Assembly: GCF_016026235.1 (NCBI RefSeq) | Contig: NZ_CP065613.1 | Source of the DNA: Escherichia coli | Lineage (GTDB): Bacteria; Pseudomonadota; Gammaproteobacteria; Enterobacterales; Enterobacteriaceae | Reading direction: 5' to 3' (one strand) | Length of the DNA: 64,000 bases | Made by a program: the position numbers and the translations under genes | Notes under the pieces: model-generated | The model's input: only the letters and a program-made list of their open reading frames with translations | What the model was told of the DNA's origin: nothing | The model's database searches: none | In this document: piece after piece, positions 1-64,000 of the stretch | How the letters are laid out: each line of letters begins with the position of its first letter | Numbering within the stretch: position 1 is the stretch's first letter

Positions 1-1
1 G

Positions 2-796
2 TATCACGCATGGGCATTCAAACTCGATGGCAATCTGGCCCATGCACGTAACTGCGAAAACGTCGCCAATTTCGATAGCGACAAAGCGCAACTGGTTCCG
101 GTGCGTCTGGAAAAATATGCCGGATTCGTCTTCATCAACATGGACCCCAACGCCACCAGCGTAGAAGATCAGTTACCCGGTCTGGGCGCGAAAGTGCTGG
201 AAGCCTGCCCGGAAGTCCACGATCTGAAACTGGCGGCCCGCTTTACCACCCGCACGCCTGCCAACTGGAAGAACATTGTCGATAACTATCTCGAGTGCTA
301 TCACTGTGGTCCGGCGCATCCAGGTTTCTCCGACTCCGTACAGGTTGATCGTTACTGGCACACCATGCACGGTAACTGGACGCTGCAATACGGTTTCGCC
401 AAACCGTCCGAACAGTCGTTTAAATTTGAAGAGGGTACGGATGCGGCATTCCACGGTTTCTGGCTGTGGCCGTGCACGATGCTGAACGTCACCCCGATCA
501 AAGGGATGATGACGGTCATTTATGAATTCCCGGTGGATTCTGAAACTACCCTGCAAAACTACGATATTTACTTCACCAATGAAGAGTTAACCGACGAGCA
601 AAAATCGCTGATTGAGTGGTATCGCGATGTGTTCCGTCCGGAAGATTTACGTCTGGTTGAAAGCGTACAGAAAGGGCTGAAATCGCGTGGCTATCGTGGT
701 CAGGGGCGCATCATGGCCGACAGTAGCGGTAGTGGCATTTCCGAACATGGTATCGCCCATTTCCATAATCTGCTGGCGCAGGTGTTTAAGGACTAA
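2..796 (+). CDS. yeaW: Rieske 2Fe-2S oxygenase subunit YeaW/CntA (carnitine monooxygenase), C-terminal part; 5' end lies upstream of window
   Basis: ORF 101..796 runs open to the window start in the same frame; translated sequence recognised as YeaW C-terminus. Confidence 0.8.
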   Translation, partial: YHAWAFKLDGNLAHARNCENVANFDSDKAQLVPVRLEKYAGFVFINMDPNATSVEDQLPGLGAKVLEACPEVHDLKLAARFTTRTPANWKNIVDNYLECYHCGPAHPGFSDSVQVDRYWHTMHGNWTLQYGFAKPSEQSFKFEEGTDAAFHGFWLWPCTMLNVTPIKGMMTVIYEFPVDSETTLQNYDIYFTNEELTDEQKSLIEWYRDVFRPEDLRLVESVQKGLKSRGYRGQGRIMADSSGSGISEHGIAHFHNLLAQVFKD

Positions 797-851
797 TGAC
801 ATCGGCGGCGGTATTTTCCGCCGCTGGGCTGATTTTTGATGGAGTACAGCA

Positions 852-1817
852 ATGTCAGACTATCAAATGTTTGAAGTACAGGTGAGTCAGGTGGAACCGC
901 TTACCGAACAGGTGAAACGCTTCACGCTGGTGGCAACCGATGGCAAACCGCTGCCTGCGTTCACCGGAGGAAGTCACATCATTGTGCAGATGAGCGATGG
1001 TGATAACCAGTACAGCAATGCGTATTCACTACTGAGTTCGCCGCATGACACCTCTTGTTATCAGATTGCCGTTCGGCTGGAGGAAAACTCGCGCGGCGGT
1101 TCCCGCTTTTTGCATCAGCAGGTAAAAGTGGGCGATCGGTTAACGATTTCAACGCCTAATAACCTGTTTGCGCTAATTCCCTCAGCCAGAAAGCATCTGT
1201 TTATCGCGGGCGGTATTGGTATCACCCCTTTCCTGTCGCACATGGCAGAGCTGCAACACAGCGACGTCGACTGGCAGCTACATTACTGCTCGCGAAATCC
1301 AGAAAGTTGCGCATTTCGTGATGAGCTAGTCCAGCATCCGCAGGCTGAGAAAGTCCATTTGCATCATTCATCAACCGGAACACGACTGGAATTAGCGCGA
1401 TTATTGGCGGATATCGAACCTGGCACACACGTTTATACCTGTGGCCCCGAGGCGCTAATTGAAGCGGTAAGAAGTGAAGCTGCGCGTCTGGACATCGCCG
1501 CCGATACGCTGCACTTTGAGCAATTTGCTATCGAAGACAAAACCGGCGATGCATTTACCCTGGTGCTTGCCCGTTCCGGAAAAGAGTTTGTGGTGCCGGA
1601 AGAGATGACTATTTTGCAGGTTATTGAAAATAATAAAGCCGCGAAAGTGGAATGTTTATGTCGTGAAGGGGTATGCGGAACCTGCGAAACAGCAATACTG
1701 GAAGGTGAAGCTGACCATCGGGATCAATATTTTAGCGATGAAGAGCGTGCCAGCCAGCAAAGTATGTTGATCTGTTGTTCGCGTGCGAAGGGTAAACGCC
1801 TGGTGTTGGATTTGTAG
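852..1817 (+). CDS. yeaX: carnitine monooxygenase reductase subunit YeaX/CntB (FNR-like reductase with 2Fe-2S ferredoxin domain)
   Basis: 321-aa ORF; C-terminal CxxxxCxxC ferredoxin-like cysteine motif; adjacent to yeaW. Confidence 0.85.
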   Translation: MSDYQMFEVQVSQVEPLTEQVKRFTLVATDGKPLPAFTGGSHIIVQMSDGDNQYSNAYSLLSSPHDTSCYQIAVRLEENSRGGSRFLHQQVKVGDRLTISTPNNLFALIPSARKHLFIAGGIGITPFLSHMAELQHSDVDWQLHYCSRNPESCAFRDELVQHPQAEKVHLHHSSTGTRLELARLLADIEPGTHVYTCGPEALIEAVRSEAARLDIAADTLHFEQFAIEDKTGDAFTLVLARSGKEFVVPEEMTILQVIENNKAAKVECLCREGVCGTCETAILEGEADHRDQYFSDEERASQQSMLICCSRAKGKRLVLDL

Positions 1818-1819
1818 TT

Positions 1820-1866
1820 TGCCGAAGCCGGATGTGGCGCTGAGCGCGCCCAGTCCGGCTTCGGAA
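1820..1866. terminator. GC-rich inverted repeat between convergent yeaX and rnd, probable bidirectional terminator
   Basis: ccgaagccgga...tccggcttcgg inverted repeat directly after yeaX stop. Confidence 0.4.
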
Positions 1867-1870
1867 GATT

Positions 1871-2998
1871 TTACTGCGGATATTCCTGCAATAAATTGTG
1901 TAATGCTTCCGCCATCAGCTCACCACGCCAGCCGGAAATCAGCTCCGGCAAATTGTTCTGCGGTTTCAGTTTCCAGTGCCAGTTCAGCAGTTGGTTGATT
2001 TGCCGACGCGATGCCAGCAATTCGGCGCTGATCTTATGCGTTTCGCTCACGTCAGTAATCAGCGACTTAATCGCTTTAAACGCTTTACGATAACCCGGCA
2101 TGTCCATCAGGTTAAGCATCGGCTGCGGTAAGGCATCTTCCGGCAATGTCTGCGCTTTTTCCACCAGCGCCAGCAGCGTTTTACCGTGAAAGCGGATTTC
2201 GCTACCGGATAAACCCAGGCTGTCCAGTTCGCCTAAACTTCCCGGCATATAACGCGCTACCGACCACAAATGCTCTTCACGCACGACAAAGTTCACCGCC
2301 AGATCGCGCTCTCGCGCCTTGCGCAGTCGCCAGTCGGCTAACAGTTGCAGACAGGCCAGTTGGCGTGTGCGTAATTGCCAGGCATTGGTGATATCACGCC
2401 AGGCATCTTCCGGCGCAACGACTTCCTGACGACGCATTTGCATCAGGCGGCATTCATCCAGCGCCGCAGGTAGCCAGCCGGAGGCCTCCGTTTCTACCAT
2501 AAGCTTGGCGGTGATCGGTAACAGATACCAGACATCCGCCGCTGCGTATTCACACTGACGTTCGGTCAGCGGTCTGGCCAGCCAGTCGGTGCGCGATTCA
2601 CTCTTGTCCAGCGTAACGCCGGAATACTCTTCCACCATGGAAGCGAAACCCCATGACATCGGGCGTCCGCAGAAGGCAGCAAGGATTTGCGTGTCAATCA
2701 AGGGTTGTGGTAATTCGCCAAAGACATTGAGGAACACTTCCAGATCTTCACTGCCTGCATGGAGAAATTTTGTGATGGACGGATCGCGCAGGATCGCTTT
2801 CAGCGGTGACCAGTCGGTGATCCCGAGAGGATCAATTAGCGCCAGATGCTCGCCATCGAAAAGTTGAATCAACCCCAGCTGCGGGTAATAAGTGCGCGTA
2901 CGAACAAATTCAGTATCCAGGGCTATCGCCGGAAAGGCACGGACGGCTTCACACAAAGAAGCCAGCGCATCGTCCGTGGTAATCATTTGGTAATTCAA
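1871..2998 (-). CDS. rnd: ribonuclease D
   Basis: 375-aa ORF recognised as RNase D (DTEFVRTRTYYPQLGLIQL motif region). Confidence 0.9.
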   Translation of the reverse strand: MNYQMITTDDALASLCEAVRAFPAIALDTEFVRTRTYYPQLGLIQLFDGEHLALIDPLGITDWSPLKAILRDPSITKFLHAGSEDLEVFLNVFGELPQPLIDTQILAAFCGRPMSWGFASMVEEYSGVTLDKSESRTDWLARPLTERQCEYAAADVWYLLPITAKLMVETEASGWLPAALDECRLMQMRRQEVVAPEDAWRDITNAWQLRTRQLACLQLLADWRLRKARERDLAVNFVVREEHLWSVARYMPGSLGELDSLGLSGSEIRFHGKTLLALVEKAQTLPEDALPQPMLNLMDMPGYRKAFKAIKSLITDVSETHKISAELLASRRQINQLLNWHWKLKPQNNLPELISGWRGELMAEALHNLLQEYPQ

Positions 2999-3022
2999 AT
3001 TGTTTTCTCTTTAGTGGGCGTC

Positions 3023-3050
3023 AAAAAAAACGCCGGATTAACCGGCGTCT
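3023..3050 (-). terminator. rho-independent terminator downstream of fadD
   Basis: hairpin cgccggattaaccggcg followed by a run of 8 T on the minus strand. Confidence 0.5.
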
Positions 3051-3067
3051 GACGACTGACTTAACGC

Positions 3068-4753
3068 TCAGGCTTTATTGTCCACTTTGCCGCGCGCTTC
3101 GTCACGTAATTCTCGTCGCAAAATTTTTCCGACGTTAGATTTCGGTAACTCATCACGAAACTCCACCAGCTTCGGTACTTTGTATCCCGTGAGCTGACGG
3201 CGGCAAAAAGTCACCAGTGACTCTTCGGTAAGCGATGGATCTTTTTTCACTACGAAGATTTTCACCGCTTCACCACTGGAGCCGGAAGGTACGCCAACAG
3301 CCGCGACTTCCTGTACGCCAGGATGCTGCATGACGACATCTTCAATCTCGTTGGGATAGACGTTAAAACCGGAAACCAGAATCATGTCTTTTTTACGATC
3401 GACAATGCGCAGGAATCCTTCTTCATCCATTACCGCGATGTCGCCGGTGTGTAACCAGCCATTTTTGATGATTTCATCGGTAGCATCGGGACGCTGCCAG
3501 TAACCCAGCATCACCTGCGGTCCTTTGACACAAAGCTCACCCGGTTGACCTGGTGGTACTTCATTATCATCATCATCCACCAGTTTGGCTTCCGTCGACG
3601 GCACCGGCAAACCGATGCTACCACTATGATAATCAATATCATATGGGTTAACGCTGACCAGCGGCGCACACTCGGTAAGGCCATAGCCTTCCAGCAGATA
3701 CTGTCCTGTCAGTTTCACCCAACGCTCTGCCACCACTTGCTGCACTGGCATCCCTCCGCCTGCGGAAAGATGCAGACTGGAGAAATCCAGCTGCTGGAAC
3801 TCTTTATTGTTCAGCAACGCATTGAACAAGGTGTTAACGCCCGTGATAGCGGTAAACGGATATTTCGCTAACTCTTTTACCAACCCTGGAATATCGCGCG
3901 GGTTAGTGATAAGCAGGTTCTGCCCACCCAGTTCGATAAACAGCAGGCAGTTAATGGTCAGGGCAAAAATGTGATACAGCGGCAGCGCCGTCACCACCAG
4001 CTCTTTGCCCGGATGCAACAGCGGACCATAGGTCGCGTTAACCTGTTCCAGGTTCGCCAGCATATTGCGGTGAGTCAGCATCGCGCCTTTCGCCACACCA
4101 GTGGTGCCGCCGGTGTATTGCAGAAAAGCTAAATCTTCCGGCACCAGTTCGGGTTTGACGTACTGCATCCGGTAGCCGTTATGCAGTGCGCTACGAAATG
4201 AAATGGCATCTGGCAGATGGTATTTCGGCACCAAACGCTTGATGTATTTAACAACGAAATTGACTACCGTGCCTTTTGCCGTAGATAGCTGATCGCCCAT
4301 ACGGGTCAGAATTACGTGCTGAACGGCGGTTTTATCAACCACTTTTTCCAGTGTGTGAGCAAAGTTAGACACGATAACAATCGCCGATGCGCCGCTATCG
4401 TTAAGCTGATGCTCAAGCTCACGCGGGGTATACAACGGGTTAACGTTTACGACGATCATCCCGGCACGCAAAATGCCAAACAGCGCCACCGGATATTGCA
4501 ATAAATTAGGCATCATCAACGCAACGCGATCGCCTTTCTTCAGCCCCAACCCTTGTTGCAAATAAGCGGCAAACGCGCGACTGCGTTCTTCCAGCTTGCG
4601 GAAGGTCATCACCTCCCCCATATTCACAAACGCAGGCTGATCGGCGTAGCGCGCGACCGACTGCTCAAACATATCTACCAGAGATTGATAACGGTCAGGG
4701 TTGATCTCCGTCGGAACGTCCGCGGGATAACGGTTAAGCCAAACCTTCTTCAA
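3068..4753 (-). CDS. fadD: long-chain fatty acid-CoA ligase FadD
   Basis: Protein recognised as FadD; annotated N-terminus MKKVWLNRY corresponds to a TTG start 22 codons inside the 583-aa track ORF. Confidence 0.9.
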
Positions 4754-4957
4754 TTCTTCACCTCTAAAATGCGTGTTCGTCGTCATCGCAACCCCAAATG
4801 ATATACATGCCGTTAACATAATATTAACTCATCATACCAGCTTGATAATTACCCAACGAAAAGGTTGCGAAGCGCGTCACTATTTATTTTTATCTTTACC
4901 GTAAGAATGCAGAAACAGCGGACCAGCCGCTGTTTCTTTTTCTTTAAAAACAAGCAA

Positions 4958-5539
4958 TTATTCAGTTACAACTGTTTGTACTCTCGCGGGGCCGGGATTA
5001 TACCAGCCCCATCCGCCGTAGCCATAGGGCCAGCCACGACCGCCATAAAACCATGGATCAATCGGCTGAGGCGGCATAATCACCTGCTGGGTTAAATGCC
5101 AACGTTTGTAACCCGTTACTTGCATCACCATAAATTTATAGGGCGTATTGCCGATTTTGCCGTCAACCGCACCAGTGATTGGCCCGACTACCGTAACCAG
5201 TTGTCCACGGAAATCCACCGGGTCCAGAAAACCGTTCACATCGGCATAAATGCGACCGCGAGAAGGTTCTCCCAGCGTCGGTCTGGCTCCGCTGTCCAGC
5301 GGTACGGTAGCAATTTCCAGGCGGGTTTTCCCTTGCTGGTTTTGTACCGCAACCACTTTGCCACCAAAGCGTGCCTCCTGACCAACGTACAGCTGCGGCG
5401 CACTCATCACCCGAACTAAATCTTGTTGCGGCGTGGGACTGCTGCCTTTAATGGCGTCCGGCACAGTGACACAACCGCTCAGCATTAGCGCAAACGTACC
5501 TGCCAGTATGCCTTTGATAACATTCTTTTGAACCGCCAT
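4958..5539 (-). CDS. yeaY: Slp-family outer membrane lipoprotein YeaY
   Basis: 193-aa ORF with lipoprotein signal (LSGC) and Gly/Trp/Tyr-rich C-terminus. Confidence 0.85.
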
Positions 5540-5578
5540 GATGCGACTCCTTTTTTTCTCAGGGCATACTCTTAAGAT

Positions 5579-6274
5579 TCATTCTTTGCCCGGAAGTTTC
5601 TTCCATGCGACGTTGTTACGTAAATAAACCGGTTCGGCATGTTCCACCGCCACCGTTTTACCCTCGGCAAACATCTGACAAGCAATCGGCAGCATATCTT
5701 CTGCAGCGGGGAGTAACACTTCGCCATCGCGCAAAACCAGCTCGCTCTCTTCACCGAGATCCGGCCAGGCTTGCCAGCCCGTCCCTACCGTCACCCATTC
5801 GCCGGAAAGCTGTTGCATTCGTTCATGAACGAGTTCGGGTTTGAGTACGGCTTCGGTTTCTTCACCGTGCCAGATACCGTTTTCATCACGCTGATATTCG
5901 GCCCAGTAAACTTCGCCCATTCGCGCGTCAATGGCTGACAGCACGCGTGTTGCGCCGTTTTTGCGCCACGCCCCTTGCGCCATCGTCATTAGCGTGGAGA
6001 CGCCAATCATCGGTAATTCCGCGCCAAGCGCCAGCCCTTGCGCGATGCCAATACCAATGCGCACGCCGGTAAAGCTACCGGGGCCGCGCCCGTAAGCCAG
6101 AGCGTTAATATCAGTCAGGGAAGTTCCGCTGGTGGTCAGGATATCCTGCACCATCGGTAAGATTCGTTGAGTATGTTCACGAGGGCAAAGCTCAAAATGA
6201 GCGTTGACAGTACCGTCGTTCCACAGGGCGACAGAGCAGGCCTCTGTCGCGGTATCGATAGCCAGAATTCGCAT
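5579..6274 (-). CDS. tsaB: tRNA threonylcarbamoyladenosine biosynthesis protein TsaB (YeaZ)
   Basis: 231-aa ORF recognised as TsaB. Confidence 0.9.
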
Positions 6275-6331
6275 GGGTCTTCGTGCTTAGATCAATAAAA
6301 AGGCGCGCATCATACCATACTCCGTAACAAA

Positions 6332-8242
6332 TTACCTGGAGGATGGTATCGCAAGGAAACGAACCGCACGGGCAATGTCACGGGTGCGCGGCGCGGGCGG
6401 CAGACTGGCGAGAAACGTCGCACCGTAAGGGCGCATCACCAGCCGATTATCGCAAATCACCAGCACGCCGCGATCATCGGCGTCGCGAATCAGTCGCCCT
6501 ACCCCCTGCTTGAGAGTAATCACCGCATCCGGCAGTTGTACTTCATCGAACGGGTCGCCACCGCGCAAACGGCAATCTTCCATGCGCGCTTTTAACAGTG
6601 GATCATCAGGAGAGGTAAACGGCAATTTGTCGATAATCACCAATGACAGCGTATCGCCACGCACGTCCACCCCTTCCCAGAAACTGCTGGTTGCCACAAG
6701 AAGCGCGTTACCGGCACTGACAAATTGCTGCAACAGTTGCCCTTTGCTGGTTTCCCCCTGCAATAATACGGGAAGTGTCATGGTAGCGCGGAACTGCTCG
6801 GCCAGATCGCGCATCATGGCGTGCGAGGTACAAAGCATAAAACAGCGACCGTTGTTAGCTTCGATGATCGGGCGCAGCATAGCCGCCAGTTGCCGCGCGG
6901 AACCCGGTTGATTGGTTTGCGGCAGGTTGCGCGGCACACAGAGTAACGCCTGGCGGCTGTAATCAAACGGGCTTGGCAATAGCAACGACTCCGCCTGTTC
7001 TATCCCAAGCCGCGAGGTGAAATGATGCAGATCGTCGTTCACCGACAGCGTTGCTGAGGTGAAGATCCAGCTACCGGGCTTTTGCGCCATTAACTCTTTG
7101 AATTTATCCGCCACGCTGAGCGGCGTGAGAGCCAGAGTAAAATGGCGCGAAGTGCATTCGTACCAGTAGCTGTAGCCCGGCTGATTGATCTCTTTTAGCC
7201 GCTTCAGCCGTGTGCGATACAACGTGGCGCGCTCAAATGCCGCATCCAGCAAGGCGGAACGCCCCAGTGACAGTTTCGCCACGTCATAACAAAGTTCCAG
7301 GGTGTCATCGAGCAGTAAAAATGCCCGCTGAATTTGCGGATTAGCTAACAGCTCACGCAGGTTACCGCGATAACCTGGCTCACCGAGTTGCAGACGAAAA
7401 TCCTGCGCACTCTGGGCAAGACGATCAGCGCACTTTTGTAACTGCTGGGTGTCTTTTAATTCGGTGCGGTAAGCGATGGTGATGTCTTTTGCCAGGTCGA
7501 GCAGTTGTCGACTGGAGAGTGACTGACCAAAATACTGGCTGGCAATGTCCGGTAGCTGGTGGGCTTCGTCGAAGATCATGACGTCCGCTTCCGGGATCAA
7601 CTCGCCAAATCCACTCTCTTTAACCACCATATCCGCTAGAAAGAGATGATGGTTTACCACCACCACATCGGCGTCCATCGCTTTTTTACGTGCTTTGACC
7701 ACAAAGCAATCTTTATACATCGGGCAGTCGCTGCCAAGACAGTTGTCGTTGGTGCTGGTGACCAGCGGCCACGCCTGTGAATCTTCCGCCACGCTGACGC
7801 AGGTGCTGATATCACCATCGACTGTTTGATTAGACCAGGAGCGCAGCAGGATCACATCGCTTAAGATTTGTACCGGCAGTTCGTCCCCCGCCAGCGCCTG
7901 CTGTTCGAGACGTTCAAGGCAGAGGTAGTTTGAGCGCCCTTTCAGCAGCGCCACGTTGCCCGTGTATTTCAACGCCTTTGAGACTGTTGGCAAATCGCGG
8001 CTGTAGAGCTGATCCTGCAACGCTTTTGAGCCGGTCGAGATAATGACTTTCTTTTTCGCCCGCAGCGCAGGAGCCAGGTAAGCGTAGGTTTTGCCCGTAC
8101 CGGTTCCTGCTTCCACCACCAGCGGCTGGCCTTTTTCTATCGCCTGGGTGACGGCTACCGCCATCTGTCGCTGTGGTTCTCGCGGCTTAAAGCCTGGTAT
8201 CGCTTTCGCCAGCTGACCGTCTGGTGCAAAATCGTCCGTCAC
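6332..8242 (-). CDS. yoaA: DinG-family ATP-dependent DNA helicase YoaA
   Basis: 636-aa ORF with helicase motifs (GTGKT Walker A, DEAH) and Fe-S cysteines. Confidence 0.85.
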   Translation of the reverse strand: MTDDFAPDGQLAKAIPGFKPREPQRQMAVAVTQAIEKGQPLVVEAGTGTGKTYAYLAPALRAKKKVIISTGSKALQDQLYSRDLPTVSKALKYTGNVALLKGRSNYLCLERLEQQALAGDELPVQILSDVILLRSWSNQTVDGDISTCVSVAEDSQAWPLVTSTNDNCLGSDCPMYKDCFVVKARKKAMDADVVVVNHHLFLADMVVKESGFGELIPEADVMIFDEAHQLPDIASQYFGQSLSSRQLLDLAKDITIAYRTELKDTQQLQKCADRLAQSAQDFRLQLGEPGYRGNLRELLANPQIQRAFLLLDDTLELCYDVAKLSLGRSALLDAAFERATLYRTRLKRLKEINQPGYSYWYECTSRHFTLALTPLSVADKFKELMAQKPGSWIFTSATLSVNDDLHHFTSRLGIEQAESLLLPSPFDYSRQALLCVPRNLPQTNQPGSARQLAAMLRPIIEANNGRCFMLCTSHAMMRDLAEQFRATMTLPVLLQGETSKGQLLQQFVSAGNALLVATSSFWEGVDVRGDTLSLVIIDKLPFTSPDDPLLKARMEDCRLRGGDPFDEVQLPDAVITLKQGVGRLIRDADDRGVLVICDNRLVMRPYGATFLASLPPAPRTRDIARAVRFLAIPSSR

Positions 8243-8373
8243 ACTACCCCCTGTTGATTTGAACAGGGATTATGTCAGGATGAGGGCGCTTTCGCCAGTT
8301 GAAGTGGTGACGGCGACCTCACATTGTGGCAGTCTTTGCAGCACGAAAATGGAAGTATAATGAGGACAAAATG

Positions 8374-8718
8374 ATGACTATCGTTCGTATCGATGCTGAA
8401 GCCCGCTGGTCTGATGTAGTAATCCACAACAACACGCTCTACTACACTGGTGTACCGGAAAACCTCGACGCCGATGCCTTTGAGCAAACCGCCAACACGC
8501 TGGCACAGATTGACGCCGTGCTGGAAAAACAGGGCAGCAATAAATCGAGCATTCTGGATGCCACCATTTTCCTGGCCGATAAAAACGACTTCGCGGCGAT
8601 GAATAAAGCGTGGGATGCCTGGGTTGTCGCGGGTCATGCGCCGGTGCGCTGCACGGTACAAGCGGGTTTGATGAACCCGAAGTATAAAGTTGAAATTAAG
8701 ATTGTGGCTGCGGTGTAA
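8374..8718 (+). CDS. yoaB: RidA/YjgF-family protein YoaB
   Basis: Recognised as YoaB; start taken at MTIVRIDAEARW inside the track ORF 8326..8718. Confidence 0.8.
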   Translation: MTIVRIDAEARWSDVVIHNNTLYYTGVPENLDADAFEQTANTLAQIDAVLEKQGSNKSSILDATIFLADKNDFAAMNKAWDAWVVAGHAPVRCTVQAGLMNPKYKVEIKIVAAV

Positions 8719-9113
8719 GCTTTATCGAAGCAAAATAAGTCAGACGATAATTTATCGATAATACTGGTCGGTTTTACATAAATCGACCAGAGAATAAGAT
8801 ATTACTGTTGATGCTTCTGCTAATTCATTATTTATATTTATAATTTCAATTTTATCTATAAAACTAACTATATAAATAAACATAAACATGCCGTTGTGTT
8901 CGCCCTTTGATTAGCAACTCTGGTTTTCTTTCTTAGCTGAACAATCTGGTTATAGCGTGCGGACTGACCGTTAATTTTCTCCATCTTACTGGATAACACA
9001 CCATGAACTGCTACTTTTAAAACACCTGAATGTCAACAGGTTAACTCGTGCCATATCGGGTGATGCTGCCAACTTACTGATTTAGTGTATGATGGTGTTT
9101 TTGAGGTGCTCCA

Positions 9114-9389
9114 GTGGCTTCTGTTTCTATCAGCTGTCCCTCCTGTTCAGCTACTGACGGGGTGGTGCGTAACGGCAAAAGCACCGCCGGACATCAGCGC
9201 TATCTCTGCTCTCACTGCCGTAAAACATGGCAACTGCAGTTCACTTACACCGCTTCTCAACCCGGTACGCACCAGAAAATCATTGATATGGCCATGAATG
9301 GCGTTGGATGCCGAGCAACTGCCCGCATTATGGGCGTTGGCCTCAACACGATTTTACGTCACTTAAAAAACTCAGGCCGCAGTCGGTAA
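9114..9389 (+). CDS. insA: IS1 InsA (transposition inhibitor / N-terminal part of InsAB' transposase)
   Basis: 91-aa [25 protein letters not shown]... Confidence 0.95.
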
Positions 9390-9811
9390 CCTCGCGCATA
9401 CAGCCGGGCAGTGACGTCATCGTCTGCGCGGAAATGGACGAACAGTGGGGCTATGTCGGGGCTAAATCGCGCCAGCGCTGGCTGTTTTACGCGTATGACA
9501 GTCTCCGGAAGACGGTTGTTGCGCACGTATTCGGTGAACGCACTATGGCGACGCTGGGGCGTCTTATGAGCCTGCTGTCACCCTTTGACGTGGTGATATG
9601 GATGACGGATGGCTGGCCGCTGTATGAATCCCGCCTGAAGGGAAAGCTGCACGTAATCAGCAAGCGATATACGCAGCGAATTGAGCGGCATAACCTGAAT
9701 CTGAGGCAGCACCTGGCACGGCTGGGACGGAAGTCGCTGTCGTTCTCAAAATCGGTGGAGCTGCATGACAAAGTCATCGGGCATTATCTGAACATAAAAC
9801 ACTATCAATAA
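9308..9811 (+). CDS. insB: IS1 insB reading frame (expressed as InsAB' transposase by -1 frameshift)
   Basis: 167-aa frame overlapping insA 3' end; AAAAAAC slippery motif near 9364. Confidence 0.9.
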
Positions 9812-9837
9812 GTTGGAGTCATTACCGGATTAGTGTG

Positions 9838-10017
9838 TTACTCGTCTTCATCCTCAAAACGCGCCACGATTCGCTCGCCGGAGTGGTTGGCACGCAGCTC
9901 TTCTGCCACCAGCGCGATTGCCTGGCCGCTGCTCATCCCTTGTGCCATCAGTTCCTGGATCCGCTCGACAGCTTTTTGCTGCTGTTCATGGGTGAGTGAA
10001 GGTAAACCTGCAAACAT
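9838..10017 (-). CDS. yoaH: small protein YoaH (UPF0181)
   Basis: Manual translation of minus strand gives [59 protein letters not shown]; below the track length cutoff. Confidence 0.85.
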
Positions 10018-10090
10018 TGTTAACTCCTGCTAAATTGTTGGCGCTAATTATTTCATGCTACCCGGCACATAGCCAGTAGAGTCAGGACTG

Positions 10091-11452
10091 ATGAAGACGT
10101 TATCTCCCGCTGTGATTACTTTACCCTGGCGTCAGGACGCCGCTGAATTTTATTTCTCCCGCTTAAGCCACCTGCCGTGGGCGATGCTTTTACACTCCGG
10201 CTATGCCGATCATCCGTATAGCCGCTTTGATATTGTGGTCGCCGATCCGATTTGCACTTTAACCACTTTAGGTAAAGAAACCATTGTTAGTGAAAGCGAA
10301 AAACGCACAACGACCACTGATGACCCGCTACAGGTGCTCCAGCAGGTGCTGGATCGCGCAGACATTCGCCCAACGCATAACGAAGATTTGCCATTTCAGG
10401 GCGGCGCACTGGGGTTGTTTGGCTACGATCTGGGCCGCCGTTTTGAGTCACTGCCAGAAATTGCGGAACAAGATATCGTTCTGCCGGATATGGCAGTGGG
10501 TATCTACGATTGGGCGCTCATTGTCGACCACCAGCGTCATACAGTTTCTTTGCTGAGTCATAATGATGTCAATGCCCGTCGGGCCTGGCTGGAAAGCCAG
10601 CAATTCTCGCCGCAGGAAGATTTCACGCTCACTTCCGACTGGCAATCCAATATGACCCGCGAGCAGTACGGCGAAAAATTTCGCCTGGTACAGGAATATC
10701 TGCACAGCGGTGATTGCTATCAGGTGAATCTCGCCCAGCGTTTTCATGCGACCTATTCTGGCGATGAATGGCAGGCATTCCTTCAGCTTAATCAGGCCAA
10801 CCGCGCGCCATTTAGCGCTTTTTTACGTCTTGAACAGGGTGCAATTTTAAGCCTTTCGCCAGAGCGGTTTATTCTTTGTGATAATAGTGAAATCCAGACC
10901 CGCCCGATTAAAGGCACGCTACCACGCCTGCCCGATCCTCAGGAAGATAGCAAACAAGCAGAAAAACTGGCGAACTCAGCGAAAGATCGTGCCGAAAATC
11001 TGATGATTGTCGATTTAATGCGTAATGATATCGGTCGTGTTGCCGTAGCCGGTTCGGTAAAAGTACCAGAGCTCTTCGTGGTGGAACCCTTCCCTGCCGT
11101 GCATCATCTGGTCAGCACTATAACGGCGCGACTACCAGAACAGTTACACGCCAGCGATCTGCTGCGCGCAGCTTTTCCTGGTGGCTCAATAACCGGGGCT
11201 CCGAAAGTACGGGCTATGGAAATTATCGACGAACTGGAACCGCAGCGACGTAATGCCTGGTGCGGCAGCATTGGCTATTTGAGCTTTTGCGGCAACATGG
11301 ATACCAGCATTACTATCCGCACGCTGACTGCCATTAACGGACAAATATACTGCTCTGCGGGCGGTGGAATTGTCGCCGATAGCCAGGAAGAAGCGGAATA
11401 TCAGGAAACTTTTGATAAAGTTAATAAGATATTACGCCAACTGGAGAAGTAA
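10091..11452 (+). CDS. pabB: aminodeoxychorismate synthase component I
   Basis: 453-aa ORF recognised as PabB. Confidence 0.9.
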   Translation: MKTLSPAVITLPWRQDAAEFYFSRLSHLPWAMLLHSGYADHPYSRFDIVVADPICTLTTLGKETIVSESEKRTTTTDDPLQVLQQVLDRADIRPTHNEDLPFQGGALGLFGYDLGRRFESLPEIAEQDIVLPDMAVGIYDWALIVDHQRHTVSLLSHNDVNARRAWLESQQFSPQEDFTLTSDWQSNMTREQYGEKFRLVQEYLHSGDCYQVNLAQRFHATYSGDEWQAFLQLNQANRAPFSAFLRLEQGAILSLSPERFILCDNSEIQTRPIKGTLPRLPDPQEDSKQAEKLANSAKDRAENLMIVDLMRNDIGRVAVAGSVKVPELFVVEPFPAVHHLVSTITARLPEQLHASDLLRAAFPGGSITGAPKVRAMEIIDELEPQRRNAWCGSIGYLSFCGNMDTSITIRTLTAINGQIYCSAGGGIVADSQEEAEYQETFDKVNKILRQLEK

Positions 11453-11455
11453 GAC

Positions 11456-12034
11456 GTGGAATACCGTAGCCTGACGCTTGATGATTTTTTATCGCGCTTT
11501 CAACTTTTGCGCCCGCAAATTAACCGGGAAACCCTAAATCATCGTCAGGCTGCCGTGTTAATCCCCATCGTCCGTCGACCGCAACCGGGGTTGTTGCTGA
11601 CTCAGCGTTCAATTCATCTGCGTAAACACGCTGGACAAGTGGCATTCCCTGGAGGTGCAGTCGATGACACGGACGCATCAGTTATCGCCGCCGCGCTGCG
11701 CGAAGCTGAAGAAGAGGTCGCTATACCGCCTTCCGCCGTTGAAGTTATCGGCGTGCTGCCGCCCGTCGATAGCGTAACTGGCTATCAGGTAACCCCAGTG
11801 GTCGGCATTATCCCGCCCGATCTGCCGTATCGCGCCAGTGAAGATGAAGTCTCGGCGGTGTTTGAAATGCCGCTCGCCCAGGCATTACATCTGGGTCGTT
11901 ATCACCCTTTAGATATCTACCGCCGTGGCGATTCACATCGGGTATGGCTGTCCTGGTACGAACAGTATTTTGTATGGGGAATGACCGCAGGCATAATTCG
12001 TGAGCTGGCGCTGCAAATTGGTGTGAAACCCTGA
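11456..12034 (+). CDS. nudL: CoA pyrophosphohydrolase NudL (Nudix)
   Basis: 192-aa ORF with Nudix box ([22 protein letters not shown]). Confidence 0.85.
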
Positions 12035-12217
12035 CTATACTTATCTTTACATCTACAAAACACTACTTGAGACAATCATCGCAATATTAGTTAAATCGCG
12101 GTTTTTGATTAGTTTAATTCATGTGAATAGTTAAGCCAGTCGCCGCGTTCCCTCTTACACTATGCGCTGTTATTAGTTCGTTACTGGAAGTCCAGTCACC
12201 TTGTCAGGAGTATTATC

Positions 12218-13582
12218 GTGATTAGTCTATTCGACATGTTTAAGGTGGGGATTGGTCCCTCATCTTCCCATACCGTAGGGCCTATGAAGGCGGGTAAACA
12301 GTTCGTCGATGATCTGGTCGAAAAAGGCTTACTGGATAGCGTTACTCGCGTTGCCGTGGACGTTTATGGTTCACTGTCGCTGACGGGTAAAGGCCACCAC
12401 ACCGATATCGCCATTATTATGGGTCTTGCAGGTAACGAACCTGCCACCGTGGATATCGACAGTATTCCCGGTTTTATTCGCGACGTAGAAGAGCGCGAAC
12501 GTCTGCTGCTGGCACAGGGACGGCATGAAGTGGATTTCCCGCGCGACAACGGGATGCGTTTTCATAACGGCAACCTGCCGCTGCATGAAAACGGTATGCA
12601 AATCCACGCCTATAACGGCGATGAAGTCGTCTACAGCAAAACTTATTATTCCATCGGCGGCGGTTTTATCGTCGATGAAGAACACTTTGGTCAGGATGCT
12701 GCCAACGAAGTGAGCGTGCCGTATCCGTTCAAATCTGCCACCGAACTGCTCGCGTACTGTAATGAAACCGGCTATTCGCTGTCTGGTCTCGCTATGCAGA
12801 ACGAACTGGCGCTGCACAGCAAGAAAGAGATCGACGAGTATTTCGCGCATGTCTGGCAAACCATGCAGGCATGTATCGATCGCGGGATGAACACCGAAGG
12901 TGTACTGCCAGGCCCGCTGCGCGTGCCACGTCGTGCGTCTGCCCTGCGCCGGATGCTGGTTTCCAGCGATAAACTGTCTAACGATCCGATGAATGTCATT
13001 GACTGGGTAAACATGTTTGCGCTGGCAGTTAACGAAGAAAACGCCGCCGGTGGTCGTGTGGTAACTGCGCCAACCAACGGTGCCTGCGGTATCGTTCCGG
13101 CAGTGCTGGCTTACTATGACCACTTTATTGAATCGGTCAGCCCGGACATCTATACCCGTTACTTTATGGCAGCGGGCGCGATTGGTGCATTGTATAAAAT
13201 GAACGCCTCTATTTCCGGTGCGGAAGTTGGTTGCCAGGGCGAAGTGGGTGTTGCCTGTTCAATGGCTGCTGCGGGTCTTGCAGAACTGCTGGGCGGTAGC
13301 CCGGAACAGGTTTGCGTGGCGGCGGAAATTGGCATGGAACACAACCTTGGTTTAACCTGCGACCCGGTTGCAGGGCAGGTTCAGGTGCCGTGCATTGAGC
13401 GTAATGCCATTGCCTCTGTGAAGGCGATTAACGCCGCACGGATGGCTCTGCGCCGCACCAGTGCACCGCGCGTCTCGCTGGATAAGGTCATCGAAACGAT
13501 GTACGAAACCGGTAAGGACATGAACGCCAAATACCGCGAAACCTCACGCGGTGGTCTGGCAATCAAAGTCCAGTGTGACTAA
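12218..13582 (+). CDS. sdaA: L-serine dehydratase 1
   Basis: 454-aa ORF recognised as SdaA; GTG start. Confidence 0.9.
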
Positions 13583-13593
13583 TACTTCTTACT

Positions 13594-13616
13594 CGCCCAT
13601 CTGCAACGGATGGGCG
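13594..13616 (+). terminator. hairpin downstream of sdaA
   Basis: cgcccatctgcaacggatgggcg inverted repeat after sdaA stop. Confidence 0.4.
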
Positions 13617-13712
13617 AATTTATCCCCGCTTTCTCGTCTGCTGTAATATTCCCCACTACACTTCCACTGTTGCGTCAGGCGTTTGTCGCCATACGCTTAC
13701 AGGGTGGCCCGC

Positions 13713-15311
13713 ATGCAAAAAGCACAACGGATCATTAAAACCTATCGCCGTAATCGAATGATTGTTTGTACGATTTGCGCACTCGTTACGCTCGCTTCGA
13801 CCCTGAGCGTGCGATTTATTTCACAGCGTAACTTAAATCAACAACGGGTAGTACAATTCGCCAATCACGCTGTAGAAGAATTAGATAAAGTACTGCTTCC
13901 CCTACAGGCAGGTAGCGAAGTCTTGCTTCCGCTGATTGGTCTGCCCTGCTCTGTCGCCCATTTGCCATTACGTAAACAGGCGGCAAAACTCCAAACTGTG
14001 CGATCCATTGGCCTGGTGCAAGACGGCACACTTTATTGCTCCAGCATTTTTGGTTATCGCAATGTGCCCGTCGTGGACATTCTGGCTGAACTTCCTGCAC
14101 CGCAACCACTTTTACGCCTGACGACCGACCGTGTCCTGATTAAAGGCAGTCCGGTTTTGATTCAATGGACGCCTGCAGCGAGCAGTAGCAATGCTGGGGT
14201 CATGGAGATGATTAACATCGACTTACTGACGGCAATGCTGCTTGAGCCACAACTGCCGCAAATCAGTAGCGCCAGCCTGACGGTGGACAAACGGCATTTG
14301 CTCTATGGTAATGGGCTGGTAGATTCCCTTCCACAACCTGAAGACAATGAAAACTATCAGGTTTCTTCGCAACGCTTTCCTTTTACCATTAACGTTAATG
14401 GTCCGGGGGCTACGGCGCTGGCATGGCACTATCTTCCAACACAATTACCGCTGGCGGTGCTGCTAAGTTTACTGGTGGGCTACATCGCCTGGCTGGCGAC
14501 CGCTTACCGAATGAGCTTTTCCCGCGAAATCAATCTGGGCCTGGCGCAACATGAGTTCGAATTGTTCTGTCAGCCTTTGCTTAATGCGCGCAGCCAGCAA
14601 TGTATTGGTGTAGAGATTTTGCTGCGCTGGAACAATCCGCGTCAGGGCTGGATTTCACCGGATGTGTTTATTCCTATCGCGGAAGAACATCATTTAATTG
14701 TGCCACTAACCCGCTATGTGATGGCAGAAACCATTCGTCAGCGCCATGTTTTCCCGATGAGTAGTCAGTTTCATGTTGGCATTAACGTCGCACCCAGCCA
14801 TTTTCGCCGTGGTGTGCTGATAAAAGATCTCAATCAGTACTGGTTTAGCGCTCACCCGATTCAGCAACTGATCCTCGAAATCACCGAACGCGATGCCTTA
14901 CTGGATGTTGATTATCGGATTGCCCGCGAGCTACATCGTAAAAACGTCAAACTGGCGATTGATGACTTCGGCACCGGCAACAGTTCATTTTCCTGGCTTG
15001 AAACATTACGTCCTGACGTGCTGAAAATTGATAAGTCATTTACCGCAGCTATAGGTTCTGACGCGGTTAACTCGACGGTGACCGATATCATCATCGCGCT
15101 GGGGCAAAGACTGAATATTGAACTGGTGGCGGAGGGCGTGGAAACGCAAGAACAGGCGAAGTATTTGCGCCGTCATGGCGTGCATATTTTGCAAGGGTAT
15201 TTGTACGCACAGCCGATGCCGCTACGTGATTTTCCCAAATGGCTGGCGGGCAGCCAACCGCCGCCCGCCCGGCATAATGGACATATCACGCCCATTATGC
15301 CGTTACGTTAA
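13713..15311 (+). CDS. pdeD: c-di-GMP phosphodiesterase PdeD (YoaD), CSS-motif sensor plus EAL domain
   Basis: Recognised as YoaD; start taken at MQKAQRIIKTY inside the 542-aa track ORF. Confidence 0.85.
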   Translation: MQKAQRIIKTYRRNRMIVCTICALVTLASTLSVRFISQRNLNQQRVVQFANHAVEELDKVLLPLQAGSEVLLPLIGLPCSVAHLPLRKQAAKLQTVRSIGLVQDGTLYCSSIFGYRNVPVVDILAELPAPQPLLRLTTDRVLIKGSPVLIQWTPAASSSNAGVMEMINIDLLTAMLLEPQLPQISSASLTVDKRHLLYGNGLVDSLPQPEDNENYQVSSQRFPFTINVNGPGATALAWHYLPTQLPLAVLLSLLVGYIAWLATAYRMSFSREINLGLAQHEFELFCQPLLNARSQQCIGVEILLRWNNPRQGWISPDVFIPIAEEHHLIVPLTRYVMAETIRQRHVFPMSSQFHVGINVAPSHFRRGVLIKDLNQYWFSAHPIQQLILEITERDALLDVDYRIARELHRKNVKLAIDDFGTGNSSFSWLETLRPDVLKIDKSFTAAIGSDAVNSTVTDIIIALGQRLNIELVAEGVETQEQAKYLRRHGVHILQGYLYAQPMPLRDFPKWLAGSQPPPARHNGHITPIMPLR

Positions 15312-15377
15312 CGCTGATATGACTTTCCGTGTCAAACCGGAATCTCTAATTTTGACGATTTTCTTTTTAGGTTTAAT

Positions 15378-15562
15378 TCCCTGAGGGCGACGTAGCAGTA
15401 AATCCGACGGTGAATCACGCTGATATTCGCGGGTTGGATACCGCATTACAGAGGTCCGTCATATGAGCCTGCCACTTTCTTACGTCGCGAATCAGCTTTG
15501 TTCCGCCGTCGCCAAGCGCTAACGTGGGTTACTCTTGTACTGGGCTACGTCGCCTTCAGGGA
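15378..15562. repeat. 19-bp imperfect inverted repeat pair (18/19) in the 3' non-coding end of the IS110-family element
   Basis: TCCCTGAGGGCGACGTAGC at 15378..15396 and GCTACGTCGCCTTCAGGGA at 15544..15562. Confidence 0.7.
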
Positions 15563-15618
15563 ACTGGTTATTCTCATTTTTTATTTGTGACATTGTGGTT
15601 GTTGTGCGACAGACATTG

Positions 15619-16707
15619 CTATTCGGCCCATATCCCAGATAAAACCCGCCAGCTCACGTGCAACAGCAACAATTGTAATATTGACATTCTTTCCTTTGGC
15701 CTGAAGTTTTCGATACCTCTTACAAAGCCTGAGTTGAGCATCCCATGCTCTGTCAATGACGGGGCGGGGTAAATTTTCCTGCCTTTTTGTATTGCCGGAC
15801 TGATGCGTGCCGGATGACGGTAACTCCACGCTGCCTCGACCAATAGCTTTCTGGCATAGCTGTTTCCGGCTTTGGTAATGCTGCCCTGATGTCTGCTTCC
15901 ACCCGATGAATATTCTGATGGCGTGATACCAAACCATGACATCAGTTGTCGTGGATGTTCAAAACGGGTCAGATCACCCAGTTCAGAAATTAATCCAACC
16001 GCAGTAATAAACTGAATCCCTCGCATGGCTTGCAGCGCCTCTACTACCGGATACAGCCTCCATTCGGTAACGGCCTCCTTCAGGGCGGATTCCAGCCGTT
16101 CACATTGTGCCTGCCGGTCTTCTATTGTACGACGGTGTTCGTCAAAAGCTAATTGTCGCCAGGGACTTTCGAATGAGTATTTGCTGAGCCAGCGTCGGTG
16201 TGCAGGGCCCCAATCTGCTCGCCCGACATAATGGACCCCATGAACCAGAAGAAACGATTTCAGACGTTGCCTTGCATGCCGTAAATCATCGCGGGCAGAT
16301 GCCCATGCCCGGGCCAAATCCCGGAATGCCTCATCTTCAATGCCGGGTACGTAGACAGCAGAAAGATCTCCTGCACGCAGTGAACGCACAAGTCTGATGG
16401 CATCACGGCGATCGGTTTTAACCCGCTCCCCCGGTTTTTTCGGGATAAGTGAGGGGGCGCAGACCATGCAGTCAAAACCGGATTTCACCAGCCGACGATA
16501 AAGTCCATAACCACAGGGCCCCGCTTCATAAACGATACTGACCTGCGATGACTTTGACCTGAGACGTTTACAAAGATTCTGAATATCAGTAGGTGATGTG
16601 CCAATTTTACCCATCAGTTCAACAGGTTCTGAATTGATAGCATAAGCGACAGTAATCGATTCTTTGTGAACATCTAACCCGACGTACAATGTGTTATTGT
16701 TGTTCAT
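15619..16707 (-). CDS. IS110-family transposase (DEDD RuvC-like N-terminal domain, IS116/IS110/IS902 C-terminal domain)
   Basis: N-terminus MNNNNTLYVGLDVHKESITVAYA and C-terminal ITAVGLISELGD...GITPSEYSSGGS...KAGNSYARKLL motifs; start taken at M17 of the 378-aa track ORF. Confidence 0.8.
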   Translation of the reverse strand: MNNNNTLYVGLDVHKESITVAYAINSEPVELMGKIGTSPTDIQNLCKRLRSKSSQVSIVYEAGPCGYGLYRRLVKSGFDCMVCAPSLIPKKPGERVKTDRRDAIRLVRSLRAGDLSAVYVPGIEDEAFRDLARAWASARDDLRHARQRLKSFLLVHGVHYVGRADWGPAHRRWLSKYSFESPWRQLAFDEHRRTIEDRQAQCERLESALKEAVTEWRLYPVVEALQAMRGIQFITAVGLISELGDLTRFEHPRQLMSWFGITPSEYSSGGSRHQGSITKAGNSYARKLLVEAAWSYRHPARISPAIQKGRKIYPAPSLTEHGMLNSGFVRGIENFRPKERMSILQLLLLHVSWRVLSGIWAE

Positions 16708-16833
16708 GCTGGCCTCCGTGGTGGAAATACCGGGGTGTAGCAACAGCTCACCCATGCGGCTCTGACAACGATGTTAACCCGCGTTAAATATCCCACGTTG
16801 GCCAGCATCTGTCTCACGGAAAGTCATACTGCC

Positions 16834-18390
16834 TTACTCATCTTCATCGTGCGCCGGTTGCTCTTTAACAATGCGAACCAGATCAACACGATAATCATTG
16901 GCTTCAATGATGGTGATATGCAGTGGCCCTACATCAATCACATCGCCCACACGGGGAATGTGACCATTTGCCGAGATCACGAGGCCCGCGACCGTCGCGA
17001 TATCATCGTCATCGGCAAGGTGCTCAACATCAAGCGCCTGCTGCAAGGCATGCAAATCTGTACCGCCTTTTACCAGCCAGCCGTCACCATCAGTAATGAT
17101 TTCCGGCGTTTCGTCAGCGTCCGGGAATTCACCCGCAATGGCTTCCAGCACATCCAGCGGCGTGACCAGACCTTGTACCACACCAAACTCGTTGGTCACG
17201 ATAACAAAGCTCCCGCGAGCACGACGCAGCACGCCCAACAGGTTGATCGGATCGAGGGTTTCCGGGACGATAATCGCCGGAGACGCCGAAGCAATCGCCG
17301 CCACATCAACGCCCTCTTCCAGCGCCACCAGCAGTTCTTTAGCACGTACGATTCCGATGATTTCATCCAGTTCACCGCGACATACCGGGAACAGGCTGTG
17401 CGGTGAGGAGAGCAGCTGCTCGCGGATTTCATCTACCCCGAGATTAGCGTCAACCCAGCTTATTTCACCGCGCGGCGTCATGATCCCGCGCAGAGAACGC
17501 GACGCCAGCGTCAGTACGCCGTTAATCATGTAACGTTCTTCTTCGGCAAATGCACCTTCCGGGATCGGCATCGGCATCGGGTTATCGGCATCGTGCTGAA
17601 CATTGGCCTGACGTTTCCCGCCCATCAAACGCAGGATAGCATCGGCAGTACGCGCTCGCAGCGGCAAAGTCGACTGGTGACGAATAAAGTTGCGACGCGC
17701 AATCTGGTTAAACACTTCGATGATGATCGAGAAGCCAATCGCGGCATACAGGTAACCTTTCGGAATGTGGAAACCGAAACCTTCTGCCACCAGACTCAGA
17801 CCAATCATTAACAGGAAGCTCAGACAGAGCACCACCACCGTGGGGTGCTGGTTAACGAATCGCGTCAGCGGTTTGGATGCCAGCAACATAACCGCCATCG
17901 CAATCACTACCGCCGCCATCATCACCGGCAGATGGTTAACCATCCCTACTGCAGTAATTACCGCATCCAACGAGAAGACGGCGTCAAGGATGACAATCTG
18001 TGTGACGACCACCCAGAAACTGGCGTAGCCTTTACCGTGGCCGGAATCATGATCGCGGTTTTCCAGCCGTTCATGCAGTTCGGTTGTTGCTTTGAACAGC
18101 AAGAATATCCCCCCGAACAACATAATCAGGTCGCGTCCGGAGAAGGAGAAATCCATGACGGTAAATAGCGGTTTGGTCAGCGTGACCATCCATGAAATCA
18201 GCGACAGCAGCCCCAGACGCATAATCAGCGCCAGTGATAACCCCAGCAAACGCGCTTTATCGCGTTGTTTTGGCGGCAGTTTGTCAGCAAGAATGGCGAT
18301 GAAGACCAGGTTATCGATACCCAGCACAATTTCGAGAACAACAAGCGTGAGTAGCCCCGCCCAAATTGAGGGGTCCATTAAGAATTCCAT
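16834..18390 (-). CDS. yoaE: TerC-family membrane protein with CBS and CorC/HlyC domains, YoaE
   Basis: 518-aa ORF recognised as YoaE. Confidence 0.9.
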
Positions 18391-18852
18391 GACAAGCTCC
18401 TGCTTAAGGAATAGCTATTCGACGCCAGAAATAATGCAGGCGTAACGACAAAATGCAAACGAAAGGTGCGGCATAGAGTGCCAGAAAGGCAGGCGCTAAA
18501 AGGCCTGATGCTGAAATGACGTCGGTGACGATCCATACTGCGGGCTACTGCCCTATACTCCATGGTTGTTAAACGGGAGTTAAACATATCAGAGACGCCT
18601 CTGATTTGGCAAAGATTTACCTTCCTTTGCAAACGAATGTGACAAGGATATTTTACCTTTCGAAATTTCTGATAATCGAAAGGTAAATTACGGATCTTCA
18701 TCACATAAAATAATTTTTTCGATATCTAAAATAAATCGCGAAACACAGGGGTTTTTGGTTGTAGCCCTTATCTGAATCGATTCGATTGTGGACGACGATT
18801 CAAAAATACATCTGGCACGTTGAGGTGTTAACGATAATAAAGGAGGTAGCAA

Positions 18853-19824
18853 GTGACCATTGCTATTGTTATAGGCACACATGGTTGGGCTGCAGAGCAG
18901 TTGCTTAAAACGGCAGAAATGCTGTTAGGCGAGCAGGAAAACGTCGGCTGGATCGATTTCGTTCCAGGTGAAAATGCCGAAACGCTGATTGAAAAGTACA
19001 ACGCTCAGTTGGCAAAACTCGACACCACTAAAGGCGTGCTGTTTCTCGTTGATACATGGGGAGGCAGCCCGTTCAATGCTGCCAGCCGCATTGTCGTCGA
19101 CAAAGAGCATTATGAAGTCATTGCAGGCGTTAACATTCCAATGCTCGTGGAAACGTTAATGGCCCGTGATGATGACCCAAGCTTTGATGAACTGGTTGCG
19201 CTGGCAGTAGAAACAGGCCGTGAAGGCGTGAAAGCGCTGAAAGCCAAACCGGTTGAAAAAGCCGCGCCAGCACCCGCTGCCGCAGCACCAAAAGCGGCTC
19301 CAACTCCGGCAAAACCAATGGGGCCAAACGACTACATGGTTATTGGCCTTGCGCGTATCGACGACCGTCTGATTCACGGTCAGGTCGCCACCCGCTGGAC
19401 CAAAGAAACCAATGTCTCCCGTATTATTGTTGTTAGTGATGAAGTGGCTGCGGATACCGTTCGTAAGACACTGCTCACCCAGGTTGCACCTCCGGGCGTA
19501 ACAGCACACGTAGTTGATGTTGCCAAAATGATTCGCGTCTACAACAACCCGAAATATGCTGGCGAACGTGTAATGCTGTTATTTACCAACCCAACAGATG
19601 TAGAGCGTCTCGTTGAAGGCGGCGTGAAAATCACCTCTGTTAACGTCGGTGGTATGGCATTCCGTCAGGGTAAAACCCAGGTGAATAACGCGGTTTCGGT
19701 TGATGAAAAAGATATCGAGGCGTTCAAAAAACTGAATGCACGCGGTATTGAGCTGGAAGTCCGTAAGGTTTCCACCGATCCGAAACTGAAAATGATGGAT
19801 CTGATCAGCAAAATCGATAAGTAA
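18853..19824 (+). CDS. manX: PTS mannose transporter subunit EIIAB
   Basis: 323-aa ORF with Ala/Pro-rich hinge; GTG start after AGGAGG. Confidence 0.9.
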   Translation: MTIAIVIGTHGWAAEQLLKTAEMLLGEQENVGWIDFVPGENAETLIEKYNAQLAKLDTTKGVLFLVDTWGGSPFNAASRIVVDKEHYEVIAGVNIPMLVETLMARDDDPSFDELVALAVETGREGVKALKAKPVEKAAPAPAAAAPKAAPTPAKPMGPNDYMVIGLARIDDRLIHGQVATRWTKETNVSRIIVVSDEVAADTVRKTLLTQVAPPGVTAHVVDVAKMIRVYNNPKYAGERVMLLFTNPTDVERLVEGGVKITSVNVGGMAFRQGKTQVNNAVSVDEKDIEAFKKLNARGIELEVRKVSTDPKLKMMDLISKIDK

Positions 19825-19886
19825 CGTATTGTGTTGATTATCACTCAGTTTTCACACTTTAGTCTTACGTAAACAGGAGAAGTACA

Positions 19887-20687
19887 ATGGAGATTACCAC
19901 TCTTCAAATTGTGCTGGTATTTATCGTAGCCTGTATCGCAGGTATGGGATCAATCCTCGATGAATTTCAGTTTCACCGTCCGCTAATCGCGTGTACCCTG
20001 GTGGGTATCGTTCTTGGGGATATGAAAACCGGTATTATTATCGGTGGTACGCTGGAAATGATCGCGCTGGGCTGGATGAACATCGGTGCTGCAGTTGCGC
20101 CTGACGCCGCTCTGGCTTCTATCATTTCTACCATTCTGGTTATCGCAGGTCATCAGAGCATTGGTGCAGGTATCGCACTGGCAATCCCTCTGGCCGCTGC
20201 GGGCCAGGTACTGACCATCATCGTTCGTACTATTACCGTTGCTTTCCAGCACGCTGCGGATAAGGCTGCTGATAACGGCAACCTGACAGCGATTTCCTGG
20301 ATCCACGTTTCTTCACTGTTCCTGCAAGCAATGCGTGTGGCTATTCCGGCCGTCATCGTTGCGCTGTCTGTTGGTACCAGCGAAGTACAGAACATGCTGA
20401 ATGCGATTCCGGAAGTGGTGACCAATGGTCTGAATATCGCCGGTGGCATGATCGTGGTGGTTGGTTATGCGATGGTTATCAACATGATGCGTGCTGGCTA
20501 CCTGATGCCGTTCTTCTACCTCGGCTTCGTAACCGCAGCATTCACCAACTTTAACCTGGTTGCTCTGGGTGTGATCGGTACTGTTATGGCAGTGCTCTAC
20601 ATCCAACTTAGCCCGAAATACAACCGCGTAGCCGGTGCGCCTGCTCAGGCTGCTGGTAACAACGATCTCGATAACGAACTGGACTAA
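19887..20687 (+). CDS. manY: PTS mannose transporter subunit EIIC
   Basis: 266-aa hydrophobic ORF recognised as ManY. Confidence 0.9.
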   Translation: MEITTLQIVLVFIVACIAGMGSILDEFQFHRPLIACTLVGIVLGDMKTGIIIGGTLEMIALGWMNIGAAVAPDAALASIISTILVIAGHQSIGAGIALAIPLAAAGQVLTIIVRTITVAFQHAADKAADNGNLTAISWIHVSSLFLQAMRVAIPAVIVALSVGTSEVQNMLNAIPEVVTNGLNIAGGMIVVVGYAMVINMMRAGYLMPFFYLGFVTAAFTNFNLVALGVIGTVMAVLYIQLSPKYNRVAGAPAQAAGNNDLDNELD

Positions 20688-20690
20688 CAG

Positions 20691-21551
20691 GTGAGCGAAA
20701 TGGTTGATACAACTCAAACTACCACCGAGAAAAAACTCACTCAAAGTGATATTCGTGGCGTCTTCCTGCGTTCTAACCTCTTCCAGGGTTCATGGAACTT
20801 CGAACGTATGCAGGCACTGGGTTTCTGCTTCTCTATGGTACCGGCAATTCGTCGCCTCTACCCTGAGAACAACGAAGCTCGTAAACAAGCTATTCGCCGT
20901 CACCTGGAGTTCTTTAACACCCAGCCGTTCGTGGCTGCGCCGATTCTCGGCGTAACCCTGGCGCTGGAAGAACAGCGTGCTAATGGCGCAGAGATCGATG
21001 ACGGTGCTATCAACGGTATCAAAGTCGGTTTGATGGGGCCGCTGGCTGGTGTAGGCGACCCGATCTTCTGGGGAACCGTACGTCCGGTATTTGCAGCACT
21101 GGGTGCCGGTATCGCGATGAGCGGCAGCCTGTTAGGTCCGCTGCTGTTCTTCATCCTGTTTAACCTGGTGCGTCTGGCAACCCGTTACTACGGCGTAGCG
21201 TATGGTTACTCCAAAGGTATCGATATCGTTAAAGATATGGGTGGTGGCTTCCTGCAAAAACTGACGGAAGGGGCGTCTATCCTCGGCCTGTTTGTCATGG
21301 GGGCATTGGTTAACAAGTGGACACATGTCAACATCCCGCTGGTTGTCTCTCGCATTACTGACCAGACGGGCAAAGAACACGTTACTACTGTCCAGACTAT
21401 TCTGGACCAGTTAATGCCAGGCCTGGTACCACTGCTGCTGACCTTTGCTTGTATGTGGCTACTGCGCAAAAAAGTTAACCCGCTGTGGATCATCGTTGGC
21501 TTCTTCGTCATCGGTATCGCTGGTTACGCTTGCGGCCTGCTGGGACTGTAA
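20691..21551 (+). CDS. manZ: PTS mannose transporter subunit EIID
   Basis: 286-aa ORF recognised as ManZ. Confidence 0.9.
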   Translation: MSEMVDTTQTTTEKKLTQSDIRGVFLRSNLFQGSWNFERMQALGFCFSMVPAIRRLYPENNEARKQAIRRHLEFFNTQPFVAAPILGVTLALEEQRANGAEIDDGAINGIKVGLMGPLAGVGDPIFWGTVRPVFAALGAGIAMSGSLLGPLLFFILFNLVRLATRYYGVAYGYSKGIDIVKDMGGGFLQKLTEGASILGLFVMGALVNKWTHVNIPLVVSRITDQTGKEHVTTVQTILDQLMPGLVPLLLTFACMWLLRKKVNPLWIIVGFFVIGIAGYACGLLGL

Positions 21552-21567
21552 GACTGTTGTACACTAC

Positions 21568-21592
21568 CGGGGCCTTTTGGCCCCGTTTTTTT
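21568..21592 (+). terminator. rho-independent terminator of the manXYZ operon
   Basis: ccggggccttttggccccg hairpin followed by a T-run. Confidence 0.6.
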
Positions 21593-21605
21593 ATCTGGAG
21601 GATTA

Positions 21606-22064
21606 ATGACAATCACGGACCTGGTACTGATTCTTTTCATCGCCGCACTCCTGGCCTTCGCGATCTACGATCAGTTCATCATGCCCCGCCGTAACGGCCC
21701 CACCCTGCTGGCAATTCCTTTGCTCCGGCGTGGTCGCATCGATAGCGTTATCTTCGTCGGATTGATTGTCATTCTTATCTATAACAACGTCACGAATCAT
21801 GGTGCGTTAATAACGACATGGTTATTAAGCGCACTGGCTCTGATGGGTTTTTATATATTCTGGATCCGCGTTCCGAAGATCATCTTTAAACAAAAAGGTT
21901 TTTTCTTCGCCAATGTCTGGATTGAATATAGCCGAATCAAAGCGATGAACTTGTCGGAAGATGGCGTGTTGGTGATGCAATTAGAACAGCGTCGGCTGTT
22001 AATCCGCGTTCGAAATATCGACGATCTGGAAAAAATTTATAAGCTTCTCGTATCAACTCAATAA
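21606..22064 (+). CDS. yobD: UPF0266 inner membrane protein YobD
   Basis: 152-aa ORF recognised as YobD. Confidence 0.85.
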
Positions 22065-22264
22065 TTTATGAATTTAGCCAAAGCTATGTTTAGTGTATTT
22101 TTAATAATCAGACATAGCTTAGGCTATATTATCTCTTCCCTTATTTGTTATTTATATTAACGTTTCATTGATATATAAATCTAAATGAAAATCGTTATCA
22201 ATAAAGCAATGAAATAATATATTCCAACAGTTGTTTTATATTCTCAAAATATGTTAAGGTTGCG

Positions 22265-22440
22265 CCCTCATTTGGGGAGTAGCCAATTTCCAGATTCCGG
22301 AAATGTACGTGTCAACATACTCGTTGCAAAACGTGGCACGTACGGACTGAACACTTTCAGTCAGGCGAGACCATATGCACATCAATCGCTATGCCTGCAT
22401 GAACGCGAAAACCATCGCGGCTTGTTGTTCATGTATGCAT
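22265..22440 (+). promoter_or_regulatory. yybP-ykoY manganese riboswitch in the mntP 5' leader (approximate extent)
   Basis: Conserved TTGGGGAGTAGCC element at 22272..22284 in a long leader upstream of mntP; E. coli mntP is known to carry this riboswitch. Confidence 0.6.
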
Positions 22441-22492
22441 GTTTGCTGGGGGCGATGATGTGTTTTATGGATACCCCGGTCAGGACGTTGTC

Positions 22493-23059
22493 ATGAATAT
22501 CACTGCTACTGTTCTTCTTGCGTTTGGTATGTCGATGGATGCATTTGCTGCATCAATCGGTAAAGGTGCCACCCTCCATAAACCGAAATTTTCTGAAGCA
22601 TTGCGAACCGGCCTTATTTTTGGTGCCGTCGAAACCCTGACGCCGCTGATCGGCTGGGGAATGGGCATGTTAGCCAGCCGGTTTGTCCTTGAATGGAACC
22701 ACTGGATTGCGTTTGTGCTGCTGATATTCCTCGGCGGGCGAATGATTATTGAGGGTTTTCGTGGCGCAGATGATGAAGATGAAGAGCCGCGCCGTCGGCA
22801 CGGTTTCTGGCTACTGGTAACCACCGCGATTGCCACCAGCCTGGATGCCATGGCTGTGGGTGTTGGTCTTGCTTTCCTTCAGGTCAACATTATCGCGACC
22901 GCATTGGCCATTGGTTGTGCAACCTTGATTATGTCGACATTAGGGATGATGGTTGGTCGCTTTATCGGCTCAATTATTGGGAAAAAAGCGGAAATTCTCG
23001 GCGGGCTGGTGCTGATCGGCATCGGCGTCCAGATCCTCTGGACGCACTTCCACGGTTAA
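22493..23059 (+). CDS. mntP: manganese efflux pump MntP (YebN)
   Basis: Recognised as MntP; start taken at [21 protein letters not shown] inside the 206-aa track ORF. Confidence 0.85.
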
Positions 23060-23865
23060 TAAGAACGCTGCCAGAGGTGAATATTAAAGTCCGTCTGGCA
23101 GTCGAACACTTCTTTTGCTGCCAGTGTTTGCCAGACTTCTGGCTTCGCACGCCAGGCAAACGGCGTCATCTGCAATAATGCGACGGCTTCATCACCGCGA
23201 AGACGCATCGGATAACACAACTCCGCACTCTGCTGTAATGTAAAACCTTCCAGTTGTTCTGCATGAGGTGCATGAAGATGTACTTCATTGTAAATCAGCC
23301 CCTTCAGCTCCATCAAATGTCGCGGTCCCGGCGTGGCAGTAATGACCCAGCCGCCGGGCTTCACTACTCGTGCTAATTCTTCTGCTTTACACGGCGCGTA
23401 AATACGTATTATGGCGTCCATACTGGTATCGGAAAACGGCAAACGGTGGCTGGAAGCGACACAAAAAGTGACCTGCGGATAGCGTTTCGCCGCCGCTTTT
23501 ATCGCTACCTTCGAAACATCCAGACCAAACGTGGTGATTTCGGGCAACGCATCGGCAAATGCGTGTGTGTAATACCCTTCACCACAGCCAATATCCAGCA
23601 CCGCCGTGGCCTTATCATCAAGCCGTTCCCTCAGTTGGGCGACAATTGCATCACGCAGCGGCTGATAATGTCCGGCATCTAAGAATGCGCGGCGTGCTTG
23701 CATCATTTCCGCGCTGTCGCCCGGATCACGAGACCGTTTATGCTGAACGGGCAGCAGATTGACATACCCTTCTTTCGCCATATCAAACTGATGTCGCTGG
23801 GGACAGATATAGCTGTTTTTTTCACGCGAAAGAGGCTGATGGCAAAGTGGACAGGGAAAAGACAT
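23056..23865 (-). CDS. rlmA: 23S rRNA m1G745 methyltransferase RlmA
   Basis: 269-aa ORF with N-terminal Zn-binding cysteines and SAM motif DIGCGEGYY. Confidence 0.9.
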
Positions 23866-23957
23866 GACAACTCCGGCAGGATACTAAAGGCCGCAAGTGT
23901 AACGCGAATCACGCGGCGGGCAAATATCCGAACGCCAGGAGCGAAGATAAAGCATAG

Positions 23958-23985
23958 TAAAAAGCCTCGCATTCGACGAGGCTTT
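23958..23985 (-). terminator. rho-independent terminator downstream of cspC
   Basis: gcctcgtcgaatgcgaggc hairpin followed by T-run on minus strand. Confidence 0.55.
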
Positions 23986-24030
23986 ATAGCGAGATTGAAG
24001 CGTATTCACACTTCAGATCAGTGGATTCGA

Positions 24031-24240
24031 TCAGATAGCTGTTACGTTAACAGCTGCCGGACCTTTCTGGCCGTCCTGAATTTCGAACTCAACGTTCTGA
24101 CCTTCAGCCAGAGTTTTGAAGCCATTACCCTGGATAGCGGAGAAGTGTACGAACACGTCTTTGCTGCCATCAGCCGGAGTAATGAAGCCAAAACCTTTAG
24201 ACTCGTTGAACCACTTAACCTGACCTTTAATCTTTGCCAT
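24031..24240 (-). CDS. cspC: cold-shock-like protein CspC
   Basis: 69-aa [23 protein letters not shown]... Confidence 0.95.
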
Positions 24241-24252
24241 TTGAAAAATTCC

Positions 24253-24396
24253 TTAGATTGTTTTCTTCGCCCGCAGGCATAACATAGATAAAACTGACAC
24301 ATTACTGCATGAGGCACCAATATAAGGCTCGGCAGAGAAGCGGTATTCAACGTCAACGTGTTTACTCAGGACTTCTTTACTGAAAATGCCACACAT
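24253..24396 (-). CDS. yobF: small protein YobF
   Basis: Manual translation of minus strand gives 47 aa [47 protein letters not shown]; below the track cutoff. Confidence 0.85.
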
Positions 24397-25064
24397 AAAC
24401 AGAACTGTACCTCGTTTAACCCGAAATCTGTTATCACATACAACGTTAATTATGGCAAGCCATTTTTAAACATGTCTCGATCAGACGCACAAATCTCGAT
24501 ACGTCTTCCACTTTTTTTGCACACTTATGCAACGGAATACGCGCTGATATATCATTGTGCTTAACCTTGCCAGTTCAGGCAGATACTTAAACTGGCGTAT
24601 TTTCTAACATAGTTCAATAAGTTCAGTTGTTCCAGGCCAGTGGGAGAAGTTATTACATAGTGCGTGCAATATCACATTTTTTGCTATGCAATGAATAAAA
24701 AGTTATATCACTTTTTCTCATAAAACAGTCAGTTAACGGCTATCAATTACCCTAAAGAGAAGTCAATCCCCAAAGGGATTGAAAATTTAAAATAAGAAAA
24801 ATTGATGAATGAGCAAAAAATCAAGAAAGAAACGTTTCGCTAATAAATAATACCACGCTTAATCACAAATCCGATGTAAACATCCTAATAAATTAATGAG
24901 GAAAATATCTTTTTCTGATATCCCGTTACGCAAATAAATAATATGATAATTATTTGAAGTCAGACCAGAGTTTTAATTTGAAGCAGTTGCACCATGGCAG
25001 TGCGTATAATCAGGATGAATTGAGTAACCCTTCAACGACGGGGTTACTCAAGATTGAGGAAGGA

Positions 25065-25352
25065 TTATCGTTCGGCGACCAGACGAATAATATCTTCGTC
25101 TTCAACCGATTTTTGACTCTCAACGGTCTTTTTATCTGCTTTCTCAGGTTCGTTTGCTTCGCACAAACGACGTAACAGTGCATTTTGACGTTTTTGCTGA
25201 TCCAGCAACGCCTCAAGCAGTTCAATCTGTTCGTTAGTCCGTGAACTGGCACGATTGATAAAAAACCACAAGATGAGCCCGATAAGAAGAACCACCACCG
25301 ATACAACCAAAGACGCAATGTTCATCACGCCTGAATTTACAACTTCGTTCAT
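25065..25352 (-). CDS. yebO: small membrane protein YebO
   Basis: 95-aa ORF recognised as YebO. Confidence 0.85.
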   Translation of the reverse strand: MNEVVNSGVMNIASLVVSVVVLLIGLILWFFINRASSRTNEQIELLEALLDQQKRQNALLRRLCEANEPEKADKKTVESQKSVEDEDIIRLVAER

Positions 25353-25426
25353 TTCACCACCTCTGAGTAGAGGCGCTATTCTACCACTGCTGGAGAGGAA
25401 GAAAATCTAGTGCTGAAAAAATGATA

Positions 25427-25570
25427 TCACCACGGGATAAACTGGTTAATGGCACAAATTCCGCTGAAAAATTGTACATCCTGATCGCACATCATGTTGA
25501 ATACCTGCGCCCAAAGCAGCAAGCAAGCCAACACCACGACAACCAGAACGACCCATCGAAACTTTTTCAC
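25427..25570 (-). CDS. mgrB: PhoQ-inhibiting small membrane protein MgrB
   Basis: Manual translation of minus strand gives 47 aa [47 protein letters not shown]; start codon here is GTG. Confidence 0.85.
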
Positions 25571-25728
25571 TCCAATCTCCGCTTCACCTACCTTATGTCA
25601 TTAAACTAGCATGCGTTAGTTAAACAGCGCCTAACTATGTCGATATTCGTGCTTTTTCGGAATGAGTAGCTTGCTTCAGCGCATATTGCCGCTACGATTA
25701 AGCGAACATAAAAAGAGAAGAGGTTGTA

Positions 25729-25968
25729 ATGCGATTCATCATTCGCACAGTTATGCTGATAGCACTGGTATGGATAGGATTATTACTCAGCGGATATGGC
25801 GTTTTGATTGGAAGCAAAGAGAATGCCGCAGGATTAGGTTTGCAATGTACCTATCTGACTGCCAGAGGCACCAGCACGGTACAATACTTGCACACTAAAA
25901 GTGGTTTCTTGGGGATAACAGATTGCCCACTGTTACGTAAAAGCAATATCGTGGTCGATAATGGTTAA
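25729..25968 (+). CDS. yobH: small membrane protein YobH
   Basis: 79-aa ORF recognised as YobH. Confidence 0.8.
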   Translation: MRFIIRTVMLIALVWIGLLLSGYGVLIGSKENAAGLGLQCTYLTARGTSTVQYLHTKSGFLGITDCPLLRKSNIVVDNG

Positions 25969-26068
25969 GGGTAATAAACAACCAGATTCTCACTCATGAG
26001 TAAAATATTCTTATAGCAAGCGCGTTTAATATAACGCACCTTCAACTTTATTTTTCTCATGCTAAATA

Positions 26069-26103
26069 AAGAACCTGTCTGTTTGATATTCCGACAGGTT
26101 CTT
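26069..26103. terminator. bidirectional terminator hairpin between yobH and kdgR
   Basis: aagaacctgtc...gacaggttctt inverted repeat. Confidence 0.5.
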
Positions 26104-26110
26104 ACTCTCA

Positions 26111-26902
26111 TCAGAACGGATAGTCGTGATAACCCATTTGGGCAGAAATTTTGCGCGCTGCGGTATGCAACATTGCGACATATTCCTGTAAACGCTCTTC
26201 AGAGAAACGCAACGTCGGGAAGGAGATGCTCAAACCGGCAATGACCACGCCAAAGCGATCAAATACCGGAACCGCAATGCATCGCAGCCCTTCTTCCTGC
26301 TCTTCGTTATCTTCGCCATACCCCTGCTCGCGCACCTGGTCCAGAACGGGTAATAACGCTTCTGTACTGGTGATGGTCCGCTCGGTACTGCGTTTATACT
26401 CCACGCCCTCAAGAATTTGCTTCACTTCATCGAGATCGCGCCATGCCAGCAGTACCTTACCAATCGCGGTGCTGTACAGCGGATTACGACGCCCAATCCG
26501 TGAATACATGCGCAAATTGTACATAGAGTCAATTTTGTGAATGTAAACAATACTGTCTTCGTCCAGTGCGCCGAGGTGGATAGTTTCTTTGGTCAGGCGG
26601 GAGATCTCACGCATCTGGATATCTGCGCTACGAATTAAATCGACGTTTTGTAACGCGCGAGCGCCCAGTTCAAACAATTTCAGGGTCAGGGAATATTTCT
26701 CCGACTCCCCTTCCTGCGCCACATAACCTAAGGTTTTCATGGTCTGTAAAAAGCGATAAACGGTGCTTTTTGACATCATGACGCGCTGCGACAGCTCGGT
26801 TATCCCTATTTCGCGCTCTTCACCCAGCGCCTGCAAAATGCCAAAAACTTTTAGCACGGAAGATACAGAATCAGGCTGTTTATCCAGATCTGCGTTAGCC
26901 AT
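26111..26902 (-). CDS. kdgR: IclR-family transcriptional repressor KdgR
   Basis: 263-aa ORF recognised as KdgR. Confidence 0.9.
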   Translation of the reverse strand: MANADLDKQPDSVSSVLKVFGILQALGEEREIGITELSQRVMMSKSTVYRFLQTMKTLGYVAQEGESEKYSLTLKLFELGARALQNVDLIRSADIQMREISRLTKETIHLGALDEDSIVYIHKIDSMYNLRMYSRIGRRNPLYSTAIGKVLLAWRDLDEVKQILEGVEYKRSTERTITSTEALLPVLDQVREQGYGEDNEEQEEGLRCIAVPVFDRFGVVIAGLSISFPTLRFSEERLQEYVAMLHTAARKISAQMGYHDYPF

Positions 26903-27078
26903 TTATCACCTCATTGCGAGTGTTTTATAAAAATCAGAACTGTTTTTTATTATAATTTCGCACCAGGGTGGTCGCAATCCATCTTTTGCCGGTTAGTTAC
27001 AATTCTGCGACATCCACCGTGAATATCAGTGCTAGAATCATACCCCTGTTGATTATTCACCAAAGATATAAAATTCCT

Positions 27079-28452
27079 ATGCCAAAAGTTCAGGCCGACG
27101 GCCTGCCGTTGCCCCAGCGATACGGTGCGATATTAACCATTGTGATTGGTATTTCGATGGCTGTCCTTGACGGCGCAATCGCCAACGTAGCCCTGCCAAC
27201 AATCGCCACGGACCTTCATGCCACGCCAGCCAGTTCCATCTGGGTAGTGAACGCCTATCAAATCGCCATTGTCATCTCCCTGCTCTCGTTTTCGTTTCTG
27301 GGTGATATGTTTGGCTATCGACGTATTTATAAATGCGGTCTGGTCGTTTTTCTGTTGTCTTCACTGTTCTGCGCCCTTTCTGATTCGCTGCAAATACTCA
27401 CCCTTGCGCGTGTCATACAAGGTTTCGGCGGTGCAGCGTTGATGAGCGTTAATACCGCCCTTATCCGCCTGATCTATCCACAACGTTTTCTGGGTAGAGG
27501 GATGGGCATAAACTCGTTTATTGTTGCCGTCTCTTCTGCTGCCGGGCCGACAATTGCTGCAGCAATCCTCTCCATCGCATCCTGGAAATGGTTATTTTTA
27601 ATCAATGTACCGTTGGGTATTATCGCCCTGCTTCTGGCGATGCGTTTTCTGCCACCCAATGGTTCTCGCGCCAGTAAACCCCGTTTCGACCTGCCCAGCG
27701 CCGTGATGAACGCGTTAACCTTCGGCCTGCTTATCACTGCGTTGAGTGGTTTCGCTCAGGGGCAATCGCTGACGTTAATTGCTGCGGAACTGGTTGTAAT
27801 GGTTGTCGTTGGTATTTTCTTTATTCGCCGCCAGCTTTCTCTTCCAGTACCGCTGCTACCGGTGGATTTACTGCGTATCCCGCTGTTTTCACTTTCTATT
27901 TGCACATCTGTTTGCTCTTTCTGCGCACAAATGCTGGCAATGGTTTCCCTGCCCTTTTACCTGCAAACCGTGCTCGGGCGTAGTGAAGTCGAAACAGGTT
28001 TACTTCTGACACCGTGGCCGTTAGCAACGATGGTGATGGCTCCGTTGGCAGGCTATTTGATTGAACGCGTACATGCAGGATTGCTGGGTGCTTTAGGATT
28101 ATTCATCATGGCTGCGGGGCTTTTTTCCCTGGTTCTGCTGCCCGCGTCACCTGCGGATATCAATATTATCTGGCCGATGATCTTATGTGGCGCTGGATTT
28201 GGCTTGTTCCAGTCACCCAATAACCACACCATTATTACCTCCGCTCCTCGCGAACGTAGCGGTGGAGCCAGTGGCATGTTAGGAACGGCTCGTCTACTGG
28301 GTCAGAGTAGCGGCGCGGCGCTGGTGGCGCTGATGCTAAATCAGTTTGGAGATAATGGTACACACGTCTCGCTGATGGCTGCGGCTATTCTGGCAGTGAT
28401 TGCTGCCTGTGTCAGTGGTTTACGTATCACTCAGCCACGATCCAGGGCATAA
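27079..28452 (+). CDS. yebQ: MFS transporter YebQ
   Basis: Recognised as YebQ; start taken at MPKVQADGLPLPQRYG inside the 494-aa track ORF. Confidence 0.8.
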   Translation: MPKVQADGLPLPQRYGAILTIVIGISMAVLDGAIANVALPTIATDLHATPASSIWVVNAYQIAIVISLLSFSFLGDMFGYRRIYKCGLVVFLLSSLFCALSDSLQILTLARVIQGFGGAALMSVNTALIRLIYPQRFLGRGMGINSFIVAVSSAAGPTIAAAILSIASWKWLFLINVPLGIIALLLAMRFLPPNGSRASKPRFDLPSAVMNALTFGLLITALSGFAQGQSLTLIAAELVVMVVVGIFFIRRQLSLPVPLLPVDLLRIPLFSLSICTSVCSFCAQMLAMVSLPFYLQTVLGRSEVETGLLLTPWPLATMVMAPLAGYLIERVHAGLLGALGLFIMAAGLFSLVLLPASPADINIIWPMILCGAGFGLFQSPNNHTIITSAPRERSGGASGMLGTARLLGQSSGAALVALMLNQFGDNGTHVSLMAAAILAVIAACVSGLRITQPRSRA

Positions 28453-28482
28453 AAAAAGCGCGTCGATCAGGACGCGCTTTTT
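28453..28482. terminator. bidirectional terminator between yebQ and htpX
   Basis: aaaaaaagcgcgtcgatcaggacgcgcttttt hairpin flanked by A and T runs. Confidence 0.55.
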
Positions 28483-28497
28483 AGTATTTACTTCATA

Positions 28498-29379
28498 TTA
28501 CTTCAGGTATTCACCCGTACGCAGAGCTTCAATTCGTTTATCCAGCGGCGGGTGAGTCATGAACAACTCACTGAGCGATTTCGACTTACCGTTAATGCAG
28601 AAAGCCATCATGCTGGTTGCTTCTTGCGGTTCATAGCTGGTTTTCAGGCGCTGCAGCGCGGCAATCATTTTCTCGCGACCAACCAGTTTTGCCGAACCGG
28701 CATCTGCATGGAATTCACGATGACGCGAGAACCACATGGTGATAATGCTCGCCAGAATACCAAACACCAGTTCCAGAACCGTTGCAACCGCAAAGTAGAT
28801 CAGCGGGTTGCCGTTGCTCTCTTCACCTTCATCACGATTTCCGCCCATAAAACCCGCGGTAAGCTGCGCCAGGATACGGGAAATAAAGATAACGAAGGTG
28901 TTCACCACGCCCTGAATCAGCGTCATGGTGACCATATCACCATTGGCGATGTGGCTGATTTCGTGAGCAATTACCGCCTCGGCTTCATCCGGGCTCATGT
29001 TCTGCAGCAAACCGGTGCTGACAGCAACCAGAGAGGCATCACGGCGCGCACCGGTTGCAAAAGCGTTGATGTCCGGCGCATGGTAGATAGCCACTTGCGG
29101 CATAGCGATCCCCGCCTGACGAGCCTGGGTTGCTACAGTATTGACCAGCCAACGTTCCCTTTCGTTACGCGGTTGCTCGATCACTTCCCCGCCAACAGAT
29201 CGTAATGCCATCCATTTGGACATCAGAAGCGAAACGAAGGAACCACCAAAACCGAACAGCAAGGCCATGATCATCAGCCCCTGAACGCTGCTCGACTGTA
29301 TCCCTGTCAGGCTCAGTACCAGCCCGAAAACGACCATTACGGCCAGGTTCGTTAGCAGGAAGAGCGCGATTCGCATCAT
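28498..29379 (-). CDS. htpX: heat-shock membrane zinc metalloprotease HtpX
   Basis: 293-aa ORF with HEISH zinc motif. Confidence 0.9.
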
Positions 29380-29570
29380 AATTTTCTTTTTACCTCAGTT
29401 TAACAAAACGCAATATGCGATACCCACATCGTATGGGTTACGCGACTATTTTCAAGTCTGGATAGTGCGTAAGTCACCAGAAAGACACAACTTTACATTT
29501 TGTAGCATCTGATTTACGGCATCTTGCCGCTGTTAAAAAATCAGGCACAATTTCTTGTGCCTGATTGATA

Positions 29571-31619
29571 TTACTTGACGGGTGCGGGTTGTTCCGCGGG
29601 TCTGGCTTTTTCAAGCTTCGCCAGATCGAGTGCGATATTCACCGTCTCATCCAGATAAGGATCCGGCTCCTGGTAATCTTTCGGTAGATCATCCAGTTTC
29701 TTCAACTCCGGTTTACCTTCGCGTTTAAAGCGTTCGTTCAAACGCGCCAGACGCGTCGCATCATCTTCATTATTCTCTTTCTCACGCACAGCGTAATTCA
29801 GAGAAACGATATTGCGCTTGTCCTTCATAGCGTTGAAGCGCGCGATATCCTTCATGATGTTCTGGAACTCAGGATCTTTCGCGATACGCGCATTATGTTC
29901 CTTCAGTAGCTCCGGTTCAAAGGCCGTTAAATCTCCTGATTTCACATAAGTCGCGGCATCAATGCTATCCCACGGCAGCGCGTTATCTTCGAATTTCTCA
30001 CCCGTTTCCGTTTCTTCATTACCCGTCGGCATGATGATGTCTGGCGTTACGCCTTTACGTTGCGTACTGCCGCCGTTAACGCGATAGAATTTCTGGATCG
30101 TGTACTGCACAGAACCCAGCGCTGGCCATTCAGGACGTAACATCTGATCGTAAATACGGTTCAATGAACGGTATTGCTGAACGGTGCCTTTACCAAACGT
30201 CGGTTCACCCACAACCAGCGCACGACCGTAATCCTGCATTGCCGCGGCAAAGATTTCTGAAGCCGAAGCACTGAAGCGGTCAACCAGTACCACCAGCGGG
30301 CCTTTATAGAAAACCTGTCCGTCGGTATCGCTGCCTTCACGAACTTTACCGTTGTTATCACGGACCTGAACAATAGGACCCGCAGGAATAAACAGACCTG
30401 AGAGCGATACCGCTTCGGTCAACGCCCCACCGCCATTGCTACGCAGGTCGATGATCACACTGCTGACATTCTGTTTTTCCAGTTTCTGCAGTTGTACTTT
30501 GACATCGTCTGTCAAACCCACATAGAAGCCAGGAATATCCAGCACGCCGACTTTCTCTTTACCGACGGTCTTCACCGACATTTTAACCGCGCGGTCTTCG
30601 AGACGAATACGTTCACGGGTCAATGTTACAGTGCGGGTCTTGGTCCCTTTACCAGCAGGTAAAATTTCCAGACGAACTTTACTGCCCTTCGGCCCTTTAA
30701 TTAAGGCAACCACATCATCAAGACGCCAGCCAATCACGTCAACCATCGGCTTGCCTGTTTGACCAACACCGACAATTTTGTCACCAACGCTGATAGCTTT
30801 ACTCTTCGCTGCCGGACCACCTGCCACCATCGAATTGATAACGGTGTAGTCATCATCCATTTGCAGCACTGCGCCAATACCTTCCAGCGACAAACTCATT
30901 TCAGTGTTGAACTGTTCGGTATTACGCGGGGAAAGATAGTTGGTATGCGGGTCGATTTCACGCGCAAACGCCGTCATTGCCAGCGAGAAAACATCTTCGC
31001 TGTTGGTTTGCGCCAGACGACGAATGGCAAATTTGTAGCGGCGTGTCAGGGTTTCACGAATTTCTTTATCCGTTTTTCCTGCCAGCTTCAGGCTTAACTC
31101 GTCGAATTTAACTTTACTGTCCCACAGCGCGTTCAACTCAGCCTCGTTTTTCGGCCAGGGCGCTTTGCTGCGGTCAAGGTTATAAGTGTCGTTGCCGGTG
31201 AAATCCATCGGCTTTTCCAGTACCGACAAAGCGTACTGGTAACGCTCAAAACGGCGCTTTTGCGCCAGATTGTAGAGATCGTAGAAAACGTCGAGTTTGC
31301 CTGAACGCAGTTCATCGCCTAACTCGGTTTTCTTTTTCGCGAACTGTTCAACATCGCTTGCCAGCAGCACGTTGTGGCTGTAATCGAGCAGATTCAGGTA
31401 ACGGTCAAAGATTTTGGCCGAAAATGCCTGATCGAGGTCGAACTGGCGATAATGAGAACGGGTGAAGCGCGACGTTACGCGCTCACTTACCGTCGCATGC
31501 TGCGTCTCTTCCTTTAATACCGGAATTTGATCAGCACGCGTGATATCTTCTACAGCGAAGGTCTGGCCTGCTATTGCAAACAGGCCAGCTAACGCGGTAA
31601 GCCTAAAAAACATGTTCAT
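29571..31619 (-). CDS. prc: tail-specific (C-terminal processing) protease Prc
   Basis: Recognised as Prc; start taken at MNMFFRLTALAG inside the 698-aa track ORF. Confidence 0.9.
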   Translation of the reverse strand: MNMFFRLTALAGLFAIAGQTFAVEDITRADQIPVLKEETQHATVSERVTSRFTRSHYRQFDLDQAFSAKIFDRYLNLLDYSHNVLLASDVEQFAKKKTELGDELRSGKLDVFYDLYNLAQKRRFERYQYALSVLEKPMDFTGNDTYNLDRSKAPWPKNEAELNALWDSKVKFDELSLKLAGKTDKEIRETLTRRYKFAIRRLAQTNSEDVFSLAMTAFAREIDPHTNYLSPRNTEQFNTEMSLSLEGIGAVLQMDDDYTVINSMVAGGPAAKSKAISVGDKIVGVGQTGKPMVDVIGWRLDDVVALIKGPKGSKVRLEILPAGKGTKTRTVTLTRERIRLEDRAVKMSVKTVGKEKVGVLDIPGFYVGLTDDVKVQLQKLEKQNVSSVIIDLRSNGGGALTEAVSLSGLFIPAGPIVQVRDNNGKVREGSDTDGQVFYKGPLVVLVDRFSASASEIFAAAMQDYGRALVVGEPTFGKGTVQQYRSLNRIYDQMLRPEWPALGSVQYTIQKFYRVNGGSTQRKGVTPDIIMPTGNEETETGEKFEDNALPWDSIDAATYVKSGDLTAFEPELLKEHNARIAKDPEFQNIMKDIARFNAMKDKRNIVSLNYAVREKENNEDDATRLARLNERFKREGKPELKKLDDLPKDYQEPDPYLDETVNIALDLAKLEKARPAEQPAPVK

Positions 31620-31638
31620 GCCTGGCCCGGCCTCCGTT

Positions 31639-42844: not shown

Positions 42845-42945
42845 AACTTATACAGAGTTACACTTTCTTACATAACGCCTGCTAAATTATGAGTATTTTC
42901 TAAACCGCACCCATAATTTGCAGTCATTTTGAAAAGGAAGTCATT

Positions 42946-43602
42946 ATGTCGTTCTGGAAAGTTGCAGCAGCGCAATATGAGCCTCGTAAAACCTCACTCA
43001 CCGAACAGGTAGCTCATCATCTGGAGTTTGTGAGGGCCGCCGCCAGGCAACAATGTCAGCTGTTAGTTTTTCCATCGCTTTCTTTACTGGGGTGTGATTA
43101 TTCGCGACGTGCCCTTCCTGCCCCACCCGATCTCTCACTGTTAGACCCGCTTTGTTATGCCGCAACGACCTGGCGAATGGCCATCATAGCCGGCCTTCCC
43201 GTTGAATATAACGATCGCTTTATTCGTGGAATTGCGGTGTTCGCACCGTGGCGAAAAACGCCGGGGATCTACCATCAGAGTCATGGTGCATGTCTGGGCC
43301 GTCGTTCCAGAACCATCACGGTGGTCGATGAACAACCGCAAGGTATGGATATGGACCCGACCTGTTCACTGTTTACGACAGGGCAATGTCTGGGGGAACC
43401 CGACCTGCTGGCATCTACCCGCCGCTTACAATTTTTTTCACATCAGTACTCCATTGCCGTGCTGATGGCAAATGCCCGTGGTAACAGTGCACTATGGGAT
43501 GAACATGGTCGTCTCATCGTTCGCGCCGATCGTGGTTCATTATTGTTAGTCGGTCAGCGTTCATCACAGGGTTGGCAAGGCGATATCATTCCATTACGCT
43601 AG
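42946..43602 (+). CDS. yobB: carbon-nitrogen hydrolase family protein YobB
   Basis: 218-aa ORF recognised as YobB. Confidence 0.8.
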   Translation: MSFWKVAAAQYEPRKTSLTEQVAHHLEFVRAAARQQCQLLVFPSLSLLGCDYSRRALPAPPDLSLLDPLCYAATTWRMAIIAGLPVEYNDRFIRGIAVFAPWRKTPGIYHQSHGACLGRRSRTITVVDEQPQGMDMDPTCSLFTTGQCLGEPDLLASTRRLQFFSHQYSIAVLMANARGNSALWDEHGRLIVRADRGSLLLVGQRSSQGWQGDIIPLR

Positions 43603-43625
43603 GCTTTTTCGGCCTGGAGCATGCC

Positions 43626-46372
<2,747 letters not shown>

Positions 46373-46553
46373 TTATAAGGGTGGCAAAACTCACCGGGGA
46401 TGCAAGCGAAACAGGGCAGTCATTGCTTAGATGATGACAGGTAATGGCGCGAATATCGAATGTTATGCAGACCGAGAAAATCAGCCTGTTCAAATGGCTG
46501 TGCGGTTCTGGATAGCCCGAAATAGTCAACTTCAGGCTATCCAGAGAGCGGAA

Positions 46554-47213
46554 TTATTCCGCCAAAGTGCGTTTTTGCTGTTCGAGATCGCGTTCAATGC
46601 CTTCACGAACATCCTGGGGGATTTTCAGCGCGTCACCCAGTGCATTCAGGTAACTGCGTTCCATAAAATGGTCAATATCAATAGCCGCGCAGCTCAGGAA
46701 ATAGATTTCCAGCGCCTCTTCTTCATTGCGGACCCCGGTAGCCAGGCGTTGTGGATCCAGCGGTTGTTCGATTGCCTGCTCAATGAGTACCCGCCCCTGC
46801 TCTTCCACGCCGGCTTCACGCAATTGCTGGTCGATTGCCGCACGTTCTTTGGCATCAATATGACCATCACTTTTAGCGGCAAAGACCAGCGCAAGGATCA
46901 AACGTTCCGTACGCTCATCCAGCGGCGTACTCTGCACGCCAAACTGCGGTTCGTCCTGATGCGCCGCGCGAATTTTATCTTTGTATTTATTCCACAGCAC
47001 CGTACCCGCTACCGCTCCGCCGCCAACCAGCAACGCGTTGGTGCCATATTTCGTAAGAAGTTTACGTGCTGATTTATTTGCGACCAGCAGCCCAGCCAGT
47101 CCGCCTAATGCGCCCGGCACTAAAAGTTTGCCCAATCCCTGATCCGCAGACGAGGAGGTAGAAGAACTGCTTTGCCCAAGCAAGGATTGCAGTTGATTTA
47201 ACCAGTTAGCCAT
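46554..47213 (-). CDS. yebE: DUF533 inner membrane protein YebE
   Basis: 219-aa ORF recognised as YebE. Confidence 0.8.
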
Positions 47214-47537
47214 ATTTGCTCCTCAATAACCATTTTTAGTGCCTGTAGCATAGCGGATGAGGATGTCAGAAAATGTATATCGAGACAAAAGATGCGCAAA
47301 TAAGCGGGGCGGTTGGCCGTTATTCAAAGAAATTCGCGCCAGGTAAGGTGTTTACTGTATATCAGGAGATAAGGGTAGTTTAGGTGAAAGTAGTTTGACG
47401 TTTTGAGTGGCACTGTATGATGCTGATTGTCCGATGCTACGCTGTTGCGTCTTCTCAGGCCTACGATTGTGGTGTGTTGTGGCGGACAAGGCACTCGCGC
47501 CGCATCCGCCAACGGTCAATCGAATTATCAGAAGCCA

Positions 47538-47942
<405 letters not shown>

Positions 47943-47960
47943 TCAGGAGCGCAAGTTGCT

Positions 47961-48251
47961 TCAGGCCGCGTGTGAGGCATCTTCCTCTTCGGATTCAGCA
48001 CCGACGACCTGTGGGGACGGTAATTTGCCGGTTTTCAGAATGGTGCTCAGCACATCTTTTTGTTCTGCCAGCCATAGCGAAAGGGCTTCACGTTGCTCGT
48101 CTTCCATTTGCACTGGAGAATTTGTCAGCCAGGTGTCAAGCAGATCCGCCGTATCAAGCATTTTGTCATAAGCATCGGCTTCCTTTTTGCTGGTAAACGA
48201 CATTTTCTCTTCGCCCTCACGAATGACTACGTATTTAACTTCAACCGCCAT
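47961..48251 (-). CDS. yebG: SOS-inducible protein YebG
   Basis: 96-aa ORF recognised as YebG. Confidence 0.85.
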   Translation of the reverse strand: MAVEVKYVVIREGEEKMSFTSKKEADAYDKMLDTADLLDTWLTNSPVQMEDEQREALSLWLAEQKDVLSTILKTGKLPSPQVVGAESEEEDASHAA

Positions 48252-48268
48252 TTGCAGCCTCTCATAAT

Positions 48269-48288
48269 AACTGAGATTTTATACAGTA
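48269..48288. promoter_or_regulatory. LexA box upstream of yebG
   Basis: aaCTGagattttataCAGta fits CTG-N10-CAG consensus 18 bp upstream of the yebG start. Confidence 0.6.
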
Positions 48289-48384
48289 TATTTCTTTTCG
48301 GTTGAGAAATCAACACCAGCAATAAAGACACACGCAAACGTTTTCGTTTATACTGCGCGCGGAATTAATCAGGGGATATTCGTT

Positions 48385-49563
48385 ATGACGTTATTAGGCA
48401 CTGCGCTGCGTCCGGCAGCAACTCGCGTGATGTTATTAGGCTCCGGTGAACTGGGTAAAGAAGTGGCAATCGAGTGTCAGCGTCTCGGCGTAGAGGTGAT
48501 TGCCGTCGATCGCTATGCCGACGCACCAGCCATGCATGTCGCGCATCGCTCCCATGTCATTAATATGCTTGATGGTGATGCATTACGCCGTGTGGTTGAA
48601 CTGGAAAAACCACATTATATCGTGCCGGAGATCGAAGCTATTGCCACCGATATGCTGATCCAACTTGAAGAGGAAGGACTGAATGTTGTCCCCTGCGCTC
48701 GCGCAACGAAATTAACGATGAATCGCGAGGGTATCCGTCGCCTGGCGGCAGAAGAGCTGCAGCTGCCCACTTCCACTTATCGTTTTGCCGATAGCGAAAG
48801 CCTTTTCCGCGAGGCGGTTGCCGCCATTGGCTATCCCTGCATTGTAAAACCGGTGATGAGCTCTTCCGGCAAGGGGCAGACGTTTATTCGCTCTGCAGAG
48901 CAACTTGCTCAGGCATGGGAATACGCTCAGCAAGGCGGTCGCGCCGGAGCGGGCCGCGTAATTGTTGAAGGCGTCGTTAAGTTTGACTTCGAAATTACCC
49001 TGCTAACCGTCAGCGCGGTGGATGGCGTCCATTTCTGTGCACCAGTAGGTCATCGCCAGGAAGATGGCGACTACCGTGAATCCTGGCAACCACAGCAAAT
49101 GAGCCCGCTTGCCCTTGAACGTGCGCAGGAGATTGCCCGTAAAGTGGTGCTGGCACTGGGCGGTTATGGTCTGTTTGGTGTCGAGCTGTTTGTCTGTGGT
49201 GATGAGGTGATTTTCAGTGAGGTCTCCCCTCGTCCACATGATACCGGGATGGTGACGTTAATTTCTCAAGATCTCTCAGAGTTTGCCCTGCATGTACGTG
49301 CCTTCCTTGGACTTCCGGTTGGCGGGATCCGTCAGTATGGTCCTGCAGCTTCTGCCGTTATTCTGCCACAACTGACCAGTCAGAATGTCACGTTTGATAA
49401 TGTGCAGAATGCCGTAGGCGCAGATTTGCAGATTCGTTTATTTGGTAAGCCGGAAATTGATGGCAGCCGTCGTCTGGGGGTGGCACTGGCTACTGCAGAG
49501 AGTGTTGTTGACGCCATTGAACGCGCGAAGCACGCCGCCGGACAGGTAAAAGTACAGGGTTAA
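48385..49563 (+). CDS. purT: formate-dependent phosphoribosylglycinamide formyltransferase 2
   Basis: 392-aa ATP-grasp ORF recognised as PurT. Confidence 0.9.
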
Positions 49564-49588
49564 ACCCGGCAAAAAAACGCTACAAAAA

Positions 49589-49614
49589 TGCCCGATCCTC
49601 GATCGGGCATTTTG
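49589..49614. terminator. bidirectional terminator between purT and eda
   Basis: aaatgcccgatcctcgatcgggcatttt hairpin. Confidence 0.55.
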
Positions 49615-49618
49615 ACTT

Positions 49619-50260
49619 TTACAGCTTAGCGCCTTCTACAGCTTCACGCGCCAGCTTAGTAATGCGGTCGTAATCGCCCGCTTCCAGCGCATCTGCCGGA
49701 ACCAGCCAGGAACCACCGATGCACAGCACGCTTTTCAGCGCCAGGTAGTCACGGTAGTTAGCCGGAGAAATACCACCCGTCGGGCAGAAACGGACCTGGG
49801 AGAACGGACCCGCGATCGCCTGCAGGGCTTTCACGCCGCCGTTAGCTTCAGCCGGGAAGAATTTGAACTCTTTCAAACCGTAGTCCATACCCAGCATCAG
49901 TTCGGAAACAGTGCTGATCCCCGGAATCAGAGGAATAGTCCCTTCGGTAGCAGCTTTCAGCAGCGGCTCGGTCAGACCCGGGCTAATTGCGAACTGTGCA
50001 CCCGCTTCAGTGACTTCTGCCAGCTGCTGTGGATTCAGCACCGTACCGGCACCCACAATCGCTTCAGGCACTTCTTTGGCGATAGCACGGATAGCGTCAA
50101 CTGCACACTCGGTACGCAGAGTCACTTCCAGAACGCGCACCCCACCAGCAACCAACGCTTTTGCCATCGGCACCGCGTGTTCCAGTTTTTTTACCACGAT
50201 AACCGGTACAACCGGGCCGGTGGTCAGGATTGATTCTGCACTTGTTTTCCAGTTTTTCAT
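49619..50260 (-). CDS. eda: KHG/KDPG aldolase
   Basis: 213-aa ORF recognised as Eda. Confidence 0.9.
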
Positions 50261-50296
50261 CAGAGTTTTCTCTCGCCTGATTACAAATTTGTCGTC

Positions 50297-52108
50297 TTAA
50301 AAAGTGATACAGGTTGCGCCCTGTTCGGCACCGGACAGTTTTTCACGCAAGGCGCTGAATAATTCACGTCCTGTTCCCACGCGTGACGCGCTCAGGTCAG
50401 GAATGTGCGGTTCGCGAGCAGCCAGTTCCGCTTCGTCTACCAGCAGCGTCAGTTCGCCTGTCTGTCCATTCACACGAATGATGTCCCCGTCGCGCACTTT
50501 TGCCAGCAGCCCGCCATCGTAGGCTTCTGGTGTTACGTGGATAGCTGACGGCACTTTACCTGAAGCGCCGGAGAGTCGTCCATCGGTAACTAACGCAATT
50601 TTGAAACACCGGTCCAATAATACACCAAGTGGCGGCATGAGTTTATGTAATTCTGGCATTCCGTTCGCTTTTGGCCCCTGATGACGGACAACAACGACAC
50701 AATCGCGGTCCAGCAAACCCGCTTCAAAGGCCGGCATAACGTCATGCTGGCTTTCAAAAACAACCGCTGGCGCTTCAATCACCTGGTTCTCAACCGGCAC
50801 GGCAGAGGTTTTCATAACCGCACGGCCCAGGTTACCGCTTAACACTTTTGTCCCACCATGATGAGAGAAAGGTTGTTCGAAGGAAGCGATCACATTGCTG
50901 TCGAGTGATTTTTCCGCCCCTTCCCGCCAGTCCAGTTCACCATTATTCAGCCATGGTTCAAGGGTATAACGAGACAGACCAAAGCCTGCCACCGTATTGA
51001 CATCTTCATGCAGCAGGCCTGCTTTGAGCAGTTCACGCACCAGAATCGGTACGCCACCTGCCGCCTGGAAGTGGTTAATATCGGCCGGACCGTTCGGGTA
51101 GAGACGTGCCATCAGCGGTACAACATCAGAAAGGTCAGAGAAGTCATCCCAGTTAATCTGAATACCGGCCGCGCGCGCCATCGCCACCAGGTGCATGGTG
51201 TGGTTAGTGGAACCACCGGTCGCCAGCAGTGCAACGATACCGTTCACCACCACTTTCTCATCGATCATCTTACCGATCGGCATCCATTCATTACCATTAC
51301 CGGTCATGCGTGTAACCTGACGCGCAGCGGCAGCGGTCAAAGCATCGCGCAGCGGAGAATCCGGATGAACAAAAGAAGAGCCTGGCAACTGCATCCCCAT
51401 AAACTCCACCACCATCTGGTTGGTGTTGGCAGTACCGTAGAAAGTACATGTTCCCGGCGCATGATAAGACGCGGCTTCTGACTCCAGTAAGGCCATGCGG
51501 TCCACTTTACCTTCGGCATAAAGCTGGCGAATACGCACTTTTTCTTTATTTGGCAAACCGCTTGCCATCGGTCCAGACGGCACAAACACCGCAGGCAAAT
51601 GACCAAACGACAGGGCTGCCATCGTCAGACCCGGGACAATCTTGTCGCACACCCCGAGGAACAGAGCACCATCAAACATGTTATGGGACAGCCCGACCGC
51701 CGCAGACATCGCTATCACTTCGCGGCTTAGCAGCGACAATTCCATTCCATCCTGCCCCTGGGTGACACCATCACACATCGCCGGAACACCGCCCGCAACC
51801 TGACCAACCGCATTCGCTTCATGCAGGGCTTTACGAATGATTTCTGGATAGTGTTCATAAGGCTGGTGAGCGGAGAGCATGTCGTTATAGGAGGTGATGA
51901 TGGCGATATTGTTACGCAACATGCTTTTCAAAGAGGCTTTGTCTTCTGGCTGGCAGGCAGCGAAACCGTGTGCCAGGTTACCGCATGCCAACTGCGAACG
52001 ATGAACGGTCGACGTTTTCGCTTGTTCTATCCGGGCGAGATAAGCAGAGCGAGTCTCGCGCGAACGTTCAATGATTCGATTTGTTACGCGTAACAATTGT
52101 GGATTCAT
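50297..52108 (-). CDS. edd: phosphogluconate dehydratase
   Basis: 603-aa ORF recognised as Edd. Confidence 0.9.
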
Positions 52109-52230
52109 AAAGGCTCCTGAAATTGAGTTGTCAGAGCAGGATGATTCACAACGCGTTTCATTCAGAGGATTTATGAGTGAAACGCCTGTAACCGGAGCTC
52201 ATAGGGCAAAAACGTTTCAGTCAGTGTAAT

Positions 52231-52264
52231 AAAAAAAGCCTCGTGGGTGAATCCGCACGAGGCC
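52231..52264 (-). terminator. rho-independent terminator downstream of zwf
   Basis: gcctcgtgcggattcacccacgaggc hairpin followed by T-run on minus strand. Confidence 0.5.
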
Positions 52265-52342
52265 TGAAAGTGTAAAAATTGTTCTACAATCTGTGCAAGA
52301 TCATGTTACCGGTAAAATAACCATAAAGGATAAGCGCAGATA

Positions 52343-53818
52343 TTACTCAAACTCATTCCAGGAACGACCATCACGGGTAATCATCGCCACCGAGGCAACG
52401 GGTCCCCAGGTTCCGGCCTGATACGGTTTCGGCGCATCATTGTCCATCGCCCACGCCTCAGTAATGGAGTCTACCCATTTCCAGGCTTCTTCCACTTCGT
52501 CGCGACGTACAAACAGTGCCTGAATACCACGCATGGTTTCCAGCAGCAAACGTTCATAGGCATCCGCCAGATGCGTCTGATTAAAGGTTTCTGAATAGCT
52601 CAGATCCAGCTTGGTGATTTGCAGGTTATGTTTGTGGTCAAGGCCAGGAACTTTATTCAGTACCTGGATATCCACGCCTTCATCAGGTTGCAGACGGATA
52701 GTCAGTTTATTCTGCGGCAGATCCTGCCACGACTCTTTAAACAGATTCAGTTCAGGTGTTTTGAAATAGACCACGACTTCAGAACATTTGGTCGGCAGAC
52801 GTTTACCAGTACGCAGGTAGAATGGCACACCGGCCCAGCGCCAGTTATCAATGTCGACGCGGATCGCCACGAAGGTTTCTGTATTGCTGCTCTTGTTCGC
52901 GCCCTCTTCTTCCAGATATCCCGGCACTTTTTTGCCCTGGACGAAGCCCGCAGTATATTGCCCGCGTACGGTTTTTTCGCGTACGTTGGAGCGGTCGATG
53001 CGGCGCAGAGACTTCAGTACTTTCACTTTTTCATCGCGGATGCTGTCTGCGCTCAGGTCAGACGGCGGAGACATCGCAATCATGCAAAGAATTTGCAGCA
53101 GGTGGTTCTGGATCATGTCGCGCATCTGACCGGCTTTATCAAAATAGCCCCAGCGCCCTTCGATCCCCACTTCTTCTGCCACGGTAATCTCAACATGATC
53201 AATGGTGCGATTGTCCCAGTTATTCACAAACAGGGAGTTAGCAAAACGCAGCGCCAACAGGTTCAGCACCGTTTCTTTACCAAGATAGTGGTCGATACGG
53301 TAAACCTGGCACTCCTCGAAGTATTCGCCAACCTGATCATTGATTTCCTGCGAGGTCGCCAGCGACGTCCCCAGCGGTTTCTCCATGACTACGCGTGCCG
53401 GTTTAGCATTCAGTTTTGCCTCGCCAAGCCCTTTGCAAATTGCGCCAAAAGTGCTGGGCGGCATGGCAAAGTAGTTAATGGTGATACGATTTTTTTGATC
53501 CAGCATCGCGCCGAGACGGTTGAATGCAGCAGTGTCATTGACATCGAGATTACAAAAATCCAGACGTGCACTCAGGGTGTCCCATAAACCTTCATCAATG
53601 GTTTCTTTCATGAAAGTTTCGAGCGCCTCGCGGACAACTTTGGTATATGCCGCTTTATCCCAGTCAGCACGCCCTACGCCAATAATCCGGGTGTCCGGGT
53701 TGAGCTGACCGGCTTTTTCCAGTTGATACAGGGAAGGCAGCAATTTACGACGCGCAAGGTCGCCTTTCGCGCCGAAAATGACCAGGTCACAGGCCTGGGC
53801 TGTTTGCGTTACCGCCAT
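52343..53818 (-). CDS. zwf: glucose-6-phosphate 1-dehydrogenase
   Basis: 491-aa ORF recognised as Zwf. Confidence 0.9.
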
Positions 53819-54155
53819 GTCATTCTCCTTAAGTTAACTAACCCGGTACTTAAGCCAGGGTATACTTGTAATTTTCTTACGGTGCACTGTACTGCTTTTA
53901 CGAGCTTGCGAAAACTGTAAACGCTTATCCACCCGTGCGATTACGGTAAAAGCGCGCAAAGTGCGGCAAAACTGATAAAAAAATCATCGTTTTCCATTGG
54001 GTAAAAATCTGACACTGATCATGTTATGAAAAAAAATAACAACTTTTTTATCTGCTTTTGTCATTAACACAGCACACAGGCGTAATATCTGACAAAACTG
54101 CATTTCGATTTCTTTCAGTGCGGAAATCGTCATTACCCGTGAGTCTCTTTACATC

Positions 54156-55025
54156 ATGAATATGCTGGAAAAAATCCAGTCTCAGCTGGAACATTTGAGC
54201 AAATCGGAGCGCAAAGTTGCCGAGGTCATTCTGGCTTCGCCCGATAACGCGATCCATTCGAGTATTGCTGCTCTGGCGCTGGAAGCCAATGTTAGCGAAC
54301 CGACGGTGAATCGTTTCTGTCGCAGCATGGACACGCGCGGTTTTCCTGATTTTAAACTTCATCTGGCACAAAGTCTGGCGAATGGCACTCCCTATGTTAA
54401 TCGCAACGTCAATGAAGATGACAGCGTTGAATCATACACGGGGAAAATATTTGAGTCCGCAATGGCAACGCTCGATCATGTCCGTCATTCACTGGATAAA
54501 TCTGCCATCAACCGCGCCGTCGACTTGCTCACTCAGGCAAAAAAAATCGCCTTTTTCGGATTAGGCTCTTCAGCCGCCGTTGCCCACGATGCGATGAATA
54601 AGTTCTTTCGTTTTAATGTTCCGGTGGTGTACTCCGATGATATCGTGCTGCAACGCATGAGTTGTATGAATTGTAGCGACGGAGACGTGGTGGTGCTGAT
54701 TTCTCACACTGGAAGAACAAAAAATCTGGTCGAGCTGGCGCAGCTGGCACGCGAAAACGACGCCATGGTGATTGCCCTCACCTCTGCGGGTACCCCGCTC
54801 GCCCGGGAAGCAACGCTGGCAATTACCCTCGACGTACCGGAAGATACTGACATTTATATGCCCATGGTTTCTCGACTTGCACAGCTGACCGTGATAGATG
54901 TGCTGGCGACAGGATTTACTTTGCGACGCGGTGCAAAATTCAGAGATAACTTGAAGCGGGTCAAAGAAGCGCTGAAGGAATCGCGTTTTGATAAGCAGTT
55001 ACTTAATTTAAGTGACGATCGCTAA
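54156..55025 (+). CDS. hexR: RpiR-family transcriptional regulator HexR (YebK)
   Basis: 289-aa ORF with HTH and SIS domain recognised as HexR. Confidence 0.85.
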
Positions 55026-55152
55026 AAGCGACTGTCACTGTTCTAATCTTATACGACATCCGAATGAGATTAATTTATCGCCATCGCGGCGTTATTTCAT
55101 TCGGATTTCATGTTCAAGCAACACCTGGTTGTTTCAGTCAACGGAGTATTAC

Positions 55153-56595
55153 ATGTCCAGAAGGCTTCGCAGAACAAAAATCGTTACCACGTTAGGCCCA
55201 GCAACAGATCGCGATAATAATCTTGAAAAAGTTATCGCGGCGGGTGCCAACGTTGTACGTATGAACTTTTCTCACGGCTCGCCTGAAGATCACAAAATGC
55301 GCGCGGATAAAGTTCGTGAGATTGCCGCAAAACTGGGGCGTCATGTGGCTATTCTGGGTGACCTCCAGGGGCCCAAAATCCGTGTATCCACCTTTAAAGA
55401 AGGCAAAGTTTTCCTCAATATTGGGGATAAATTCCTGCTCGACGCCAACCTGGGTAAAGGTGAAGGCGACAAAGAAAAAGTCGGTATCGACTACAAAGGC
55501 CTGCCTGCTGACGTCGTGCCTGGTGACATCCTGCTGCTGGACGATGGTCGCGTCCAGTTAAAAGTACTGGAAGTTCAGGGCATGAAAGTGTTCACCGAAG
55601 TCACCGTCGGTGGTCCCCTCTCCAACAATAAAGGTATCAACAAACTTGGCGGCGGTTTGTCGGCTGAAGCGCTGACCGAAAAAGACAAAGCAGACATTAA
55701 GACTGCGGCGTTGATTGGCGTAGATTACCTGGCTGTCTCCTTCCCACGCTGTGGCGAAGATCTGAACTATGCCCGTCGCCTGGCACGCGATGCAGGATGT
55801 GATGCGAAAATTGTTGCCAAGGTTGAACGTGCGGAAGCCGTTTGCAGCCAGGATGCAATGGATGACATCATCCTCGCCTCTGACGTGGTAATGGTTGCAC
55901 GTGGCGACCTCGGTGTGGAAATTGGCGACCCGGAACTGGTCGGCATTCAGAAAGCGTTGATCCGTCGTGCGCGTCAGCTTAACCGCGCGGTAATCACGGC
56001 GACCCAGATGATGGAGTCAATGATTACTAACCCGATGCCGACGCGTGCAGAAGTCATGGACGTAGCAAACGCCGTTCTGGATGGTACTGACGCTGTGATG
56101 CTGTCTGCAGAAACTGCCGCTGGGCAGTATCCGTCAGAAACTGTTGCAGCCATGGCGCGCGTTTGCCTGGGTGCGGAAAAAATCCCGAGCATCAACGTTT
56201 CTAAACACCGTCTGGACGTTCAGTTCGACAATGTGGAAGAAGCTATTGCCATGTCAGCAATGTACGCAGCTAACCACCTGAAAGGCGTTACGGCGATCAT
56301 TACCATGACCGAATCGGGTCGTACCGCGCTGATGACCTCCCGTATCAGCTCTGGTCTACCAATTTTCGCCATGTCGCGCCATGAACGTACGCTGAACCTG
56401 ACTGCTCTCTATCGTGGCGTTACGCCGGTGCACTTTGATAGCGCTAATGACGGCGTAGCAGCTGCCAGCGAAGCAGTTAATCTGCTGCGCGATAAAGGTT
56501 ACTTGATGTCTGGTGACCTGGTGATTGTCACCCAGGGCGACGTGATGAGTACCGTGGGTTCTACTAATACCACGCGTATTTTAACGGTAGAGTAA
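55153..56595 (+). CDS. pykA: pyruvate kinase II
   Basis: Recognised as PykA; start taken at [19 protein letters not shown] inside the 527-aa track ORF. Confidence 0.9.
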
Positions 56596-56602
56596 GTACG
56601 TT

Positions 56603-56634
56603 GCCGGATGCGGCGAAAACGCCACATCCGGCCT
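56603..56634. repeat. REP-type palindromic element downstream of pykA
   Basis: gccggatgcggcgaaaacgccacatccggc. Confidence 0.6.
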
Positions 56635-56701
56635 ACAGTTCAATGATAGTTCAACAGATTTCGAATATTCTGAAGCAAACTTGAACTTATCATCAGGCGA
56701 A

Positions 56702-56727
56702 GGCCTCTCCTCGCGAGAGGCTTTTTT
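56702..56727 (+). terminator. terminator hairpin between pykA and lpxM
   Basis: ggcctctcctcgcgagaggc followed by T6. Confidence 0.55.
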
Positions 56728-57697
56728 ATTTGATGGGATAAAGATCTTTGCGCTTATACGGCTGGATTTCGCCCGGTTTGCGAGTTTTCAGCAATTTTAG
56801 TATCCAGGTGTATTGTTCTGGTCGCGGACCAACAAAAATCTCGACTTCTTCATTCATCCGCCGCGCAATCGTATGATCATCCGCCTCTAACAGATCATCC
56901 ATCGGTGGGCGCACCTGAATCGTCAGACGATGCGTCTTGCCATCATAAATCGGAAACAGCGGTACAACGCGCGCACGGCACACTTTCATCAAACGACCAA
57001 TCGCGGGCAACGTCGCTTTATAGGTGGCAAAGAAATCCACAAATTCGCTGTGCTCTGGGCCATGATCCTGATCGGGTAAATAATATCCCCAGTACCCCTG
57101 ACGTACCGACTGGATGAATGGTTTAATACCGTCATTTCTCGCATGCAGACGACCGCCAAAGCGACGACGCACCGTGTTCCAGACATAATCAAAAACCGGG
57201 TTGCCCTGATTATGGAACATCGCTGCCATTTTCTGCCCCTGCGAGGCCATCAGCATGGCAGGAATATCGACGGCCCAACCGTGCGGCACCAGAAAGATAA
57301 CTTTCTCGTTATTACGCCGCATCTCTTCGATGATCTCCAGCCCTTGCCAGTCAACGCGCGGCTGAATTTTCTCCGGCCCGCGTATTGCCAACTCAGCCAT
57401 CATTGCCATCGCTTGCGGCGCGGTGGCAAACATCTCATCAACAATCGCTTCGCGTTCAGCTTCACTACGTTCTGGAAAGCAGAGCGACAGATTGATTAAC
57501 GCACGACGGCGTGAGCTTTTTCCCAGTCGTCCGGCAAAACGTCCCAGCCGTGCCAGAATGGGATCACGGAACTTTGGCGGCGTTAAAGCGATACCCGCCA
57601 TCGCTGCTACGCCCAGCCATGCTCCCCAGTAGCGCGGGTGGCGAAAGGATTTATCAAACTCAGGAATGTATTCGCTATTATTTTTTTTCGTTTCCAT
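56726..57697 (-). CDS. lpxM: lipid A myristoyltransferase LpxM (MsbB)
   Basis: 323-aa ORF recognised as LpxM. Confidence 0.9.
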
Positions 57698-57816
57698 GCT
57701 TTTCCAGTTTCGGATAAGGCAAAAATCAATCTGGTGATAGTGTAGCGGCGCAACTTGCCCCGCACCAAATAAAAAAAGCCGGTACTGACTGCGTACCGGC
57801 TGCGAATGGATGTTAA

Positions 57817-59139
57817 TTAATCAAACCGTAGCTGCGGCACAATCTCTTTGGCCTGCGCCAGGAATTCGCGACGATCGGAGCCGGTCAGCCCTTCGGTACG
57901 CGGCAGTTTTGCCGTCAGCGGGTTTACGGCCTGCTGGTTTATCCATACTTCATAGTGCAGATGCGGCCCGGTTGAACGTCCGGTATTACCGGAAAGCGCG
58001 ATACGGTCGCCACGTTTCACCTTCTGTCCCGGTTTCACCAGAATCTTGCGCAAGTGCATATAACGCGTGGTGTAGCTGCGACCATGACGAATAGCCACAT
58101 AATAACCTGCTGCGCCACTGCGTTTGGCAACCACCACTTCACCGTCACCCACTGAAAGCACTGGCGTACCCTGCGGCATGGCGAAATCAACACCTCTGTG
58201 TGGTGCAACGCGACCGGTCACCGGATTAGTACGACGCGGGTTAAAGTTAGACGAGATACGGAACTGTTTCGCCGTCGGGAATCGCAAGAATCCTTTCGCC
58301 AGACCAGTACCGTTACGATCGTAGAATTTGCCATCTTCAGCGCGGATAGCGTAATAATCTTTACCTTCTGAACGCAAACGTACGCCCAGCAGCTGGCTTT
58401 GCTCACGTTTACCATCAAGCATTTCTCGAGACATTAATACCGCAAATTCATCGCCTTTTTTCAGTTTGCGGAAATCCATTTGCCACTGCATGGCTTTAAT
58501 CACTGCGCTCACTTCGGCGCTGGTCAAACCGGCGTTTCTGGCGCTGGCAACAAAGCTCCCCCCGACGGTACCTTTCAGCAGATTGTTAACCCACTCTCCT
58601 TGCTGCATTTCGCTGGTCATTTTAAAACCGTTAGCGGCAGTACGGTCATAGGTTCGGGTTTCACGACGAGACACTTCCCAGGTGAGGCGCTGCAGTTCGC
58701 CGTCCGCGGTTAATGTCCAGGAGAGTTGTTGACCGATTTTCAGGTTACGCAATTCTTTGTCGGCCGCAGCCAGTTGGGTGATATCACCCATATCAATACC
58801 ATACTGATTGAGAATGCTGCTTAGCGTATCGCCAGTGGAAACAACATATTCATGCACGCCCGCTTCACCGGCGATTTTGTCATCCAGTTCGTCCTGGGGA
58901 ATGGCTTCATCTTCTTGTGCAGCTTGATCAATCGGCTCACTGGCTTCAGGTAAGAGCGAACGAATTTCGTTCTGTTCCAGCTCAATGGTTTTGACAATTG
59001 GCGTGGCATCGCGGTGATAAACATAGGGCCGCCAGACAGCGACGGCCAGAGTAAGAACGGTGAGCGACCCCAACATAACGCGGTGTGGTCGCGGTAAATT
59101 ATTAAACGCCAGGGCGACAGAGCGGGCTATCTGTTGCAC
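57817..59139 (-). CDS. mepM: murein DD-endopeptidase MepM (YebA), LysM plus M23 peptidase
   Basis: 440-aa ORF recognised as YebA. Confidence 0.9.
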
Positions 59140-59154
59140 GTAATCACTTCCTCA

Positions 59155-60087
59155 TTAATCTCCTTTCAGGCAGCTCGCATACTGGTTGGCTAATTGACTC
59201 AGGAATTCTGAATAGCTTGTTTTACCCAGTTTGATATTCGTCCCCAGGGGATCCAACGTTCCCATACGAACGGATGTCCCTCGTGCGACGCTCTCAACGA
59301 CCGCTGGCCTGAACTGTGGCTCAGCAAAAACGCAGGTTGCTTTTTGCTCAACCAACTGTGTTCTTATTTCATGTAAACGCTGCGCGCCAGGTTGAATCTC
59401 AGGGTTAACGGTAAAATGACCAAGCGGTGTCAGTCCGAACTGTTTTTCGAAATAGCCGTAAGCATCGTGAAAAACGTAATAACCTTTCCCCTTGAGCGGC
59501 GCGAGCTCGTTACCAACCTGCGTTTCGGTTGAGGCTAATTGTGCCTCAAAATCCTTCAGGTTGGCGTCAAGTTTGGCTCGACTTTGCGGCATAAGTTCCA
59601 CTAATTTTCCATGGATTGCAACCGCTGTAGCCCGCGCTATCTCTGGGGAAAGCCAAAGATGCATGTTGAAATCGCCGTGATGGTGATCTTCGTCACTTTT
59701 TTCCGCGTGGTCGTGATCATCATCATCGCTGTGAATACTTTTCATAAGTAGCGGTTTCACATCTTCAAGCTGCGCAATCGTTACCTGCTTCGCTTCTGGT
59801 AATTTGCTTACCGGTTTTTGCATAAACGCTTCCATCTCCGGGCCAACCCAAACGACTAAGTCCGCGTTCTGTAAGCGTTTTACATCCGATGGACGCAGTG
59901 AATAATCATGTTCTGAAGCGCCGTCAGGAAGTAAAACCTCCGTTTCTGTTACCCCATCAGCAATGGCAGAAGCGATGAACCCAACGGGTTTAAGCGAAGC
60001 GACAACGGCGGCATCTGCGGCCTGTGTTGCACCTCCCCAGAGAGCGGCGGATAATGCTGCGAAAAGAAGCGTTTTTTTATGTAACAT
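59155..60087 (-). CDS. znuA: zinc ABC transporter periplasmic binding protein
   Basis: Recognised as ZnuA with His/Asp-rich loop; start taken at [19 protein letters not shown] inside the 352-aa track ORF. Confidence 0.9.
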
Positions 60088-60116
60088 AATGCGACCAATC
60101 ATCGTAATGAATATGA

Positions 60117-60139
60117 GAAGTGTGATATTATAACATTTC
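60117..60139. promoter_or_regulatory. Zur operator in the divergent znuA / znuCB promoter region
   Basis: Palindrome GAAGTGTGATATTATAACATTTC between divergent znuA and znuC. Confidence 0.7.
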
Positions 60140-60165
60140 ATGACTACTGCAAGACTAAAATTAAC

Positions 60166-60921
60166 ATGACAAGTCTGGTTTCCCTGGAAAATGTCTCGGT
60201 TTCTTTTGGCCAACGCCGCGTCCTCTCTGATGTGTCGCTGGAACTTAAACCTGGAAAAATTTTGACTTTACTTGGGCCAAATGGCGCAGGTAAGTCGACA
60301 CTGGTACGGGTAGTGCTCGGGCTGGTAACACCCGATGAAGGGGTTATCAAGCGCAACGGAAAACTGCGCATCGGCTATGTACCGCAGAAGCTGTATCTCG
60401 ACACCACGTTGCCACTGACCGTAAACCGTTTTTTACGCTTACGCCCTGGTACACATAAAGAAGATATTTTGCCTGCACTGAAACGTGTCCAGGCCGGGCA
60501 CCTGATTAACGCACCGATGCAAAAGCTCTCGGGTGGCGAAACGCAGCGTGTACTGTTAGCGCGAGCATTGTTAAATCGCCCGCAATTATTAGTGCTGGAT
60601 GAACCCACTCAAGGCGTGGATGTAAATGGCCAGGTGGCGTTATATGACCTTATTGACCAACTGCGTCGTGAACTGGATTGTGGCGTTTTAATGGTTTCTC
60701 ACGATCTGCATCTGGTGATGGCAAAAACCGATGAAGTGCTGTGCCTGAATCACCACATTTGTTGTTCCGGCACACCGGAAGTTGTTTCCCTGCATCCGGA
60801 GTTTATTTCAATGTTTGGTCCTCGTGGTGCTGAACAACTGGGTATCTATCGCCATCATCATAATCATCGTCACGATTTACAGGGACGAATTGTTTTGCGT
60901 CGGGGAAATGATCGCTCATGA
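60166..60921 (+). CDS. znuC: zinc ABC transporter ATP-binding protein
   Basis: 251-aa ORF with Walker [10 protein letters not shown] and His-rich C-terminus. Confidence 0.9.
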
Positions 60922-61703
60922 TTGAATTATTATTTCCCGGTTGGTTAGCCGGGATCATGCTCGCCTGTGCCGCGGGTCCGCTGGGTTCGTTTGTAGTCTG
61001 GCGTCGTATGTCTTATTTCGGTGATACGCTGGCTCATGCCTCATTACTTGGTGTCGCGTTTGGTTTGTTGCTGGACGTGAATCCATTCTATGCGGTAATT
61101 GCCGTTACGCTGCTGCTGGCGGGCGGTCTGGTATGGCTGGAGAAGCGTCCACAGCTGGCGCTCGACACATTATTAGGGATTATGGCGCACAGTGCCCTGT
61201 CGCTGGGCCTGGTGGTCGTTAGTCTGATGTCTAACATTCGTGTTGATTTGATGGCTTACCTGTTCGGTGATTTACTGGCAGTGACGCCAGAAGATCTCAT
61301 CTCTATTGCGATTGGCGTGGTCATCGTGGTGGCTATTTTGTTCTGGCAATGGCGCAATTTGCTGTCGATGACGATTAGCCCGGATCTGGCGTTTGTTGAT
61401 GGTGTGAAATTACAGCGAGTGAAATTGTTGTTGATGCTGGTGACGGCATTGACGATTGGTGTAGCGATGAAATTTGTCGGTGCGTTGATTATTACTTCGT
61501 TGCTGATTATTCCTGCAGCTACTGCGCGTCGCTTTGCCCGTACGCCGGAACAGATGGCTGGTGTCGCTGTTTTGGTGGGGATGGTGGCAGTAACTGGCGG
61601 TTTAACCTTTTCCGCGTTTTACGATACGCCGGCGGGTCCGTCGGTGGTGCTATGTGCGGCACTGTTATTTATTATCAGTATGATGAAAAAGCAGGCCAGC
61701 TAA
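60918..61703 (+). CDS. znuB: zinc ABC transporter permease
   Basis: 261-aa hydrophobic ORF overlapping znuC stop. Confidence 0.9.
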
Positions 61704-61722
61704 TCTGTCGCTGAACACATTT

Positions 61723-62865
<1,143 letters not shown>

Positions 62866-62870
62866 TTACC

Positions 62871-63482
62871 TCATAACGCGGCGCGTAGGGCTTCGCGAAT
62901 TAATGTTTCACTGCTGGCGTCAGGGCGAGCGATTTTGCTCACCATGCGGCTTGCTTCTTGTGGTTTATAGCCCAGCGCCACCAGCGCGGCAACCGCTTCT
63001 TGTTCAGCATCGTCGGTCGCCGGGCTGGCAGGAGACGTGAGTACCAGGTCGGCGGCTGGCGTAAAGAGATCGCCATGCAAACCTTTAAATCGGTCTTTCA
63101 TTTCCACAATCAAGCGTTCGGCGGTTTTTTTGCCAATACCCGGCAGTTTCACCAGTGCCCCCACTTCTTCACGCTCAACGGCATTAACGAACTGCTGCGC
63201 TGACATTCCGGAGAGGATCGCCAGCGCCAACTTCGGGCCGACGCCGTTGGTTTTGATCAACTCTTTGAACAATGTGCGCTCTTGTTTATTGTTAAAACCG
63301 TACAGCAGTTGCGCGTCTTCACGCACCACAAAGTGGGTGAAAACGATCGCTTCCTGACCCGCTTCAGGGAGTTCATAAAAACAGGTCATCGGCATATGCA
63401 CTTCATAGCCTACGCCGCCCACTTCAATTAACACCAGCGGGGGTTGTTTTTCAATGATGATGCCTCTGAGTCTGCCTATCAC
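62871..63482 (-). CDS. ruvA: Holliday junction DNA helicase subunit RuvA
   Basis: 203-aa ORF recognised as RuvA. Confidence 0.95.
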
Positions 63483-63531
63483 ATGACGCTCCTGCGTAAT
63501 GAATCAAAGATAATGCTGTATGATAAAAAAA

Positions 63532-63551
63532 TGCTGGATAGATATCCAGCG
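63532..63551. promoter_or_regulatory. LexA box upstream of ruvAB
   Basis: tgCTGgatagatatcCAGcg fits CTG-N10-CAG about 50 bp upstream of ruvA. Confidence 0.65.
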
Positions 63552-63756
63552 AAGGATGAAGAAAACTTGCGAGGTGTCTCGATGAACTGAAAAATGGCAC
63601 AGTATAATTTATTCTACAGGTTATATTGGAAGCAAATATTTTAATATTACATATTCAGTGAAGAAATGCGTAATAAAAATATACATTGCGCCTCCTGAAA
63701 AAATAAATTTTTTATGCTATTACGTATATTCGTATCTATTTCAATGGAATGACAAC

Positions 63757-64000
63757 GTGAATATTAATTACCCTGCTGAATATGAAATTGGAGATATCGT
63801 CTTTACATGTATAGGTGCTGCCTTATTTGGTCAAATATCAGCTGCATCAAATTGCTGGAGTAATCACGTCGGGATCATTATCGGTCATAACGGTGAAGAC
63901 TTCCTGGTTGCAGAAAGCCGGGTTCCCCTTTCAACCATCACCACGCTATCTCGTTTTATTAAACGTTCGTCTAATCAACGCTATGCTATAAAGCGATTAG
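63757..64000 (+). CDS. yebB: DUF830 protein YebB, N-terminal part; 3' end lies beyond window
   Basis: Open frame from GTG at 63757 to window end, translating [49 protein letters not shown]...; not in the track because no stop is reached. Confidence 0.6.

Follow-up and report, generated by a model that had tools for sequence, protein, structure and literature searches.

Where translation of fadD begins is a question raised by the reading frame itself. In the 64,000-nucleotide stretch of Escherichia coli DNA analyzed here (the window), the fadD coding sequence, which encodes the long-chain-fatty-acid--CoA ligase, occupies positions 3068..4753 on the minus strand (561 aa and a stop codon; RefSeq and curated K-12 annotation). 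It lies within a 583-aa open reading frame (3068..4819, minus strand) that opens at an ATG exactly 22 codons 5′ of a TTG at 4751..4753, the initiation codon according to both the sequence and the annotated start. The initial annotation had placed the FadD N-terminus MKKVWLNRY at this TTG, 22 codons inside the longer frame. Sequence, curated K-12 annotation, PGAP, conservation and family profile all agree with the placement, and the 22-codon interval is exact.

The window corresponds to the E. coli chromosomal segment yeaW-yeaX-rnd-fadD-yeaY-tsaB-yoaA and onward. Of 5,426 complete E. coli genomes, 5,425 contain a match to the fadD 5′ region, at 100% identity in many, including O157:H7 and K-12-lineage genomes. 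Positions 4690-4960 are 100% identical to K-12-lineage records, and the fadD coding sequence differs from that of K-12 at four bases; given this near-identity, published work on K-12 fadD applies to the present sequence.

The TTG start and Shine-Dalgarno sequence of fadD

The minus strand at 4753..4751 reads TTG and continues as AAG AAG GTT TGG CTT AAC CGT TAT, encoding (M)KKVWLNRY. Black and colleagues reportedly determined the Edman sequence of FadD in 1992 and are said to have given the Met codon as TTG. The curated K-12 gene (fadD, b1805; 1888061..1889746, 1686 nt) starts at TTG, and the PGAP RefSeq annotation of the O157:H7 record contains a fadD CDS equivalent to window positions 3068..4753, again with a TTG start. 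The EcoGene set of N-terminally sequenced proteins includes fadD (EG11530) with TTG as the true site. Searchable supplements (TRAINSPOTTER, Fijalkowski 2024) hold no initiation-profiling or N-terminomics record for this codon, and a literature search for a fadD TTG or UUG start returned nothing relevant to E. coli fadD besides Hon-yaku.

Protein family models set the same boundary. Scanned against the full 583-aa ORF, the NCBIfam equivalog NF006523 (FadD) reaches 1171 bits (cut-off 884), and positions 1-560 of its 561 fall on ORF residues 23-582, with profile position 1 at the TTG codon. Related long-chain CoA-ligase profiles begin at ORF residues 23-26, and residues 1-22 found no match in the family profile scan. 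The protein contains the Pfam domains AMP-binding (PF00501, 5e-101) and AMP-binding_C (PF13193, 3e-19). Its genomic context is likewise that of FadD, comprising the gene order yeaY-fadD-rnd and a promoter block resembling a FadR operator, with rnd downstream of fadD in 80/80 loci. Acyl-CoA synthetase activity of K-12 FadD on C12-C18 fatty acids is established in the literature.

A Shine-Dalgarno (SD) sequence, AGAGGTGA (4758..4765, minus strand), is positioned 4 nt 5′ of the TTG. Its GAGGTGA segment forms a 7-bp SD match whose duplex with the 3′ end of 16S rRNA has an energy of -11.7 kcal/mol; the corresponding energies for the rival in-frame ATGs located 11 and 22 codons upstream (the -11 and -22 ATGs) are -5.9 and -3.7 kcal/mol. 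fadD thereby presents the arrangement expected for UUG initiation, an in-frame TTG and an SD at functional spacing. UUG-start genes have been reported to tend toward strong SDs, and in a reporter system UUG was 6-8 times weaker than AUG or GUG. The 5′ leader, extending from the published transcription start (an A at ~4813) to the TTG, measures 60 nt (4754..4813, minus strand). Folding of the first 100 nt from +1 is less stable than that of 200 of 200 dinucleotide shuffles (z=+2.49), and no conserved leader RNA structure was detected (consensus energy -0.59 kcal/mol, no compensatory pairs).

Comparison of 80 Enterobacterales fadD loci, taken from one genome per species and spanning Escherichia and Citrobacter to Yersinia, Serratia, Pectobacterium, Erwinia and Edwardsiella, reveals that the codon aligned to the TTG is TTG in 75 and GTG in 5, with neither ATG nor a non-start codon in any. 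All 80 retain the SD at constant spacing, in the form AGAGGTG or AGGAGT, and its columns undergo 0-3 Fitch changes each. Parsimony counts on a neighbor-joining tree give 16/6/151 changes by codon position for fadD codons 2-15, 31/30/57 for the stretch from the -11 ATG to the SD, and 96/123/106 farther upstream. This contrast between codon positions indicates that strong protein-level constraint sets in precisely at the TTG. At the codon's first base the tree records 2 transversion changes, whereas 23 four-fold sites in these loci average 12.0, with a minimum of 6 (Poisson P=0.0005); with so few transversions, it is the T itself that has been kept, and not merely some start codon.

UUG starts are reported to switch generally to AUG. 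Retention of the fadD TTG runs counter to that trend and fits the association of UUG with strong SDs. Judged from these alignments, the pairing of a weak codon with a strong SD in fadD is old and selectively maintained across Enterobacterales. The TTG start of fadD is correct, ordinary, and known and annotated since 1992.

The fadD promoter and the upstream ATG codons

The published fadD transcription start lies 60 bp upstream of the start codon, and counting 60 bp from the TTG leads to an A at ~4813 as +1. The -22 ATG (4817..4819, minus strand), the first codon of the 583-aa ORF, occupies promoter positions -4 to -6, and with +1 at 4813 downstream of it, the published start puts this ATG off the mRNA. 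The same transcription start leaves the -11 ATG on the fadD transcript. A probable -10 hexamer, TAATAT (4821..4826, minus strand), is assigned from its position 7 nt 5′ of the published start and is kept as TAATAT or TAAAAT across genera. A generic promoter scan instead called TTAATA-18-TATCAT (4827..4798), which misfits the published transcription start and was rejected; the scan did not report TAATAT at 4821..4826.

Upstream of the hexamer, a FadR operator-like sequence, AGCTGGTATGATGAGTT (4826..4842, minus strand), can be read at -13 to -29 relative to 4813, and the operator-like block AACTGGTACGCTGAGTT is kept in nearly all 80 loci. The FadR operators described for fadD by Black and colleagues in 1992 reportedly lie at -13 to -29 and -99 to -115. 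AGCTGGTATGATGAGTT (4842..4826) and a second FadR-like sequence, GGCTGGTCCGCTGTTTC (4928..4912), fall exactly at these offsets from 4813, and the match serves as an internal check on the position of +1. Two FadR sites have been reported at fadD, the second of which a review places near -100. The sequence of the published fadD CRP-site probe (Feng & Cronan 2012) is found at 4852..4899 on the minus strand. An inverted repeat between yeaY and fadD (4911..4937) forms a terminator-like hairpin that includes GGCTGGTCCGCTGTTTC, such that AGAAACAGCGGACCAGCCGCTGTTTCT, the hairpin following yeaY, overlaps with fadD's upstream FadR-like site. One palindrome may thus act as both the yeaY terminator and a fadD repressor site.

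That the -22 ATG (4819..4817) is the real fadD start, with the TTG an internal leucine codon, is vanishingly improbable. This codon is an ATG, opens the longest ORF, and occurs in E. coli, Citrobacter, Kosakonia, Buttiauxella and others, but it sits 4-6 bp upstream of the mapped transcription start and has no usable SD, its -3.7 kcal/mol match being badly placed. It is also embedded in a conserved promoter block, GAGTTAATATTATGTTAAC, and its location inside the conserved -10/operator block accounts for its presence; the segment containing it reads ...AACTGGTACGCTGAGTTAATATTATGTTAAC..., with ATT in place of ATG in many genera. Many taxa lack the -22 ATG or carry in-frame stops at -6, -13, -14, -16, -17, -20 or -21 (Chimaeribacter, for instance, has its stop at -6, Brenneria at -13, Pantoea coffeiphila at -14 and Raoultella at -16). 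Coding-type constraint is absent upstream of the TTG, residues 1-22 of the 583-aa ORF are covered by no family profile, and a -22 start conflicts with both curated annotation and the N-terminal sequencing set. Use of this ATG, which the initial annotation had set against its own TTG assignment, is contradicted by transcription start, conservation, constraint and profile, and the 583-aa reading is effectively refuted. As to upstream starts, the initial annotation had given the -22 ATG correctly and overlooked the second in-frame ATG at -11.

The latter (4784..4786, minus strand; leader +28) is a candidate minor start for a 572-aa form, preceded at 5 nt by an SD-like GGGG (4792..4795, minus strand; GAGG in other genera). 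Two accounts of this block compete. In one, the ATG (4786..4784) is really used alongside the TTG, either to make a 572-aa proteoform or as a ribosome-loading or competing site that tunes UUG initiation; we regard this as unlikely, though worth entertaining. In the other, which we find rather improbable, GGGG-N5-ATGACGAC is a non-coding regulatory element (a protein, small RNA or standby site) in which the ATG is incidental. Presence on the fadD mRNA at leader +28 is compatible with use of the codon, as is its occurrence at precisely -33 nt in 69 of 79 loci, among them the otherwise diverged leaders of Mixta, Pantoea, Brenneria, Pectobacterium and Y. pestis; it is missing in the other 10, and Chimaeribacter has an out-of-frame ATG 32 nt upstream together with a stop in the fadD frame at -6. 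That Chimaeribacter retains a leader ATG in another frame is in turn a point for the regulatory element. The GGGG/GAGG motif has undergone 3-5 Fitch changes, compared with 12-20 in neighboring leader columns, and its duplex energy of -5.9 kcal/mol provides the -11 ATG with an SD of its own on the same mRNA. An SD-like motif and an ATG at correct spacing resemble a ribosome-binding site, which argues against the regulatory account. The first three codons past the ATG vary chiefly at third positions (10:14:37), but beyond them the extension shows no coding constraint, and the ATGACGAC block is conserved as nucleotides while the remaining putative extension is unconstrained as protein, as a regulatory element would predict. 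No conserved RNA structure explains the block, which favors use of the ATG; the lack of conserved structure or covariation also tells against a regulatory element, and the fadD literature examined places no known regulator site at ATGACGAC, even though a review expects small RNA control of fad genes, not yet mapped for fadD. Among start-site data, the Hon-yaku predictor favored the -11 ATG and included fadD among its candidate multi-start genes, scoring the true site 0.013 and the false site 11 codons longer 0.663. Tetracycline-inhibited ribosome profiling (Nakahigashi 2016, Table S5) lists fadD as alt-N'(new) at -33, 572 aa. The TetRP signal there is 4.04, not far above the detection floor, and CmRP is 0. 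The 4.04 value recurs in another row, strong sites reach ~1,300-1,400, the authors caution that many weak sites may be noise, and fadD is absent from the re-assigned starts in their Table S2. The text of the Meydan 2019 preprint does not mention fadD. Protein sequencing reportedly gave the TTG-initiated N-terminus, and searchable supplements (TRAINSPOTTER, Fijalkowski 2024, Nakahigashi 2016) contain no peptide for a longer FadD.

Two-site initiation in fadD across Enterobacterales, combining a weak UUG with a strong SD (561 aa) and a used upstream AUG with a weak SD 33 nt away, is a tentative proposal whose truth we doubt. If it held, the second site would yield a minor 572-aa proteoform or would set FadD synthesis per transcript as a competing or loading site. 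The -11 ATG leaves the verdict on the TTG as the principal fadD start unchanged.

Non-ATG starts and insertions elsewhere in the window

RefSeq genes were placed on the window by BLAST, with O157 coordinates failing beyond ~8.7 kb owing to insertions. The PGAP starts mapped in the window comprise 53 ATG, 9 GTG and 1 TTG. GTG starts had also been proposed for sdaA, manX and rsmF, and these agree with the RefSeq starts and with curated K-12 gene lengths. All three map to the plus strand: sdaA at 12218..12220, with no upstream in-frame alternative; manX at 18853..18855, again with no upstream in-frame alternative and with the SD AAGGAGG upstream; and rsmF at 37026..37028, with an in-frame ATG two codons upstream. 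Further GTG starts, omitted from that list, are present at yoaA (8242), nudL (11456), mgrB (25570), mepM (59139), ruvA (63482) and yebB (63757), and the curated rnd TTG at 2998 had likewise been overlooked. As of 2006, only 81 UUG starts were annotated in K-12. A TTG start is uncommon but normal, and that of fadD is textbook-annotated.

The curated K-12 start of rnd, adjacent to fadD on its downstream side, is a TTG at 2996..2998 (minus strand), and PGAP begins the gene at an ATG at 2986..2984, giving lengths of 1128 nt (375 aa; K-12 b1804) versus 1116 nt (371 aa). Among the 80 loci, the position of the curated TTG carries TTG in 76, GTG in 3 and CTA in 1. Eight of the 80 have a non-start codon (CTG, ATA, TTT, TAC or TTA) where PGAP places its ATG, and the residues between the two positions, N/T-Y-Q, are conserved. 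Conservation of the TTG, together with loss of the ATG in 8 loci, renders the curated rnd start the better supported, and on these alignments the PGAP start looks four codons too short in many E. coli records. A UUG start for rnd, which encodes RNase D, is already known (Zhang & Deutscher 1989, J Biol Chem 264:18228).

Several differences between strains were observed along the window. The fadD gene is 95.1% identical to that of O157:H7 PV15-279, and its flanking genes are 98-99.5% identical; the fadD mismatches cluster at 3500-4500 (40 and 36 per 500 nt), with 100% identity across the 5′ end and promoter. This distribution looks like a recombination patch inside fadD. An IS1 element at 9114..9811 (plus strand) contains InsA and InsB ORFs (Pfam HTH_Tnp_IS1, Zn_ribbon_InsA and DDE_Tnp_IS1) and sits where K-12 and O157 carry yoaC, a gene not recovered when genes were mapped to the window. 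Between pdeD and yoaE lies an IS110-family transposase ORF of 378 aa (15619..16755, minus strand; Pfam DEDD_Tnp_IS110 and Transposase_20). Neither K-12 nor the O157 record used for comparison has this insertion, which accounts for ~1.5 kb of extra sequence.

Initiation at fadD and comparison with known systems

fadD is almost certainly translated mainly from the TTG at 4753..4751, through a scheme in which promoter, SD and UUG act in sequence and the -22 ATG goes untranscribed. Transcription would begin at ~4813 from a promoter repressed by FadR and activated by CRP, generating a largely unstructured leader of 60 nt. The strong SD, GAGGUGA, lying 4 nt before the UUG, would position the 30S subunit, and initiator fMet-tRNA would read the UUG to produce the 561-aa product opening with MKKVWLNRY. 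Decoding of UUG by the initiator tRNA explains why FadD begins with Met. The -22 ATG would be a by-product of the fadD promoter sequence. We infer that the weak codon and strong SD together would cap FadD synthesis per transcript and have been retained for that effect; the literature search did not find a TTG-to-ATG experiment on fadD.

The importance of the core result is confined to annotation quality. Because TTG is the start codon of both fadD and rnd, fadD is over-extended by 22 codons under the longest-ORF rule and by 11 by one predictor, and rnd is cut by 4 in PGAP. The order-wide TTG of fadD and rnd is a small, clean example of a weak start codon under selective maintenance, contrary to the general switch from UUG to AUG. 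Should the -11 AUG prove functional, fadD would possess paired strong-codon/weak-SD and weak-codon/strong-SD starts controlling enzyme output, a property of practical relevance given that FadD is widely manipulated in fatty-acid metabolic engineering.

K-12 fadD (b1805; Black, DiRusso, Metzger & Heimert 1992, J Biol Chem 267:25513) shares with the present gene the same TTG, 561-aa product, 60-nt leader, two FadR sites and CRP site, although the strain differs from K-12 by 89 mismatches in the first 8.8 kb and by IS insertions elsewhere. The dual in-frame starts profiled by TetRP (Nakahigashi 2016) and Ribo-RET (Meydan 2019) include validated cases with reporter or peptide support; compared with those genes, the fadD signal is minimal and unvalidated.

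The closest comparison lies immediately downstream. Like fadD, rnd has a TTG in curated K-12 that is equally conserved, and its weak start codon serves an enzyme of low abundance, RNase D. Experiments have addressed how the UUG and an upstream U-rich region control rnd translation, and our literature search found no comparable study of the fadD UUG. The two genes differ in SD strength, with almost none at rnd (-2.9 kcal/mol) and a strong one at fadD (-11.7 kcal/mol). Within the two-site proposal, the conserved UUG common to fadD and rnd would suggest deliberate translational throttling of both.

Follow-up and report, generated by a model that had tools for sequence, protein, structure and literature searches.

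An intact IS1 copy marks a 489-bp deletion that includes yoaC between yoaB and yoaH of Escherichia coli

Adjacent deletions promoted by IS1 are reportedly known from the classical gal-region deletions of Reif and Saedler (1975), and replicative deletions by IS1 are said to have been described by Turlan and Chandler (1995). The locus described here lies in a 64-kb stretch of Escherichia coli DNA (the window), where a copy of IS1 stands between yoaB and yoaH. It resembles the classical cases in that the element is intact, the deletion runs from an IS1 end, no target duplication is present and the endpoint falls within AT-rich DNA close by. It differs from them in that only the product is seen, and in that a deletion of small size, 489 bp, has become fixed in a clone of enteroinvasive E. 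coli (EIEC) found in nature instead of having been selected in the laboratory. A second likeness is to the IS-mediated genome reduction of Shigella and EIEC (Hawkey et al. 2020, PMC7373316), with which the locus shares an IS-expanded enteroinvasive host and an IS-associated gene loss; the window carries both IS1 and ISSso6. The portion of that paper on which we draw does not name yoaC among the losses, and an adaptive loss is without support. The IS150 deletions of the Lenski long-term lines, as treated in excerpts of PMC11708052, are similar in joining an IS to a deletion, in lacking a duplication and in being read as adjacent deletions, but IS150 belongs to the IS3 family, uses another transposition chemistry, and its events were dated in real time. 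The 489-bp yoaC deletion allele was not described in the literature that we searched for yoaC with IS1. The deletion is a textbook product of IS1 activity, involving no new mechanism and representing no new kind of thing; its value is as a clean and fully resolved example in which a missing IS1 duplication correctly predicted a hidden deletion.

The genes on both sides of the element are intact. On the left is yoaB (8374-8718, plus strand; RidA/L-PSP family, Pfam PF01042, E 3.9e-31), which is annotated under that name in the reference genomes, and on the right is the coding sequence of yoaH (9838-10017, minus strand; UPF0181, 59 aa, Pfam PF03701, E 2.8e-29). Between yoaB and the element there is only a very AT-rich tract of 340 bp (8719-9058), as an earlier note on this DNA had described, with a GC content of 0.335 against a mean of 0.505 for the window and with longest open reading frames of 45 and 43 aa. 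This tract maps to positions 2501-2840 of the corresponding locus of strain FDAARGOS_943 (L001, the coordinate system used below). Among 5426 complete E. coli genomes, 5357 contain at least 80% of its length, and in each of these it is unannotated intergenic DNA downstream of yoaB. The tract is not foreign DNA, but the conserved left part of the 421-bp spacer between yoaB and yoaC.

The element itself, IS1 copy A, occupies positions 9059-9826 on the plus strand and is a structurally intact copy of 768 bp. Its termini read GGTGATGCTGCCAACTTACTGAT on the left and ...ATCAATAAGTTGGAGTCATTACC on the right, and its inverted repeats are found at 9059-9081 (IRL, GGTGATGCTGCCAACTTACTGAT) and 9804-9826 (IRR, GGTAATGACTCCAACTTATTGAT as the reverse complement), satisfying the length and the imperfect terminal inverted repeats of approximately 23 bp of the IS1 family. 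The open reading frame of insA extends from 9114 to 9389 on the plus strand and translates to 91 aa, and the insB' frame (9308-9811, plus strand) is entered from insA through a -1 frameshift, for which the A6C motif (TTAAAAAAC) is present at 9363-9371; RefSeq annotates a programmed frameshift in near-identical IS1 copies. The domains expected of IS1, read on the identical genes of another locus (L018), are also present (Pfam Zn_ribbon_InsA, HTH_Tnp_IS1 and DDE_Tnp_IS1; PF03811, PF12759 and PF03400). Copy A is 99.7% identical to the second IS1 of the window, copy B (40000-40767), with 2 differing positions, and 99.5% identical, with 4 differences, to an IS1 of strain BL12 that RefSeq assigns to the IS1A family; all of the differences from these two copies fall between positions 256 and 304. 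Copy A is thus an ordinary IS1A-type copy.

A target duplication of 8-9 bp is a hallmark of IS1 (PMC12428005), and the 8-9-bp direct duplication is absent around copy A. The 9-mer to its left, GCCATATCG (9050-9058), and that to its right, GGATTAGTG (9827-9835), differ from one another, as the earlier note had reported. The two flanks fail to match because the 489-bp deletion removed the DNA between them. The duplication marks a simple insertion event and not the element, so copy A still counts as IS1 in its absence. The left 9-mer is the IS1 target at the left junction, the deletion starting directly after it (L001 2841), and depending on the route it may be either the original insertion site or the endpoint of the deletion. 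The right 9-mer is identical to the complete 9-bp IS1 duplication found in BL12.

We mapped the deletion on two references, the near-isogenic FDAARGOS_943 (L001) and the K-12-like CIT (L002). Both have the gene order yoaA, yoaB, yoaC (99 codons), yoaH and pabB, with yoaC at the place where the earlier note, recalling a gene of about 99 codons, had expected it. By exact flank mapping, the DNA left of IS1 matches as far as L001 2840 and the DNA right of it from L001 3330 onward; positions 2841-3329, or 489 bp, are missing from the window. The same answer was obtained with both references, and the limits of the deletion coincide to the base with the two IS1 ends. The earlier note had named a complete junction, or a yoaC located elsewhere, as findings that would speak against a loss of DNA; the K-12-type alignment gave instead missing sequence at the junction and yoaC at this position. 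The lost segment consists of 81 bp upstream of yoaC (GC 0.26), the 300-bp yoaC (L001 2922-3221) and 108 bp downstream. The gene, annotated as yoaC, encodes a 99-aa protein with a DUF1889 domain (Pfam PF08986, E 4.8e-48), and neither the 489-bp segment nor a YoaC-like protein was found elsewhere in the 64-kb window by blastn and tblastn. Because this result comes from direct comparison with references and not from a statistical pattern, chance is not at issue. The intact IS1 marks a real chromosomal deletion of 489 bp that includes yoaC, and the absence of the gene is a real loss and not a failure of gene calling, a distinction relevant to annotation. The earlier note's proposal, that yoaC was removed either by an adjacent deletion due to IS1 or by recombination of one IS1 copy with another, is supported by these data.

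yoaC and yoaH are convergent, and the 108 bp lost from downstream of yoaC include the sole strong hairpin that lies between them. Its stem is 11 bp long (AGGACGCTTTT / AAAAGCGTCCT), its folding energy is about -16 kcal/mol, and the hairpin is followed by a T-run on the yoaC-sense strand only. Note that direct folding was used for its detection; the consensus terminator scan missed the hairpin because its 11-nt loop exceeds the limit of the scan. No RNA families were found in the yoaB-yoaH interval with Rfam. The earlier note had also raised the possibility that the 3' region of yoaH was affected, and this is the case: the yoaH stop codon (9838-9840) lies 11 bp from the end of IS1 at 9826, and the native 108 bp with the hairpin are replaced by the IS1 right end. 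The arrangement implies that yoaH now converges on insB', their stop codons standing 26 nt apart and the native downstream hairpin gone, and that a yoaH transcript would run into the IS1 right end after 11 nt, antisense to insB'. A further predicted consequence is that YoaC, a protein without a known function, is no longer made.

The deletion allele was then placed within its lineage. FDAARGOS_943 carries ipaH3, IS600, IS1 and ISSso6 and is therefore of the enteroinvasive type. Compared with the window, it shows 3 mismatches in the 9,058 bp left of the IS1; on the right side it is identical over 2000 of 2000 bp, with 3 mismatches in 5,490 bp and 15 in 23,105 bp. It has yoaC and has no IS1 at yoaB-yoaH. 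The YoaA proteins of the two differ by G120D, the window having D120, and a look-up of the D120 variant returned 23 contigs. One of these, JTCO01000124.1, is identical to window positions 2332-12242 over 9,911 bp, both IS1 junctions included; it comes from an independent Illumina assembly of strain 4608-58, published as the draft genome of an EIEC O143:H26 isolate (PMC4319576). The other four contexts of the variant, representing about 19 draft assemblies, read gccatatcg and then ggtgatgctg..., their contigs breaking inside IS1. The left junction is common to all 5 of the inspected contexts, which stand for approximately 20 of the 23 contigs, and yoaC lies next to yoaB in no inspected contig with the D120 variant. 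A corresponding look-up with PabB met a variant that was too widespread (1,517 blocks), and the contexts it returned were only yoaC-intact or had other IS1 insertions. The presence of the same left junction across the inspected D120 contexts indicates that the deletion allele is fixed in the clone, and the near-identity of FDAARGOS_943, with yoaC and without the IS1, indicates that the deletion is recent and lineage-specific. These comparisons place the origin of the allele after the split of the 4608-58 clone from FDAARGOS_943.

The exact structure was found in 0 of the 5,426 complete RefSeq E. coli genomes, and with a 240-bp query across the left junction none of them had an IS1 abutting GCCATATCG; the full-length matches in these genomes are IS1 insertions elsewhere in the yoaB-yoaH interval. 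Three sequences, namely the left junction, the right junction and a hypothetical intermediate with a duplicated GCCATATCG, were sought in GTDB species representatives and in JGI metagenomes and gave 0 exact matches, and no intermediate with a single IS1 and an intact yoaC turned up in the lineage of the window. The deletion allele fits with the published expansion of IS elements in EIEC and Shigella, as described in the consulted part of that work (PMC7373316). To the genome decay that IS elements drive in enteroinvasive E. coli it contributes a further small gene loss, and with its two junction sequences it is usable as a clonal marker that separates the 4608-58 lineage from FDAARGOS_943.

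The right junction of copy A has a counterpart in duck isolates. A 240-bp query across this junction matched in a single piece, 240 of 240 bp, in duck isolates BL12 and GS04, and BHD6 showed the same full-length match pattern. In BL12 (L005) an IS1 stands between two copies of GGATTAGTG (L001 3330-3338), in the same orientation as in the window and with yoaC intact upstream, demonstrating that GGATTAGTG is a site of simple IS1 insertion. The BL12/GS04 insertion is thus like the window in its right junction, which agrees to the base, in its orientation and in its IS1. BL12 is unlike the window in that the 9-bp duplication is found at each side of its IS1 and yoaC is intact. Over 686 bp of left flank, BL12 and the window differ by one gap and 16 mismatches, whereas FDAARGOS_943, without this IS1, is identical to the window on the right, and the two insertions at GGATTAGTG are therefore independent. 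Since the endpoint of a deletion would be picked by the same transposase as an insertion site, the BL12 insertion does not tell which junction of copy A is the older one.

IS1 insertions are a recurrent feature of the yoaB-yoaH interval, which has a GC content of 0.369. In other strains we found at least 10 distinct IS1 insertion sites within approximately 700 bp (L001 2501-3340), from a survey of loci L003, L004, L005, L008, L011, L013, L023, L028 and L031-L034. All sites are given in L001 coordinates, and were read from the sequence unless described as by span, in which case they were inferred from match spans. Insertions lie at 2643-2651 (duplication aaactaact; L031), at 2853-2861 (duplication tgatattag; strain X14-3) and at 2865-2872 (caaattaa), this last 8-bp site having been used in both orientations (plus in PigCaeca_1 and 98212, minus in L008, L011 and L013). 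They are followed by insertions at approximately 2884-2892 (MB51, by span), at 3001-3008 (duplication aaagcacg; L028 and L031), at approximately 3151-3159 (HS, by span) and 3214-3222 (TW14425, by span), and by the BL12 insertion at 3330-3338 (duplication ggattagtg). Further positions are implied by the match spans of CX12, DAM/ANT and 2017.18.04CC, and strain PT62 is reported to carry Tn6330 and IS1 between yoaB and yoaC (PMC9045152). L031 has two IS1 copies in the interval, inverted relative to each other.

Deletions have also occurred in this interval more than once. The complete genome of STEC276 has an IS1-flanked, duplication-free deletion of 164 bp inside yoaC, its flanks ending at 3000 and resuming at 3165, and two loci on megabase-scale contigs (L023 and L032) have an IS1-flanked, duplication-free deletion of 698 bp that removes yoaC, with flanks ending at 2539 and resuming at 3238 and with the IS1 in the orientation opposite to copy A. 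These are found in unrelated strains and are independent events. The AT-rich yoaB-yoaH interval is thereby documented as a recurrent landing and deletion site of IS1. IS1 prefers AT-rich targets, and the simplest reason for the clustering is this preference together with the low GC content and the apparent dispensability of yoaC. It is in our view very improbable that the recurrent hits and the three deletions (489, 164 and 698 bp) arose because losing YoaC, or changing the expression of yoaH, was selected for; were this so, yoaC would be a recurrently lost gene that is a condition-dependent liability.

For the origin of the 489-bp deletion we favor a simple IS1 insertion followed by an adjacent deletion mediated by the IS1 transposase, a reading to which we assign a probability of roughly 0.55. 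According to this model, IS1 would first have entered one of the two flanking 9-mers by ordinary transposition. The element would then have transposed replicatively within the same molecule, attacking a 9-bp target close by in the AT-rich spacer so that its other end became joined to GCCATATCG; the intervening segment would have been excised as a circle that included a second IS1 copy, with one IS1 retained in the chromosome. Such a route predicts an intact IS, a deletion that starts exactly at the IS end and the absence of a duplication, and these hallmarks are all present here. The right junction equals that of a simple insertion with duplication in BL12, but BL12 is of an unrelated background. 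The order of events, the identity of the original junction and a deletion step driven by transposase and not by RecA are matters that we infer. Adjacent deletion is favored because it requires two events as against three for recombination between two IS1 copies, because deletion alleles with a single IS1 recur at the locus, and because neither an intermediate with two IS1 copies in direct orientation nor an insertion at GCCATATCG was found in the 5,426 genomes or the metagenomes.

The most serious alternative is that two direct IS1 insertions, one duplicating GCCATATCG and the other GGATTAGTG, were followed by RecA-dependent recombination between the 768-bp copies, removing one IS1, the 489 bp and two of the duplication copies. 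Missing duplications have been attributed to adjacent deletions or to recombination between IS copies in the section of PMC11708052 used here, and recombination is a standard explanation for them in the excerpts of PMC11708052 and PMC7373316 that we draw on. This alternative predicts exactly the junctions observed, and the junctions cannot separate it from adjacent deletion because both predict GCCATATCG-IS1-GGATTAGTG with L001 2841-3329 missing. GGATTAGTG is documented as a duplication in BL12, the host lineage is part of the EIEC/Shigella group, in which IS elements have expanded, and the interval, with its ten or more sites, is a strong IS1 target that in L031 is doubly occupied; this hotspot character and the double occupancy keep recombination realistic. 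Against it are the three events required, the presence of IS1 at GCCATATCG in 0 of 5,426 genomes, and a metagenome scan for the intermediate that returned nothing. The two copies in L031 are inverted and at other sites, and no double direct IS1 was found. Copy A also carries no chimeric signature, but this comparison has low power, the copies compared differing by only 0-4 bases; the IS1 copies of this genome differ by 0-2 bases, so that a recombinant IS1 would be invisible. The earlier note had proposed a search of other IS1 copies for matching half-duplications, and the other IS1 of the window, copy B, does not carry them, having a complete duplication of its own. Copy B was accordingly rejected as the recombination partner of copy A, its flanks also being unrelated. 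Taken together, we regard recombination between two copies as a possible origin, to be held tentatively.

An origin in one step, with IS1 integrated during the formation or repair of the deletion and without staggered cleavage of the target, would account for the missing duplication and for the lack of an intermediate in the lineage, and one-step events have been proposed for some IS5 and IS481 cases (PMC11708052, in the part consulted). In that same part, all of the IS-plus-deletion events of the long-term evolution experiment can be classed as adjacent deletions. The right junction of copy A is a canonical IS1 site that bears a 9-bp duplication in BL12, which points to ordinary target choice by the transposase, and there is no direct evidence for a one-step mechanism in IS1; we consider such an origin unlikely. 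An assembly artefact, in which two IS1 copies of a true yoaB-IS1-yoaC-IS1-yoaH arrangement were collapsed into one, might be imagined from the multicopy nature of IS1 and from the breaking of short-read assemblies of this lineage at IS1, but is scarcely credible, given that the window is contiguous through three IS elements over 64 kb, suggesting long-read or finished sequence, that the independent 4608-58 assembly gives an identical join, that the flanks are the expected syntenic neighbors, and that the analogous single-IS1 deletions in STEC276, L023 and L032 indicate that the structure is biologically ordinary.

Several observations were made elsewhere in the window and in FDAARGOS_943. Copy B is flanked on both sides by a 16-bp direct repeat, CATTAATGCAGGCTTA (window 39984-40783). 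In E. coli PS10-3, where the site is unoccupied, the 16-mer is present as a single copy (L016 1501-1516), indicating that it is a true 16-bp target duplication, much exceeding the 8-9 bp usual for IS1. We considered whether the repeat could be a prophage att remnant and rejected this origin, the att core of FDAARGOS_943 being different and about 46 bp away. The overlapping antisense sRNA genes SraC/RyeA (plus strand) and SdsR/RyeB (minus strand, 39907-40012), identified with Rfam between pphA and yebY, are interrupted by copy B (window 39903-40049 and 40732-40831). The insertion probably cuts SdsR off from its promoter and divides RyeA in two. In FDAARGOS_943 the sdsR/ryeA locus is occupied by a prophage of about 47 kb (NZ_CP065615.1 825438-873012) that contains IS600 and IS1 together with an integrase, four tRNA genes and ipaH3, the gene of a T3SS effector; the window lacks this prophage and has an empty attachment site at 39937/39938.

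The window also contains a 1,517-bp copy of ISSso6 (IS110 family; Pfam DEDD_Tnp_IS110 and Transposase_20) at 15316-16832, exactly at the yoaE/pdeD boundary. This element is absent from the yoaE/pdeD site of FDAARGOS_943, which has 16 copies elsewhere, and only 125 of the 5,426 E. coli genomes contain ISSso6. The contig of 4608-58 seems to start approximately 52 bp inside ISSso6, suggesting that the insertion is common to 4608-58. In FDAARGOS_943, rlmA is annotated as a pseudogene with an internal stop (NZ_CP065615.1 889084-889893, syntenic with the window).

Follow-up and report, generated by a model that had tools for sequence, protein, structure and literature searches.

A copy of the insertion sequence ISSso6, an element of the IS1111 group, interrupts the spacer between pdeD (yoaD) and yoaE in the Escherichia coli DNA analyzed here (contig NZ_CP065613.1; the whole stretch of 64,000 nucleotides is referred to as the window). 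It very probably arrived by RNA-guided insertion at a site that resembles the tip of an IS66-family element, and it carries a frameshift that most likely leaves it non-autonomous. This account is built on the identity of the element, its junctions, its frameshift, the structure of its RNA, and the covariation of guides with flanking DNA, all of which were established in this work.

Identity of the element and its insertion site

The element shares 99.7-99.9% nucleotide identity with copies annotated in RefSeq as "IS110-like element ISSso6", and its protein is that of ISfinder ISSso6 (375 aa) through residue 308. Judged by these matches, the 1.5-kb segment is ISSso6, which ISfinder assigns to the IS110 family, IS1111 group, and which was first named from Shigella sonnei. 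The chromosome that carries the present copy is almost certainly that of Shigella sonnei. The suggestion of an earlier note that the element may be uncharacterised did not hold, since it is named, listed in ISfinder, annotated in RefSeq, and included in Supplementary Table 5 of Durrant et al. 2024, where it is given as "IS1111" with "Detected Bridge RNA End = RE". ISSso6 also forms part of the protein set of Siddiquee et al. 2024. A literature search for element-specific experiments on ISSso6 found none.

The same note had assigned the product of the open reading frame at 15619-16707 to the IS110 family, and profile searches agree. The N-terminal, RuvC-like part matched Pfam PF01548 DEDD_Tnp_IS110 (residues 9-153, E = 6.2e-11), residues 223-296 matched PF02371 Transposase_20 (E = 1.5e-23), and NCBIfam NF033542, "IS110 family RNA-guided transposase", scored 246.5 bits against a cut-off of 140. 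The product contains GITPSEYSSG, which corresponds to the G--P----SG serine motif of the C-terminal domain.

The ends of the element were set by comparison with the empty site of K-12:

15316..16832, minus strand: ISSso6 element, 1,517 bp (K-12 empty-site junctions and identity to annotated copies)
15314..15315, no strand: CT core dinucleotide at the RE junction, AG in element orientation (single CT in K-12, CT on both sides here)
16833..16834, no strand: CT core dinucleotide at the LE junction (K-12 comparison)
15318..15331, no strand: RE sub-terminal inverted repeat TATGACTTTCCGTG (+ strand), preceded by the 2-nt terminal extension GA (repeat search)
16815..16828, no strand: LE sub-terminal inverted repeat CACGGAAAGTCATA (+ strand), followed by the 4-nt terminal extension CTGC (14/14 complementary)

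The pdeD open reading frame ends at 15311 and that of yoaE occupies 16834-18390 on the minus strand, whereas the stop-to-stop spacer in K-12 measures 3 bp. Compared base by base, the left flank follows K-12 to 15315 (...AACGCT) and the right flank resumes at 16833 (CTTACTC...); relative to K-12, the insert consists of 15316-16832 plus one copy of the CT core. There is no target duplication beyond this shared core, with one CT in the K-12 empty site and a CT on each side when the site is occupied. The yoaE stop codon (TTA on the + strand) takes its first base from the T of the LE-side CT, and the gene is therefore kept intact. Transposase and RNA are encoded on the minus strand, and LE is the high-coordinate and RE the low-coordinate end. 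Occupancy of the pdeD/yoaE site by the element was found in 0 of 5,426 complete E. coli genomes (at least 80% coverage of a flank+IS+flank query). Intact ISSso6 copies are 1,518 bp long, compared with 1,517 bp here.

An insertion of about 1.5 kb relative to K-12 had been proposed in the earlier note, with an alignment to K-12 suggested as a check; this alignment confirms the insertion and defines both junctions to the base (15316 and 16832). The accompanying view that the ends could not be set from sequence, as the family lacks terminal inverted repeats, has to be revised: a perfect 14-bp sub-terminal pair is present, which has only these two matches in the window and is conserved in relatives. 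The IS1111 group is defined by sub-terminal repeats of this kind, 7-17 bp long and combined with short extensions at the termini (Durrant et al. 2024). The proposed IS1111-type layout also stands, namely, the 14-bp sub-terminal repeat, a short LE, a long RE, and a guide RNA downstream of the recombinase. As for the asymmetric ends of about 125 and about 300 bp, the open reading frame as it reads leaves 125 nt at LE (16708-16832) and 303 nt at RE (15316-15618), but its stop at 15619 results from the frameshift; counted from the equivalent of the reference stop at 15581, the true 3' non-coding end is 265 nt.

A frameshift in the transposase gene

15581..16707, minus strand: transposase (recombinase) gene, frameshifted (comparison with the 375-aa reference)
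15785..15789, minus strand: frameshift site, T5 on the + strand (A5 in the gene) versus T6/A6 in copies with an intact CDS

The open reading frame at 15619-16707 (minus strand) encodes 362 aa. Agreement with the 375-aa reference extends over residues 1-308, and the authentic C-terminal 67 aa are found in another frame that ends at 15581. One A is missing from an A6 run, which shifts the frame after codon 308 of 375. Before residue 308 the protein keeps both its catalytic DEDD region and its SSG serine motif, and the lost 67 residues include a helix (...VAVARELAGF(I/V)W...) that is conserved in ISCARN28 (46% identical) and ISEc11. The copy carries two private substitutions, at 15541 (in the RNA) and at 16117. 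The frameshift after codon 308 and the private change in the RNA together make the pdeD/yoaE copy most likely non-autonomous, and from its sequence it could probably be moved only if an intact copy elsewhere supplied the recombinase.

Two other explanations of the frameshift were considered. A single-base change in an A/T run is a typical sequencing error, and the copy would be intact if the homopolymer had been misassembled; this is very improbable given that 27 contigs, drawn from many independent assemblies, carry exactly this 362-aa product, which is on record for Shigella sonnei, and that the A5 allele was present in all 8 S. sonnei loci fetched. The 362-aa variant might instead be functional and have moved itself to pdeD/yoaE and to other sites of S. 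sonnei, as could be argued from the occurrence of the same A5 allele at at least three different chromosomal sites in S. sonnei assemblies and from the retained DEDD region and SSG motif. We consider such autonomy unlikely: the conserved helix lies within the lost residues, RefSeq calls a copy of the same length frameshifted, intact copies on invasion plasmids could act in trans, and trans supply of transposase and RNA works for ISEc11. A non-autonomous copy is thus the preferred reading.

The 27 contigs include HE616528.1, a finished record of 4.99 Mb. The copy flagged "frameshifted" by RefSeq (L005) has 1,517 bp, and intact copies of 1,518 bp are located on Shigella invasion plasmids. Programmed -1 frameshifting at the A-run was rejected, as the intact gene reads CAA-AAA-AGG and not X-XXY-YYZ, and intact copies need no shift. 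A 378-aa version of the open reading frame that starts at an upstream ATG was also discarded; it is on record nowhere, and the ISfinder and RefSeq proteins start at MNNNN.

Structure and conservation of the guide RNA

15374..15566, minus strand: structured core of the bridge/seek RNA, about 190 nt (fold, RNAalifold and pair counts, covariance model)
15541, minus strand: private substitution, T on the + strand (A in the RNA), G in other copies and relatives

A 22-bp closing stem surrounds a target-binding and a donor-side sub-domain in this RNA, the region of which has a fold z of -5.7. More than 60 relatives, most of them from the Burkholderiaceae, share the structured RNA. The consensus structure is 98.1% paired and shows 7 compensatory pairs versus 2.5 in shuffles. 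For an alignment of 54 sequences fitted to the model, 12 pairs and 61 cells were counted versus 5.6 and 13.2, and 0 of 500 shuffles reached either value, although the shuffle statistics are inflated because some of the relatives are closely related to one another. The covariance model scored 199 bits in the sense versus 33 bits in the antisense direction, and its only sense-strand match in the window is this region. A scan against Rfam 15 returned no match to a bridge RNA family; all it gave was a spurious miRNA match, below threshold, at a hairpin within pdeD. The compensatory base pairs, together with the guide/flank covariation described below, bear out the earlier proposal of a guide RNA downstream of the recombinase. 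Since the donor-side helices and the motif UACUGC are invariant, covariation neither supports nor tests either of them.

The guide RNA of the pdeD/yoaE copy looks intact at the sequence level. Position 15541 belongs to the multi-loop junction that precedes the target-binding sub-domain on its 5' side. All 16 relatives, the 8 S. sonnei loci, and 7 other aligned ISSso6 copies have G there. One locus (L009, H45-H52) that was considered as a natural guide-swapped variant was set aside, as it is truncated by another IS and keeps only the 5' guide block.

Guides for target and donor

15514..15525, minus strand: 5' target guide, RNA 5'-ACGUUAGCGCU(U)-3' (cognate-flank matching, site scoring)
15479..15485, minus strand: 3' target guide, RNA 5'-ACGUAAG-3' (cognate-flank matching)
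15417..15426, minus strand: donor guide, core, and handshake, RNA 5'-AUAUC-AG-C(GU)-3' (direct repeat; handshake covariation)
15395..15400, minus strand: candidate second donor guide, RNA UACUGC (complementary to LE positions 1-6, GCAGTA)

Both target guides are found in a single internal loop, and they overlap by the core plus 1 nt. The 5' guide, in element orientation, pairs with the top strand of the core and the right target, AG-CGTTAACGT; at pdeD/yoaE it forms 10 Watson-Crick pairs and 1 G.T wobble and reaches 1 nt into the left arm. The 3' guide reads in the same sense as the left target and core (..GTA-AG), its pairing partner being the bottom strand. Across 17 elements that differ in their flanks, permutation tests restricted to non-core positions gave 68 matches of 102 between the 5' guide block and the cognate flanks (28.7 expected) and 57 of 85 for the 3' block (30.3 expected), values that none of 20,000 shuffles reached in either case. 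The extension of the 5' guide by one position matched in 13 of 17 elements, as compared to 7.4 expected. IS1111-type seekRNAs carry the segment that pairs with the top strand 5' of that pairing with the bottom strand (Siddiquee et al. 2024), and ISSso6 has the same order.

The donor guide runs from the RE end through the core to the first base of the right target and is a 10-nt direct repeat of the RE junction ACGCT|GATAT at 15311-15320. This last base, the handshake, matched the cognate flank in 16 of 17 elements (6.6 expected, 0 of 50,000 shuffles). Neither a second handshake base nor a handshake on the target loop gave a signal among the 17 elements, and no RNA column tracked LE position 1. 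The candidate second donor guide, UACUGC, is placed in the multi-loop junction adjoining the closing stem and is invariant in all 17 aligned relatives; multi-loop donor binding has been described for IS1111 orthologues (Durrant et al. 2024).

Two further candidate guides were rejected. GAGUAA matches the local flank, yet it is conserved in relatives whose flanks differ and is therefore scaffold. The CAUAUGAC block between the sub-domains varies while the donor ends do not, and it has no consistent match to the flanks.

Two readings that would dispense with RNA-guided insertion at this site can be weighed against these data. The protein alone might choose the target, with the conserved 3' non-coding region acting as an untranslated region, a terminator, or a DNA site that proteins bind; the invariant donor-side helices would suit this, as a DNA binding site would be invariant too. 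This is highly implausible, because two hypervariable blocks track the flanks of each individual element on opposite strands, the helices are maintained by compensatory changes, the signal is strongly strand-specific, and no terminator-like U-tract follows the closing stem. In addition, published experiments have demonstrated an essential, programmable RNA in both branches of the family. The idea that the segment is ancestral at this site and was lost from K-12 and other E. coli has nothing in its favor beyond its presence here and has a next to negligible probability: K-12 has the exact uninterrupted target with a single CT, the element is absent from the site in the entire set of complete genomes screened, and the same element is found at many unrelated sites. 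Guided insertion of ISSso6 into the pdeD/yoaE spacer is consequently retained.

IS66-family inverted repeats as the usual target

The flanks of the 16 ISSso6 copies are conserved, and in all 16 the left flank ends in GTAAG. An IS66-family inverted repeat, recognized from the RefSeq/PLSDB annotation of the neighboring genes, was found to the right of at least 9 of the 16 copies. IS66-family inverted repeats, as we take it, start with GTAAG. Sequence comparison hence indicates that the usual target of ISSso6 is the outermost bases of the terminal inverted repeats of the IS66 family (GTAAG|CG...). The expected target pattern is GTAAG|CG(C/T)(T/C)AACG. Among the sites scored, that at pdeD/yoaE, GAGTAAG|CGTTAACGT, has the best pairing to the guides and mimics an IS66 tip; the element would thus have inserted here because the spacer fits its guides even better than the usual IS66 target.

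Another IS1111-type element reportedly prefers the terminal inverted repeat of a different mobile element, that of the Tn21-family transposons. ISSso6 would resemble it in that its prey is the inverted repeat of another mobile element, here the IS66-family tip. A search for literature on the targeting of IS66 inverted repeats by IS1111-type elements found nothing relevant.

Promoter and proposed mechanism

15330..15335, minus strand: -35 hexamer TTGACA in RE (reconstructed circle junction)
16826..16831, minus strand: -10-like hexamer CAGTAT in LE (reconstructed circle junction)

Joining the two ends on paper gives TTGACA, a 17-nt interval, and CAGTAT, and TTGACA is invariant in relatives. The reconstructed junction reads ...AAAGTCATATC-AG-GCAGTATGACTTT... 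No resident promoter was found upstream of the start codon in the integrated copy. The TTGACA of RE is predicted to act as a promoter only once it is joined to LE in the excised circle.

By analogy with related systems, the element would leave its site as a circle, with a promoter created where RE meets LE, and the DEDD/serine recombinase would be loaded with the structured RNA encoded in the long right end. [quoted passage not shown] The circle would then recombine into the target, leaving no target duplication. An intact copy elsewhere, for example on an invasion plasmid, could supply the recombinase to the frameshifted copy. For ISSso6, circle formation, RNA loading, and the catalytic steps are inferred from what has been published on relatives whose proteins are only 25-46% identical to its own. 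RNA expression, recombinase binding, and the requirement of the RNA for excision or insertion have been shown only for ISEc11, ISKpn4, ISPa11, ISPst6, ISEc21, and IS621.

Comparison with known systems

ISCARN28 is 46% identical to ISSso6 at the protein level over the full length, including the conserved C-terminal helix. Both are classed in the IS1111 group, and ISCARN28 is a different element with different targets. Its RNA is presumably located in RE, following the rule for the IS1111 group. The bridge RNA of ISCARN28 was inspected by hand according to Extended Data Fig. 10c of Durrant et al. 2024.

The seekRNA systems of ISEc11, ISKpn4, and ISPa11 (Siddiquee et al. 2024) have sub-terminal inverted repeats and a non-coding stretch downstream of the gene in common with ISSso6. 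Their RNAs, like that of ISSso6, match the target in two short segments, on opposite strands, which overlap where the insertion occurs. A promoter formed at the circle junction is a further common feature, in ISSso6 by its sequence. These proteins have a stated length of 330-350 aa versus 375 aa for ISSso6, and the strict IS1111 family of Siddiquee and Hall, based on full-length relatedness and 330-350 aa, does not include a protein of the length of reference ISSso6. Only 129 C-terminal residues of the ISSso6 and ISEc11 transposases align, with 25% identity. This limited alignment and the difference in length suggest a separate deep subclade for ISSso6. In the identity matrix of Siddiquee et al. 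2024, ISSso6 has 17-25% identity to the other transposases shown in its row.

Resemblance extends to IS621 (Durrant et al. 2024; Hiraizumi et al. 2024; PDB 8WT6), which has a recombinase with DEDD and Transposase_20 domains, a 2-nt core with CT on one of its strands, and an internal loop for target binding, whose left and right guides pair with opposite strands. In both elements, a handshake base carries the right donor guide beyond the core and pairs with the left arm of the target after exchange. The RNA is encoded in LE in IS621 but in RE in ISSso6, and relative to the transposase gene, the core of ISSso6 reads AG and the order of its guides is reversed. Its sub-terminal repeat has 14 bp versus 2-3 bp in IS621, only one handshake base is detectable, on the donor side only, and part of the donor contact is probably made in the multi-loop. 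The two proteins are distantly related (E = 1.8e-5, C-terminal domain only).

Significance

ISSso6 and the RNA-guided mechanism of IS1111-type elements were already known, and what is added here is modest. Tentatively, and with somewhat less than even confidence, we propose that ISSso6 makes up, with its relatives in the Burkholderiaceae, a deep subclade of RNA-guided recombinases in its own right. The bridge RNA of this subclade would be marked by a target loop that is mirrored, a right-target guide of 11 nt, a handshake of one base on the donor side, and a donor contact that is partly made in the multi-loop, and ISSso6 would be specialized on the tips of IS66-family inverted repeats. A search of the accessible literature found neither this architecture nor this specialization. 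The new elements are a guide map at base level for a previously unstudied subclade, natural evidence for the programmable RNA positions from 17 differently targeted relatives, and the one-base handshake rule along with an IS66-family inverted-repeat tip as the natural target of ISSso6.

For the annotation of this genome, the segment is a named IS at a strain-specific site and should be marked as a pseudogene-bearing ISSso6 with exact ends; pdeD/yoaE is an ISSso6 site unseen in complete E. coli genomes. The additions listed above could help to choose or engineer compact recombinases, and they leave the known mechanism unchanged. If the proposed specialization is true, ISSso6 would be an insertion sequence that preys on other insertion sequences.

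Insertion site and identity of the element

About 1.5 kb separates the end of pdeD (yoaD) at 15311 from that of the minus-strand gene yoaE at 16834, compared with 3 bp between the two stop codons in K-12 MG1655. An alignment walked from both sides showed that identity to K-12 extends to 15315 on the left (...CGTTAACGCT) and resumes at 16833 on the right (CTTACTCATC...). Since the empty K-12 site (...CGTTAACG-CT-TACTC...) contains one CT only, the insert comprises 15316-16832 (1,517 bp) and a second copy of the CT core (AG in element orientation); both stop codons are kept. A query of flank, insert and flank was covered by none of 5,426 complete E. coli genomes, and the segment is thus an insertion relative to K-12, as the earlier note had proposed. 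A perfect 11-bp hairpin (CGGCATAATGG / CCATTATGCCG) lies at 15270-15302, within the 3' end of pdeD shortly before its stop. It is also present in K-12, gave a spurious sub-threshold Rfam miRNA match and may terminate transcription of the two convergent genes.

The assignment of the minus-strand ORF 15619-16707 to the IS110 family was borne out by both Pfam domains of this family and by the NCBIfam equivalog "IS110 family RNA-guided transposase". The insert DNA is 99.7-99.9% identical to "IS110-like element ISSso6" as annotated in RefSeq for E. coli and, above all, Shigella invasion plasmids. The suggestion that the element may be uncharacterised does not hold: Supplementary Table 5 of Durrant et al. 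2024 (PMC11208160) gives ISSso6 the entries "IS110 Group = IS1111" and "Detected Bridge RNA End = RE", its transposase is part of the data set of Siddiquee et al. 2024 (PMC11187229), and Hawkey et al. 2020 count it as one of 12 IS types in S. sonnei 53G, so that element and class were already known. A literature search found no ISSso6-specific experiments.

Nor do its ends lack inverted repeats or defy definition, as had been assumed: a perfect 14-bp sub-terminal inverted repeat (15318-15331 / 16815-16828), with terminal extensions of 2 and 4 nt, complements the junctions set against K-12, and sub-terminal inverted repeats are the defining trait of the IS1111 group. The 375-aa transposase shares 46% identity over its full length with that of ISCARN28, an IS1111-group element inspected by hand by Durrant et al. 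(PMC11208160), but only 25% over 129 C-terminal residues with ISEc11, and aligns with IS621 only at E = 1.8e-5. Its length also lies outside the 330-350 aa stated for core IS1111 family transposases. Its ends and the position of its RNA accordingly place ISSso6 in the IS1111 group, but the length and distant matches of its protein point to a separate deep subclade.

Relatives and their distribution

A protein-seeded scan of species-representative genomes identified 77 relatives (64-88% best-segment amino acid identity; 64-81% for near-full-length matches), nearly all in Burkholderiaceae, most of them with a homologous non-coding region of 72-86% nucleotide identity. In every one of the 17 relatives whose two ends could be defined, the arrangement is flank-AG / NCAG-TATGACT... 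...AGTCATA-TC / AG-flank, with differing flanks. The closest relatives (loci L011-L087, 71-81% amino acid identity) are almost all from Paraburkholderia, Caballeronia, Cupriavidus and Variovorax, a distribution suggesting that the element has passed horizontally between Burkholderiales and Enterobacteriaceae. A Caballeronia plasmid copy (L010), 88.5% identical in the RNA region, is likewise frameshifted. Stand-alone RNA-region remnants without a transposase gene (L093 in E. coli C10, 160 bits; L094; L016) resemble the solo ssr9 copies described for ISPpu9, and may be mere decay products.

Predicted guide RNA and its target guides

The right-end (RE, low-coordinate) minus-strand transcript folds far better than shuffled sequences (z = -5.7), and the aligned RNAs of relatives show a conserved scaffold with short hypervariable blocks, two of which mirror the insertion site:

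15515-15525, minus strand: 5' block (ISSso6 ACGUUAGCGCU), reverse complement of each element's own core and right flank
15479-15485, minus strand: 3' block ACGUAAG, sense of each element's own left flank and core

Across 17 elements, with the core excluded, cognate-flank matches numbered 68/102 for the 5' block and 57/85 for the 3' block, against 28.7 and 30.3 in shuffled pairings (0 of 20,000 shuffles each). RNAalifold places the two blocks facing each other across one hairpin-capped internal loop. This structure was 98.1% paired in 17 sequences (slid controls, 35-45%), with 7 compensatory pairs versus 2.5 in shuffles, and 96.9% paired in 54 sequences, with 12 compensatory pairs and 61 cells versus 5.6 and 13.2. 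A covariance model built from the alignment had a single sense-strand match in the 64-kb window, at 15374-15566 (minus strand, 199 bits; antisense, 33 bits), and a window scan with Rfam 15 found no corresponding family. Guide/flank covariation and compensatory pairs at this position support the IS1111-type layout, with the guide RNA downstream of the recombinase.

In 13 of 17 elements (7.4 expected), the 5' guide also covers one base of the left arm, so that the two target guides overlap, as described by Siddiquee et al. (PMC11187229). In element orientation, the top-strand-pairing guide lies 5' of the bottom-strand-pairing one, which is the IS1111 order of these authors and the reverse of that in IS621. 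The RE-junction dinucleotide sometimes departs from AG, being AGG or GG in ISSso6 copies (L002, L005 and the pSd minus-strand copy at 72748) and AA or GG in several relatives (L017, L019, L027, L038 and L034), where the right-target guide is altered to fit (UU). As the dinucleotide at the left end (LE) is always AG, the two guides appear able to specify different cores.

Donor side and promoter

The segment AUAUC-AG-CGU (15417-15426) corresponds to the RE end, the core and the first right-flank bases, and repeats the RE junction directly over 10 nt. In 16 of 17 elements (6.6 expected; 0 of 50,000 shuffles), the base following AUAUCAG was identical to the one that opens the cognate right flank, and the second carried no flank signal in the same test. 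AUAUC-AG-C, on the CT-core strand, is read as a putative right-donor guide with one handshake base past the core that would pair with the target left arm, the arrangement described for IS621. UACUGC (15395-15400), complementary to the LE start and invariant among relatives, lies in a multi-loop junction; as a candidate LE donor contact it is consistent with the remark that donor-binding bases are often in the multi-loop in IS1111 orthologues (Durrant et al., PMC11208160). LE position 1 was tracked by no RNA column among the aligned relatives, and the donor-side helices were invariant in the 17- and 54-sequence alignments.

The integrated window copy showed no sigma-70-like promoter ahead of the start codon. 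When RE and LE are connected by the core, the junction reads TTGACA, 17 nt and CAGTAT, with TTGACA invariant across relatives, a predicted circle-junction promoter like those reported for ISEc11, ISEc21 and IS621.

Frameshifted transposase gene

Compared with four copies whose CDS is annotated as intact in RefSeq, a T6/A6 run (15785-15789) is one base short in the window. Its product therefore matches the 375-aa reference WP_001063816.1 (the ISfinder sequence) only through residue 308, and the authentic final 67 residues lie in another frame ending at 15581. The ORF noted earlier is thus present, but its 3' part is out of frame, so that the actual 3' non-coding end measures 265 nt instead of 303 nt. 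A 362-aa protein of identical sequence is on file for Shigella sonnei and occurs on 27 contigs, one of them the 4.99-Mb record HE616528.1, and the shortened-run (A5) allele was found in 8/8 fetched loci, at no fewer than three (>=3) different chromosomal sites, which makes an assembly error very unlikely. The window itself is almost certainly S. sonnei DNA. Its ISSso6 RNA also has a single change of its own, an A at 15541 (RNA strand) where every other copy and relative compared has G.

A helix that ISCARN28 and ISEc11 both retain is among the lost residues, and the 362-aa protein is therefore probably inactive; the less likely alternative is that it is active. With an inactive product, the presence of the frameshifted allele at several S. 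sonnei sites would presumably reflect copying in trans by the recombinase of the intact 1,518-bp copies on the Shigella invasion plasmid; for ISEc11, protein and RNA are documented to work when supplied in trans. In the S. sonnei assemblies (L095-L102), the A5 allele disrupts one gene of glycosyl-hydrolase family 1 and one of the ornithine/lysine-decarboxylase family. L095 has its right flank in common with L097 and a different left flank, suggesting an IS-mediated rearrangement.

Target preference

Sixteen ISSso6 copies were compared, nine of them from a single S. dysenteriae plasmid, six from E. coli loci and one from the window: the left flank ends in GTAAG in all 16, and CG adjoins the core on the right in 15. 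At least nine right flanks read GTAAG/CGTCAACGGAGCACC... or GTAAG/CGTACAGCCTGAACC... and directly adjoin annotated IS66-family genes, which indicates habitual insertion 5 bp inside the IS66-family inverted-repeat tip; decayed ISSso6 remnants likewise adjoin IS66 debris. The pdeD/yoaE spacer (GAGTAAG/CGTTAACGT) forms 10 Watson-Crick pairs and one G.T wobble with the 11-nt guide, the best of 12 sites scored. Repeated insertion at GTAAG/CGTCAACGG... or GTAAG/CGTACAGCC... was seen at L088-L092 (S. dysenteriae plasmid NZ_CP026809.1), L002, L005 and L006. The L090 locus (plasmid ~127-135 kb, minus strand) holds three copies spaced 2,990 bp with partly common flanks, which looks like tandem amplification of a unit made up of ISSso6 and 1.5 kb. 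On the same Shigella plasmid, the annotation places ISEc11 (L090, 11773-12792), an IS1111-type element that has been studied by experiment, inside an IS66-family element and close to an ISSso6 copy, so that two different RNA-guided IS coexist there.

No report of the preference for IS66 tips was found in the searchable literature. Judged from its flanks, ISSso6 appears to be an insertion sequence with a different IS family, IS66, as its prey. The window element was correctly identified and is ordinary and already catalogued; the guide map and the IS66 target preference represent no new kind of system, but provide useful extra detail.

Follow-up and report, generated by a model that had tools for sequence, protein, structure and literature searches.

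Guide RNAs of IS110-family elements, known as bridge RNAs or seekRNAs, were described in 2024 (PMC11208160, PMC11187229). Within this family the IS1111 group is recognised by subterminal inverted repeats and a long right end (PMC11208160, PMC11187229). The seekRNAs of the IS1111 elements ISEc11, ISPa11, ISKpn4 and ISPst6 lie in this long right end (PMC11187229, PMC11208160), and the RNA of ISSso6 analysed here has the same location. The resemblance extends to the layout of the elements, which have a DEDD/Transposase_20 recombinase upstream of the RNA and subterminal repeats, and duplicate only the core on insertion. It also extends to the RNA: two short guides read opposite target strands and overlap at the insertion point, and in the shared guide order the top-strand match is 5' of the bottom-strand match. 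The seekRNAs of the four elements were sequenced (PMC11187229), whereas that of ISSso6 is predicted from the DNA sequence.

IS621 offers a second comparison. Like ISSso6 it has bispecific guides, a target loop in which the left and the right guide both include the core, and the core CT/AG. The position of its RNA is different, namely in the left end upstream of the gene, while the ISSso6 RNA is found in the right end downstream of it. A further IS110-family element with a downstream small RNA gene is ISPpu9 of Pseudomonas putida, whose Ssr9 reportedly also follows the transposase gene and occurs as solitary copies as well (PMC12288879).

ISSso6 itself is part of this literature. Supplementary Table 5 of Durrant et al. 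2024 (PMC11208160) lists it with the entries 'Detected Bridge RNA End: RE' and 'IS110 Group: IS1111', and Siddiquee et al. 2024 (PMC11187229) included it in their transposase set. The existence of an ISSso6 RNA is therefore already catalogued, and what we report is correct but not new: an RNA of the kind described in 2024 that has been flagged for this element. In the literature on ISSso6 we found no paper addressing its RNA, and the accessible portion of the published text holds no description of its structure or guides.

We analysed the ISSso6 copy present in the window, i.e. in the whole 64-kb stretch of Escherichia coli DNA under study. The locus is arranged in the order sdaA, pdeD (13683-15311, plus strand), insertion and yoaE (16834-18390, minus strand). 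The site is empty in BL21 (...gttacgttaacgCTtactcatc...; ...aacgCTtactc..., with CT present once), and the convergent genes pdeD and yoaE are 3 bp apart there, as in virtually every one of 5,426 complete E. coli genomes. In the window two copies of CT, at 15314-15315 and 16833-16834, enclose 1517 bp, and the element therefore comprises positions 15316-16834, or 1519 bp counting one core copy. When the window was compared with the empty site, the core dinucleotide was the only part of the target found duplicated. In IS orientation, 16834 is the left end and 15316 the right. RefSeq labels identical copies as 'IS110-like element ISSso6 family transposase'. The features of the element are as follows.

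15316..16834, minus strand: ISSso6 copy (empty site in BL21 and RefSeq naming of identical copies)
15314..15315, unstranded: core dinucleotide at the right-end junction, CT or, on the IS strand, AG (empty-site comparison)
16833..16834, unstranded: core dinucleotide at the left-end junction, CT or, on the IS strand, AG (empty-site comparison)
15318..15331, unstranded: subterminal inverted repeat, right-end copy, TATGACTTTCCGTG on the plus strand (14-bp perfect match)
16815..16828, unstranded: subterminal inverted repeat, left-end copy, CACGGAAAGTCATA on the plus strand (pairs with 15318-15331)
15581..16708, minus strand: transposase/recombinase gene, DEDD_Tnp_IS110 and Transposase_20 (Pfam; alignment to the intact copy L125)

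Read in IS orientation, the left end is AG-GCAG-TATGACTTTCCGTG... and the right end ...CACGGAAAGTCATA-TC-AG, so that 4 nt (left end) and 2 nt (right end) separate the subterminal repeats from the core copies. These repeats are conserved in 36 complete relatives. The non-coding right end measures 303 nt, or 265 nt when counted from the stop codon of intact copies (15581 to 15316), and the left-end non-coding region is shorter (about 125 nt). By its DEDD and Transposase_20 domains, subterminal repeats whose 14 bp fall in the 7-17 bp range of the group, long right end and core-only duplication, ISSso6 is a member of the IS1111 group of the IS110 family.

The transposase gene encodes an N-terminal, RuvC-like DEDD domain, PF01548 (E = 2.7e-11), and a C-terminal Transposase_20 domain, PF02371 (E = 8.7e-24). 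The intact copy L125 (1520 bp) encodes a product of 375 aa from the equivalent of 16708 to 15581, compared with the 330-350 aa quoted for typical IS1111 transposases. Relative to intact 1520-bp copies the window gene has lost one T from a run of Ts near 15784, and the resulting frameshift affects the last ~70 codons. The 378-aa open reading frame of the window is therefore a frameshift chimera; it ends at 15619, whereas the stop of intact copies is at 15581. The RNA of the window copy differs from that of intact copies too, carrying A for G at 15541 within the helix that we call P2. In view of these two changes the window copy may be inactive on its own.

An earlier, sequence-only reading of this DNA had noted a 19-bp imperfect inverted repeat enclosing about 150 nt downstream of the transposase stop, and had suggested that the repeat could close a large structured guide RNA domain. 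The arms TCCCTGAGGGCGACGTAGC (15378-15396) and GCTACGTCGCCTTCAGGGA (15544-15562) are present as described, and a repeat search extended them by 1 base to 20 nt (15377-15396 and 15544-15563), with 95% complementarity, one mismatch and a spacing of 147 nt. The placement downstream of the stop also held, with the stop of intact copies at 15581. When the 64-kb window was scanned for inverted repeats of 20 nt, allowing one mismatch and a spacing of up to 300 nt, this pair alone was returned; by analytic calculation 0.001 such repeats are expected by chance, and 20 simulations under a first-order Markov model produced 0. Judged against the empty site in BL21, both arms belong to the non-coding right end of the IS, the outer arm being 61 nt from the IS end. 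The proposed closure of a guide RNA domain is supported by covariation of the stems in 69 relatives and by covariation between guides and flanks. We put the probability that the arms form P1, the basal helix of the ISSso6 bridge RNA or long seekRNA, with one arm as its 5' half and the other as its 3' half, at about 90%.

We obtained relatives in two ways. A sensitive blastn search of plasmids with the right end yielded, besides the Shigella and E. coli copies, matches of 75-83% identity in Burkholderia, Paraburkholderia, Cupriavidus, Variovorax, Caballeronia and Mycetohabitans. Many of these matches span query positions ~60-250, which is exactly the repeat-bounded domain, and wherever annotation exists an IS110-family transposase gene adjoins them in the same arrangement. 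The transposase shares 80% amino-acid identity with its closest relative. For a broader collection, one genome per species was scanned with a 20-base conserved pattern from the domain. This gave 117 loci, all in Burkholderiales, from which 69 distinct full-length domains were drawn to build alignment A2. The following elements of the RNA domain were defined.

15377..15563, minus strand: bridge RNA/long seekRNA domain of ~187 nt (75-83% identity; consensus structure; fold z-score -5.95)
15544..15563, minus strand: P1 5' arm, RNA UUCCCUGAAGGCGACGUAGC (pair counts, 69 sequences)
15377..15396, minus strand: P1 3' arm, RNA GCUACGUCGCCCUCAGGGAA (pair counts; conserved A·C mismatch)
15487..15512, minus strand: apical hairpin of the target-binding loop, P5 GCGA/UCGC and P6 (compensatory changes)
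15465..15475, minus strand: 3' strands of P4 (GUGG) and P3 (GCUC), closing the target-binding arm (RNAalifold, pair counts)
15428..15445, minus strand: hairpin P7, UGCGG-UAUCCAAC-CCGCG, apex of the presumed donor-binding region (consensus prediction)

Structure prediction and covariation analysis across these homologues identified the repeat as the outermost helix of the RNAalifold consensus, with its pairing kept in the 69 relatives. P1 consists of 20 pairs with 93.8% of cells paired; in 5 pairs both partners changed, in 7 just one of them. Pair 19/203, for instance, is GU in 32 sequences, GC in 31 and AU in 6. The single A·C mismatch of P1 is kept in 55 of the 69 relatives. Helices P2-P4 connect P1 with an internal loop on which P5/P6 sits as a cap. 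P3 and P4 are 98.9-100% paired according to the consensus and the pair counts, the 5' partners of the P4 and P3 strands lying at 15524-15527 and 15531-15534, respectively. In the P6/P5 region, pair 72/82 is AU in 32, CG in 20 and GC in 4 sequences. For the whole structure of 43 pairs, 96.2% of cells are paired; sliding the 3' partners by 1-3 columns lowers this to 36-42%. Double changes occur in 10 pairs, a count that we take as support and not as a probability, given that the relatives are kin and were collected with a fixed pattern. P7 is invariant by ascertainment since the collection scan required its sequence, and covariation in P7 is therefore not assessable.

Folding of the single sequence by minimum free energy (MFE) recovered P1 as well. 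The interior pairings of that fold (e.g. CGACGG with CCGUCG) differ from the covariation-supported consensus and were rejected. A cmscan search of positions 15000-17200 against Rfam 15 at E values up to 10 found no matching family, and the three weak chance matches lie outside the domain. The matches to mir-2001 and rliI, located on a hairpin in the 3' end of pdeD, were discarded as chance.

Evidence for a guide function comes from the target-binding loop, in which two segments relate to the DNA flanking the element.

15515..15522, minus strand: right target guide, RNA UUAGCGCU (complementary to IS-sense core AG and right flank CG(C/T)TAA)
15479..15483, minus strand: left target guide, RNA GUAAG (identical to left flank GTA and core AG)

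The right guide occupies the 5' strand of the loop (RNA nt 44-51), a strand that is hypervariable among relatives, and the left guide the 3' strand (nt 83-87). We compared each RNA with its own flank in 61 distinct RNA-flank pairs. Alignment columns 56-62 are antiparallel-complementary to the core and the first five right-flank bases at a mean of 5.82 of 7 positions (6.16 with wobble), compared with 2.97±0.16 for permuted pairings and a maximum of 3.49 in 2000 permutations; as the relatives share ancestry and were gathered with a pattern that fixes the P7 region, these shuffle statistics are not probabilities. There are 43 distinct guide heptamers, 33 of which match their own flank at 6 or more of 7 positions, and some of the apparent misses are register shifts. 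On the other strand of the loop, columns 96-98 and the AG behind them repeat the three left-flank bases nearest the element together with the core: the columns agree with flank positions -3 to -1 at 2.32 of 3 positions versus 1.07±0.15 when permuted (n=34).

ISSso6-type copies agree well with these guides. GTA-AG is found on the left in 12 of 12 copies (the window and 11 others, several of which share a flank), and CG(C/T)(T/C)(A/G)A on the right in 9 of 12 (the window and 8 of the 11). The site of copy L128 is a perfect AGCGCTAA, and at the window site, AGCGTTAA, the sole deviation from the guide is a G·T wobble. The three exceptions, L132-L134, are a variant with 98% identity and the right flank TGAATGTG. 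Their guide is unchanged despite the different flank, and the site is an off-target or rearranged one and not a case of natural retargeting. The two loop segments represent the two-strand target reading found in bridge RNAs and seekRNAs. During insertion, the 5' loop strand UUAGCGCU would pair with the IS-sense DNA strand across core AG and right flank, and the 3' loop strand GUAAG would pair with the opposite strand across left flank and core.

A second region of the RNA relates to the element's own end. The sequence-only reading had also listed a 10-bp direct repeat and considered that it may relate to the insertion junction.

15419..15426, minus strand: donor guide AUAUCAG and handshake-like base C (copy of right end ATATC and core AG)
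15311..15320, plus strand: direct repeat, first copy, composed of flank ACG, core CT and IS end GATAT (empty-site comparison)
15395..15400, minus strand: candidate left-end guide, RNA UACUGC, complementary to the left-end terminus GCAGTA (abuts and overlaps the top of P1)

We confirmed the repeat, ACGCTGATAT, at 15311-15320 and 15417-15426. Its external copy is the right-end junction itself. The internal copy, AUAUCAGCGU as RNA (15417-15426), starts with AUAUCAG, a copy of the right end ATATC joined to core AG that hardly varies across all relatives. In 54 of 61 cases (44% expected) the base that follows AUAUCAG is identical to the first base of the right flank, and the second base after it has no relation to the flank in the 61 RNA-flank cases. 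The link to the junction thus holds for 8 of the 10 bases, which are accounted for by the guide logic of AUAUCAG and a flank-tracking base, but fails for the last two (GU), whose identity with the flank is coincidental. The donor-reading region would accordingly match the right end and core through AUAUCAG and the first right-flank base through the base that follows.

The flank-tracking base resembles, by analogy, the handshake guide of IS621, which pairs with non-cognate (target) DNA (Durrant et al. 2024; Hiraizumi et al. 2024, PMC11208158). The extension of the ISSso6 donor guide looks like the handshake guide in the IS621 DBL, the ISSso6 signal being confined to one base. When the frame is flipped to core CT, the order of the ISSso6 guides (LTG 5', RTG 3'; RDG followed by the handshake base) would be that of IS621. 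Durrant et al. remarked that in many IS1111 elements the donor-binding bases are in a multi-loop and not in a simple internal loop (PMC11208160), and the donor-reading bases of ISSso6, which sit in strands of a multi-branched region, fit this remark.

For a guide to the left end we compared every RNA column with the left-end terminus and both subterminal repeats, and obtained only weak, probably phylogenetic signals. UACUGC and its complement GCAGTA both hardly vary, and the first base of the left end, which is variable, shows no covariation with UACUGC. By its complementarity UACUGC is a candidate left-end donor guide of 5-6 nt.

Taken as a whole, P1 would join the ends of a ~187-nt domain that carries the loop for target binding as well as the region that reads the donor. 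By analogy with IS621 and ISEc11, this RNA would allow a tetramer of the recombinase (DEDD/Tnp) to bring the circularised element into register with a GTA-AG-CGYYRA site, and strand exchange would take place at the core dinucleotide. We infer binding by the recombinase and catalysis for the ISSso6 RNA from these likenesses.

How might such an RNA be produced? It would be read from the transposase-sense strand, which is the minus strand of the window, starting ~17 nt past the intact stop codon. A promoter scan found no sigma-70 consensus promoter directly upstream of the domain. A terminator scan made no call at the domain, and no U tract follows the 3' arm (AAUUAAACCUAAAAAG). We did observe a -35-like hexamer near the right end.

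15330..15335, minus strand: outward-facing TTGACA, -35-like hexamer (same distance in relatives)

In 90 of 98 relatives this perfect TTGACA keeps its distance of 20 nt to the right end. Once the element is circularised, the hexamer would be followed by a 17-nt spacer and by CAGTAT in the left end, which matches TATAAT at 3 of 6 positions, the predicted circle junction being ...GTCATATC-AG-GCAGTATGAC... By analogy with ISEc11 and IS621 (PMC11187229, PMC11208160), TTGACA/CAGTAT is a putative circle-junction promoter with a weak -10 element. Since no promoter precedes the domain, no U tract follows it and the junction promoter has a weak -10, the RNA is most likely the 3' part of the transposase transcript that is trimmed later. 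At this locus read-through from yoaE is possible as well, since the gene is directed towards the element and has its end at the left junction.

The closing helix deserves a comparison of its own. At the right end of the IS1111 element IS4321 the arms of inverted repeats do not exceed 10 nt, in contrast to the 20-bp closing helix of ISSso6, and this one comparison suggests that the long helix may be a feature of the ISSso6 clade. The published IS621 RNA reportedly has two loops on separate arms and lacks a long closing helix. Because no promoter precedes the RNA, the helix covers about two turns and IS4321 has no such helix, one may speculate that the near-perfect 20-bp P1 is more than a scaffold and forms a clade-specific processing and assembly module, an idea that we regard as rather unlikely. 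A double-strand-specific RNase (e.g. RNase III) may then cut the bridge RNA from the 3' end of the transposase transcript, the A·C mismatch conserved in 55 of 69 relatives may set or limit the cut, and the excised bridge RNA may serve the transposase in trans, for example for decayed copies like that of the window.

Another view of the hairpin starts from its position. Being G+C-rich and 17 nt past the stop codon of the intact gene, it might act as a terminator or 3' stabiliser of the transposase mRNA and have no guide function. We consider this very improbable, as the missing U tract and the negative terminator scan argue against it and a conserved 147-nt interior with flank-covarying loops would be unnecessary for termination. 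Protecting or defining the RNA ends may be a secondary role of P1.

Still less credible is a functional RNA from the plus strand of the window, such as an antisense regulator of the IS. Folding energies are about equal for the two strands, with a slightly lower MFE for the plus strand (-82.9 versus -78.4 kcal/mol), and the conserved A·C mismatch becomes G·U when the plus strand is read. However, reading the minus strand gives a clear excess of G·U over A·C cells (53 versus 23 in P1, 70 versus 14 in the inner helices and 123 versus 37 in all helices), and this favours a fold of the transposase-sense strand. Moreover, the order of the target guides fits IS1111 seekRNAs transcribed in transposase sense, and the seekRNAs sequenced from four IS1111 elements are of the sense strand (PMC11187229).

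We give equally little credence to the notion that the repeat acts as DNA, i.e. as a cruciform or protein-binding palindrome serving, for example, as a transposase or host-factor site. Both strands form the hairpin equally well and IS1111 elements do use DNA inverted repeats, namely the subterminal ones. In ISSso6, however, the real subterminal repeats are those at 15318-15331 and 16815-16828, and a spacing of 147 nt exceeds what a simple dimer site would span. Changes in the arms keep the pairing and not the sequence, including the strand-specific G·U pairs of P1, and further covarying helices and guide loops lie between the arms.

The least credible suggestion, namely that the repeat marks a true IS end or the termini of an embedded MITE-like miniature element, draws on the look of long inverted repeats ~190 bp apart, on some database matches that have no annotated gene under them and on the Cupriavidus H16 pHG1 locus (L007), which lacks an intact neighbouring transposase gene, but it conflicts with the IS ends at 15316 and 16834, both outside the repeat, with subterminal repeats at other positions, with a single copy in the window and no target duplication around it, with a constant distance of the domain from right end and transposase gene in the complete relatives examined, with inspected neighbourhoods in which the domain always adjoins an IS110-family transposase gene, intact or decayed, with interior guides that covary with the flanks of the whole IS, and with the decayed 3' arm of L007, as expected of an IS remnant.

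Read as the closing helix of a bridge RNA, the repeat makes it possible to read as code a 190-nt stretch that carries no annotation in genomes of Shigella and enteroinvasive E. coli (EIEC). Its guides, UUAGCGCU and GUAAG, predict ISSso6 insertion sites of the form xGTA-AG-CGYYRA, and such prediction aids the reading of IS-driven genome decay and rearrangement in these pathogens. The 43 guides with matching flanks form a natural set for one compact IS1111-type system that could serve the engineering of bridge recombinases, for which the clear RNA boundaries given by P1 are possibly useful as well.

The ISSso6 junctions (15309-15316 and 16832-16836) place the insertion within the 3-bp gap that separates the stop codons of the convergent genes pdeD and yoaE; neither reading frame is broken by it. 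A search of 5,426 complete E. coli genomes found no record with ISSso6 at the pdeD/yoaE locus; the top match spanned the IS part of the query only. The window thus probably derives from a Shigella or from an atypical lineage of E. coli. Within the final codons of pdeD (15270-15302), CGGCATAATGG and CCATTATGCCG form a perfect inverted repeat of 11 bp, a hairpin that may terminate transcription arriving from the convergent gene yoaE. In this strain, that transcript would need to traverse ISSso6 before reaching the hairpin. Weak Rfam matches to mir-2001 and rliI were produced by the same repeat and were dismissed as spurious.

The transposase gene of this copy (15581-16708, minus strand) has one T fewer in the T run at 15780-15790 than intact 1520-bp ISSso6 copies, resulting in a frameshift. 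The intact transposase comprises 375 aa and ends at 15581. The ORF found here (16755-15619) encodes 378 aa with the final ~70 residues out of frame and is, because of the missing T, a frameshift chimera. A second change affects the bridge RNA. Position 15541 is T (A in the RNA), while C (G in the RNA) is found in the intact copy L125, in two 98%-identical variant copies and in nearly all relatives. The conserved G-C pair of the inner helix P2 thereby becomes A·C, so the RNA of this copy is also slightly degraded.

The one mismatch of the inverted repeat forming the closing helix P1 (15386 / 15555; columns 11/208 in the alignment of 69 distinct full-length RNA domains from relatives) is an A·C opposition in 55 of the 69 relatives; A-U is found in nine and G-C in three. 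The opposed bases might form an A+·C wobble, or might serve as a mark for recognition or processing. When one genome per species was scanned for the conserved core of the RNA, all 117 matches (L008-L124) fell into Burkholderiales, namely Burkholderia, Paraburkholderia, Caballeronia, Cupriavidus, Trinickia, Pararobbsia and Variovorax. Between ISSso6 and the element of Burkholderia sp. PAMC 26561, identity is 80% for the transposase and 83% for the RNA. ISSso6 of Shigella and E. coli thus seems to be an isolated enterobacterial branch within an IS clade of Betaproteobacteria.

On the right, several ISSso6 copies (L125, L126, L130, L131 and L002) are flanked by CGTCAACGGAGCACCGTATT or a closely similar sequence, which lies in IS66-family tnpC remnants. 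The left flanks of these copies differ, yet each ends GTA-AG. The pattern suggests that IS66-family elements contain a preferred ISSso6 target and that ISSso6 copies later recombined with one another or underwent one-ended rearrangements. At three further loci (L132-L134), a frameshifted variant of 98% identity adjoins a CaiF/GrlA regulator gene. Its right flank TGAATGTG is mismatched to the variant's own guide, which is itself essentially unchanged; either the element inserted off target here or the site was rearranged later.

The last left-flank base covaries simultaneously with three RNA positions of the alignment of 69 domains:

Column 63 (window 15514): complementary to the last left-flank base, 71%
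Column 98 (window 15481): identical to the last left-flank base, 82%
Column 102 (window 15477): identical to the last left-flank base, 74%

Past the left guide the motif is repeated, giving UAAG-A-AAG or UAG-A-UAG.

Where the target guide of a relative carries U opposite the second core base, AA stands at the right junction and AG at the left junction (7 complete elements; 15 right junctions).

Complete elements with AA at the right and AG at the left junction: L045, L056, L063, L073, L074, L099, L116

The donor guide has AG in every case. It appears that the donor core is retained at the left junction and the target core at the right junction, an asymmetry relevant to the position of strand cutting with respect to the core.

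Follow-up and report, generated by a model that had tools for sequence, protein, structure and literature searches.

The window analysed here, a stretch of 64,000 nucleotides from Escherichia coli (RefSeq assembly GCF_016026235.1, contig NZ_CP065613.1), carries an insertion sequence at 15316..16832 on the minus strand. In K-12 the genes pdeD and yoaE are convergent, with 3 bp separating their stop codons, and the insertion in the window lies between these stops. The borders of the insert fall exactly at the break in the K-12 empty site, ...CGTTAACGCT|TACTCATC..., and the dinucleotide CT (AG in the transposase orientation), which is single in K-12, is found on both sides of the insert in the window, at 15314-15315 and 16833-16834, with no longer target duplication. 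Counting one copy of the CT core, the insertion comprises 1519 bp. Its DNA is 99.7-99.9% identical over about 1533 bp to copies named "IS110-like element ISSso6 family transposase" in RefSeq, and the flanks of other ISSso6 copies agree with those of the copy in the window over about 10 and 5-9 nt. Based on the near identity to the named copies, the element is ISSso6, a member of the IS110 family with IS1111-type features.

The transposase gene occupies 15581..16707 (minus strand) and was delimited with the help of Pfam domains, comparison with an intact copy (L001) and the split open reading frames. Two domains were recognized, the C-terminal PF02371 (E = 8.5e-24) and the N-terminal DEDD/RuvC-like PF01548 (E = 2.4e-11), and the motif GITPSEYSSG in the open reading frame fits the pattern G..P....SG (PMC11187229). 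Compared with the intact copy, the gene in the window is frameshifted, one A being missing near 15789; it is therefore a pseudogene, and the RNA stem described below regulates nothing here at present. The intact ISSso6 protein has 375 aa, and its start in RefSeq is the ATG equivalent to 16705..16707 in the window. The preliminary description had proposed this codon and had named a different true start as the finding that would speak against its proposal; both the RefSeq intact copy and the relatives use the same ATG, and the N-terminus M-x-N/D-D-S-T-L-Y-V-G-L-D-V-H-K behind GGAGG keeps its position among them. An in-frame ATG further upstream, at 16755, was considered as a start and rejected, as it is not kept in relatives and the RefSeq start is at 16707.

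A few bp inside the ends of the element there are subterminal inverted repeats, the left one, TATGACTTTCCGTG, at 16815..16828 being an exact 14-bp inverse copy of the right one at 15318..15331 (both given for the minus strand). The non-coding ends are of unequal size, with 125 nt on the left and about 265-268 nt in the 3' non-coding region. Besides a donor-like AUAUGAC, the latter contains a guide-like segment at 15515..15534 (minus strand), GAGUAA-CCC-ACGUUAGCGCU, with matches to the left target flank and to the complement of the right flank. Judging from these matches, the segment is likely to be the target-binding part of a seekRNA or bridge RNA, and its place agrees with the location of the seekRNA downstream of tnp in IS1111-type elements (PMC11187229). 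ISEc11 and other IS1111-type elements share with ISSso6 the subterminal inverted repeats, a longer downstream non-coding region that contains segments matching the target, site specificity with insertion at a dinucleotide core, and a -35 element in the right end and a -10 element in the left end, the latter two being predicted in ISSso6. ISSso6 differs from ISEc11 in its target, approximately CGTTAACG-CT-TACTCAT compared with GTGAAAATACTG, and in the length of the transposase (375 versus 339 aa).

As elements of the IS110 group encode their guide upstream of the gene (PMC11187229, PMC12288879), the structure at the left end of ISSso6 could itself be considered a bridge or seek RNA guide, and there is indeed a 7-mer in the leader, TTAACGC, that matches the target. 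This 7-mer is the sole target match in the leader, however, and it lies within AACGCGGG, which is invariant in relatives inserting at different sites. The downstream non-coding region is the longer one (268 versus 125 nt) and holds both the guide-like and the donor-like segments, and subterminal inverted repeats are a hallmark of the IS1111 type which goes together with a 3' guide. The leader was accordingly dropped as a guide candidate, and this explanation of the left-end structure is considered very improbable.

The feature under study is an inverted repeat at the left end of the element. The two arms, ATGCTGGCC at 16706-16714 and GGCCAGCAT at 16800-16808, are exact reverse complements of each other, separated by 85 nt, and stand precisely where a 9-bp repeat had been placed in the preliminary description; the overlap with the start codon noted there was likewise found, the repeat covering two bases of the ATG (CAT at 16705-16707 on the plus strand). 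The complementarity is longer than had been stated. After a 2 × 2 mismatch (16715-16716 against 16798-16799) five more pairs follow, formed by 16717-16721 with 16793-16797, resulting in a helix of 9 + 5 bp. In the minus-strand RNA the 9-bp part, hereafter P1, is formed by a 5' arm 5'-AUGCUGGCC-3' at 16800..16808, with the inner 7 nt, GCUGGCC, being conserved in the family (columns 33-39 of alignment A2), and a 3' arm 5'-GGCCAGCAU-3' at 16706..16714 (columns 146-152). The 5-bp part, P1b, consists of CGUGG at 16793..16797 and CCACG at 16717..16721 and is separated from P1 by an internal loop with AA on the 5' side.

The helix coincides with the ribosome site of the transposase gene. The Shine-Dalgarno sequence GGAGG, read directly from the sequence at 16713..16717 (minus strand), precedes the AUG by 5 nt. 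Its first base, G16717, is the last G of the 3' arm of P1b, the next two, G16716 and A16715, are in the internal loop, and G16714 and G16713 are paired in P1, the 3' arm of which continues over the 5-nt spacer to the AU of the start codon, with the following G completing AUG. When the RNA of 16690-16840 (minus strand) was folded with RNAfold, the 9 + 5 helix appeared as the closing stem in both the minimum free energy (MFE) and the centroid structures. The MFE was -50.6 kcal/mol compared with -40.6 ± 3.9 kcal/mol for shuffled sequences (z = -2.5). Two hairpins are enclosed by the stem, P2 at 16756..16782, with invariant internal-loop bases (GCGGGUUA.C ... CAGAGCCGC), and the variable hairpin P3 at 16733..16753 (both on the minus strand).

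Taken alone, the bare 9-bp repeat is weak evidence, being only mildly unusual. With loops of up to 120 nt allowed, the window contains 72 nine-mer seeds, corresponding to about 40 distinct repeats, versus about 27 seeds in shuffled sequences, and about 0.36% of arbitrary positions would have -14..+2 covered by a perfect 9-mer repeat whose partner lies 20-120 nt upstream. These figures would fit a repeat that arose by chance, or a signal acting at the DNA level and having no role in RNA. However, a distance of 85 nt between the arms is too great for a cruciform, and the right end contains no mirror copy of the 5' arm; the comparison with relatives described below, in which compensatory substitutions keep the pairing across about 60 elements, makes this explanation extremely unlikely.

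The protein search revealed a large family with identities of 72-95%, found mainly in Burkholderiaceae. With an alignment of 23 family members, 80 loci spanning 48-81% identity and several phyla were retrieved from species-representative genomes, and further relatives were taken from plasmids and E. coli genomes; three loci lacking a left end (L020, L036 and L064) were left out of the leader analysis. The left-end leaders of the relatives are clearly homologous. In the MAFFT alignment of 56 of them GGAG is invariant, and the RNAalifold consensus of the same alignment consists of P1 (GCUGGCC/GGCCAGC), P1b, the hairpin P2 and the variable hairpin P3. Standard pairs make up 96% of the cells of the consensus structure, compared with 21-46% after displacing the 3' partners by 1-3 columns. 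In twelve pairs both sides are changed, and none of 500 column shuffles reached the observed values.

The individual helices of these 56 leaders contribute to this result in different ways. P1 is paired in 99.2% of cells; 12 sequences have AU in place of GC, and compensation is seen at two more positions. The columns of P1b also covary (UA in 30, CG in eight and UG in five). In P2, 97.9-98.4% of cells are paired and four pairs show compensatory change, with CAGAGCC being invariant, while in P3 all three consensus pairs are changed on both sides. The minus strand at 16696-16833 was the single place in the window matched (E about 2e-30) by a covariance model built from the 56-leader alignment. 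When 63 leaders were aligned with this model, P1 was paired in 99.1% of cells and four of its seven pairs were changed on both sides. Altogether, in about 60 relatives with transposase identities of 49-100% the long-range helix is kept in 99% of cells and always masks the ribosome site.

The most distant clade (L075, L076, L079, L081, L083, L086 and L087) was beyond the reach of the model, designated R1, and all its members but L076 were treated by single-sequence folding. In distant relatives arms of quite different sequence still pair and cover the Shine-Dalgarno sequence, for instance GCUCGCCGUCCUUUG/AAAGGAGGCGAGC. The arms are GUUAGCCUC/GAGGCUAAC in a Pseudoalteromonas element and CCCGUCUC/GAGACGGG in alphaproteobacterial elements, and in both cases the pairing extends over the Shine-Dalgarno sequence up to the start codon; in Elusimicrobiota a helix of 15 pairs with one interior mismatch ends at the start codon. 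Among 34 diverse leaders, there are 28 in which the single-sequence MFE structure pairs at least six bases of the ribosome site with a segment located 22-44 nt from the end of the IS. The compensatory changes across relatives argue for a selected single-strand structure as opposed to a chance repeat, and the sequence comparison thus supports the suggestion that the pairing at the start site is an RNA structure conserved by selection.

The cost of opening the ribosome site was calculated for the window RNA as the ensemble free energy required to make positions -15..+5 single-stranded. For an RNA with its 5' end inside yoaE, as in read-through, it amounts to 14.9-15.3 kcal/mol, and for one beginning at the start of the predicted junction promoter described below to 15.9 kcal/mol, but it falls to 6.3 kcal/mol if the RNA begins immediately downstream of the 9-nt arm or downstream of both arms. 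P1/P1b is thus predicted to add about 9-10 kcal/mol to the opening of the site. In 34 relatives the median cost is 12.6 kcal/mol with the arm versus 7.6 kcal/mol without it; in several GC-rich relatives removal of the 5' arm hardly alters the predicted cost, because local structures take over.

Which transcripts carry the stem depends on where they begin. Since yoaE is read in the same direction as the transposase gene and its stop codon is 1 nt away from the IS, transcripts from it are expected to run on into the element. When 15200-17000 was scanned for promoters and terminators, neither strand of the left end gave a promoter, and the stem was not followed by a terminator; an attenuator was also considered and dropped, there being no U-tract after the 3' arm. 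In minicircles of the IS1111 and IS110 types a -35 element from the right end is brought together with a -10 element from the left end (PMC11187229, PMC12288879), and the Pjunc promoter of IS1111-type elements, which is made at the circle junction, is described in PMC11187229, where Prosseda et al. 2006 is cited. By analogy with ISEc11 (PMC11187229, PMC12288879), TTGACA at 15330..15335 and CAGTAT at 16826..16831 (both on the minus strand) are the predicted -35 and -10 elements of such a promoter in ISSso6. TTGACA is kept in relatives, with TTGAC(A) standing five bases before the terminal AGTCATATC in nearly all of those whose right end was located. CAGTAT is nearly invariant in the leader alignment, in which all left ends begin with CAGTATGACT; as a -10 element it is weak, matching at 3 of 6 positions.

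If the ends are joined via the AG core, the arrangement becomes TTGACA, 17 nt, CAGTAT, from which we infer a transcription start of the element near 16819. This predicted start is about 11 nt upstream of the 5' arm, which lies 25-33 nt inside the IS. In relatives the distance from the -10 hexamer to the 5' arm is 14-18 nt and the predicted junction start is upstream of the arm in all of them. Because the 5' arm is downstream of the predicted junction start, the element's own mRNA should carry the stem as well.

Pairing of a sequence near the IS end with the translation start of the transposase on the mRNA is a feature that ISSso6 has in common with IS10 and IS50, in which it blocks initiation. 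Fold-back inhibition in these two elements was reportedly described by Davis, Simons and Kleckner in 1985 and by Krebs and Reznikoff in 1986, and the reviews by Mahillon and Chandler from 1998 and by Nagy and Chandler from 2004 are said to cover it. In IS10 and IS50 the 5' arm is upstream of the native transcription start, so only read-through transcripts are blocked, whereas in ISSso6 it is predicted to be downstream of the junction start, and the element's own transcripts would be blocked too.

The geometry of the ISSso6 repeat nevertheless resembles that of IS10 and IS50, and the classical fold-back scheme was therefore considered for it, in which the element's own promoter fires between the arms, the 5' arm is confined to transcripts entering from outside, which are silenced, and native ones are translated. 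A weak sigma-70-like pair, GAGACA (16814-16809) and GATATT (16792-16787) with a 17-nt spacer, would place a start near 16780 that skips both 5' arms, and such a transcript would have the low opening cost calculated for RNAs deprived of the arm. The layout of ISEc45, in which the 5' arm is at the very terminus of the IS, is also closer to the classical one. The scan did not pick up the GAGACA/GATATT candidate, however, which agrees at no more than 8 of 12 positions and is lacking in relatives that have kept P1. The promoter elements that are conserved are those of the junction promoter, with its predicted start upstream of the arm throughout the relatives, and in ISEc11 no promoter was seen besides the junction one (PMC11187229). 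The classical scheme is hence regarded as improbable for ISSso6.

In the preliminary description it was proposed that read-through transcripts entering from the yoaE side could fold so as to sequester the start codon, as a means of suppressing transposase expression driven by outside promoters. Sequestration of the start site is borne out by the covariation and by the predicted 9-10 kcal/mol, and transcripts from yoaE would be affected. The restriction to outside transcripts is not supported, as the arm is downstream of the predicted junction start and the predicted opening cost for the junction mRNA is as high as that for read-through (15.9 versus 14.9-15.3 kcal/mol); given these predictions, a stem that acts on read-through transcripts only is unlikely.

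It is quite reasonable to suggest instead that the conserved leader masks the ribosome site on all transcripts and thereby restrains the transposase, a reading which we hold with moderate confidence. The ISSso6 transposase mRNA would begin with a folded leader of about 110 nt in which P1 and P1b close P2 and P3 and tie the RNA immediately inside the left subterminal repeat to the ribosome site, from the Shine-Dalgarno sequence through the spacer to the AU of the start codon. With the ribosome site masked in this way, translation initiation would be intrinsically poor, and judging from the predicted energies P1/P1b would be expected to lower translation in vivo. As all sense transcripts reaching the gene would carry it, whether they read through from yoaE or begin at the junction promoter, the mask would keep the output of the recombinase low in general and not merely filter foreign transcripts.

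The closest documented precedent, likened here by its described behaviour, is ISPpu9, an IS110-family element of Pseudomonas putida, in which a structured 5'-UTR buries the tnp RBS and mutations weakening the structure raise translation 26-fold (PMC8450116). The two elements belong to the same IS family, and in ISPpu9, as proposed for ISSso6, the leader of the element's own tnp mRNA folds over the RBS and limits translation (PMC8450116, PMC12288879). ISPpu9 differs in belonging to the IS110 group, in having no subterminal repeats and in possessing a strong native promoter. Its UTR is 244 nt long and also holds the bridge RNA, whereas the ISSso6 leader has about 110 nt and the probable guide is in the 3' region. 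In ISPpu9, moreover, the antisense RNA Asr9 opens the structure and the sense RNA Ssr9 counteracts it, and no convincing counterpart was found in ISSso6; the promoter scan of 15200-17000 reported no antisense promoter near the leader. By eye, a weak antisense candidate can be seen on the plus strand, with TTGTGA at 16664-69 and TACAAT at 16685-90 separated by a 15-nt spacer. As for ISEc11, no leader masking the RBS is described in the IS1111-type literature cited here (PMC11187229, PMC12288879).

The leader could also be a functional RNA domain, such as a site for the recombinase, the guide complex or a host factor, or an element of processing or stability. P1 would then do no more than close the domain, and its overlap with the ribosome site would be secondary or part of a regulated switch. 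In P2 the unpaired GGGUU and CAGAGCC are invariant across relatives of 49-100% protein identity and are therefore more conserved than the protein, while P3 covaries freely. By analogy with ISEc11, in which 50 bp of the left end suffice for mobilisation of the DNA (PMC11187229), the leader region would not be needed at the DNA level. On the other hand, in every clade the 3' arm coincides with the stretch from the Shine-Dalgarno sequence to the AUG despite completely different arms, which is what selection for masking predicts. There is no Rfam family to which the leader could be assigned, a scan of 15000-17200 (E ≤ 1) having given only a chance mir-2001 match on a hairpin in pdeD. The leader was also compared with the 3' non-coding region, which was motivated by the idea of a guide that opens P1, and no partner emerged: local alignment gave only the subterminal repeat, and full-length RNAduplex was uninformative. 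A domain to which the masking is incidental is consequently seen as a doubtful explanation.

The invariance of the unpaired GGGUU and of CAGAGCC in P2 still goes beyond the needs of a simple mask, and these bases may form a binding site. It can be imagined, though we would attach only a small probability to it, that the leader is a conserved cis-regulatory RNA and that P1 is opened or locked when the recombinase, alone or complexed with the guide RNA, or a host factor binds to the P2 loops (GGGUU/CAGAGCC). If this were true, binding to P2 would couple recombinase synthesis to the state of the element, namely whether it is integrated or circular and whether the guide is available or not.

Masking of the transposase ribosome site by the leader is a long-known form of IS self-restraint, and the principle is not new. 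What is apparently undescribed is a leader fold, comprising P1/P1b, P2 and P3 and supported by covariation, that a large clade of RNA-guided recombinases of the IS1111 type, with members in several bacterial phyla, has in common; no mention of it was found in the IS110/IS1111 literature cited. As IS1111-type recombinases are under development as programmable genome-editing tools, the native leader would matter for expression from the natural sequence. It would also be relevant to how excision is first triggered from an integrated copy, which has no promoter.

Finally, a decayed relic of a related leader was observed in several hundred E. coli genomes, with two compensated positions in P1.

The hairpin P2, which lies inside the transposase mRNA leader of ISSso6 (16756-16782, minus strand), contains the internal-loop bases GGGUU / CAGAGCC, and these are invariant in relatives whose proteins are about 50-100% identical, so the conservation of P2 exceeds that of the coding sequence. 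A different leader layout is found in ISEc45 (L088, 530-620, and also L089), the protein of which is about 45% identical. Its leader is much shorter, the 5' arm GUAGAUGAU is located at the IS terminus or in a subterminal repeat, and the pairing partner of this arm is the start-codon segment GUCAUC.AUG, an arrangement nearer to the classical mask of the IS10/IS50 type, which acts on read-through transcripts only.

Two hexamers at the ends of the element, TTGAC(A) at the right end (15330-15335) and CAGTAT at the left end (16826-16831), are predicted from their sequence to form a family-wide circle-junction promoter with a 17-nt spacer. TTGAC(A) is located five bases ahead of the terminal AGTCATATC in nearly all located right ends (the window copy and L004-L090), and CAGTAT is nearly invariant among the relatives. 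Opposite the first transposase codons, on the plus strand, TTGTGA and TACAAT separated by 15 nt (16664-16690) form a weak antisense-promoter candidate resembling Pasr9, the promoter of the antisense RNA of ISPpu9. The two hexamers are too closely spaced, GC-rich relatives do not conserve the site, and the promoter scan made no call there.

The transposase gene of the window copy (15581-16707, minus strand) has one A fewer than the intact copies near 15789 and is broken into two ORFs, 15619-16755 and 15581-15937, which makes it a pseudogene or possibly reflects a homopolymer sequencing error. The 3' non-coding region (15316-15580) harbors a guide-like segment GAGUAA-CCC-ACGUUAGCGCU (15515-15534, minus strand), which corresponds to the left flank of the target and, in complement, to its right flank, with one mismatch, and a donor-like AUAUGAC is found about 60 nt beyond it. 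The segment together with AUAUGAC is likely to represent the seekRNA/bridge RNA of ISSso6.

E. coli 118UI carries a related left-end leader as an unannotated relic (L006, 2449-2589), and the same 93-nt match occurs in about 780 E. coli records. The transposase gene at relics of this type ends after approximately six codons, and in many ST131/B2-type genomes the relic adjoins ISL3 and IS3 remnants. Compared with ISSso6, the arms of P1, the long-range helix pairing the 5' arm with the transposase ribosome site and start codon, differ in the L006 relic at mutually compensating positions. The left end of a related IS also survives as a second relic in E. coli LWY6 (L007, 2499-2636) and in three genomes similar to it. 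This relic scores 42 bits with the covariance model and adjoins a degraded pseudogene with a Mu-transposase domain.

A near-perfect 15-bp hairpin with one mismatch is situated within the last pdeD codons (15270-15302, plus strand) and is followed by no U-tract on either strand. Its Rfam match to mir-2001 was rejected as a chance one (22 bits versus a threshold of 74). In K-12 this hairpin is located just past the yoaE stop codon, whereas in the window it lies 1.5 kb away, with the IS in between.

What the first reader, a model, noticed from the sequence alone, without database searches (positions are those of the whole stretch)
18652..18687. Perfect 12-bp palindrome with 12-nt spacer in the yoaE-manX divergent region
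TTTACCTTTCGA (18652..18663) and TCGAAAGGTAAA (18676..18687) are exact reverse complements; a related TTTACCTT copy sits about 35 bp upstream. It lies in the shared control region of yoaE (minus) and manXYZ (plus). It could be a dimeric regulator operator or an RNA stem in the yoaE leader. I could not assign it to a known site from memory.
Basis: seen in the sequence. Interest (0 to 1): 0.3.

Follow-up and report, generated by a model that had tools for sequence, protein, structure and literature searches.

The report
Known NagC operator, rare perfect-palindrome allele
The left half of this palindrome is the already-described upstream NagC repressor site of the E. coli mannose-transporter (manX) promoter, and the perfect symmetry comes from a rare single-base variant of this strain, so the finding is essentially ordinary.

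Summary
It is not a functional unit.

The left arm is the core of the published 23-bp distal NagC operator of manX, GATATTTTACCTTTCGAAATTTC (18647-18669). Its centre is at -80 from the manX start. Its own symmetry axis is 18658, not the palindrome axis at 18669.5.

The right arm fills the gap between that operator and the CRP site at -40.5. Outside Escherichia it is not conserved, apart from the TAAATTA that flanks the CRP site.

The perfect 12/12 match depends on a G at 18683. K-12 and 5394 of 5423 complete E. coli genomes have T there, giving 11/12. Only 4 genomes have G. Those 4 lie on three different local haplotypes, which fits recurrent "quasipalindrome correction" by replication template switching.

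Across Enterobacteriaceae, what is conserved is a NagC-type site exactly 39.5 bp upstream of the CRP centre.

An RNA stem in the yoaE leader is not supported. The upstream TTTACCTT copy belongs to the conserved CpxR box of the yoaE/mgpA promoter.

Verdict: already known, low interest.

The parts
18652..18663 (.). Left arm of the palindrome, TTTACCTTTCGA. It covers positions -6 to +5 of the distal NagC operator.
   Evidence: It lies inside the 23-mer listed as 'man distal' in FITBAR Table 1.
18676..18687 (.). Right arm, TCGAAAGGTAAA. It sits between the NagC operator and the CRP site and is TCGAAAGTTAAA in nearly all E. coli.
   Evidence: Only TAAA(TTA) at its 3' end is conserved across genera. 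As a NagC site on the minus strand it scores only 5.9 bits.
18647..18669 (+). Distal NagC operator of manX, GATATTTTACCTTTCGAAATTTC. Its centre is 18658, which is -80 from the manX start.
   Evidence: The sequence is listed as a known NagC site (PMC3098098). It has TT at -6,-5, AA at +5,+6, and G/C at -11/+11, as defined in PMC4288165. A leave-one-out matrix gives 16.3 bits, second best in the 64 kb. In 51 of 54 species with a site, the centre is 39.5 bp from the CRP centre.
18683..18683 (.). G, where the species-typical base is T. This is the single base that makes the palindrome perfect. It is at -55 of manX.
   Evidence: G occurs in 4 of 5423 genomes, on 3 local haplotypes.
18672..18672 (.). 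A, where the species-typical base is C. This second rare variant is in the spacer and has no bearing on the symmetry.
18687..18708 (+). CRP (CAP) site of the manX promoter, ATTACGGATCTTCATCACATAA. Its centre is 18697.5, which is -40.5.
   Evidence: The TCACA half-site is at 18701-18705. Mean column identity is 0.95 over 80 sequences. manX is a known CRP target. The -40.5 position follows from the 115-nt UTR and agrees with my recollection of Plumbridge 1998.
18712..18735 (+). Proximal Mlc-type (A/T at +-11) Mlc/NagC operator, overlapping the -10 element TAAAAT (18727-18732). Its centre is 18723/18724, about -14.5.
   Evidence: Matrix hit. Mean identity is 0.85. It lies 25.5-26.5 bp from the CRP centre in all 73 species scored.
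18738..18738 (+). manX transcription start, derived from the UTR length.
   Evidence: The 115-nt 5' UTR is stated in PMC3089445. The GTG start codon is at 18853.
18616..18633 (-). CpxR box of the yoaE/mgpA promoter: GCAAAGGAAGGTAAA on the yoaE strand. It contains the 'related TTTACCTT copy'.
   Evidence: One search gives the predicted CpxR sites and the adjacent footprint GCAAAGAGATGT in Salmonella, which corresponds to 18629-18640 here. The EMSA probe corresponds to window 18605-18654. Mean identity is 0.85.

Best explanation
**What it is.** The feature is two unrelated things that happen to be complementary.

1. The left arm is the central part of the known distal NagC operator of the manXYZ promoter (18647-18669, centred at -80).
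2. The right arm is spacer DNA between that operator and the class-II CRP site at -40.5.

**How the operator works.** NagC bound at -80 is thought to cooperate with a repressor bound at the Mlc-type operator over the -10 region (about -14.5, some 65-66 bp away). This would loop out the CRP-bound DNA and lower manXYZ transcription when no amino sugar is present. The loop is inferred by analogy with nagE-nagB.

**Where the symmetry comes from.** In ordinary E. coli the two arms are an 11/12 quasipalindrome, which is likely chance or lineage history. In this strain a T-to-G change at 18683 (-55) made it perfect. The most likely cause is quasipalindrome template switching during replication, in which the nascent strand copies the opposite arm.

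**Shown versus inferred.**
- Shown here: identity of the operator sequence, its defining positions, its fixed distance from the CRP site across genera, the rarity of the G allele, and its presence on several haplotypes.
- Inferred: DNA looping at manX, and the template-switch origin of the G.
For: - **Operator identity:** GATATTTTACCTTTCGAAATTTC is listed as the 'man distal' NagC site and maps to yoaE/manX.
- **Defining positions:** it meets the published definition of NagC sites, with TT/AA at +-5,6 and G/C at +-11 (sequence).
- **Score:** a matrix built from the nine other NagC sites gives 16.3 bits, second best of about 128,000 positions.
- **Promoter geometry:** the 115-nt UTR puts +1 at 18738. 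That places the CRP centre at -40.5 and the two operator centres at -80 and about -14.5.
- **Conservation across genera:** 49 of 80 sequences keep a site of 10 bits or more at the orthologous place. The T-run and A-run are conserved and the centre varies. The site centre is 39.5 bp from the CRP centre in 51 of 54 species.
- **Right arm:** identity of the window base G18683 across the 80 sequences is about 0.1. The inner part of the arm sits at background level (0.4-0.7). Arm complementarity is mostly 4-6/12.
- **Allele counts:** T allele 5394 of 5423, G allele 2 + 2.
- **Haplotypes:** G occurs on 3 haplotypes that differ by 37-47 sites over 5.87 kb. Flanking variants 11 bp to the left and 62 bp to the right disagree with common descent.
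- **Mechanism precedent:** quasipalindrome mutations make imperfect repeats perfect by template switching in E. coli.
- **Asymmetry of correction:** the mirror-image correction inside the operator (C18656A) is seen in 0 genomes.
Against: - The primary footprinting papers (Plumbridge & Kolb 1991, Plumbridge 1998) are not held, so the operator assignment rests on a secondary table and on sequence rules.
- NagC binding was not measured for this allele.
- An 11/12 quasipalindrome occurs in only 1.4% of shuffles of the intergenic region, so chance is plausible but not proven.
- CGAAA-N11-CGAAA persists in Escherichia, Salmonella and Citrobacter. This could hide an extra weak site.
- Four G genomes is a small sample. 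Short gene-conversion tracts under about 70 bp could mimic recurrence.
Confidence: 0.85

Rival explanations
1. The whole 36-bp inverted repeat is the operator of another dimeric or tetrameric regulator. It would bind two 12-bp half-sites 24 bp apart, centred at -68.5 of manX, and act on manX and/or yoaE.
For: The perfect 12-bp arms are very unlikely by chance in this allele. Some TTCGA...TCGAA symmetry remains in Salmonella and Citrobacter.
Against: - The perfect form is present in only 4 of 5423 genomes.
- Orthologous arms are mostly 4-6/12 complementary.
- Conservation in the region follows the NagC pattern (T-run and A-run 11 bp apart), not the arms.
- The left arm is already accounted for by NagC.
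Confidence: 0.05
2. The repeat forms an RNA hairpin in a long yoaL-yoaE (mgpA) leader, or in an upstream manX transcript, and controls translation or termination.
For: The window allele folds to -13.6 and -15.1 kcal/mol, with z-scores of -3.9 and -5.2. yoaE does have leader-based control through the small ORF yoaL.
Against: - It lies upstream of the manX +1 at 18738. It also lies upstream of the PhoP and CpxR boxes that mark the yoaE promoters.
- No Rfam match reaches a gathering score, and no terminator-like site is found.
- The common allele folds to only -6.9 and -8.4 kcal/mol, and 19 and 8 of 200 shuffles do as well.
- Changes in relatives are not compensatory.
Confidence: 0.02
3. The GGTAAA in each arm and in the upstream copy are CpxR (or other OmpR-family) half-sites, so the palindrome is an accessory activator site for yoaE/mgpA.
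For: CpxR directly activates yoaE, and its box GCAAA-N5-GTAAA is 20 bp away. The left half resembles OmpR-type TTTAC sites; this resemblance is from my own memory and was not tested.
Against: - Neither arm has a partner pentamer at N5 spacing.
- The right-arm GTAAA exists only in the rare G allele; the common allele has GTTAAA.
- The Salmonella probe that binds CpxR-P ends at the position equivalent to 18654 and lacks the arms.
- The DNase I footprint maps to the equivalent of 18629-18640.
Confidence: 0.04
4. The G at 18683 is an ordinary random substitution, spread by descent or by short recombination tracts. Its perfecting of the palindrome is coincidence, not template switching.
For: Only four genomes carry it, and short conversion tracts cannot be excluded. 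A second rare variant at 18672, unrelated to the symmetry, sits 11 bp away in this strain.
Against: - The same T-to-G change occurs on three haplotypes with discordant flanking variants.
- It accounts for 4 of the 29 genomes that depart from the K-12 61-mer, out of 183 possible single changes.
- It is exactly the change templated by the other arm.
Confidence: 0.3

Closest known systems
NagC operators of the nagE-nagB divergent region (ROK-family repressor NagC, with two operators looped around a CAP site)
   Same: - A 23-bp quasi-palindromic site with TT/AA at +-5,6 and G/C at +-11.
- A second operator on the other side of a CRP site.
- The sequence itself is catalogued as a NagC site ('man distal').
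   Different: - At manX the partner operator is Mlc-type (A/T at +-11). From memory of Plumbridge 1998, Mlc is the main repressor there and NagC has a minor effect.
- The operator spacing is about 65-66 bp. From memory, the nagE-nagB spacing is 93 bp.
Quasipalindrome-associated template-switch mutation hotspots in E. coli (thyA hotspot, lacZ QP reporters; Ripley model)
   Same: An imperfect inverted repeat (11/12 arms, 12-nt spacer) is converted to a perfect one by the single change that the opposite arm would template. The change appears to recur in independent lineages.
   Different: It is seen here only as natural polymorphism in four genomes. No rate was measured, and there is no evidence on strand or replication direction.
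CpxR box (GTAAA-N5-GTAAA) of the yoaE/mgpA promoter
   Same: The 'related TTTACCTT copy' at 18616-18623 is the GTAAA half of GCAAAGGAAGGTAAA. It is conserved across Enterobacteriaceae and lies inside the CpxR-binding probe.
   Different: The palindrome arms carry isolated pentamers without a tandem partner and lie outside the probe and the footprint.

Membership tests
NagC/Mlc (ROK repressor) operator | 23-bp quasi-palindrome with invariant TT at -6,-5 and AA at +5,+6 around the centre | tested here: met
   With the centre at 18658: T18652, T18653, A18663, A18664. The rule is from PMC4288165.
NagC/Mlc (ROK repressor) operator | C or G at +-11 marks NagC-type (high-affinity) sites; A or T marks Mlc-type sites | tested here: met
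   G18647 and C18669 make the distal site NagC-type. The proximal site has A/A, making it Mlc-type.
NagC/Mlc (ROK repressor) operator | Resemblance to the other experimentally defined NagC sites | tested here: met
   A leave-one-out matrix from 9 sites gives 16.3 bits, within the 14.3-23.4 range of the training sites. Only one other position in the 64 kb scores higher.
NagC/Mlc (ROK repressor) operator | Demonstrated binding of NagC (footprint or EMSA) | not testable with these tools
   It is listed as a known site compiled from Plumbridge's work. The primary papers are not held.
NagC/Mlc (ROK repressor) operator | Conserved presence and position relative to the promoter in related genomes | tested here: met
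   49 of 80 sequences have a site of 10 bits or more. The centre is 39.5 bp from the CRP centre in 51 of 54 species.
NagC/Mlc (ROK repressor) operator | Cooperative binding or looping with a second operator | not testable with these tools
   A second operator exists 65-66 bp away. Looping at manX is inferred from nagE-nagB (reference titles).
Operator formed by the 36-bp palindrome itself | Both half-sites conserved and symmetric in relatives | tested here: not met
   Arm complementarity is 10-11/12 only in two close Escherichia relatives and mostly 4-6/12 elsewhere. The perfect form is found in 4 of 5423 E. coli genomes.
CpxR box | Two GTAAA-like pentamers as direct repeats separated by 5 bp | tested here: not met
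   The arms carry single pentamers with no partner. The criterion is met instead by 18617-18631 (GCAAA-N5-GTAAA on the minus strand). The consensus itself is recalled from memory.
Structured cis-regulatory RNA or leader hairpin | Lies in a transcript, with a stem supported by covariation or an Rfam model | tested here: not met
   The best Rfam hits are miRNA models at 20 bits against cut-offs of 70-83. It lies upstream of manX +1. Changes in Salmonella and Citrobacter are not compensatory. No TSS map for yoaE was available.
Intrinsic terminator | GC-rich stem followed by a T run | tested here: not met
   No terminator-like sites in 18350-18900. The stem is AT-rich with a 12-nt loop.
Quasipalindrome template-switch mutation | The ancestral repeat is imperfect, and the derived change raises complementarity and equals the base templated by the other arm | tested here: met
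   T is the state in K-12, in E. albertii and in other Escherichia. G pairs with C18656 and gives 12/12.
Quasipalindrome template-switch mutation | Recurrence at the same site in independent lineages (hotspot behaviour) | tested here: inconclusive
   Three local haplotypes carry G, but there are only four genomes and no whole-genome phylogeny.

The most novel reading that the evidence does not exclude
The quasipalindrome is more than NagC operator plus spacer. One possibility is an unidentified regulator, restricted to the Escherichia-Salmonella-Citrobacter clade, that recognises the TTCGA-N12-TCGAA / CGAAA-N11-CGAAA pattern between NagC and CRP. The other is that the recurrent T-to-G allele is positively selected because it changes manXYZ or mgpA expression. 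In that case the rare perfect palindrome would be a naturally arising regulatory variant rather than a neutral product of template switching.
Probability: 0.06. Interest if true: 0.35.

Novelty: already known. Interest (0 to 1): 0.1.

Why it matters
It matters little for biology. The manX control region, with CRP at -40.5 and distal and proximal NagC/Mlc operators, has been described since the 1990s, and the left arm is simply that distal operator.

There are two modest points of value:
1. It is a caution for scanning. A "perfect palindrome" in one strain can be a rare allele. Here it is found in 4 of 5423 genomes and overlies a known site whose own symmetry axis is elsewhere.
2. It is a small natural example that fits quasipalindrome correction by template switching in wild E. 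coli. The correction is seen only on the arm outside the operator, and never on the arm inside it.

Tried and rejected
- **Rfam scan of 18200-19000 at E up to 10:** only sub-threshold miRNA-like hairpin hits.
- **Promoter and terminator scan:** no terminator. The only nearby promoter-like site on the yoaE strand (18612-18583) lies downstream of the palindrome in the yoaE direction.
- **Strict search for the palindrome in 80 related loci:** none found, which prompted the allele check.
- **Primary literature:** Plumbridge 1998, Plumbridge 2001 NAR, El Qaidi 2008 and Plumbridge 1995 EMBO are not held.
- **Second NagC site on the right arm (minus strand 18670-18692):** 5.9 bits, with A,T instead of AA at +5,+6. 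Rejected.
- **CpxR accessory site:** rejected on spacing, on the allele, and on the probe and footprint position.
- **OmpR, NarL, Fur, IHF and ArcA look-alikes:** considered from memory only, with no convincing match. Not pursued because NagC explains the conserved positions.
- **TSS information for mgpA in the 2025 mBio paper:** none given.
- **Paper on c-di-GMP and PTS genes in Salmonella:** no promoter details.

Full report
**Observation**

The window is E. coli. The yoaE-manX intergenic region matches 5423 of 5426 complete genomes. RefSeq annotates yoaE (CNNM/CorC-family cation transport protein, called MgpA in Salmonella), the leader ORF yoaL, and manXYZ around it.

TTTACCTTTCGA (18652-18663) and TCGAAAGGTAAA (18676-18687) are exact reverse complements with a 12-nt spacer. 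A second TTTACCTT lies at 18616-18623. A perfect 12-bp inverted repeat with a spacer of 20 nt or less appeared in 1 of 2000 dinucleotide shuffles of the 462-bp intergenic region. The whole window has four such loci, against 0.08 expected.

**The perfect match is a rare allele**

K-12 differs at two bases: C instead of A at 18672 in the spacer, and T instead of G at 18683 in the right arm. Its arms therefore match 11/12.

Counts for the 61-mer 18640-18700 among 5423 complete genomes:

| 18672 / 18683 | Arms | Genomes | Call |
|---|---|---|---|
| C / T (K-12 type) | 11/12 | 5394 | 33 |
| A / T | 11/12 | 5 | 70 |
| C / G | 12/12 | 2 | 34 |
| A / G (window type) | 12/12 | 2 | 27 |
| other variants | – | about 20 | by difference |

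For an 11/12 repeat, 1.4% of shuffles of the intergenic region do as well. As RNA, the common allele folds to only -6.9 and -8.4 kcal/mol on the two strands (z -1.4 and -2.1). The window allele folds to -13.6 and -15.1 kcal/mol (z -3.9 and -5.2).

**What the left arm is**

A full-text search for the arm sequences found one paper. Its table of experimentally known NagC sites, compiled from J. Plumbridge's work, lists GATATTTTACCTTTCGAAATTTC as 'man distal'. The paper's genome scan places it between yoaE and manX. This 23-mer is window 18647-18669, and the left arm is its positions -6 to +5.

The published definition of NagC/Mlc sites is a 23-bp quasi-palindrome. Only TT/AA at positions +-5,6 are invariant. 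C/G at +-11 marks NagC sites and A/T marks Mlc sites. The site meets all of these: T18652, T18653, A18663, A18664, G18647 and C18669.

A weight matrix built from the nine other listed NagC sites scores it 16.3 bits. That is the second-best position in the 64 kb.

**Promoter geometry**

The manX 5' UTR is 115 nt, so +1 is 18738. This gives the following layout:

| Element | Coordinates | Centre relative to +1 |
|---|---|---|
| Distal NagC operator | 18647-18669 | -80 |
| Palindrome (whole) | 18652-18687 (-86 to -51) | -68.5 (axis 18669.5) |
| CRP site (TCACA at 18701-18705) | 18687-18708 | -40.5 |
| -10 element TAAAAT | 18727-18732 | – |
| Proximal Mlc-type operator | 18712-18735 | about -14.5 |

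The -40.5 position agrees with my memory of Plumbridge 1998. The palindrome axis is 11.5 bp from the operator axis. The right arm abuts the CRP site.

**Comparative evidence**

I fetched 80 manX loci from Enterobacteriaceae genomes and aligned them with the window. Mean column identity to the window was as follows:

| Segment | Mean identity |
|---|---|
| CRP site | 0.95 |
| Cra-like CTGAATCGATTCG in the leader | 0.92 |
| CpxR box | 0.85 |
| Proximal operator | 0.85 |
| NagC distal site | 0.66 |
| Left arm | 0.65 |
| Right arm | 0.65 |
| Spacer | 0.55 |
| Unremarkable leader segment (18740-18770) | 0.57 |

- Inside the distal site, the conserved columns are the T-run and the A-run, while the centre varies. 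Examples are ACCTTTCG, GCGCTGCG and ACACCACG. This is the NagC/Mlc pattern.
- 49 of 80 sequences keep a site of 10 bits or more at the orthologous place.
- In 51 of the 54 species with a site of 8 bits or more, the site centre is exactly 39.5 bp from the CRP centre. The proximal operator is 25.5 or 26.5 bp on the other side in all 73 species scored.
- In the right arm only the terminal TAAA, continuing into TAAATTA next to the CRP site, is conserved. The window's G at 18683 has about 0.1 identity.
- Orthologous arms are mostly 4-6/12 complementary. Only two close Escherichia relatives reach 10-11/12.
- Salmonella (TTTACACTTCGA / TCGAAAACAAAA) and Citrobacter changes are not compensatory.

The conserved functional unit is therefore the NagC operator at a fixed distance from CRP, not the palindrome.

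**The yoaE side**

The upstream TTTACCTT copy is the GTAAA half of GCAAAGGAAGGTAAA on the yoaE strand (18617-18631). This is a one-mismatch CpxR box, and the consensus is from my own knowledge.

In Salmonella Enteritidis, two overlapping CpxR sites were predicted here. CpxR-P protected GCAAAGAGATGT, which corresponds to GCAAACGAATGT at 18629-18640. The 50-bp probe that bound CpxR-P corresponds to window 18605-18654 and does not contain the arms.

The PhoP box aTGTTTAactccCGTTTAa, footprinted in Shigella, is at 18570-18586 on the minus strand. yoaL starts at 18536.

All known yoaE promoter elements therefore lie downstream of the palindrome in the yoaE direction, and the manX start lies downstream of it in the other direction. 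No Rfam family and no terminator-like site was found. I found no TSS map for yoaE, so an unknown upstream start cannot be formally excluded.

**Origin of the perfect form**

Over 5.87 kb of shared flanks, pairwise differences between strains are:

| Pair | Differences |
|---|---|
| Window vs EC2641 | 3 |
| Window type vs STEC1585 | 41-42 |
| Window type vs OkiPb01695 | 37 |
| STEC1585 vs OkiPb01695 | 47 |
| STEC1585 vs K-12 (T allele) | 26 |

STEC1585 is thus closer to K-12, which carries T, than to the other G carriers. The nearest flanking variants, at 18672 (11 bp away) and 18745 (62 bp away), disagree with common descent of the G.

The G allele therefore sits on three haplotypes. It accounts for 4 of the 29 genomes that depart from the K-12 61-mer. 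It is also exactly the base that the opposite arm would template.

In E. coli, quasipalindromes are known hotspots. A replication template switch makes the repeat "perfect or more perfect", and perfect inverted repeats in Proteobacteria are thought to be maintained in this way.

The mirror-image correction, C18656A at position -2 inside the NagC operator, is found in no genome. With these numbers that is only suggestive of selection on the operator.

I rate the template-switch origin as likely but unproven.

**Mechanism**

- Shown here: the sequence identity, the rule-based and matrix-based match, and the positional conservation of the distal NagC operator. Also shown are the positions of the CRP site and the proximal operator.
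- Taken from the literature: NagC represses manXYZ, manX is a CRP target, and at nagE-nagB repression needs a loop between two operators (reference titles).
- Inferred: NagC at -80 and a repressor at about -14.5, which are 65-66 bp or roughly six helical turns apart, cooperate around the CRP-bent DNA at manX.
- From memory only: Mlc is the main repressor and NagC the minor one (Plumbridge 1998).

The G at -55 lies outside the 23-bp operator and outside the 22-bp CRP site. I expect no large effect from it, but this was not tested.

**Verdict**

The element is already known. What is new is minor: the perfect palindrome is a rare allele that appears to be recurrent.

Noticed in passing
window 15316-16832: A roughly 1.5-kb insertion relative to K-12, sitting exactly between the convergent 3' ends of pdeD and yoaE. 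It carries a 378-aa minus-strand ORF with IS110-family transposase domains (PF01548, PF02371). It is absent from FDAARGOS_943, EC2641 and K-12, so the window strain is not one of those.
   Followed up: partly
window 18772-18785: CTGAATCGATTCG in the manX 5' UTR (about +35 to +48) is almost invariant across 80 Enterobacteriaceae sequences (mean identity 0.92). It resembles the Cra (FruR) operator consensus as I remember it. I did not check it against the literature.
   Followed up: no
L054, L058, L074, L075, L059 and related Enterobacter loci, at the position orthologous to window 18652-18687: In the Enterobacter cloacae complex the NagC-like distal site is weak (about 1-9 bits). A different palindrome, CCTTACAG-AAAAAT-CTGTAAGG, occupies the same place upstream of the CRP site. 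This suggests a lineage-specific replacement of the upstream operator.
   Followed up: no
window 3105-3127: CGTAATTCTCGTCGCAAAATTTT is the best match to the NagC matrix in the whole window (21.3 bits). It lies inside the 3' end of what I read as fadD coding sequence. It may be chance or an unrecorded intragenic NagC site.
   Followed up: partly
window 18378-18586 (minus strand): The yoaL leader ORF (52 aa) overlaps the yoaE start. It is preceded by a conserved PhoP box (TGTTTAACTCCCGTTTA, 18586..18570) and a conserved GGGC-N4-GCCC hairpin just before the yoaL ATG. Salmonella carries a 9-bp insertion inside yoaL. How this Mg-related leader works is stated to be unresolved.
   Followed up: partly
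window 18640-18700: This 61-bp stretch is identical in 5394 of 5423 complete E. coli genomes. By contrast, the whole 462-bp intergenic region is below 99% identical to the window in 3241 genomes. The NagC-CRP part of the region therefore seems unusually invariant within the species.
   Followed up: partly

Follow-up and report, generated by a model that had tools for sequence, protein, structure and literature searches.

The 5' leader of Escherichia coli mntP and its yybP-ykoY manganese riboswitch: aptamer, expression platform and upstream sites

What does the long spacer ahead of the manganese exporter gene mntP contain, and how could it act on that gene? The question comes from a 64-kb stretch of Escherichia coli DNA, hereafter the window, in which the gene order is manZ-yobD-mntP-rlmA, followed by cspC and yobF, with rlmA on the strand opposite to mntP; the product of mntP is labelled manganese efflux pump MntP in the genome annotation. 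A sequence-only reading had placed a manganese (yybP-ykoY) riboswitch in the mntP leader at 22265-22440, within a spacer of 375 bp. Our answer is that the segment 22269-22492 is almost certainly the 5' leader of the mntP mRNA and carries the E. coli yybP-ykoY Mn2+ riboswitch, and this confidence includes the full switching explanation that is given below. The identification itself stands, being carried by a four-way junction, base-pair covariation, a covariance-model match and the MntP gene downstream. The range holds at its start region only, because its end at 22440 matches no feature; the aptamer occupies 22269-22377 and the leader runs to 22492. The spacer length was wrong: with the start codon ATG 22493, on which PGAP and the K-12 record agree, the yobD-mntP spacer is 22065-22492, or 428 bp, and the figure of 375 bp arose because the longest ORF in the mntP frame, from ATG 22439, was used. 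Of 5426 complete E. coli genomes, 5422 contain the spacer, taken as 22065-22500.

The mntP riboswitch is already known and is not a discovery of this work. It has reportedly been characterised genetically, biochemically and structurally since 2015. Among its sources on the mntP element, PMC12153347 names Dambach 2015 and Price 2015 as well as 4Y1M, the crystal structure of the apo form. That the E. coli mntP leader binds Mn2+ selectively and mediates induction by Mn2+ has been reported (PMC12153347, PMC9603457 and PMC11647493, with Dambach 2015 and Price 2015 as cited in them). The locus in the window is the same as that of the characterised riboswitch (PMC12153347, PMC11647493, PMC9603457), and the earlier description of it as a known E. 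coli regulatory RNA was right.

The conserved element on which the proposal had been based is indeed present upstream of the exporter gene and on the same strand. TTGGGGAGTAGCC occurs once in the window, at 22272-22284 on the + strand (0.09 occurrences expected, with one mismatch allowed), and the longer signature GGGGAGTAG-N29-TCAACATAC-N46-GAGACC also occurs once, at 22274-22372, and in none of 100 shuffles. Folded alone, the 115 nt from 22266 to 22380 adopt the four-way junction as their MFE structure (-37.5 kcal/mol, z -3.74), the elements of which are listed in Table 1. The L1 motif, GGGGAGUAG, is represented by GGGGAGTAG at 22274-22282; the adenosine A11 (mntP numbering), which makes a cross-helix A-minor contact from L1 (PMC12153347), corresponds to 22278. 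The L3 motif, UCAACAUAC with UGG opposite, is represented by TCAACATAC at 22312-22320 and TGG at 22334-22336, both of which are invariant throughout the 121-sequence alignment described below; L3 together with L1 forms the metal site. The fold also agrees with the published mntP numbering, in which A11 lies in L1, A48 is the first nucleotide of L3 and the aptamer is complete near nt 110 (PMC12153347). The end of the aptamer at 22377 lies 115 nt before the MntP start. Within E. coli, aptamer variants occur only at 22284 (C-G to U-G, which still pairs), at 22285 in the junction and at 22352 in the P4 loop.

Table 1. Features of the mntP locus, leader and upstream region (positions in the window)
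Feature	Position	Strand	Details and basis
manZ	20691-21551
yobD	21606-22064		DUF986
Candidate MntR-type palindrome 1, ATTTAGC-CAAA-GCTATGT (ATTTAGCCAAAGCTATGT)	22072-22089		two mismatches to ACATAGCnnnnGCTATGT
Candidate MntR-type palindrome 2, ACATAGC-TTAG-GCTATAT (ACATAGCTTAGGCTATAT)	22112-22129		one mismatch to ACATAGCnnnnGCTATGT
Fur-box-like sequence, AATGAAAATCGTTATC	22184-22199		two mismatches to core AATGATAATCATTATC; 0.04 expected in window
Putative weak promoter, TTGTTT-18 nt-TAAGGT	22231-22268	+	start ~22264-22268; hexamers read from sequence
Mn2+ aptamer, four-way junction	22269-22377 (109 nt)	+	fold, covariation, covariance-model match, partial RF00080 match
P1.1	22269-75 with 22371-77
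L1	22276-81 and 22367-70
P1.2	22282-84 with 22364-66
P2	22286-22304		6 bp: 22286-91/22299-22304
P3.1	22305-14 with 22334-43
L3	22315-21
P3.2	22322-33
P4	22345-62
Platform helix H1	22378-89 with 22452-62 (segment 22378-22462)	+	MFE folds, compensatory changes
Hairpin insertion of ~51 nt at the tip of H1	22391-22441		lineage-specific
G-tract segment X (AUGUUUGCUGGGG), candidate partner of C-tract and Shine-Dalgarno	22439-22451	+
UAUGG, alternative partner of the P1.1 3' strand CCAUA (22371-75)	22466-22470	+
C-tract CCCCGGU	22474-80	+	read from sequence
Shine-Dalgarno AGGA	22482-85	+	read from sequence
mntP start codon	22493-95	+	PGAP and K-12 agree
mntP CDS, regulated gene	22493-23059	+	188 aa; Pfam Mntp PF02659, E 1.7e-55

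Strong independent tests come from relatives in other bacteria. These were found by the three unpaired motifs only, with one genome per species, and comprise at least 120 loci from Firmicutes, Cyanobacteria, Alpha-, Beta- and Gammaproteobacteria and Desulfovibrio; the 24 motif bases used for the selection have no independent weight, whereas the helices do carry weight. When the E. coli structure was mapped on the alignment of 121 sequences (the 120 listed relatives and the window), 85.8% of the cells were standard pairs as against 31-42% in slid controls, the covariation score was 0.535 as against 0.09-0.15, and 990 cells were changed on both sides as against 163-326. A compensatory change is found in 29 of the 36 pairs; most of the others fall inside the selected motifs and are for that reason invariant. 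RNAalifold, applied de novo, recovered P1.1, P1.2, P3.1 and P3.2 together with the base of P4, and the same four-way junction emerges by vote from the single-sequence folds of 36 non-enteric members. A covariance model built independently of the E. coli sequence, from 36 non-enterobacterial members with the structure voted by their own single-sequence folds, has exactly one match in 64 kb, which spans the model from end to end at 22266-22380 (88.9 bits, E 7.7e-20). The gene context points the same way. With downstream genes called by stop-to-stop ORFs and seed searches, every relative with enough flank among the matches listed (116 of 116) precedes a divalent-cation transporter gene, which belongs to MntP in 47 cases, GDT1/UPF0016 in 59, the Na_Ca_ex type in 8 and CDF in 2.

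A scan with the Rfam covariance model had been named as the check on this element, and its outcome is divided. By E-value the match to Rfam 15 RF00080 ('Manganese', yybP-ykoY) is significant, with 40.1 bits and E 1.8e-8 at 22266-22362 in a 5-kb search and with 43.4 bits and E 1.1e-10 at 22272-22362 in a 301-nt search, yet both scores are below the curated gathering score of 45 bits, and RF00080 is absent here from the gathering-threshold Rfam scan of the window. The five RefSeq records inspected, including that of K-12 MG1655, contain no riboswitch annotation at this place; PGAP records lack it because the RF00080 score is below the gathering threshold. The low score and the absence from both the gathering scan and the PGAP annotation would suit a motif match that is a chance resemblance or the decayed relic of a riboswitch. 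However, the sub-threshold score comes from the model, not from the sequence. The RF00080 consensus as used here has no P1.1 and P1.2 pairs and represents the region after P4 as a long loop, and the shortfall arises because the P1 helices are missing from this consensus. In the RF00080 alignment of the E. coli sequence, P4 is placed in the terminal helix and the whole 3' strand (GGCGAGACCAUAUG) is dropped; in one relative (locus L010, 11808-11975), GGCGAGACC is aligned into the loop region of the model and gains score. Three of the 11 relatives that have all three motifs, namely E. albertii, a Nostoc and a Sphingomonas, likewise fail the gathering score, and the other 8 pass it (45.4-70.3 bits). 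The independent model of the canonical structure, by contrast, gives the E. coli sequence 88.9 bits; the leader is present in 5422 of 5426 E. coli genomes with variants only at tolerated positions; and the function has been shown experimentally (PMC12153347 and others). We give practically no credence to a chance match or a relic, and regard the element as the mntP riboswitch. A gathering score serves as a cut-off for annotation and does not describe the biology. In Rfam 15 the family's founding E. coli member falls below it and so is unannotated in RefSeq/PGAP genomes, K-12 included. This means that pipelines relying on the RF00080 threshold will miss the element and may call spurious small ORFs over the aptamer and platform.

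Open frames of this kind exist in the mntP leader. An 81-aa ORF at 22251-22496 spans the aptamer and the platform and ends in an ATGA that overlaps the mntP start. ATG 22375 sits within the P1.1 3' strand, and the frame that it starts is only 27 aa long in the window and in K-12. Where an extra C follows 22411, as in O157:H7 and other strains, the 81-aa ORF is closed and a 40-aa frame is opened from ATG 22375, and PGAP calls a 40-aa hypothetical protein, WP_000547919.1, in O157:H7 TW14359 (NC_013008.1) and PapM-32-1 (NZ_CP049204.1), in the region equivalent to 22375-22497. Both the ATGA overlap and the PGAP CDS could be taken to mean that the region encodes a small protein, by way of the 81-aa ORF or a uORF at ATG 22375, and that its conservation reflects coding constraint or coupling of the uORF to mntP. 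Several observations argue against this. The 81-aa frame matches no Pfam family, and the open frame is switched between E. coli strains by the 1-nt indel after 22411; E. albertii is without 13 nt and most other enteric leaders without about 52 nt. Outside Escherichia and one Citrobacter-like locus (L057), ATG 22375 is lost, the sequence there being ATAGG, ATAGA or ATTGG. The conservation, moreover, is that of base-pair covariation and not of codon periodicity. A small-protein gene is extremely unlikely on this evidence, and the conservation belongs to the riboswitch. The 40-aa CDS is probably a spurious gene call, which is possible because the riboswitch is unannotated. The leader ORFs of 81, 27 and 40 aa are artefacts of a structured non-coding leader; the sequence-only reading had already dismissed the first of them as spurious.

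Downstream of the aptamer, the expression platform was compared in an alignment of 17 enterobacterial leaders. Its helix H1 is supported by this alignment together with MFE folds and covaries, as AUCGC/GCGAU in Escherichia, ACUGC/GCAGU in Citrobacter and Enterobacter, and CACGUAA/UUACGUG in Serratia. Among the 17 leaders, only those of Escherichia- and Citrobacter-like genomes carry the ~51-nt hairpin that is inserted at the H1 tip; the E. albertii version is shorter by 13 nt, and Enterobacter, Serratia, Dickeya, Budvicia and others have none. The comparative data predict that the insertion is dispensable. In a published study of the 4WJ mntP aptamer, P1.1 is the switch helix and the switching point lies near nt 205 (PMC12153347); the insertion hairpin and H1 fit this point and the 'single helix' from about nt 175 in the same work. 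Within the insertion lie the C indel of 1 nt, for which E. coli strains are polymorphic, and the leader's only terminator-like site.

This site raises the possibility that the switch operates mainly by intrinsic termination, at the hairpin 22404-22419 and the following GCTTGTTGTT, in the manner of the B. subtilis and L. lactis members. Many family members are transcriptional, and the site is the sole terminator-like one in 22000-22560 (1 found, 0.3 expected). However, the hairpin has only 5 pairs and is followed by a broken U-tract, and as part of the lineage-specific insertion it is missing from most Enterobacterales and lies in a stretch 13 nt shorter in E. albertii. It does not overlap P1.1 and is not placed to compete with it, and mntP is classed as translational with Rho-dependent termination (PMC12153347, PMC11647493). 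The intrinsic terminator at 22404-19 was rejected, as it is not conserved across enteric leaders. We judge intrinsic termination very unlikely as the main switch, and retain translational control with Rho-dependent termination.

The platform also contains a second partner for the switch helix. The 3' strand of P1.1, CCAUA, is paired with UAUGG in the MFE structure of the full leader, which lengthens H1. The UAUGG site reads [U/A]AUGG in all 17 enteric leaders, and the pairing is kept in 14 of the 17, with one compensatory case in Shimwellia (CCAUU/AAUGG). Capture of the 3' strand of the switch helix is expected to take this form (compare PMC12153347).

For the pairing that would hide the Shine-Dalgarno sequence (SD), the platform alignment offers a candidate. 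Enteric leaders have a conserved G-tract, ACUGGGGG or GCUGGGGG, and the C-tract and UCAGGAC are conserved among enterics as well. In 16 of 16 enteric leaders, the duplex between segment X and the C-tract with the SD (X:Y, 22439-51 with 22474-88) is better than its shuffled counterparts (mean z -1.4 and -1.8), and a few compensatory changes occur, for example ACUGGGG:CCCCGGU vs GGUUGGG:CCCGGCC. Topologically, X:Y crosses H1, and thus it would form either a pseudoknot or an alternative to H1; where Enterobacterales lack the insertion, H1 has X as its apical loop. Conceivably X:Y gates the mntP ribosome-binding site (RBS), as an H-type pseudoknot or as a structure exclusive with H1, and capture of UAUGG by the P1.1 3' strand might shorten the linker and couple this gate to Mn2+ sensing. 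We offer this as a tentative suggestion that is rather unlikely to hold in full. Constrained equilibrium folding gave no gain in SD accessibility, the SD being unpaired at 0.05 with P1.1 enforced vs 0.21 without constraint. A further candidate, in which the freed 5' strand of P1.1/L1 pairs with the initiation region by analogy with alx, was rejected because it was no better than shuffles (-17.4 vs -16.7 kcal/mol, z -0.2). In the original model, Mn2+ disfavours a stem-loop that sequesters the RBS (PMC10197570); another study, which names the absence of ribosomes as a limitation, likewise saw the RBS in vitro show no clear dependence on Mn (PMC12153347). For the coupling of the aptamer to the RBS, the covarying H1, the conserved UAUGG, the conserved G-tract:C-tract pairing and the insertion provide testable pairings and features.

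We propose the following course of events, for which Mn2+ binding, the direction of the response and the role of Rho are taken from the literature, and the aptamer architecture with its covariation and genomic context, H1 and the anti-P1.1 complementarity from the present analysis. In the first 109 nt of the transcript, two coaxial legs (P1.1-P1.2-P2 and P3.1-P3.2-P4) meet at the four-way junction. At high cytoplasmic Mn2+, the ion would be held between L1 (GGAGUA...GAGA) and L3 (ACAUACU), and its binding would dock the legs and lock the short switch helix P1.1. At low Mn2+, P1.1 would open, its 3' strand CCAUA would be captured by UAUGG, and H1 would be extended; in this form of the leader the RBS would be poorly used and the untranslated RNA would be exposed to Rho-dependent termination. 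Rho-dependent termination inside the mntP leader, partly relieved by Mn, has been reported (PMC11647493). Mn2+ would in this way raise MntP synthesis in translation and partly relieve termination by Rho, and the response of the riboswitch would add to transcriptional activation by MntR from upstream sites.

Candidates for such sites are found upstream of the leader. Two MntR-type palindromes, at a spacing of 40 bp, together form an inverted repeat; they precede the mntP transcription start by roughly 150-190 bp. They are the two best matches in the window to ACATAGCnnnnGCTATGT, a consensus which we take to be that of the E. coli mntH MntR box, and palindrome 2 is the best match in 64 kb. Rfam matches to mir-282 on both strands of 22060-22141 (26.4 and 24.5 bits, well below gathering) were rejected, as they correspond to this MntR-type inverted repeat. 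MntR activates mntP at its promoter (PMC11647493, PMC9806134), and Fur also regulates the gene (PMC11647493). The Fur-box-like sequence sits about 70-85 bp upstream of the transcription start, a position that would fit the reported control by Fur. A second Fur-box-like sequence in the window, with two mismatches to AATGATAATCATTATC, lies at 3625-3640. The hexamers of the putative promoter fall under the promoter-scan threshold; we infer +1 at about 22264-22268 from literature numbering. The numbering in PMC12153347 (A11, A48 and completion of the aptamer near nt 110) gives +1 at 22268 and a 225-nt leader, and the 229-nt leader of PMC11647493 gives +1 at 22264.

Some observations concern the neighbourhood of mntP and other RNA loci in the window. 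The record NZ_CP065615.1 (locus L001) has an mntP leader 100% identical to that of the window and an rlmA flagged as a pseudogene ('internal stop'); the rlmA ORF of the window (23056-23865, 269 aa) is intact. On the - strand, an Rfam 'cspA thermoregulator' match of 135.7 bits at 23956-24416 lies over the cspC CDS and yobF, as placed by K-12 offset, and the same match occurs beside the mntP locus in Citrobacter and Dickeya (L006, L066). As the model spans the cspA coding region, this match probably reflects CspA/CspC paralogy and does not speak for a thermosensor. The antisense pair SraC/RyeA and SdsR/RyeB at 39903-40049, known sRNA loci, scores above Rfam gathering, as do a second, weaker RyeA-like copy at 40732-40831 (51.4 bits) and sroD at 3024-3109 on the - strand.

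Compared with known systems, the element belongs with mntP (yebN) of E. coli K-12, which has the same locus, the 428-bp spacer, the four-way-junction aptamer, the platform and the start codon. Within the aptamer the window has A vs G at 22285 in the junction and C vs T at 22352 in the P4 loop, both unpaired, and downstream of the aptamer it differs from K-12 at 22417 and 22487; none of these differences changes an aptamer base pair. The E. coli alx element (PRE) resembles mntP in the switch logic of L1 and P1.1, in translational control and in having an Mn exporter as its target, but differs in being without P2 (a three-way junction), in having another L3 and an intrinsic termination site in P4, and in responding to alkaline pH (PMC12153347). 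Unlike alx, the element in the window has a 6-bp P2 (22286-22304) and a consensus L3. The P2 columns covary in the 121-sequence alignment, with double changes in 6 of 6 pairs, and an alx-type three-way-junction variant was rejected on account of P2 and these changes. The aptamers of Xanthomonas oryzae and Lactococcus lactis, whose yybP-ykoY crystal structures are cited in PMC12153347, share the four-way junction, L1 and L3, the cross-helix A-minor adenosine and a downstream cation-exporter gene. A Xanthomonas relative (L027) is in our alignment, with MntP downstream. In L. lactis the family member acts on transcription by means of an intrinsic terminator, whereas no terminator is conserved in the E. 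coli leader, where a platform of about 115 nt extends to the SD.

Follow-up and report, generated by a model that had tools for sequence, protein, structure and literature searches.

The Convergent mntP–rlmA Junction of Escherichia coli: a Shared-Stop Overlap with a Probable Rho-Dependent rlmA Transcript End inside mntP

The convergent genes mntP and rlmA of Escherichia coli meet in an ordinary, ancestral tail-to-tail junction, in which two unrelated housekeeping genes share a TTAA tetramer for their stop codons; the rlmA transcript is most probably ended by Rho and bounded by a hairpin that lies inside the mntP coding sequence. This junction was analyzed in a 64,000-nt stretch of E. coli DNA from contig NZ_CP065613.1 (the window, whose coordinates are used below unless another source is named), where it belongs to the manXYZ-yobD-mntP / rlmA-cspC-yobF region. 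The sequence-only reading had placed the end of mntP at 23059 on the plus strand and that of rlmA at 23056 on the minus strand, as a convergent 4-bp overlap with no intergenic terminator. Both ends and the overlap agreed with the sequence and with the K-12 annotation, and the statement on the terminator was literally true, but true by construction, because mntP and rlmA have no spacer and the junction contains zero intergenic DNA. The missing spacer does not, however, amount to missing termination, since rlmA has a defined termination and 3′-end module within the mntP coding sequence.

Gene Identities and Geometry of the Junction

The mntP coding sequence (22493–23059, plus strand) encodes the Mn2+ exporter of 188 aa, as indicated by the open reading frame list, the NCBIfam equivalog NF008546, Pfam PF02659 and the K-12 counterpart, and the rlmA coding sequence (23056–23865, minus strand) encodes the 23S rRNA m1G745 methyltransferase of 269 aa, as indicated by the open reading frame list, the NCBIfam equivalog NF008300, Pfam and the PDB entry 1P91. 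MntP was aligned to NF008546 over positions 1–188 of 188 with 414.6 bits (cut-off 214) and was identical to the K-12 protein. Similarly, residues 1–268 of RlmA covered positions 1–271 of the 272 in NF008300 with 474.9 bits (cut-off 303), and its Pfam content comprised Zn_ribbon_RlmA and a methyltransferase domain. Moreover, RlmA corresponded over its full length to the 269-aa chain of 1P91, with the single substitution S4P. This substitution, placed in rlmA codon 4 (23854–23856) and adjoining Cys5 of the N-terminal zinc ribbon, was also found relative to K-12 and was the only protein difference from K-12 across mntP and rlmA.

Because both proteins match their equivalogs over approximately the full length, the two stops were not mis-called. 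The prospect of different stop positions on re-annotation, named beforehand as what would overturn the overlap, does not apply here, as the profile matches and the 1P91 chain back both ends. An annotation artefact, with one stop mis-called and no real overlap, has practically no chance of being the explanation, given the equivalog matches, the 269 residues of 1P91 and the position of the C-termini, which is conserved in 80 species. The sole annotation uncertainty concerned the mntP start, not its end: upstream, the frame extends without a stop as far as an ATG at 22439, which would give 206 aa; the annotation starts the gene at the ATG of 22493, and the equivalog model favors the resulting 188-aa protein.

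The rlmA gene is intact in the window, but some E. coli genomes have it annotated as a pseudogene. For example, FDAARGOS_943 (L001:3357-4166), the closest match of the window, carries an internal TAG in rlmA (CAG to TAG), and Z0117EC0036 (L085:942-1750) has an rlmA with a 1-nt deletion placed 16 nt before the stop. The MntP protein of both genomes is WP_001296134.1, the same accession found in the other E. coli genomes checked.

On the plus strand, positions 23050–23069 read CCACGGTTAATAAGAACGCT, with the codons CAC GGT TAA TAA GAA running across the end of mntP. The mntP stop TAA occupies 23057–23059 on the plus strand, after His-Gly, and that of rlmA is read on the minus strand from 23056–23058 (TTA read as TAA); it follows Arg-Ser-Tyr, with TAT as the Tyr codon, and the protein ends in WQRSY. 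The two stops thus share, on both strands, the tetramer TTAA at 23056–23059, which is the same in K-12. In fact, the MG1655 annotation places mntP at 1905688..1906254 (+) and rlmA at 1906251..1907060 (-), with an identical 4-bp overlap; the 220 nt around the junction were 100% identical to K-12, and the same overlap was called by PGAP in other E. coli genomes. It was also observed that the mntP stop is doubled as TAA TAA; the second of these tandem codons, in frame at 23060–23062, overlaps the Tyr269 and Ser268 codons of rlmA and would catch read-through if the shared stop were mutated.

The overlap is already known, having been present in the K-12 annotation for years, and it belongs to a described class. 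Lillo and Krakauer (2007; PMC2174442) put the number of convergent overlaps in E. coli at 58 and reported a step at length 4 in the distribution of convergent-overlap lengths, produced by CTAA, TTAA, CTAG and TTAG only; they also pointed out that the terminators of such genes must lie in the coding sequence of the partner. The mntP/rlmA pair is a plain member of this class, being composed of two genuine opposite-strand genes whose stops share TTAA. A 4-bp stop/stop overlap is the expected modal class of convergent overlaps and is not unusual in kind. What is added here to the description of the class is that the overlap was kept across approximately 25 genera of Enterobacteriaceae.

Conservation of the Overlap in Enterobacteriaceae

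The rlmA locus was taken from 80 Enterobacteriaceae species representatives, and both stops were located in each of them. The genera that keep the overlap, approximately 25, were drawn from a sample that comprised Escherichia, Citrobacter, Salmonella, Enterobacter, Klebsiella, Raoultella, Kluyvera, Kosakonia, Leclercia and others; the scan of the genome collection returned Enterobacteriaceae only, and the conservation figures are limited to that family. mntP was found tail to tail with rlmA in 80 of the 80 species, and the exact 4-bp overlap was present in 66 of them, the tetramer in the rlmA sense being TTAA in 57, TTAG in 8 and CTAG in 1. The other arrangements were a 3-nt gap in 8 species of the Klebsiella/Raoultella group, a 0-nt gap, a 9-nt gap and a 13-bp overlap in one species each, and a 48-bp overlap with loss of the rlmA stop in two; in one further species (L023), the truncated mntP contained N and was an artefact.

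The two 48-bp overlaps were found in Lelliottia sp. WAP21 (L028:3317-3364) and Huaxiibacter chinensis (L041:3317-3364). In these loci TTAA has become TTAC or TTAT, and the rlmA frame runs 48 nt into antisense mntP, which makes them a natural example of overlap growth through stop loss.

The last two RlmA residues, beyond the conserved W-Q-R, varied freely (SY, TN, DA, LN, EG and others), and the position of the stop seldom moved. Within the species, an 81-nt stretch over the junction was identical in 4536 of 5422 complete E. coli genomes and 95–99% identical in the rest. Judged from these comparisons, the arrangement is old and stable among Enterobacteriaceae. The junction would drift only rarely, by stop loss or gain, because the shared TA serves both stops and most changes damage at least one gene end; the persistence of the overlap would then need no special function. 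In this sense, the locus illustrates the evolutionary stability of spacer-free convergent junctions.

Termination of the rlmA Transcript within mntP

The RNA data considered here are published K-12 data obtained in LB and M63, not from the strain of the window, and the sequence is identical in both. The K-12 coordinates were transferred to the window with an offset of 1883195, which was checked on the manZ terminator. Supplementary file 1 of Adams et al. (2021; PMC7815308) gives K-12 1906214, on the minus strand, as a dominant Term-seq 3′ end; in two condition tabs this end is assigned to rlmA as "primary" and to mntP as "antisense". The transfer places the steady-state 3′ end of the rlmA mRNA at 23019 (minus strand), 37 nt past the rlmA stop. 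Since there is no spacer, the 3′-end signals of rlmA fall inside the mntP coding sequence.

Supplementary file 2 of the same study reports a Rho termination region with its peak at K-12 1906268, corresponding to 23073 on the minus strand. Counted over 800 nt on each side, the upstream and downstream reads amounted to 145 and 22 in untreated cells and to 342 and 530 with bicyclomycin, giving a Rho score of 10.2 (p 1.3e-31). With windows of this width, some of the effect may stem from de-repressed antisense promoters inside mntP and not from rlmA read-through. Both the position of the rlmA end and its dependence on Rho are already on record in published supplementary tables.

The mapped end is preceded by a hairpin at 23025–23045 (minus strand), recovered by inverted-repeat search and folding, with a perfect 9-bp stem and a 3-nt loop. 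In the rlmA-sense RNA it reads GCGUCCAGA-GGA-UCUGGACGC, begins 11 nt past the rlmA stop and folds with -15.3 to -17.5 kcal/mol; the 3′ end at 23019 lies 6 nt past the stem, leaving the tail CGAUGC. No U tract follows the hairpin, its 3′ flank being CGAUGCCGAU, so that on the rlmA side the GC-rich hairpin of an intrinsic terminator is present and the U tract is missing. Beyond the hairpin, the composition of 78-nt windows revealed a C-rich, G-poor stretch at 22928–23025 (minus strand), a candidate rut region: at +31..+128 after the rlmA stop, the rlmA-sense windows had a C content of 0.31–0.35 and a G content of 0.14–0.18, with C/G ratios of 1.9–2.2.

A consensus scan of both strands over 21500–24800 found no intrinsic-terminator-like site closer to the junction than approximately 600 nt; the first calls to either side were 22404–22419 (plus strand), upstream of the mntP start, and 23907–23891 (minus strand). 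Likewise, neither strand yielded a terminator at the junction in folds of approximately 200 nt per strand or in a hairpin-plus-T scan of the 80 species, and an Rfam E-value search of 20000–26000 returned the mntP riboswitch and the cspC leader alone, with no match at the junction.

This combination fits a known pattern. Dar and Sorek (2018; PMC6061677) described that Rho-dependent 3′ ends of E. coli sit right after stable stem-loops without U tracts, that rut sites lie just beyond these stem-loops and that the tails are trimmed by PNPase and RNase II. In the K-12 data, rlmA resembles their transcripts in three respects: a bicyclomycin-sensitive region, a precise 3′ end past a stem-loop devoid of a U tract, and an excess of C over G downstream. 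It differs from them in that the stem-loop and the presumed rut lie in the convergent mntP coding sequence, on its antisense strand, and not in a 3′ UTR. By analogy, the rlmA 3′ end would be the product of Rho termination followed by trimming to a protective stem-loop. The published K-12 data on the identical sequence show that, after the ribosome has left at the rlmA stop, Rho ends the transcription that runs into antisense mntP, and that the stable rlmA mRNA stops 6 nt past the GC-rich 9-bp stem-loop devoid of a U tract. On the Dar and Sorek model, Rho would load on the C-rich, G-poor stretch just downstream and terminate further on, and 3′–5′ exonucleases would trim the tail back to the hairpin. 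The locus illustrates how a spacer-free convergent pair still obtains defined mRNA ends, since the signals sit in the coding sequence of the partner.

The hairpin could instead be a weak, non-canonical intrinsic terminator, with termination taking place at 23019 itself and Rho acting as a mere backup. In stability the stem-loop is similar to the GC-rich ones of the canonical intrinsic terminators of manZ and cspC, a GC-rich 9-bp stem of about -15 kcal/mol stands immediately before the mapped rlmA 3′ end, and mixed intrinsic/Rho cases may exist according to Dar and Sorek (PMC6061677). Unlike manZ (21568–21585, then TTTTTTT) and cspC (23961–23985, then TTTTT), however, the rlmA hairpin has no U tract in its flank, the consensus terminator scan made no call on it, and the effect of bicyclomycin at the rlmA end was approximately tenfold, all of which makes intrinsic termination an unlikely account of this end.

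Bidirectional terminators between convergent genes, operating without Rho, have been described by Ju et al. (2019) and Wang et al. (bioRxiv 10.1101/2022.10.23.513370), and the idea of a hairpin acting as a pause site comes from this work, which proposed it for many E. coli convergent pairs. By this mechanism, the polymerases converging from mntP and rlmA would stall at the palindromic hairpin and displace each other from the DNA, so that termination would be driven by collision and independent of Rho. The likeness is real, as mntP and rlmA converge without a spacer and have at their junction a hairpin-forming element, 23025–23045, that is a perfect palindrome and forms on both strands. The collision class, however, is defined as Rho-independent and lies between genes, whereas the rlmA side is strongly Rho-dependent, with its score of 10.2, and the hairpin falls within mntP, ahead of the mntP stop codon. 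In the mntP-sense RNA it therefore belongs to the translated part and cannot mark the mntP 3′ end. Moreover, mntP is weakly transcribed without Mn, which would make collisions rare in LB, and yet the rlmA 3′ end is sharp in that medium. Collision is thus improbable here, and Rho termination with trimming to the stem-loop is the reading retained in what follows.

Structure of the Hairpin and Possible Selection on mntP Codons

The hairpin at 23025–23045 is encoded by the MntP codons G-V-Q-I-L-W-T, among the last of the gene. Distinct perfect hairpins with stems of 9 bp or longer numbered 10 in the 64-kb window, against 1.5 expected in shuffles; this hairpin is among them, and most of the other nine resemble terminators.

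Covariation, codon and hairpin-pattern tests, none of which was corrected for shared ancestry, were applied to the species sample, and in the 79 distinct sequences 80.7% of the cells were paired, against 16–47% when the partner column was slid. Four pairs of the stem had changes on both sides, and none of 500 shuffles reached the observed values. One of these double changes opposes U-A (Thr/Val) in Escherichia and Salmonella to C-G (Ala/Ala) in Citrobacter and Enterobacter, and another, in Kluyvera, turns C-G into G-C via a Trp-to-Tyr change and an Ala codon swap. The wobble pairs leaned to the rlmA-sense strand, with 58 G·U against 18 A·C. When synonymous codons were resampled with the protein fixed, again without correction for ancestry, the mean ΔG was -6.0 ± 0.34, compared with -10.7 observed, a value reached in 0 of 300 resamplings; the hairpin sequence of the window itself fell in the lowest 2.3% of its synonymous-codon null. 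The same test on 20 neighboring 30-nt windows of mntP gave |z| <5 in most and |z| <7 in 18 of the 20, the outliers being the hairpin at 23025–23045 (z -15.9) and a second hairpin approximately 30 nt further on (z -13.2).

Part of the stem follows from the protein, as the conserved MntP motif Q-I-L-W largely dictates the inner 5–6 pairs, and approximately 14 of the 80 species lacked a stable hairpin on the rlmA-sense strand over the first ~75 nt downstream of the mntP stop. In the two divergent E. coli junction variants that were aligned, one from a group-B2-type O2:K2:H1 strain and the other from an rlmA-frameshift strain, the stem was unchanged; both variants have the same two synonymous mntP substitutions, located in the 6-nt tail that separates the stem from the mapped 3′ end. 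Taken together, the comparative patterns are suggestive of selection on structure, the hairpin being possibly more than a by-product of coding.

A stronger version of this reading is that the codons of the last transmembrane segment of mntP perform double duty, specifying G-V-Q-I-L-W-T and, on the opposite strand, a stem-loop that both defines and protects the rlmA 3′ end, so that selection would have shaped both synonymous and non-synonymous choices in MntP. This we put forward tentatively, as a possibility that is on balance doubtful. If true, it would be a clear case of a 3′-end signal of one gene constraining the protein sequence of its convergent neighbor, and such a constraint of the rlmA hairpin on MntP codons and residues, for now only suggested, is the one point of wider interest in this locus.

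The second hairpin, CGCCGAGGAUCUCGGCG, lies at approximately 22984–23004 (minus strand), is encoded by the MntP codons A-E-I-L-G-G and is disrupted in E. coli. It was stable mainly where the first hairpin was weak (L022, L034, L035, L042, L043, L060, L064, L067, L071 and L075). Across the 80 species, 54 had only the first hairpin, 10 only the second, 2 both and 14 neither (Fisher p 5e-5, shared ancestry ignored). From this distribution, lineages without the first hairpin tend to carry the second one, approximately 30 nt further on.

The mntP Transcript and Its Leader

On the plus strand, neither a 3′ end nor a Rho region at the end of mntP was found in the datasets of Adams et al. (PMC7815308), TERMITe and SMRT-Cappable-seq, which is probably due to the poor expression of mntP when no Mn is added. 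For the sequence past the mntP stop, RNAalifold on the 80 species gave no meaningful consensus fold (-5.9 kcal/mol, with two tiny helices), and a hairpin followed by a T run was not found in the window and was present in only 6 of the 80 species. The CTGGCAG/CTGCCAG repeats at 23068–23136 were considered as a 3′-end structure and dropped, as they are products of repeated Trp-Gln codons in RlmA. The C/G ratio of the plus strand was mildly raised, to 1.2–1.6, at approximately +90..+210 after the mntP stop. Within antisense rlmA, Rho probably stops the mntP transcript, unless its end is diffuse; confidence in this reading is low.

Upstream of mntP, the leader contains a Mn2+ (yybP-ykoY) riboswitch aptamer at 22266–22362 on the plus strand (Rfam RF00080, 40.1 bits, E 2e-08). 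Its score is below the Rfam gathering score of 45, and a scan at the gathering threshold would miss it. This aptamer is nonetheless the experimentally studied E. coli mntP riboswitch. The riboswitch makes the transcription and the translation of mntP conditional. A JBC 2024 paper on mntP and Rho placed the gene under the control of both Rho and the riboswitch, and it covers the leader only.

The overlap might also be viewed as a regulatory device, in which Mn-induced mntP transcription enters rlmA in antisense, or rlmA read-through enters mntP in antisense, and so couples Mn efflux to rRNA methylation, either by interference or by the processing of double-stranded RNA, in an excludon-like manner. 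The tight junction is indeed conserved across the family, the antisense-mntP RNA rises strongly under Rho inhibition, and both Rho and the riboswitch control mntP itself. Nevertheless, MntP and RlmA have no functional link, the antisense signal is low in untreated cells (22 against 145 reads), and rlmA has been lost as a pseudogene in some strains with an intact MntP. The literature examined on these genes contained no such coupling, the two being co-listed only in a gene table and the JBC 2024 paper mentioning neither rlmA nor antisense RNA, and the TA common to both stops explains the conservation more simply. Coupling of the two functions is thus very unlikely, and an ordinary junction of unrelated genes remains the preferred description.

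Neighboring Elements

The upstream boundary of the rlmA transcription unit is given by the intrinsic terminator of cspC (23961–23985, minus strand), a perfect 9-bp hairpin followed by a T run. It corresponds to the terminal hairpin of the Rfam cspA-type match and to a dominant Term-seq 3′ end at K-12 1907153 (PMC7815308). The cspC gene and its leader (23956–24416, minus strand) matched the Rfam cspA thermoregulator model with 135.7 bits. The naming of this gene by PGAP was inconsistent, being cspE in some genomes and cspC in others. On the other side of the junction, the AT-rich stretch 22060–22141, after yobD, gave weak matches to mir-282 on both strands (E 0.1–0.3), which are almost certainly chance matches of low-complexity or palindromic sequence.

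Insertion sequences were considered as natural separations of mntP and rlmA and were rejected in this role, as they are located in or beside cspC and leave the junction untouched. In the E. coli C / WG5 lineage (L084:2132-3566), cspC is split by an ISSen4 insertion, and in strain TW01221 (L083:2365-3062) an IS1A lies between cspC and yobF.
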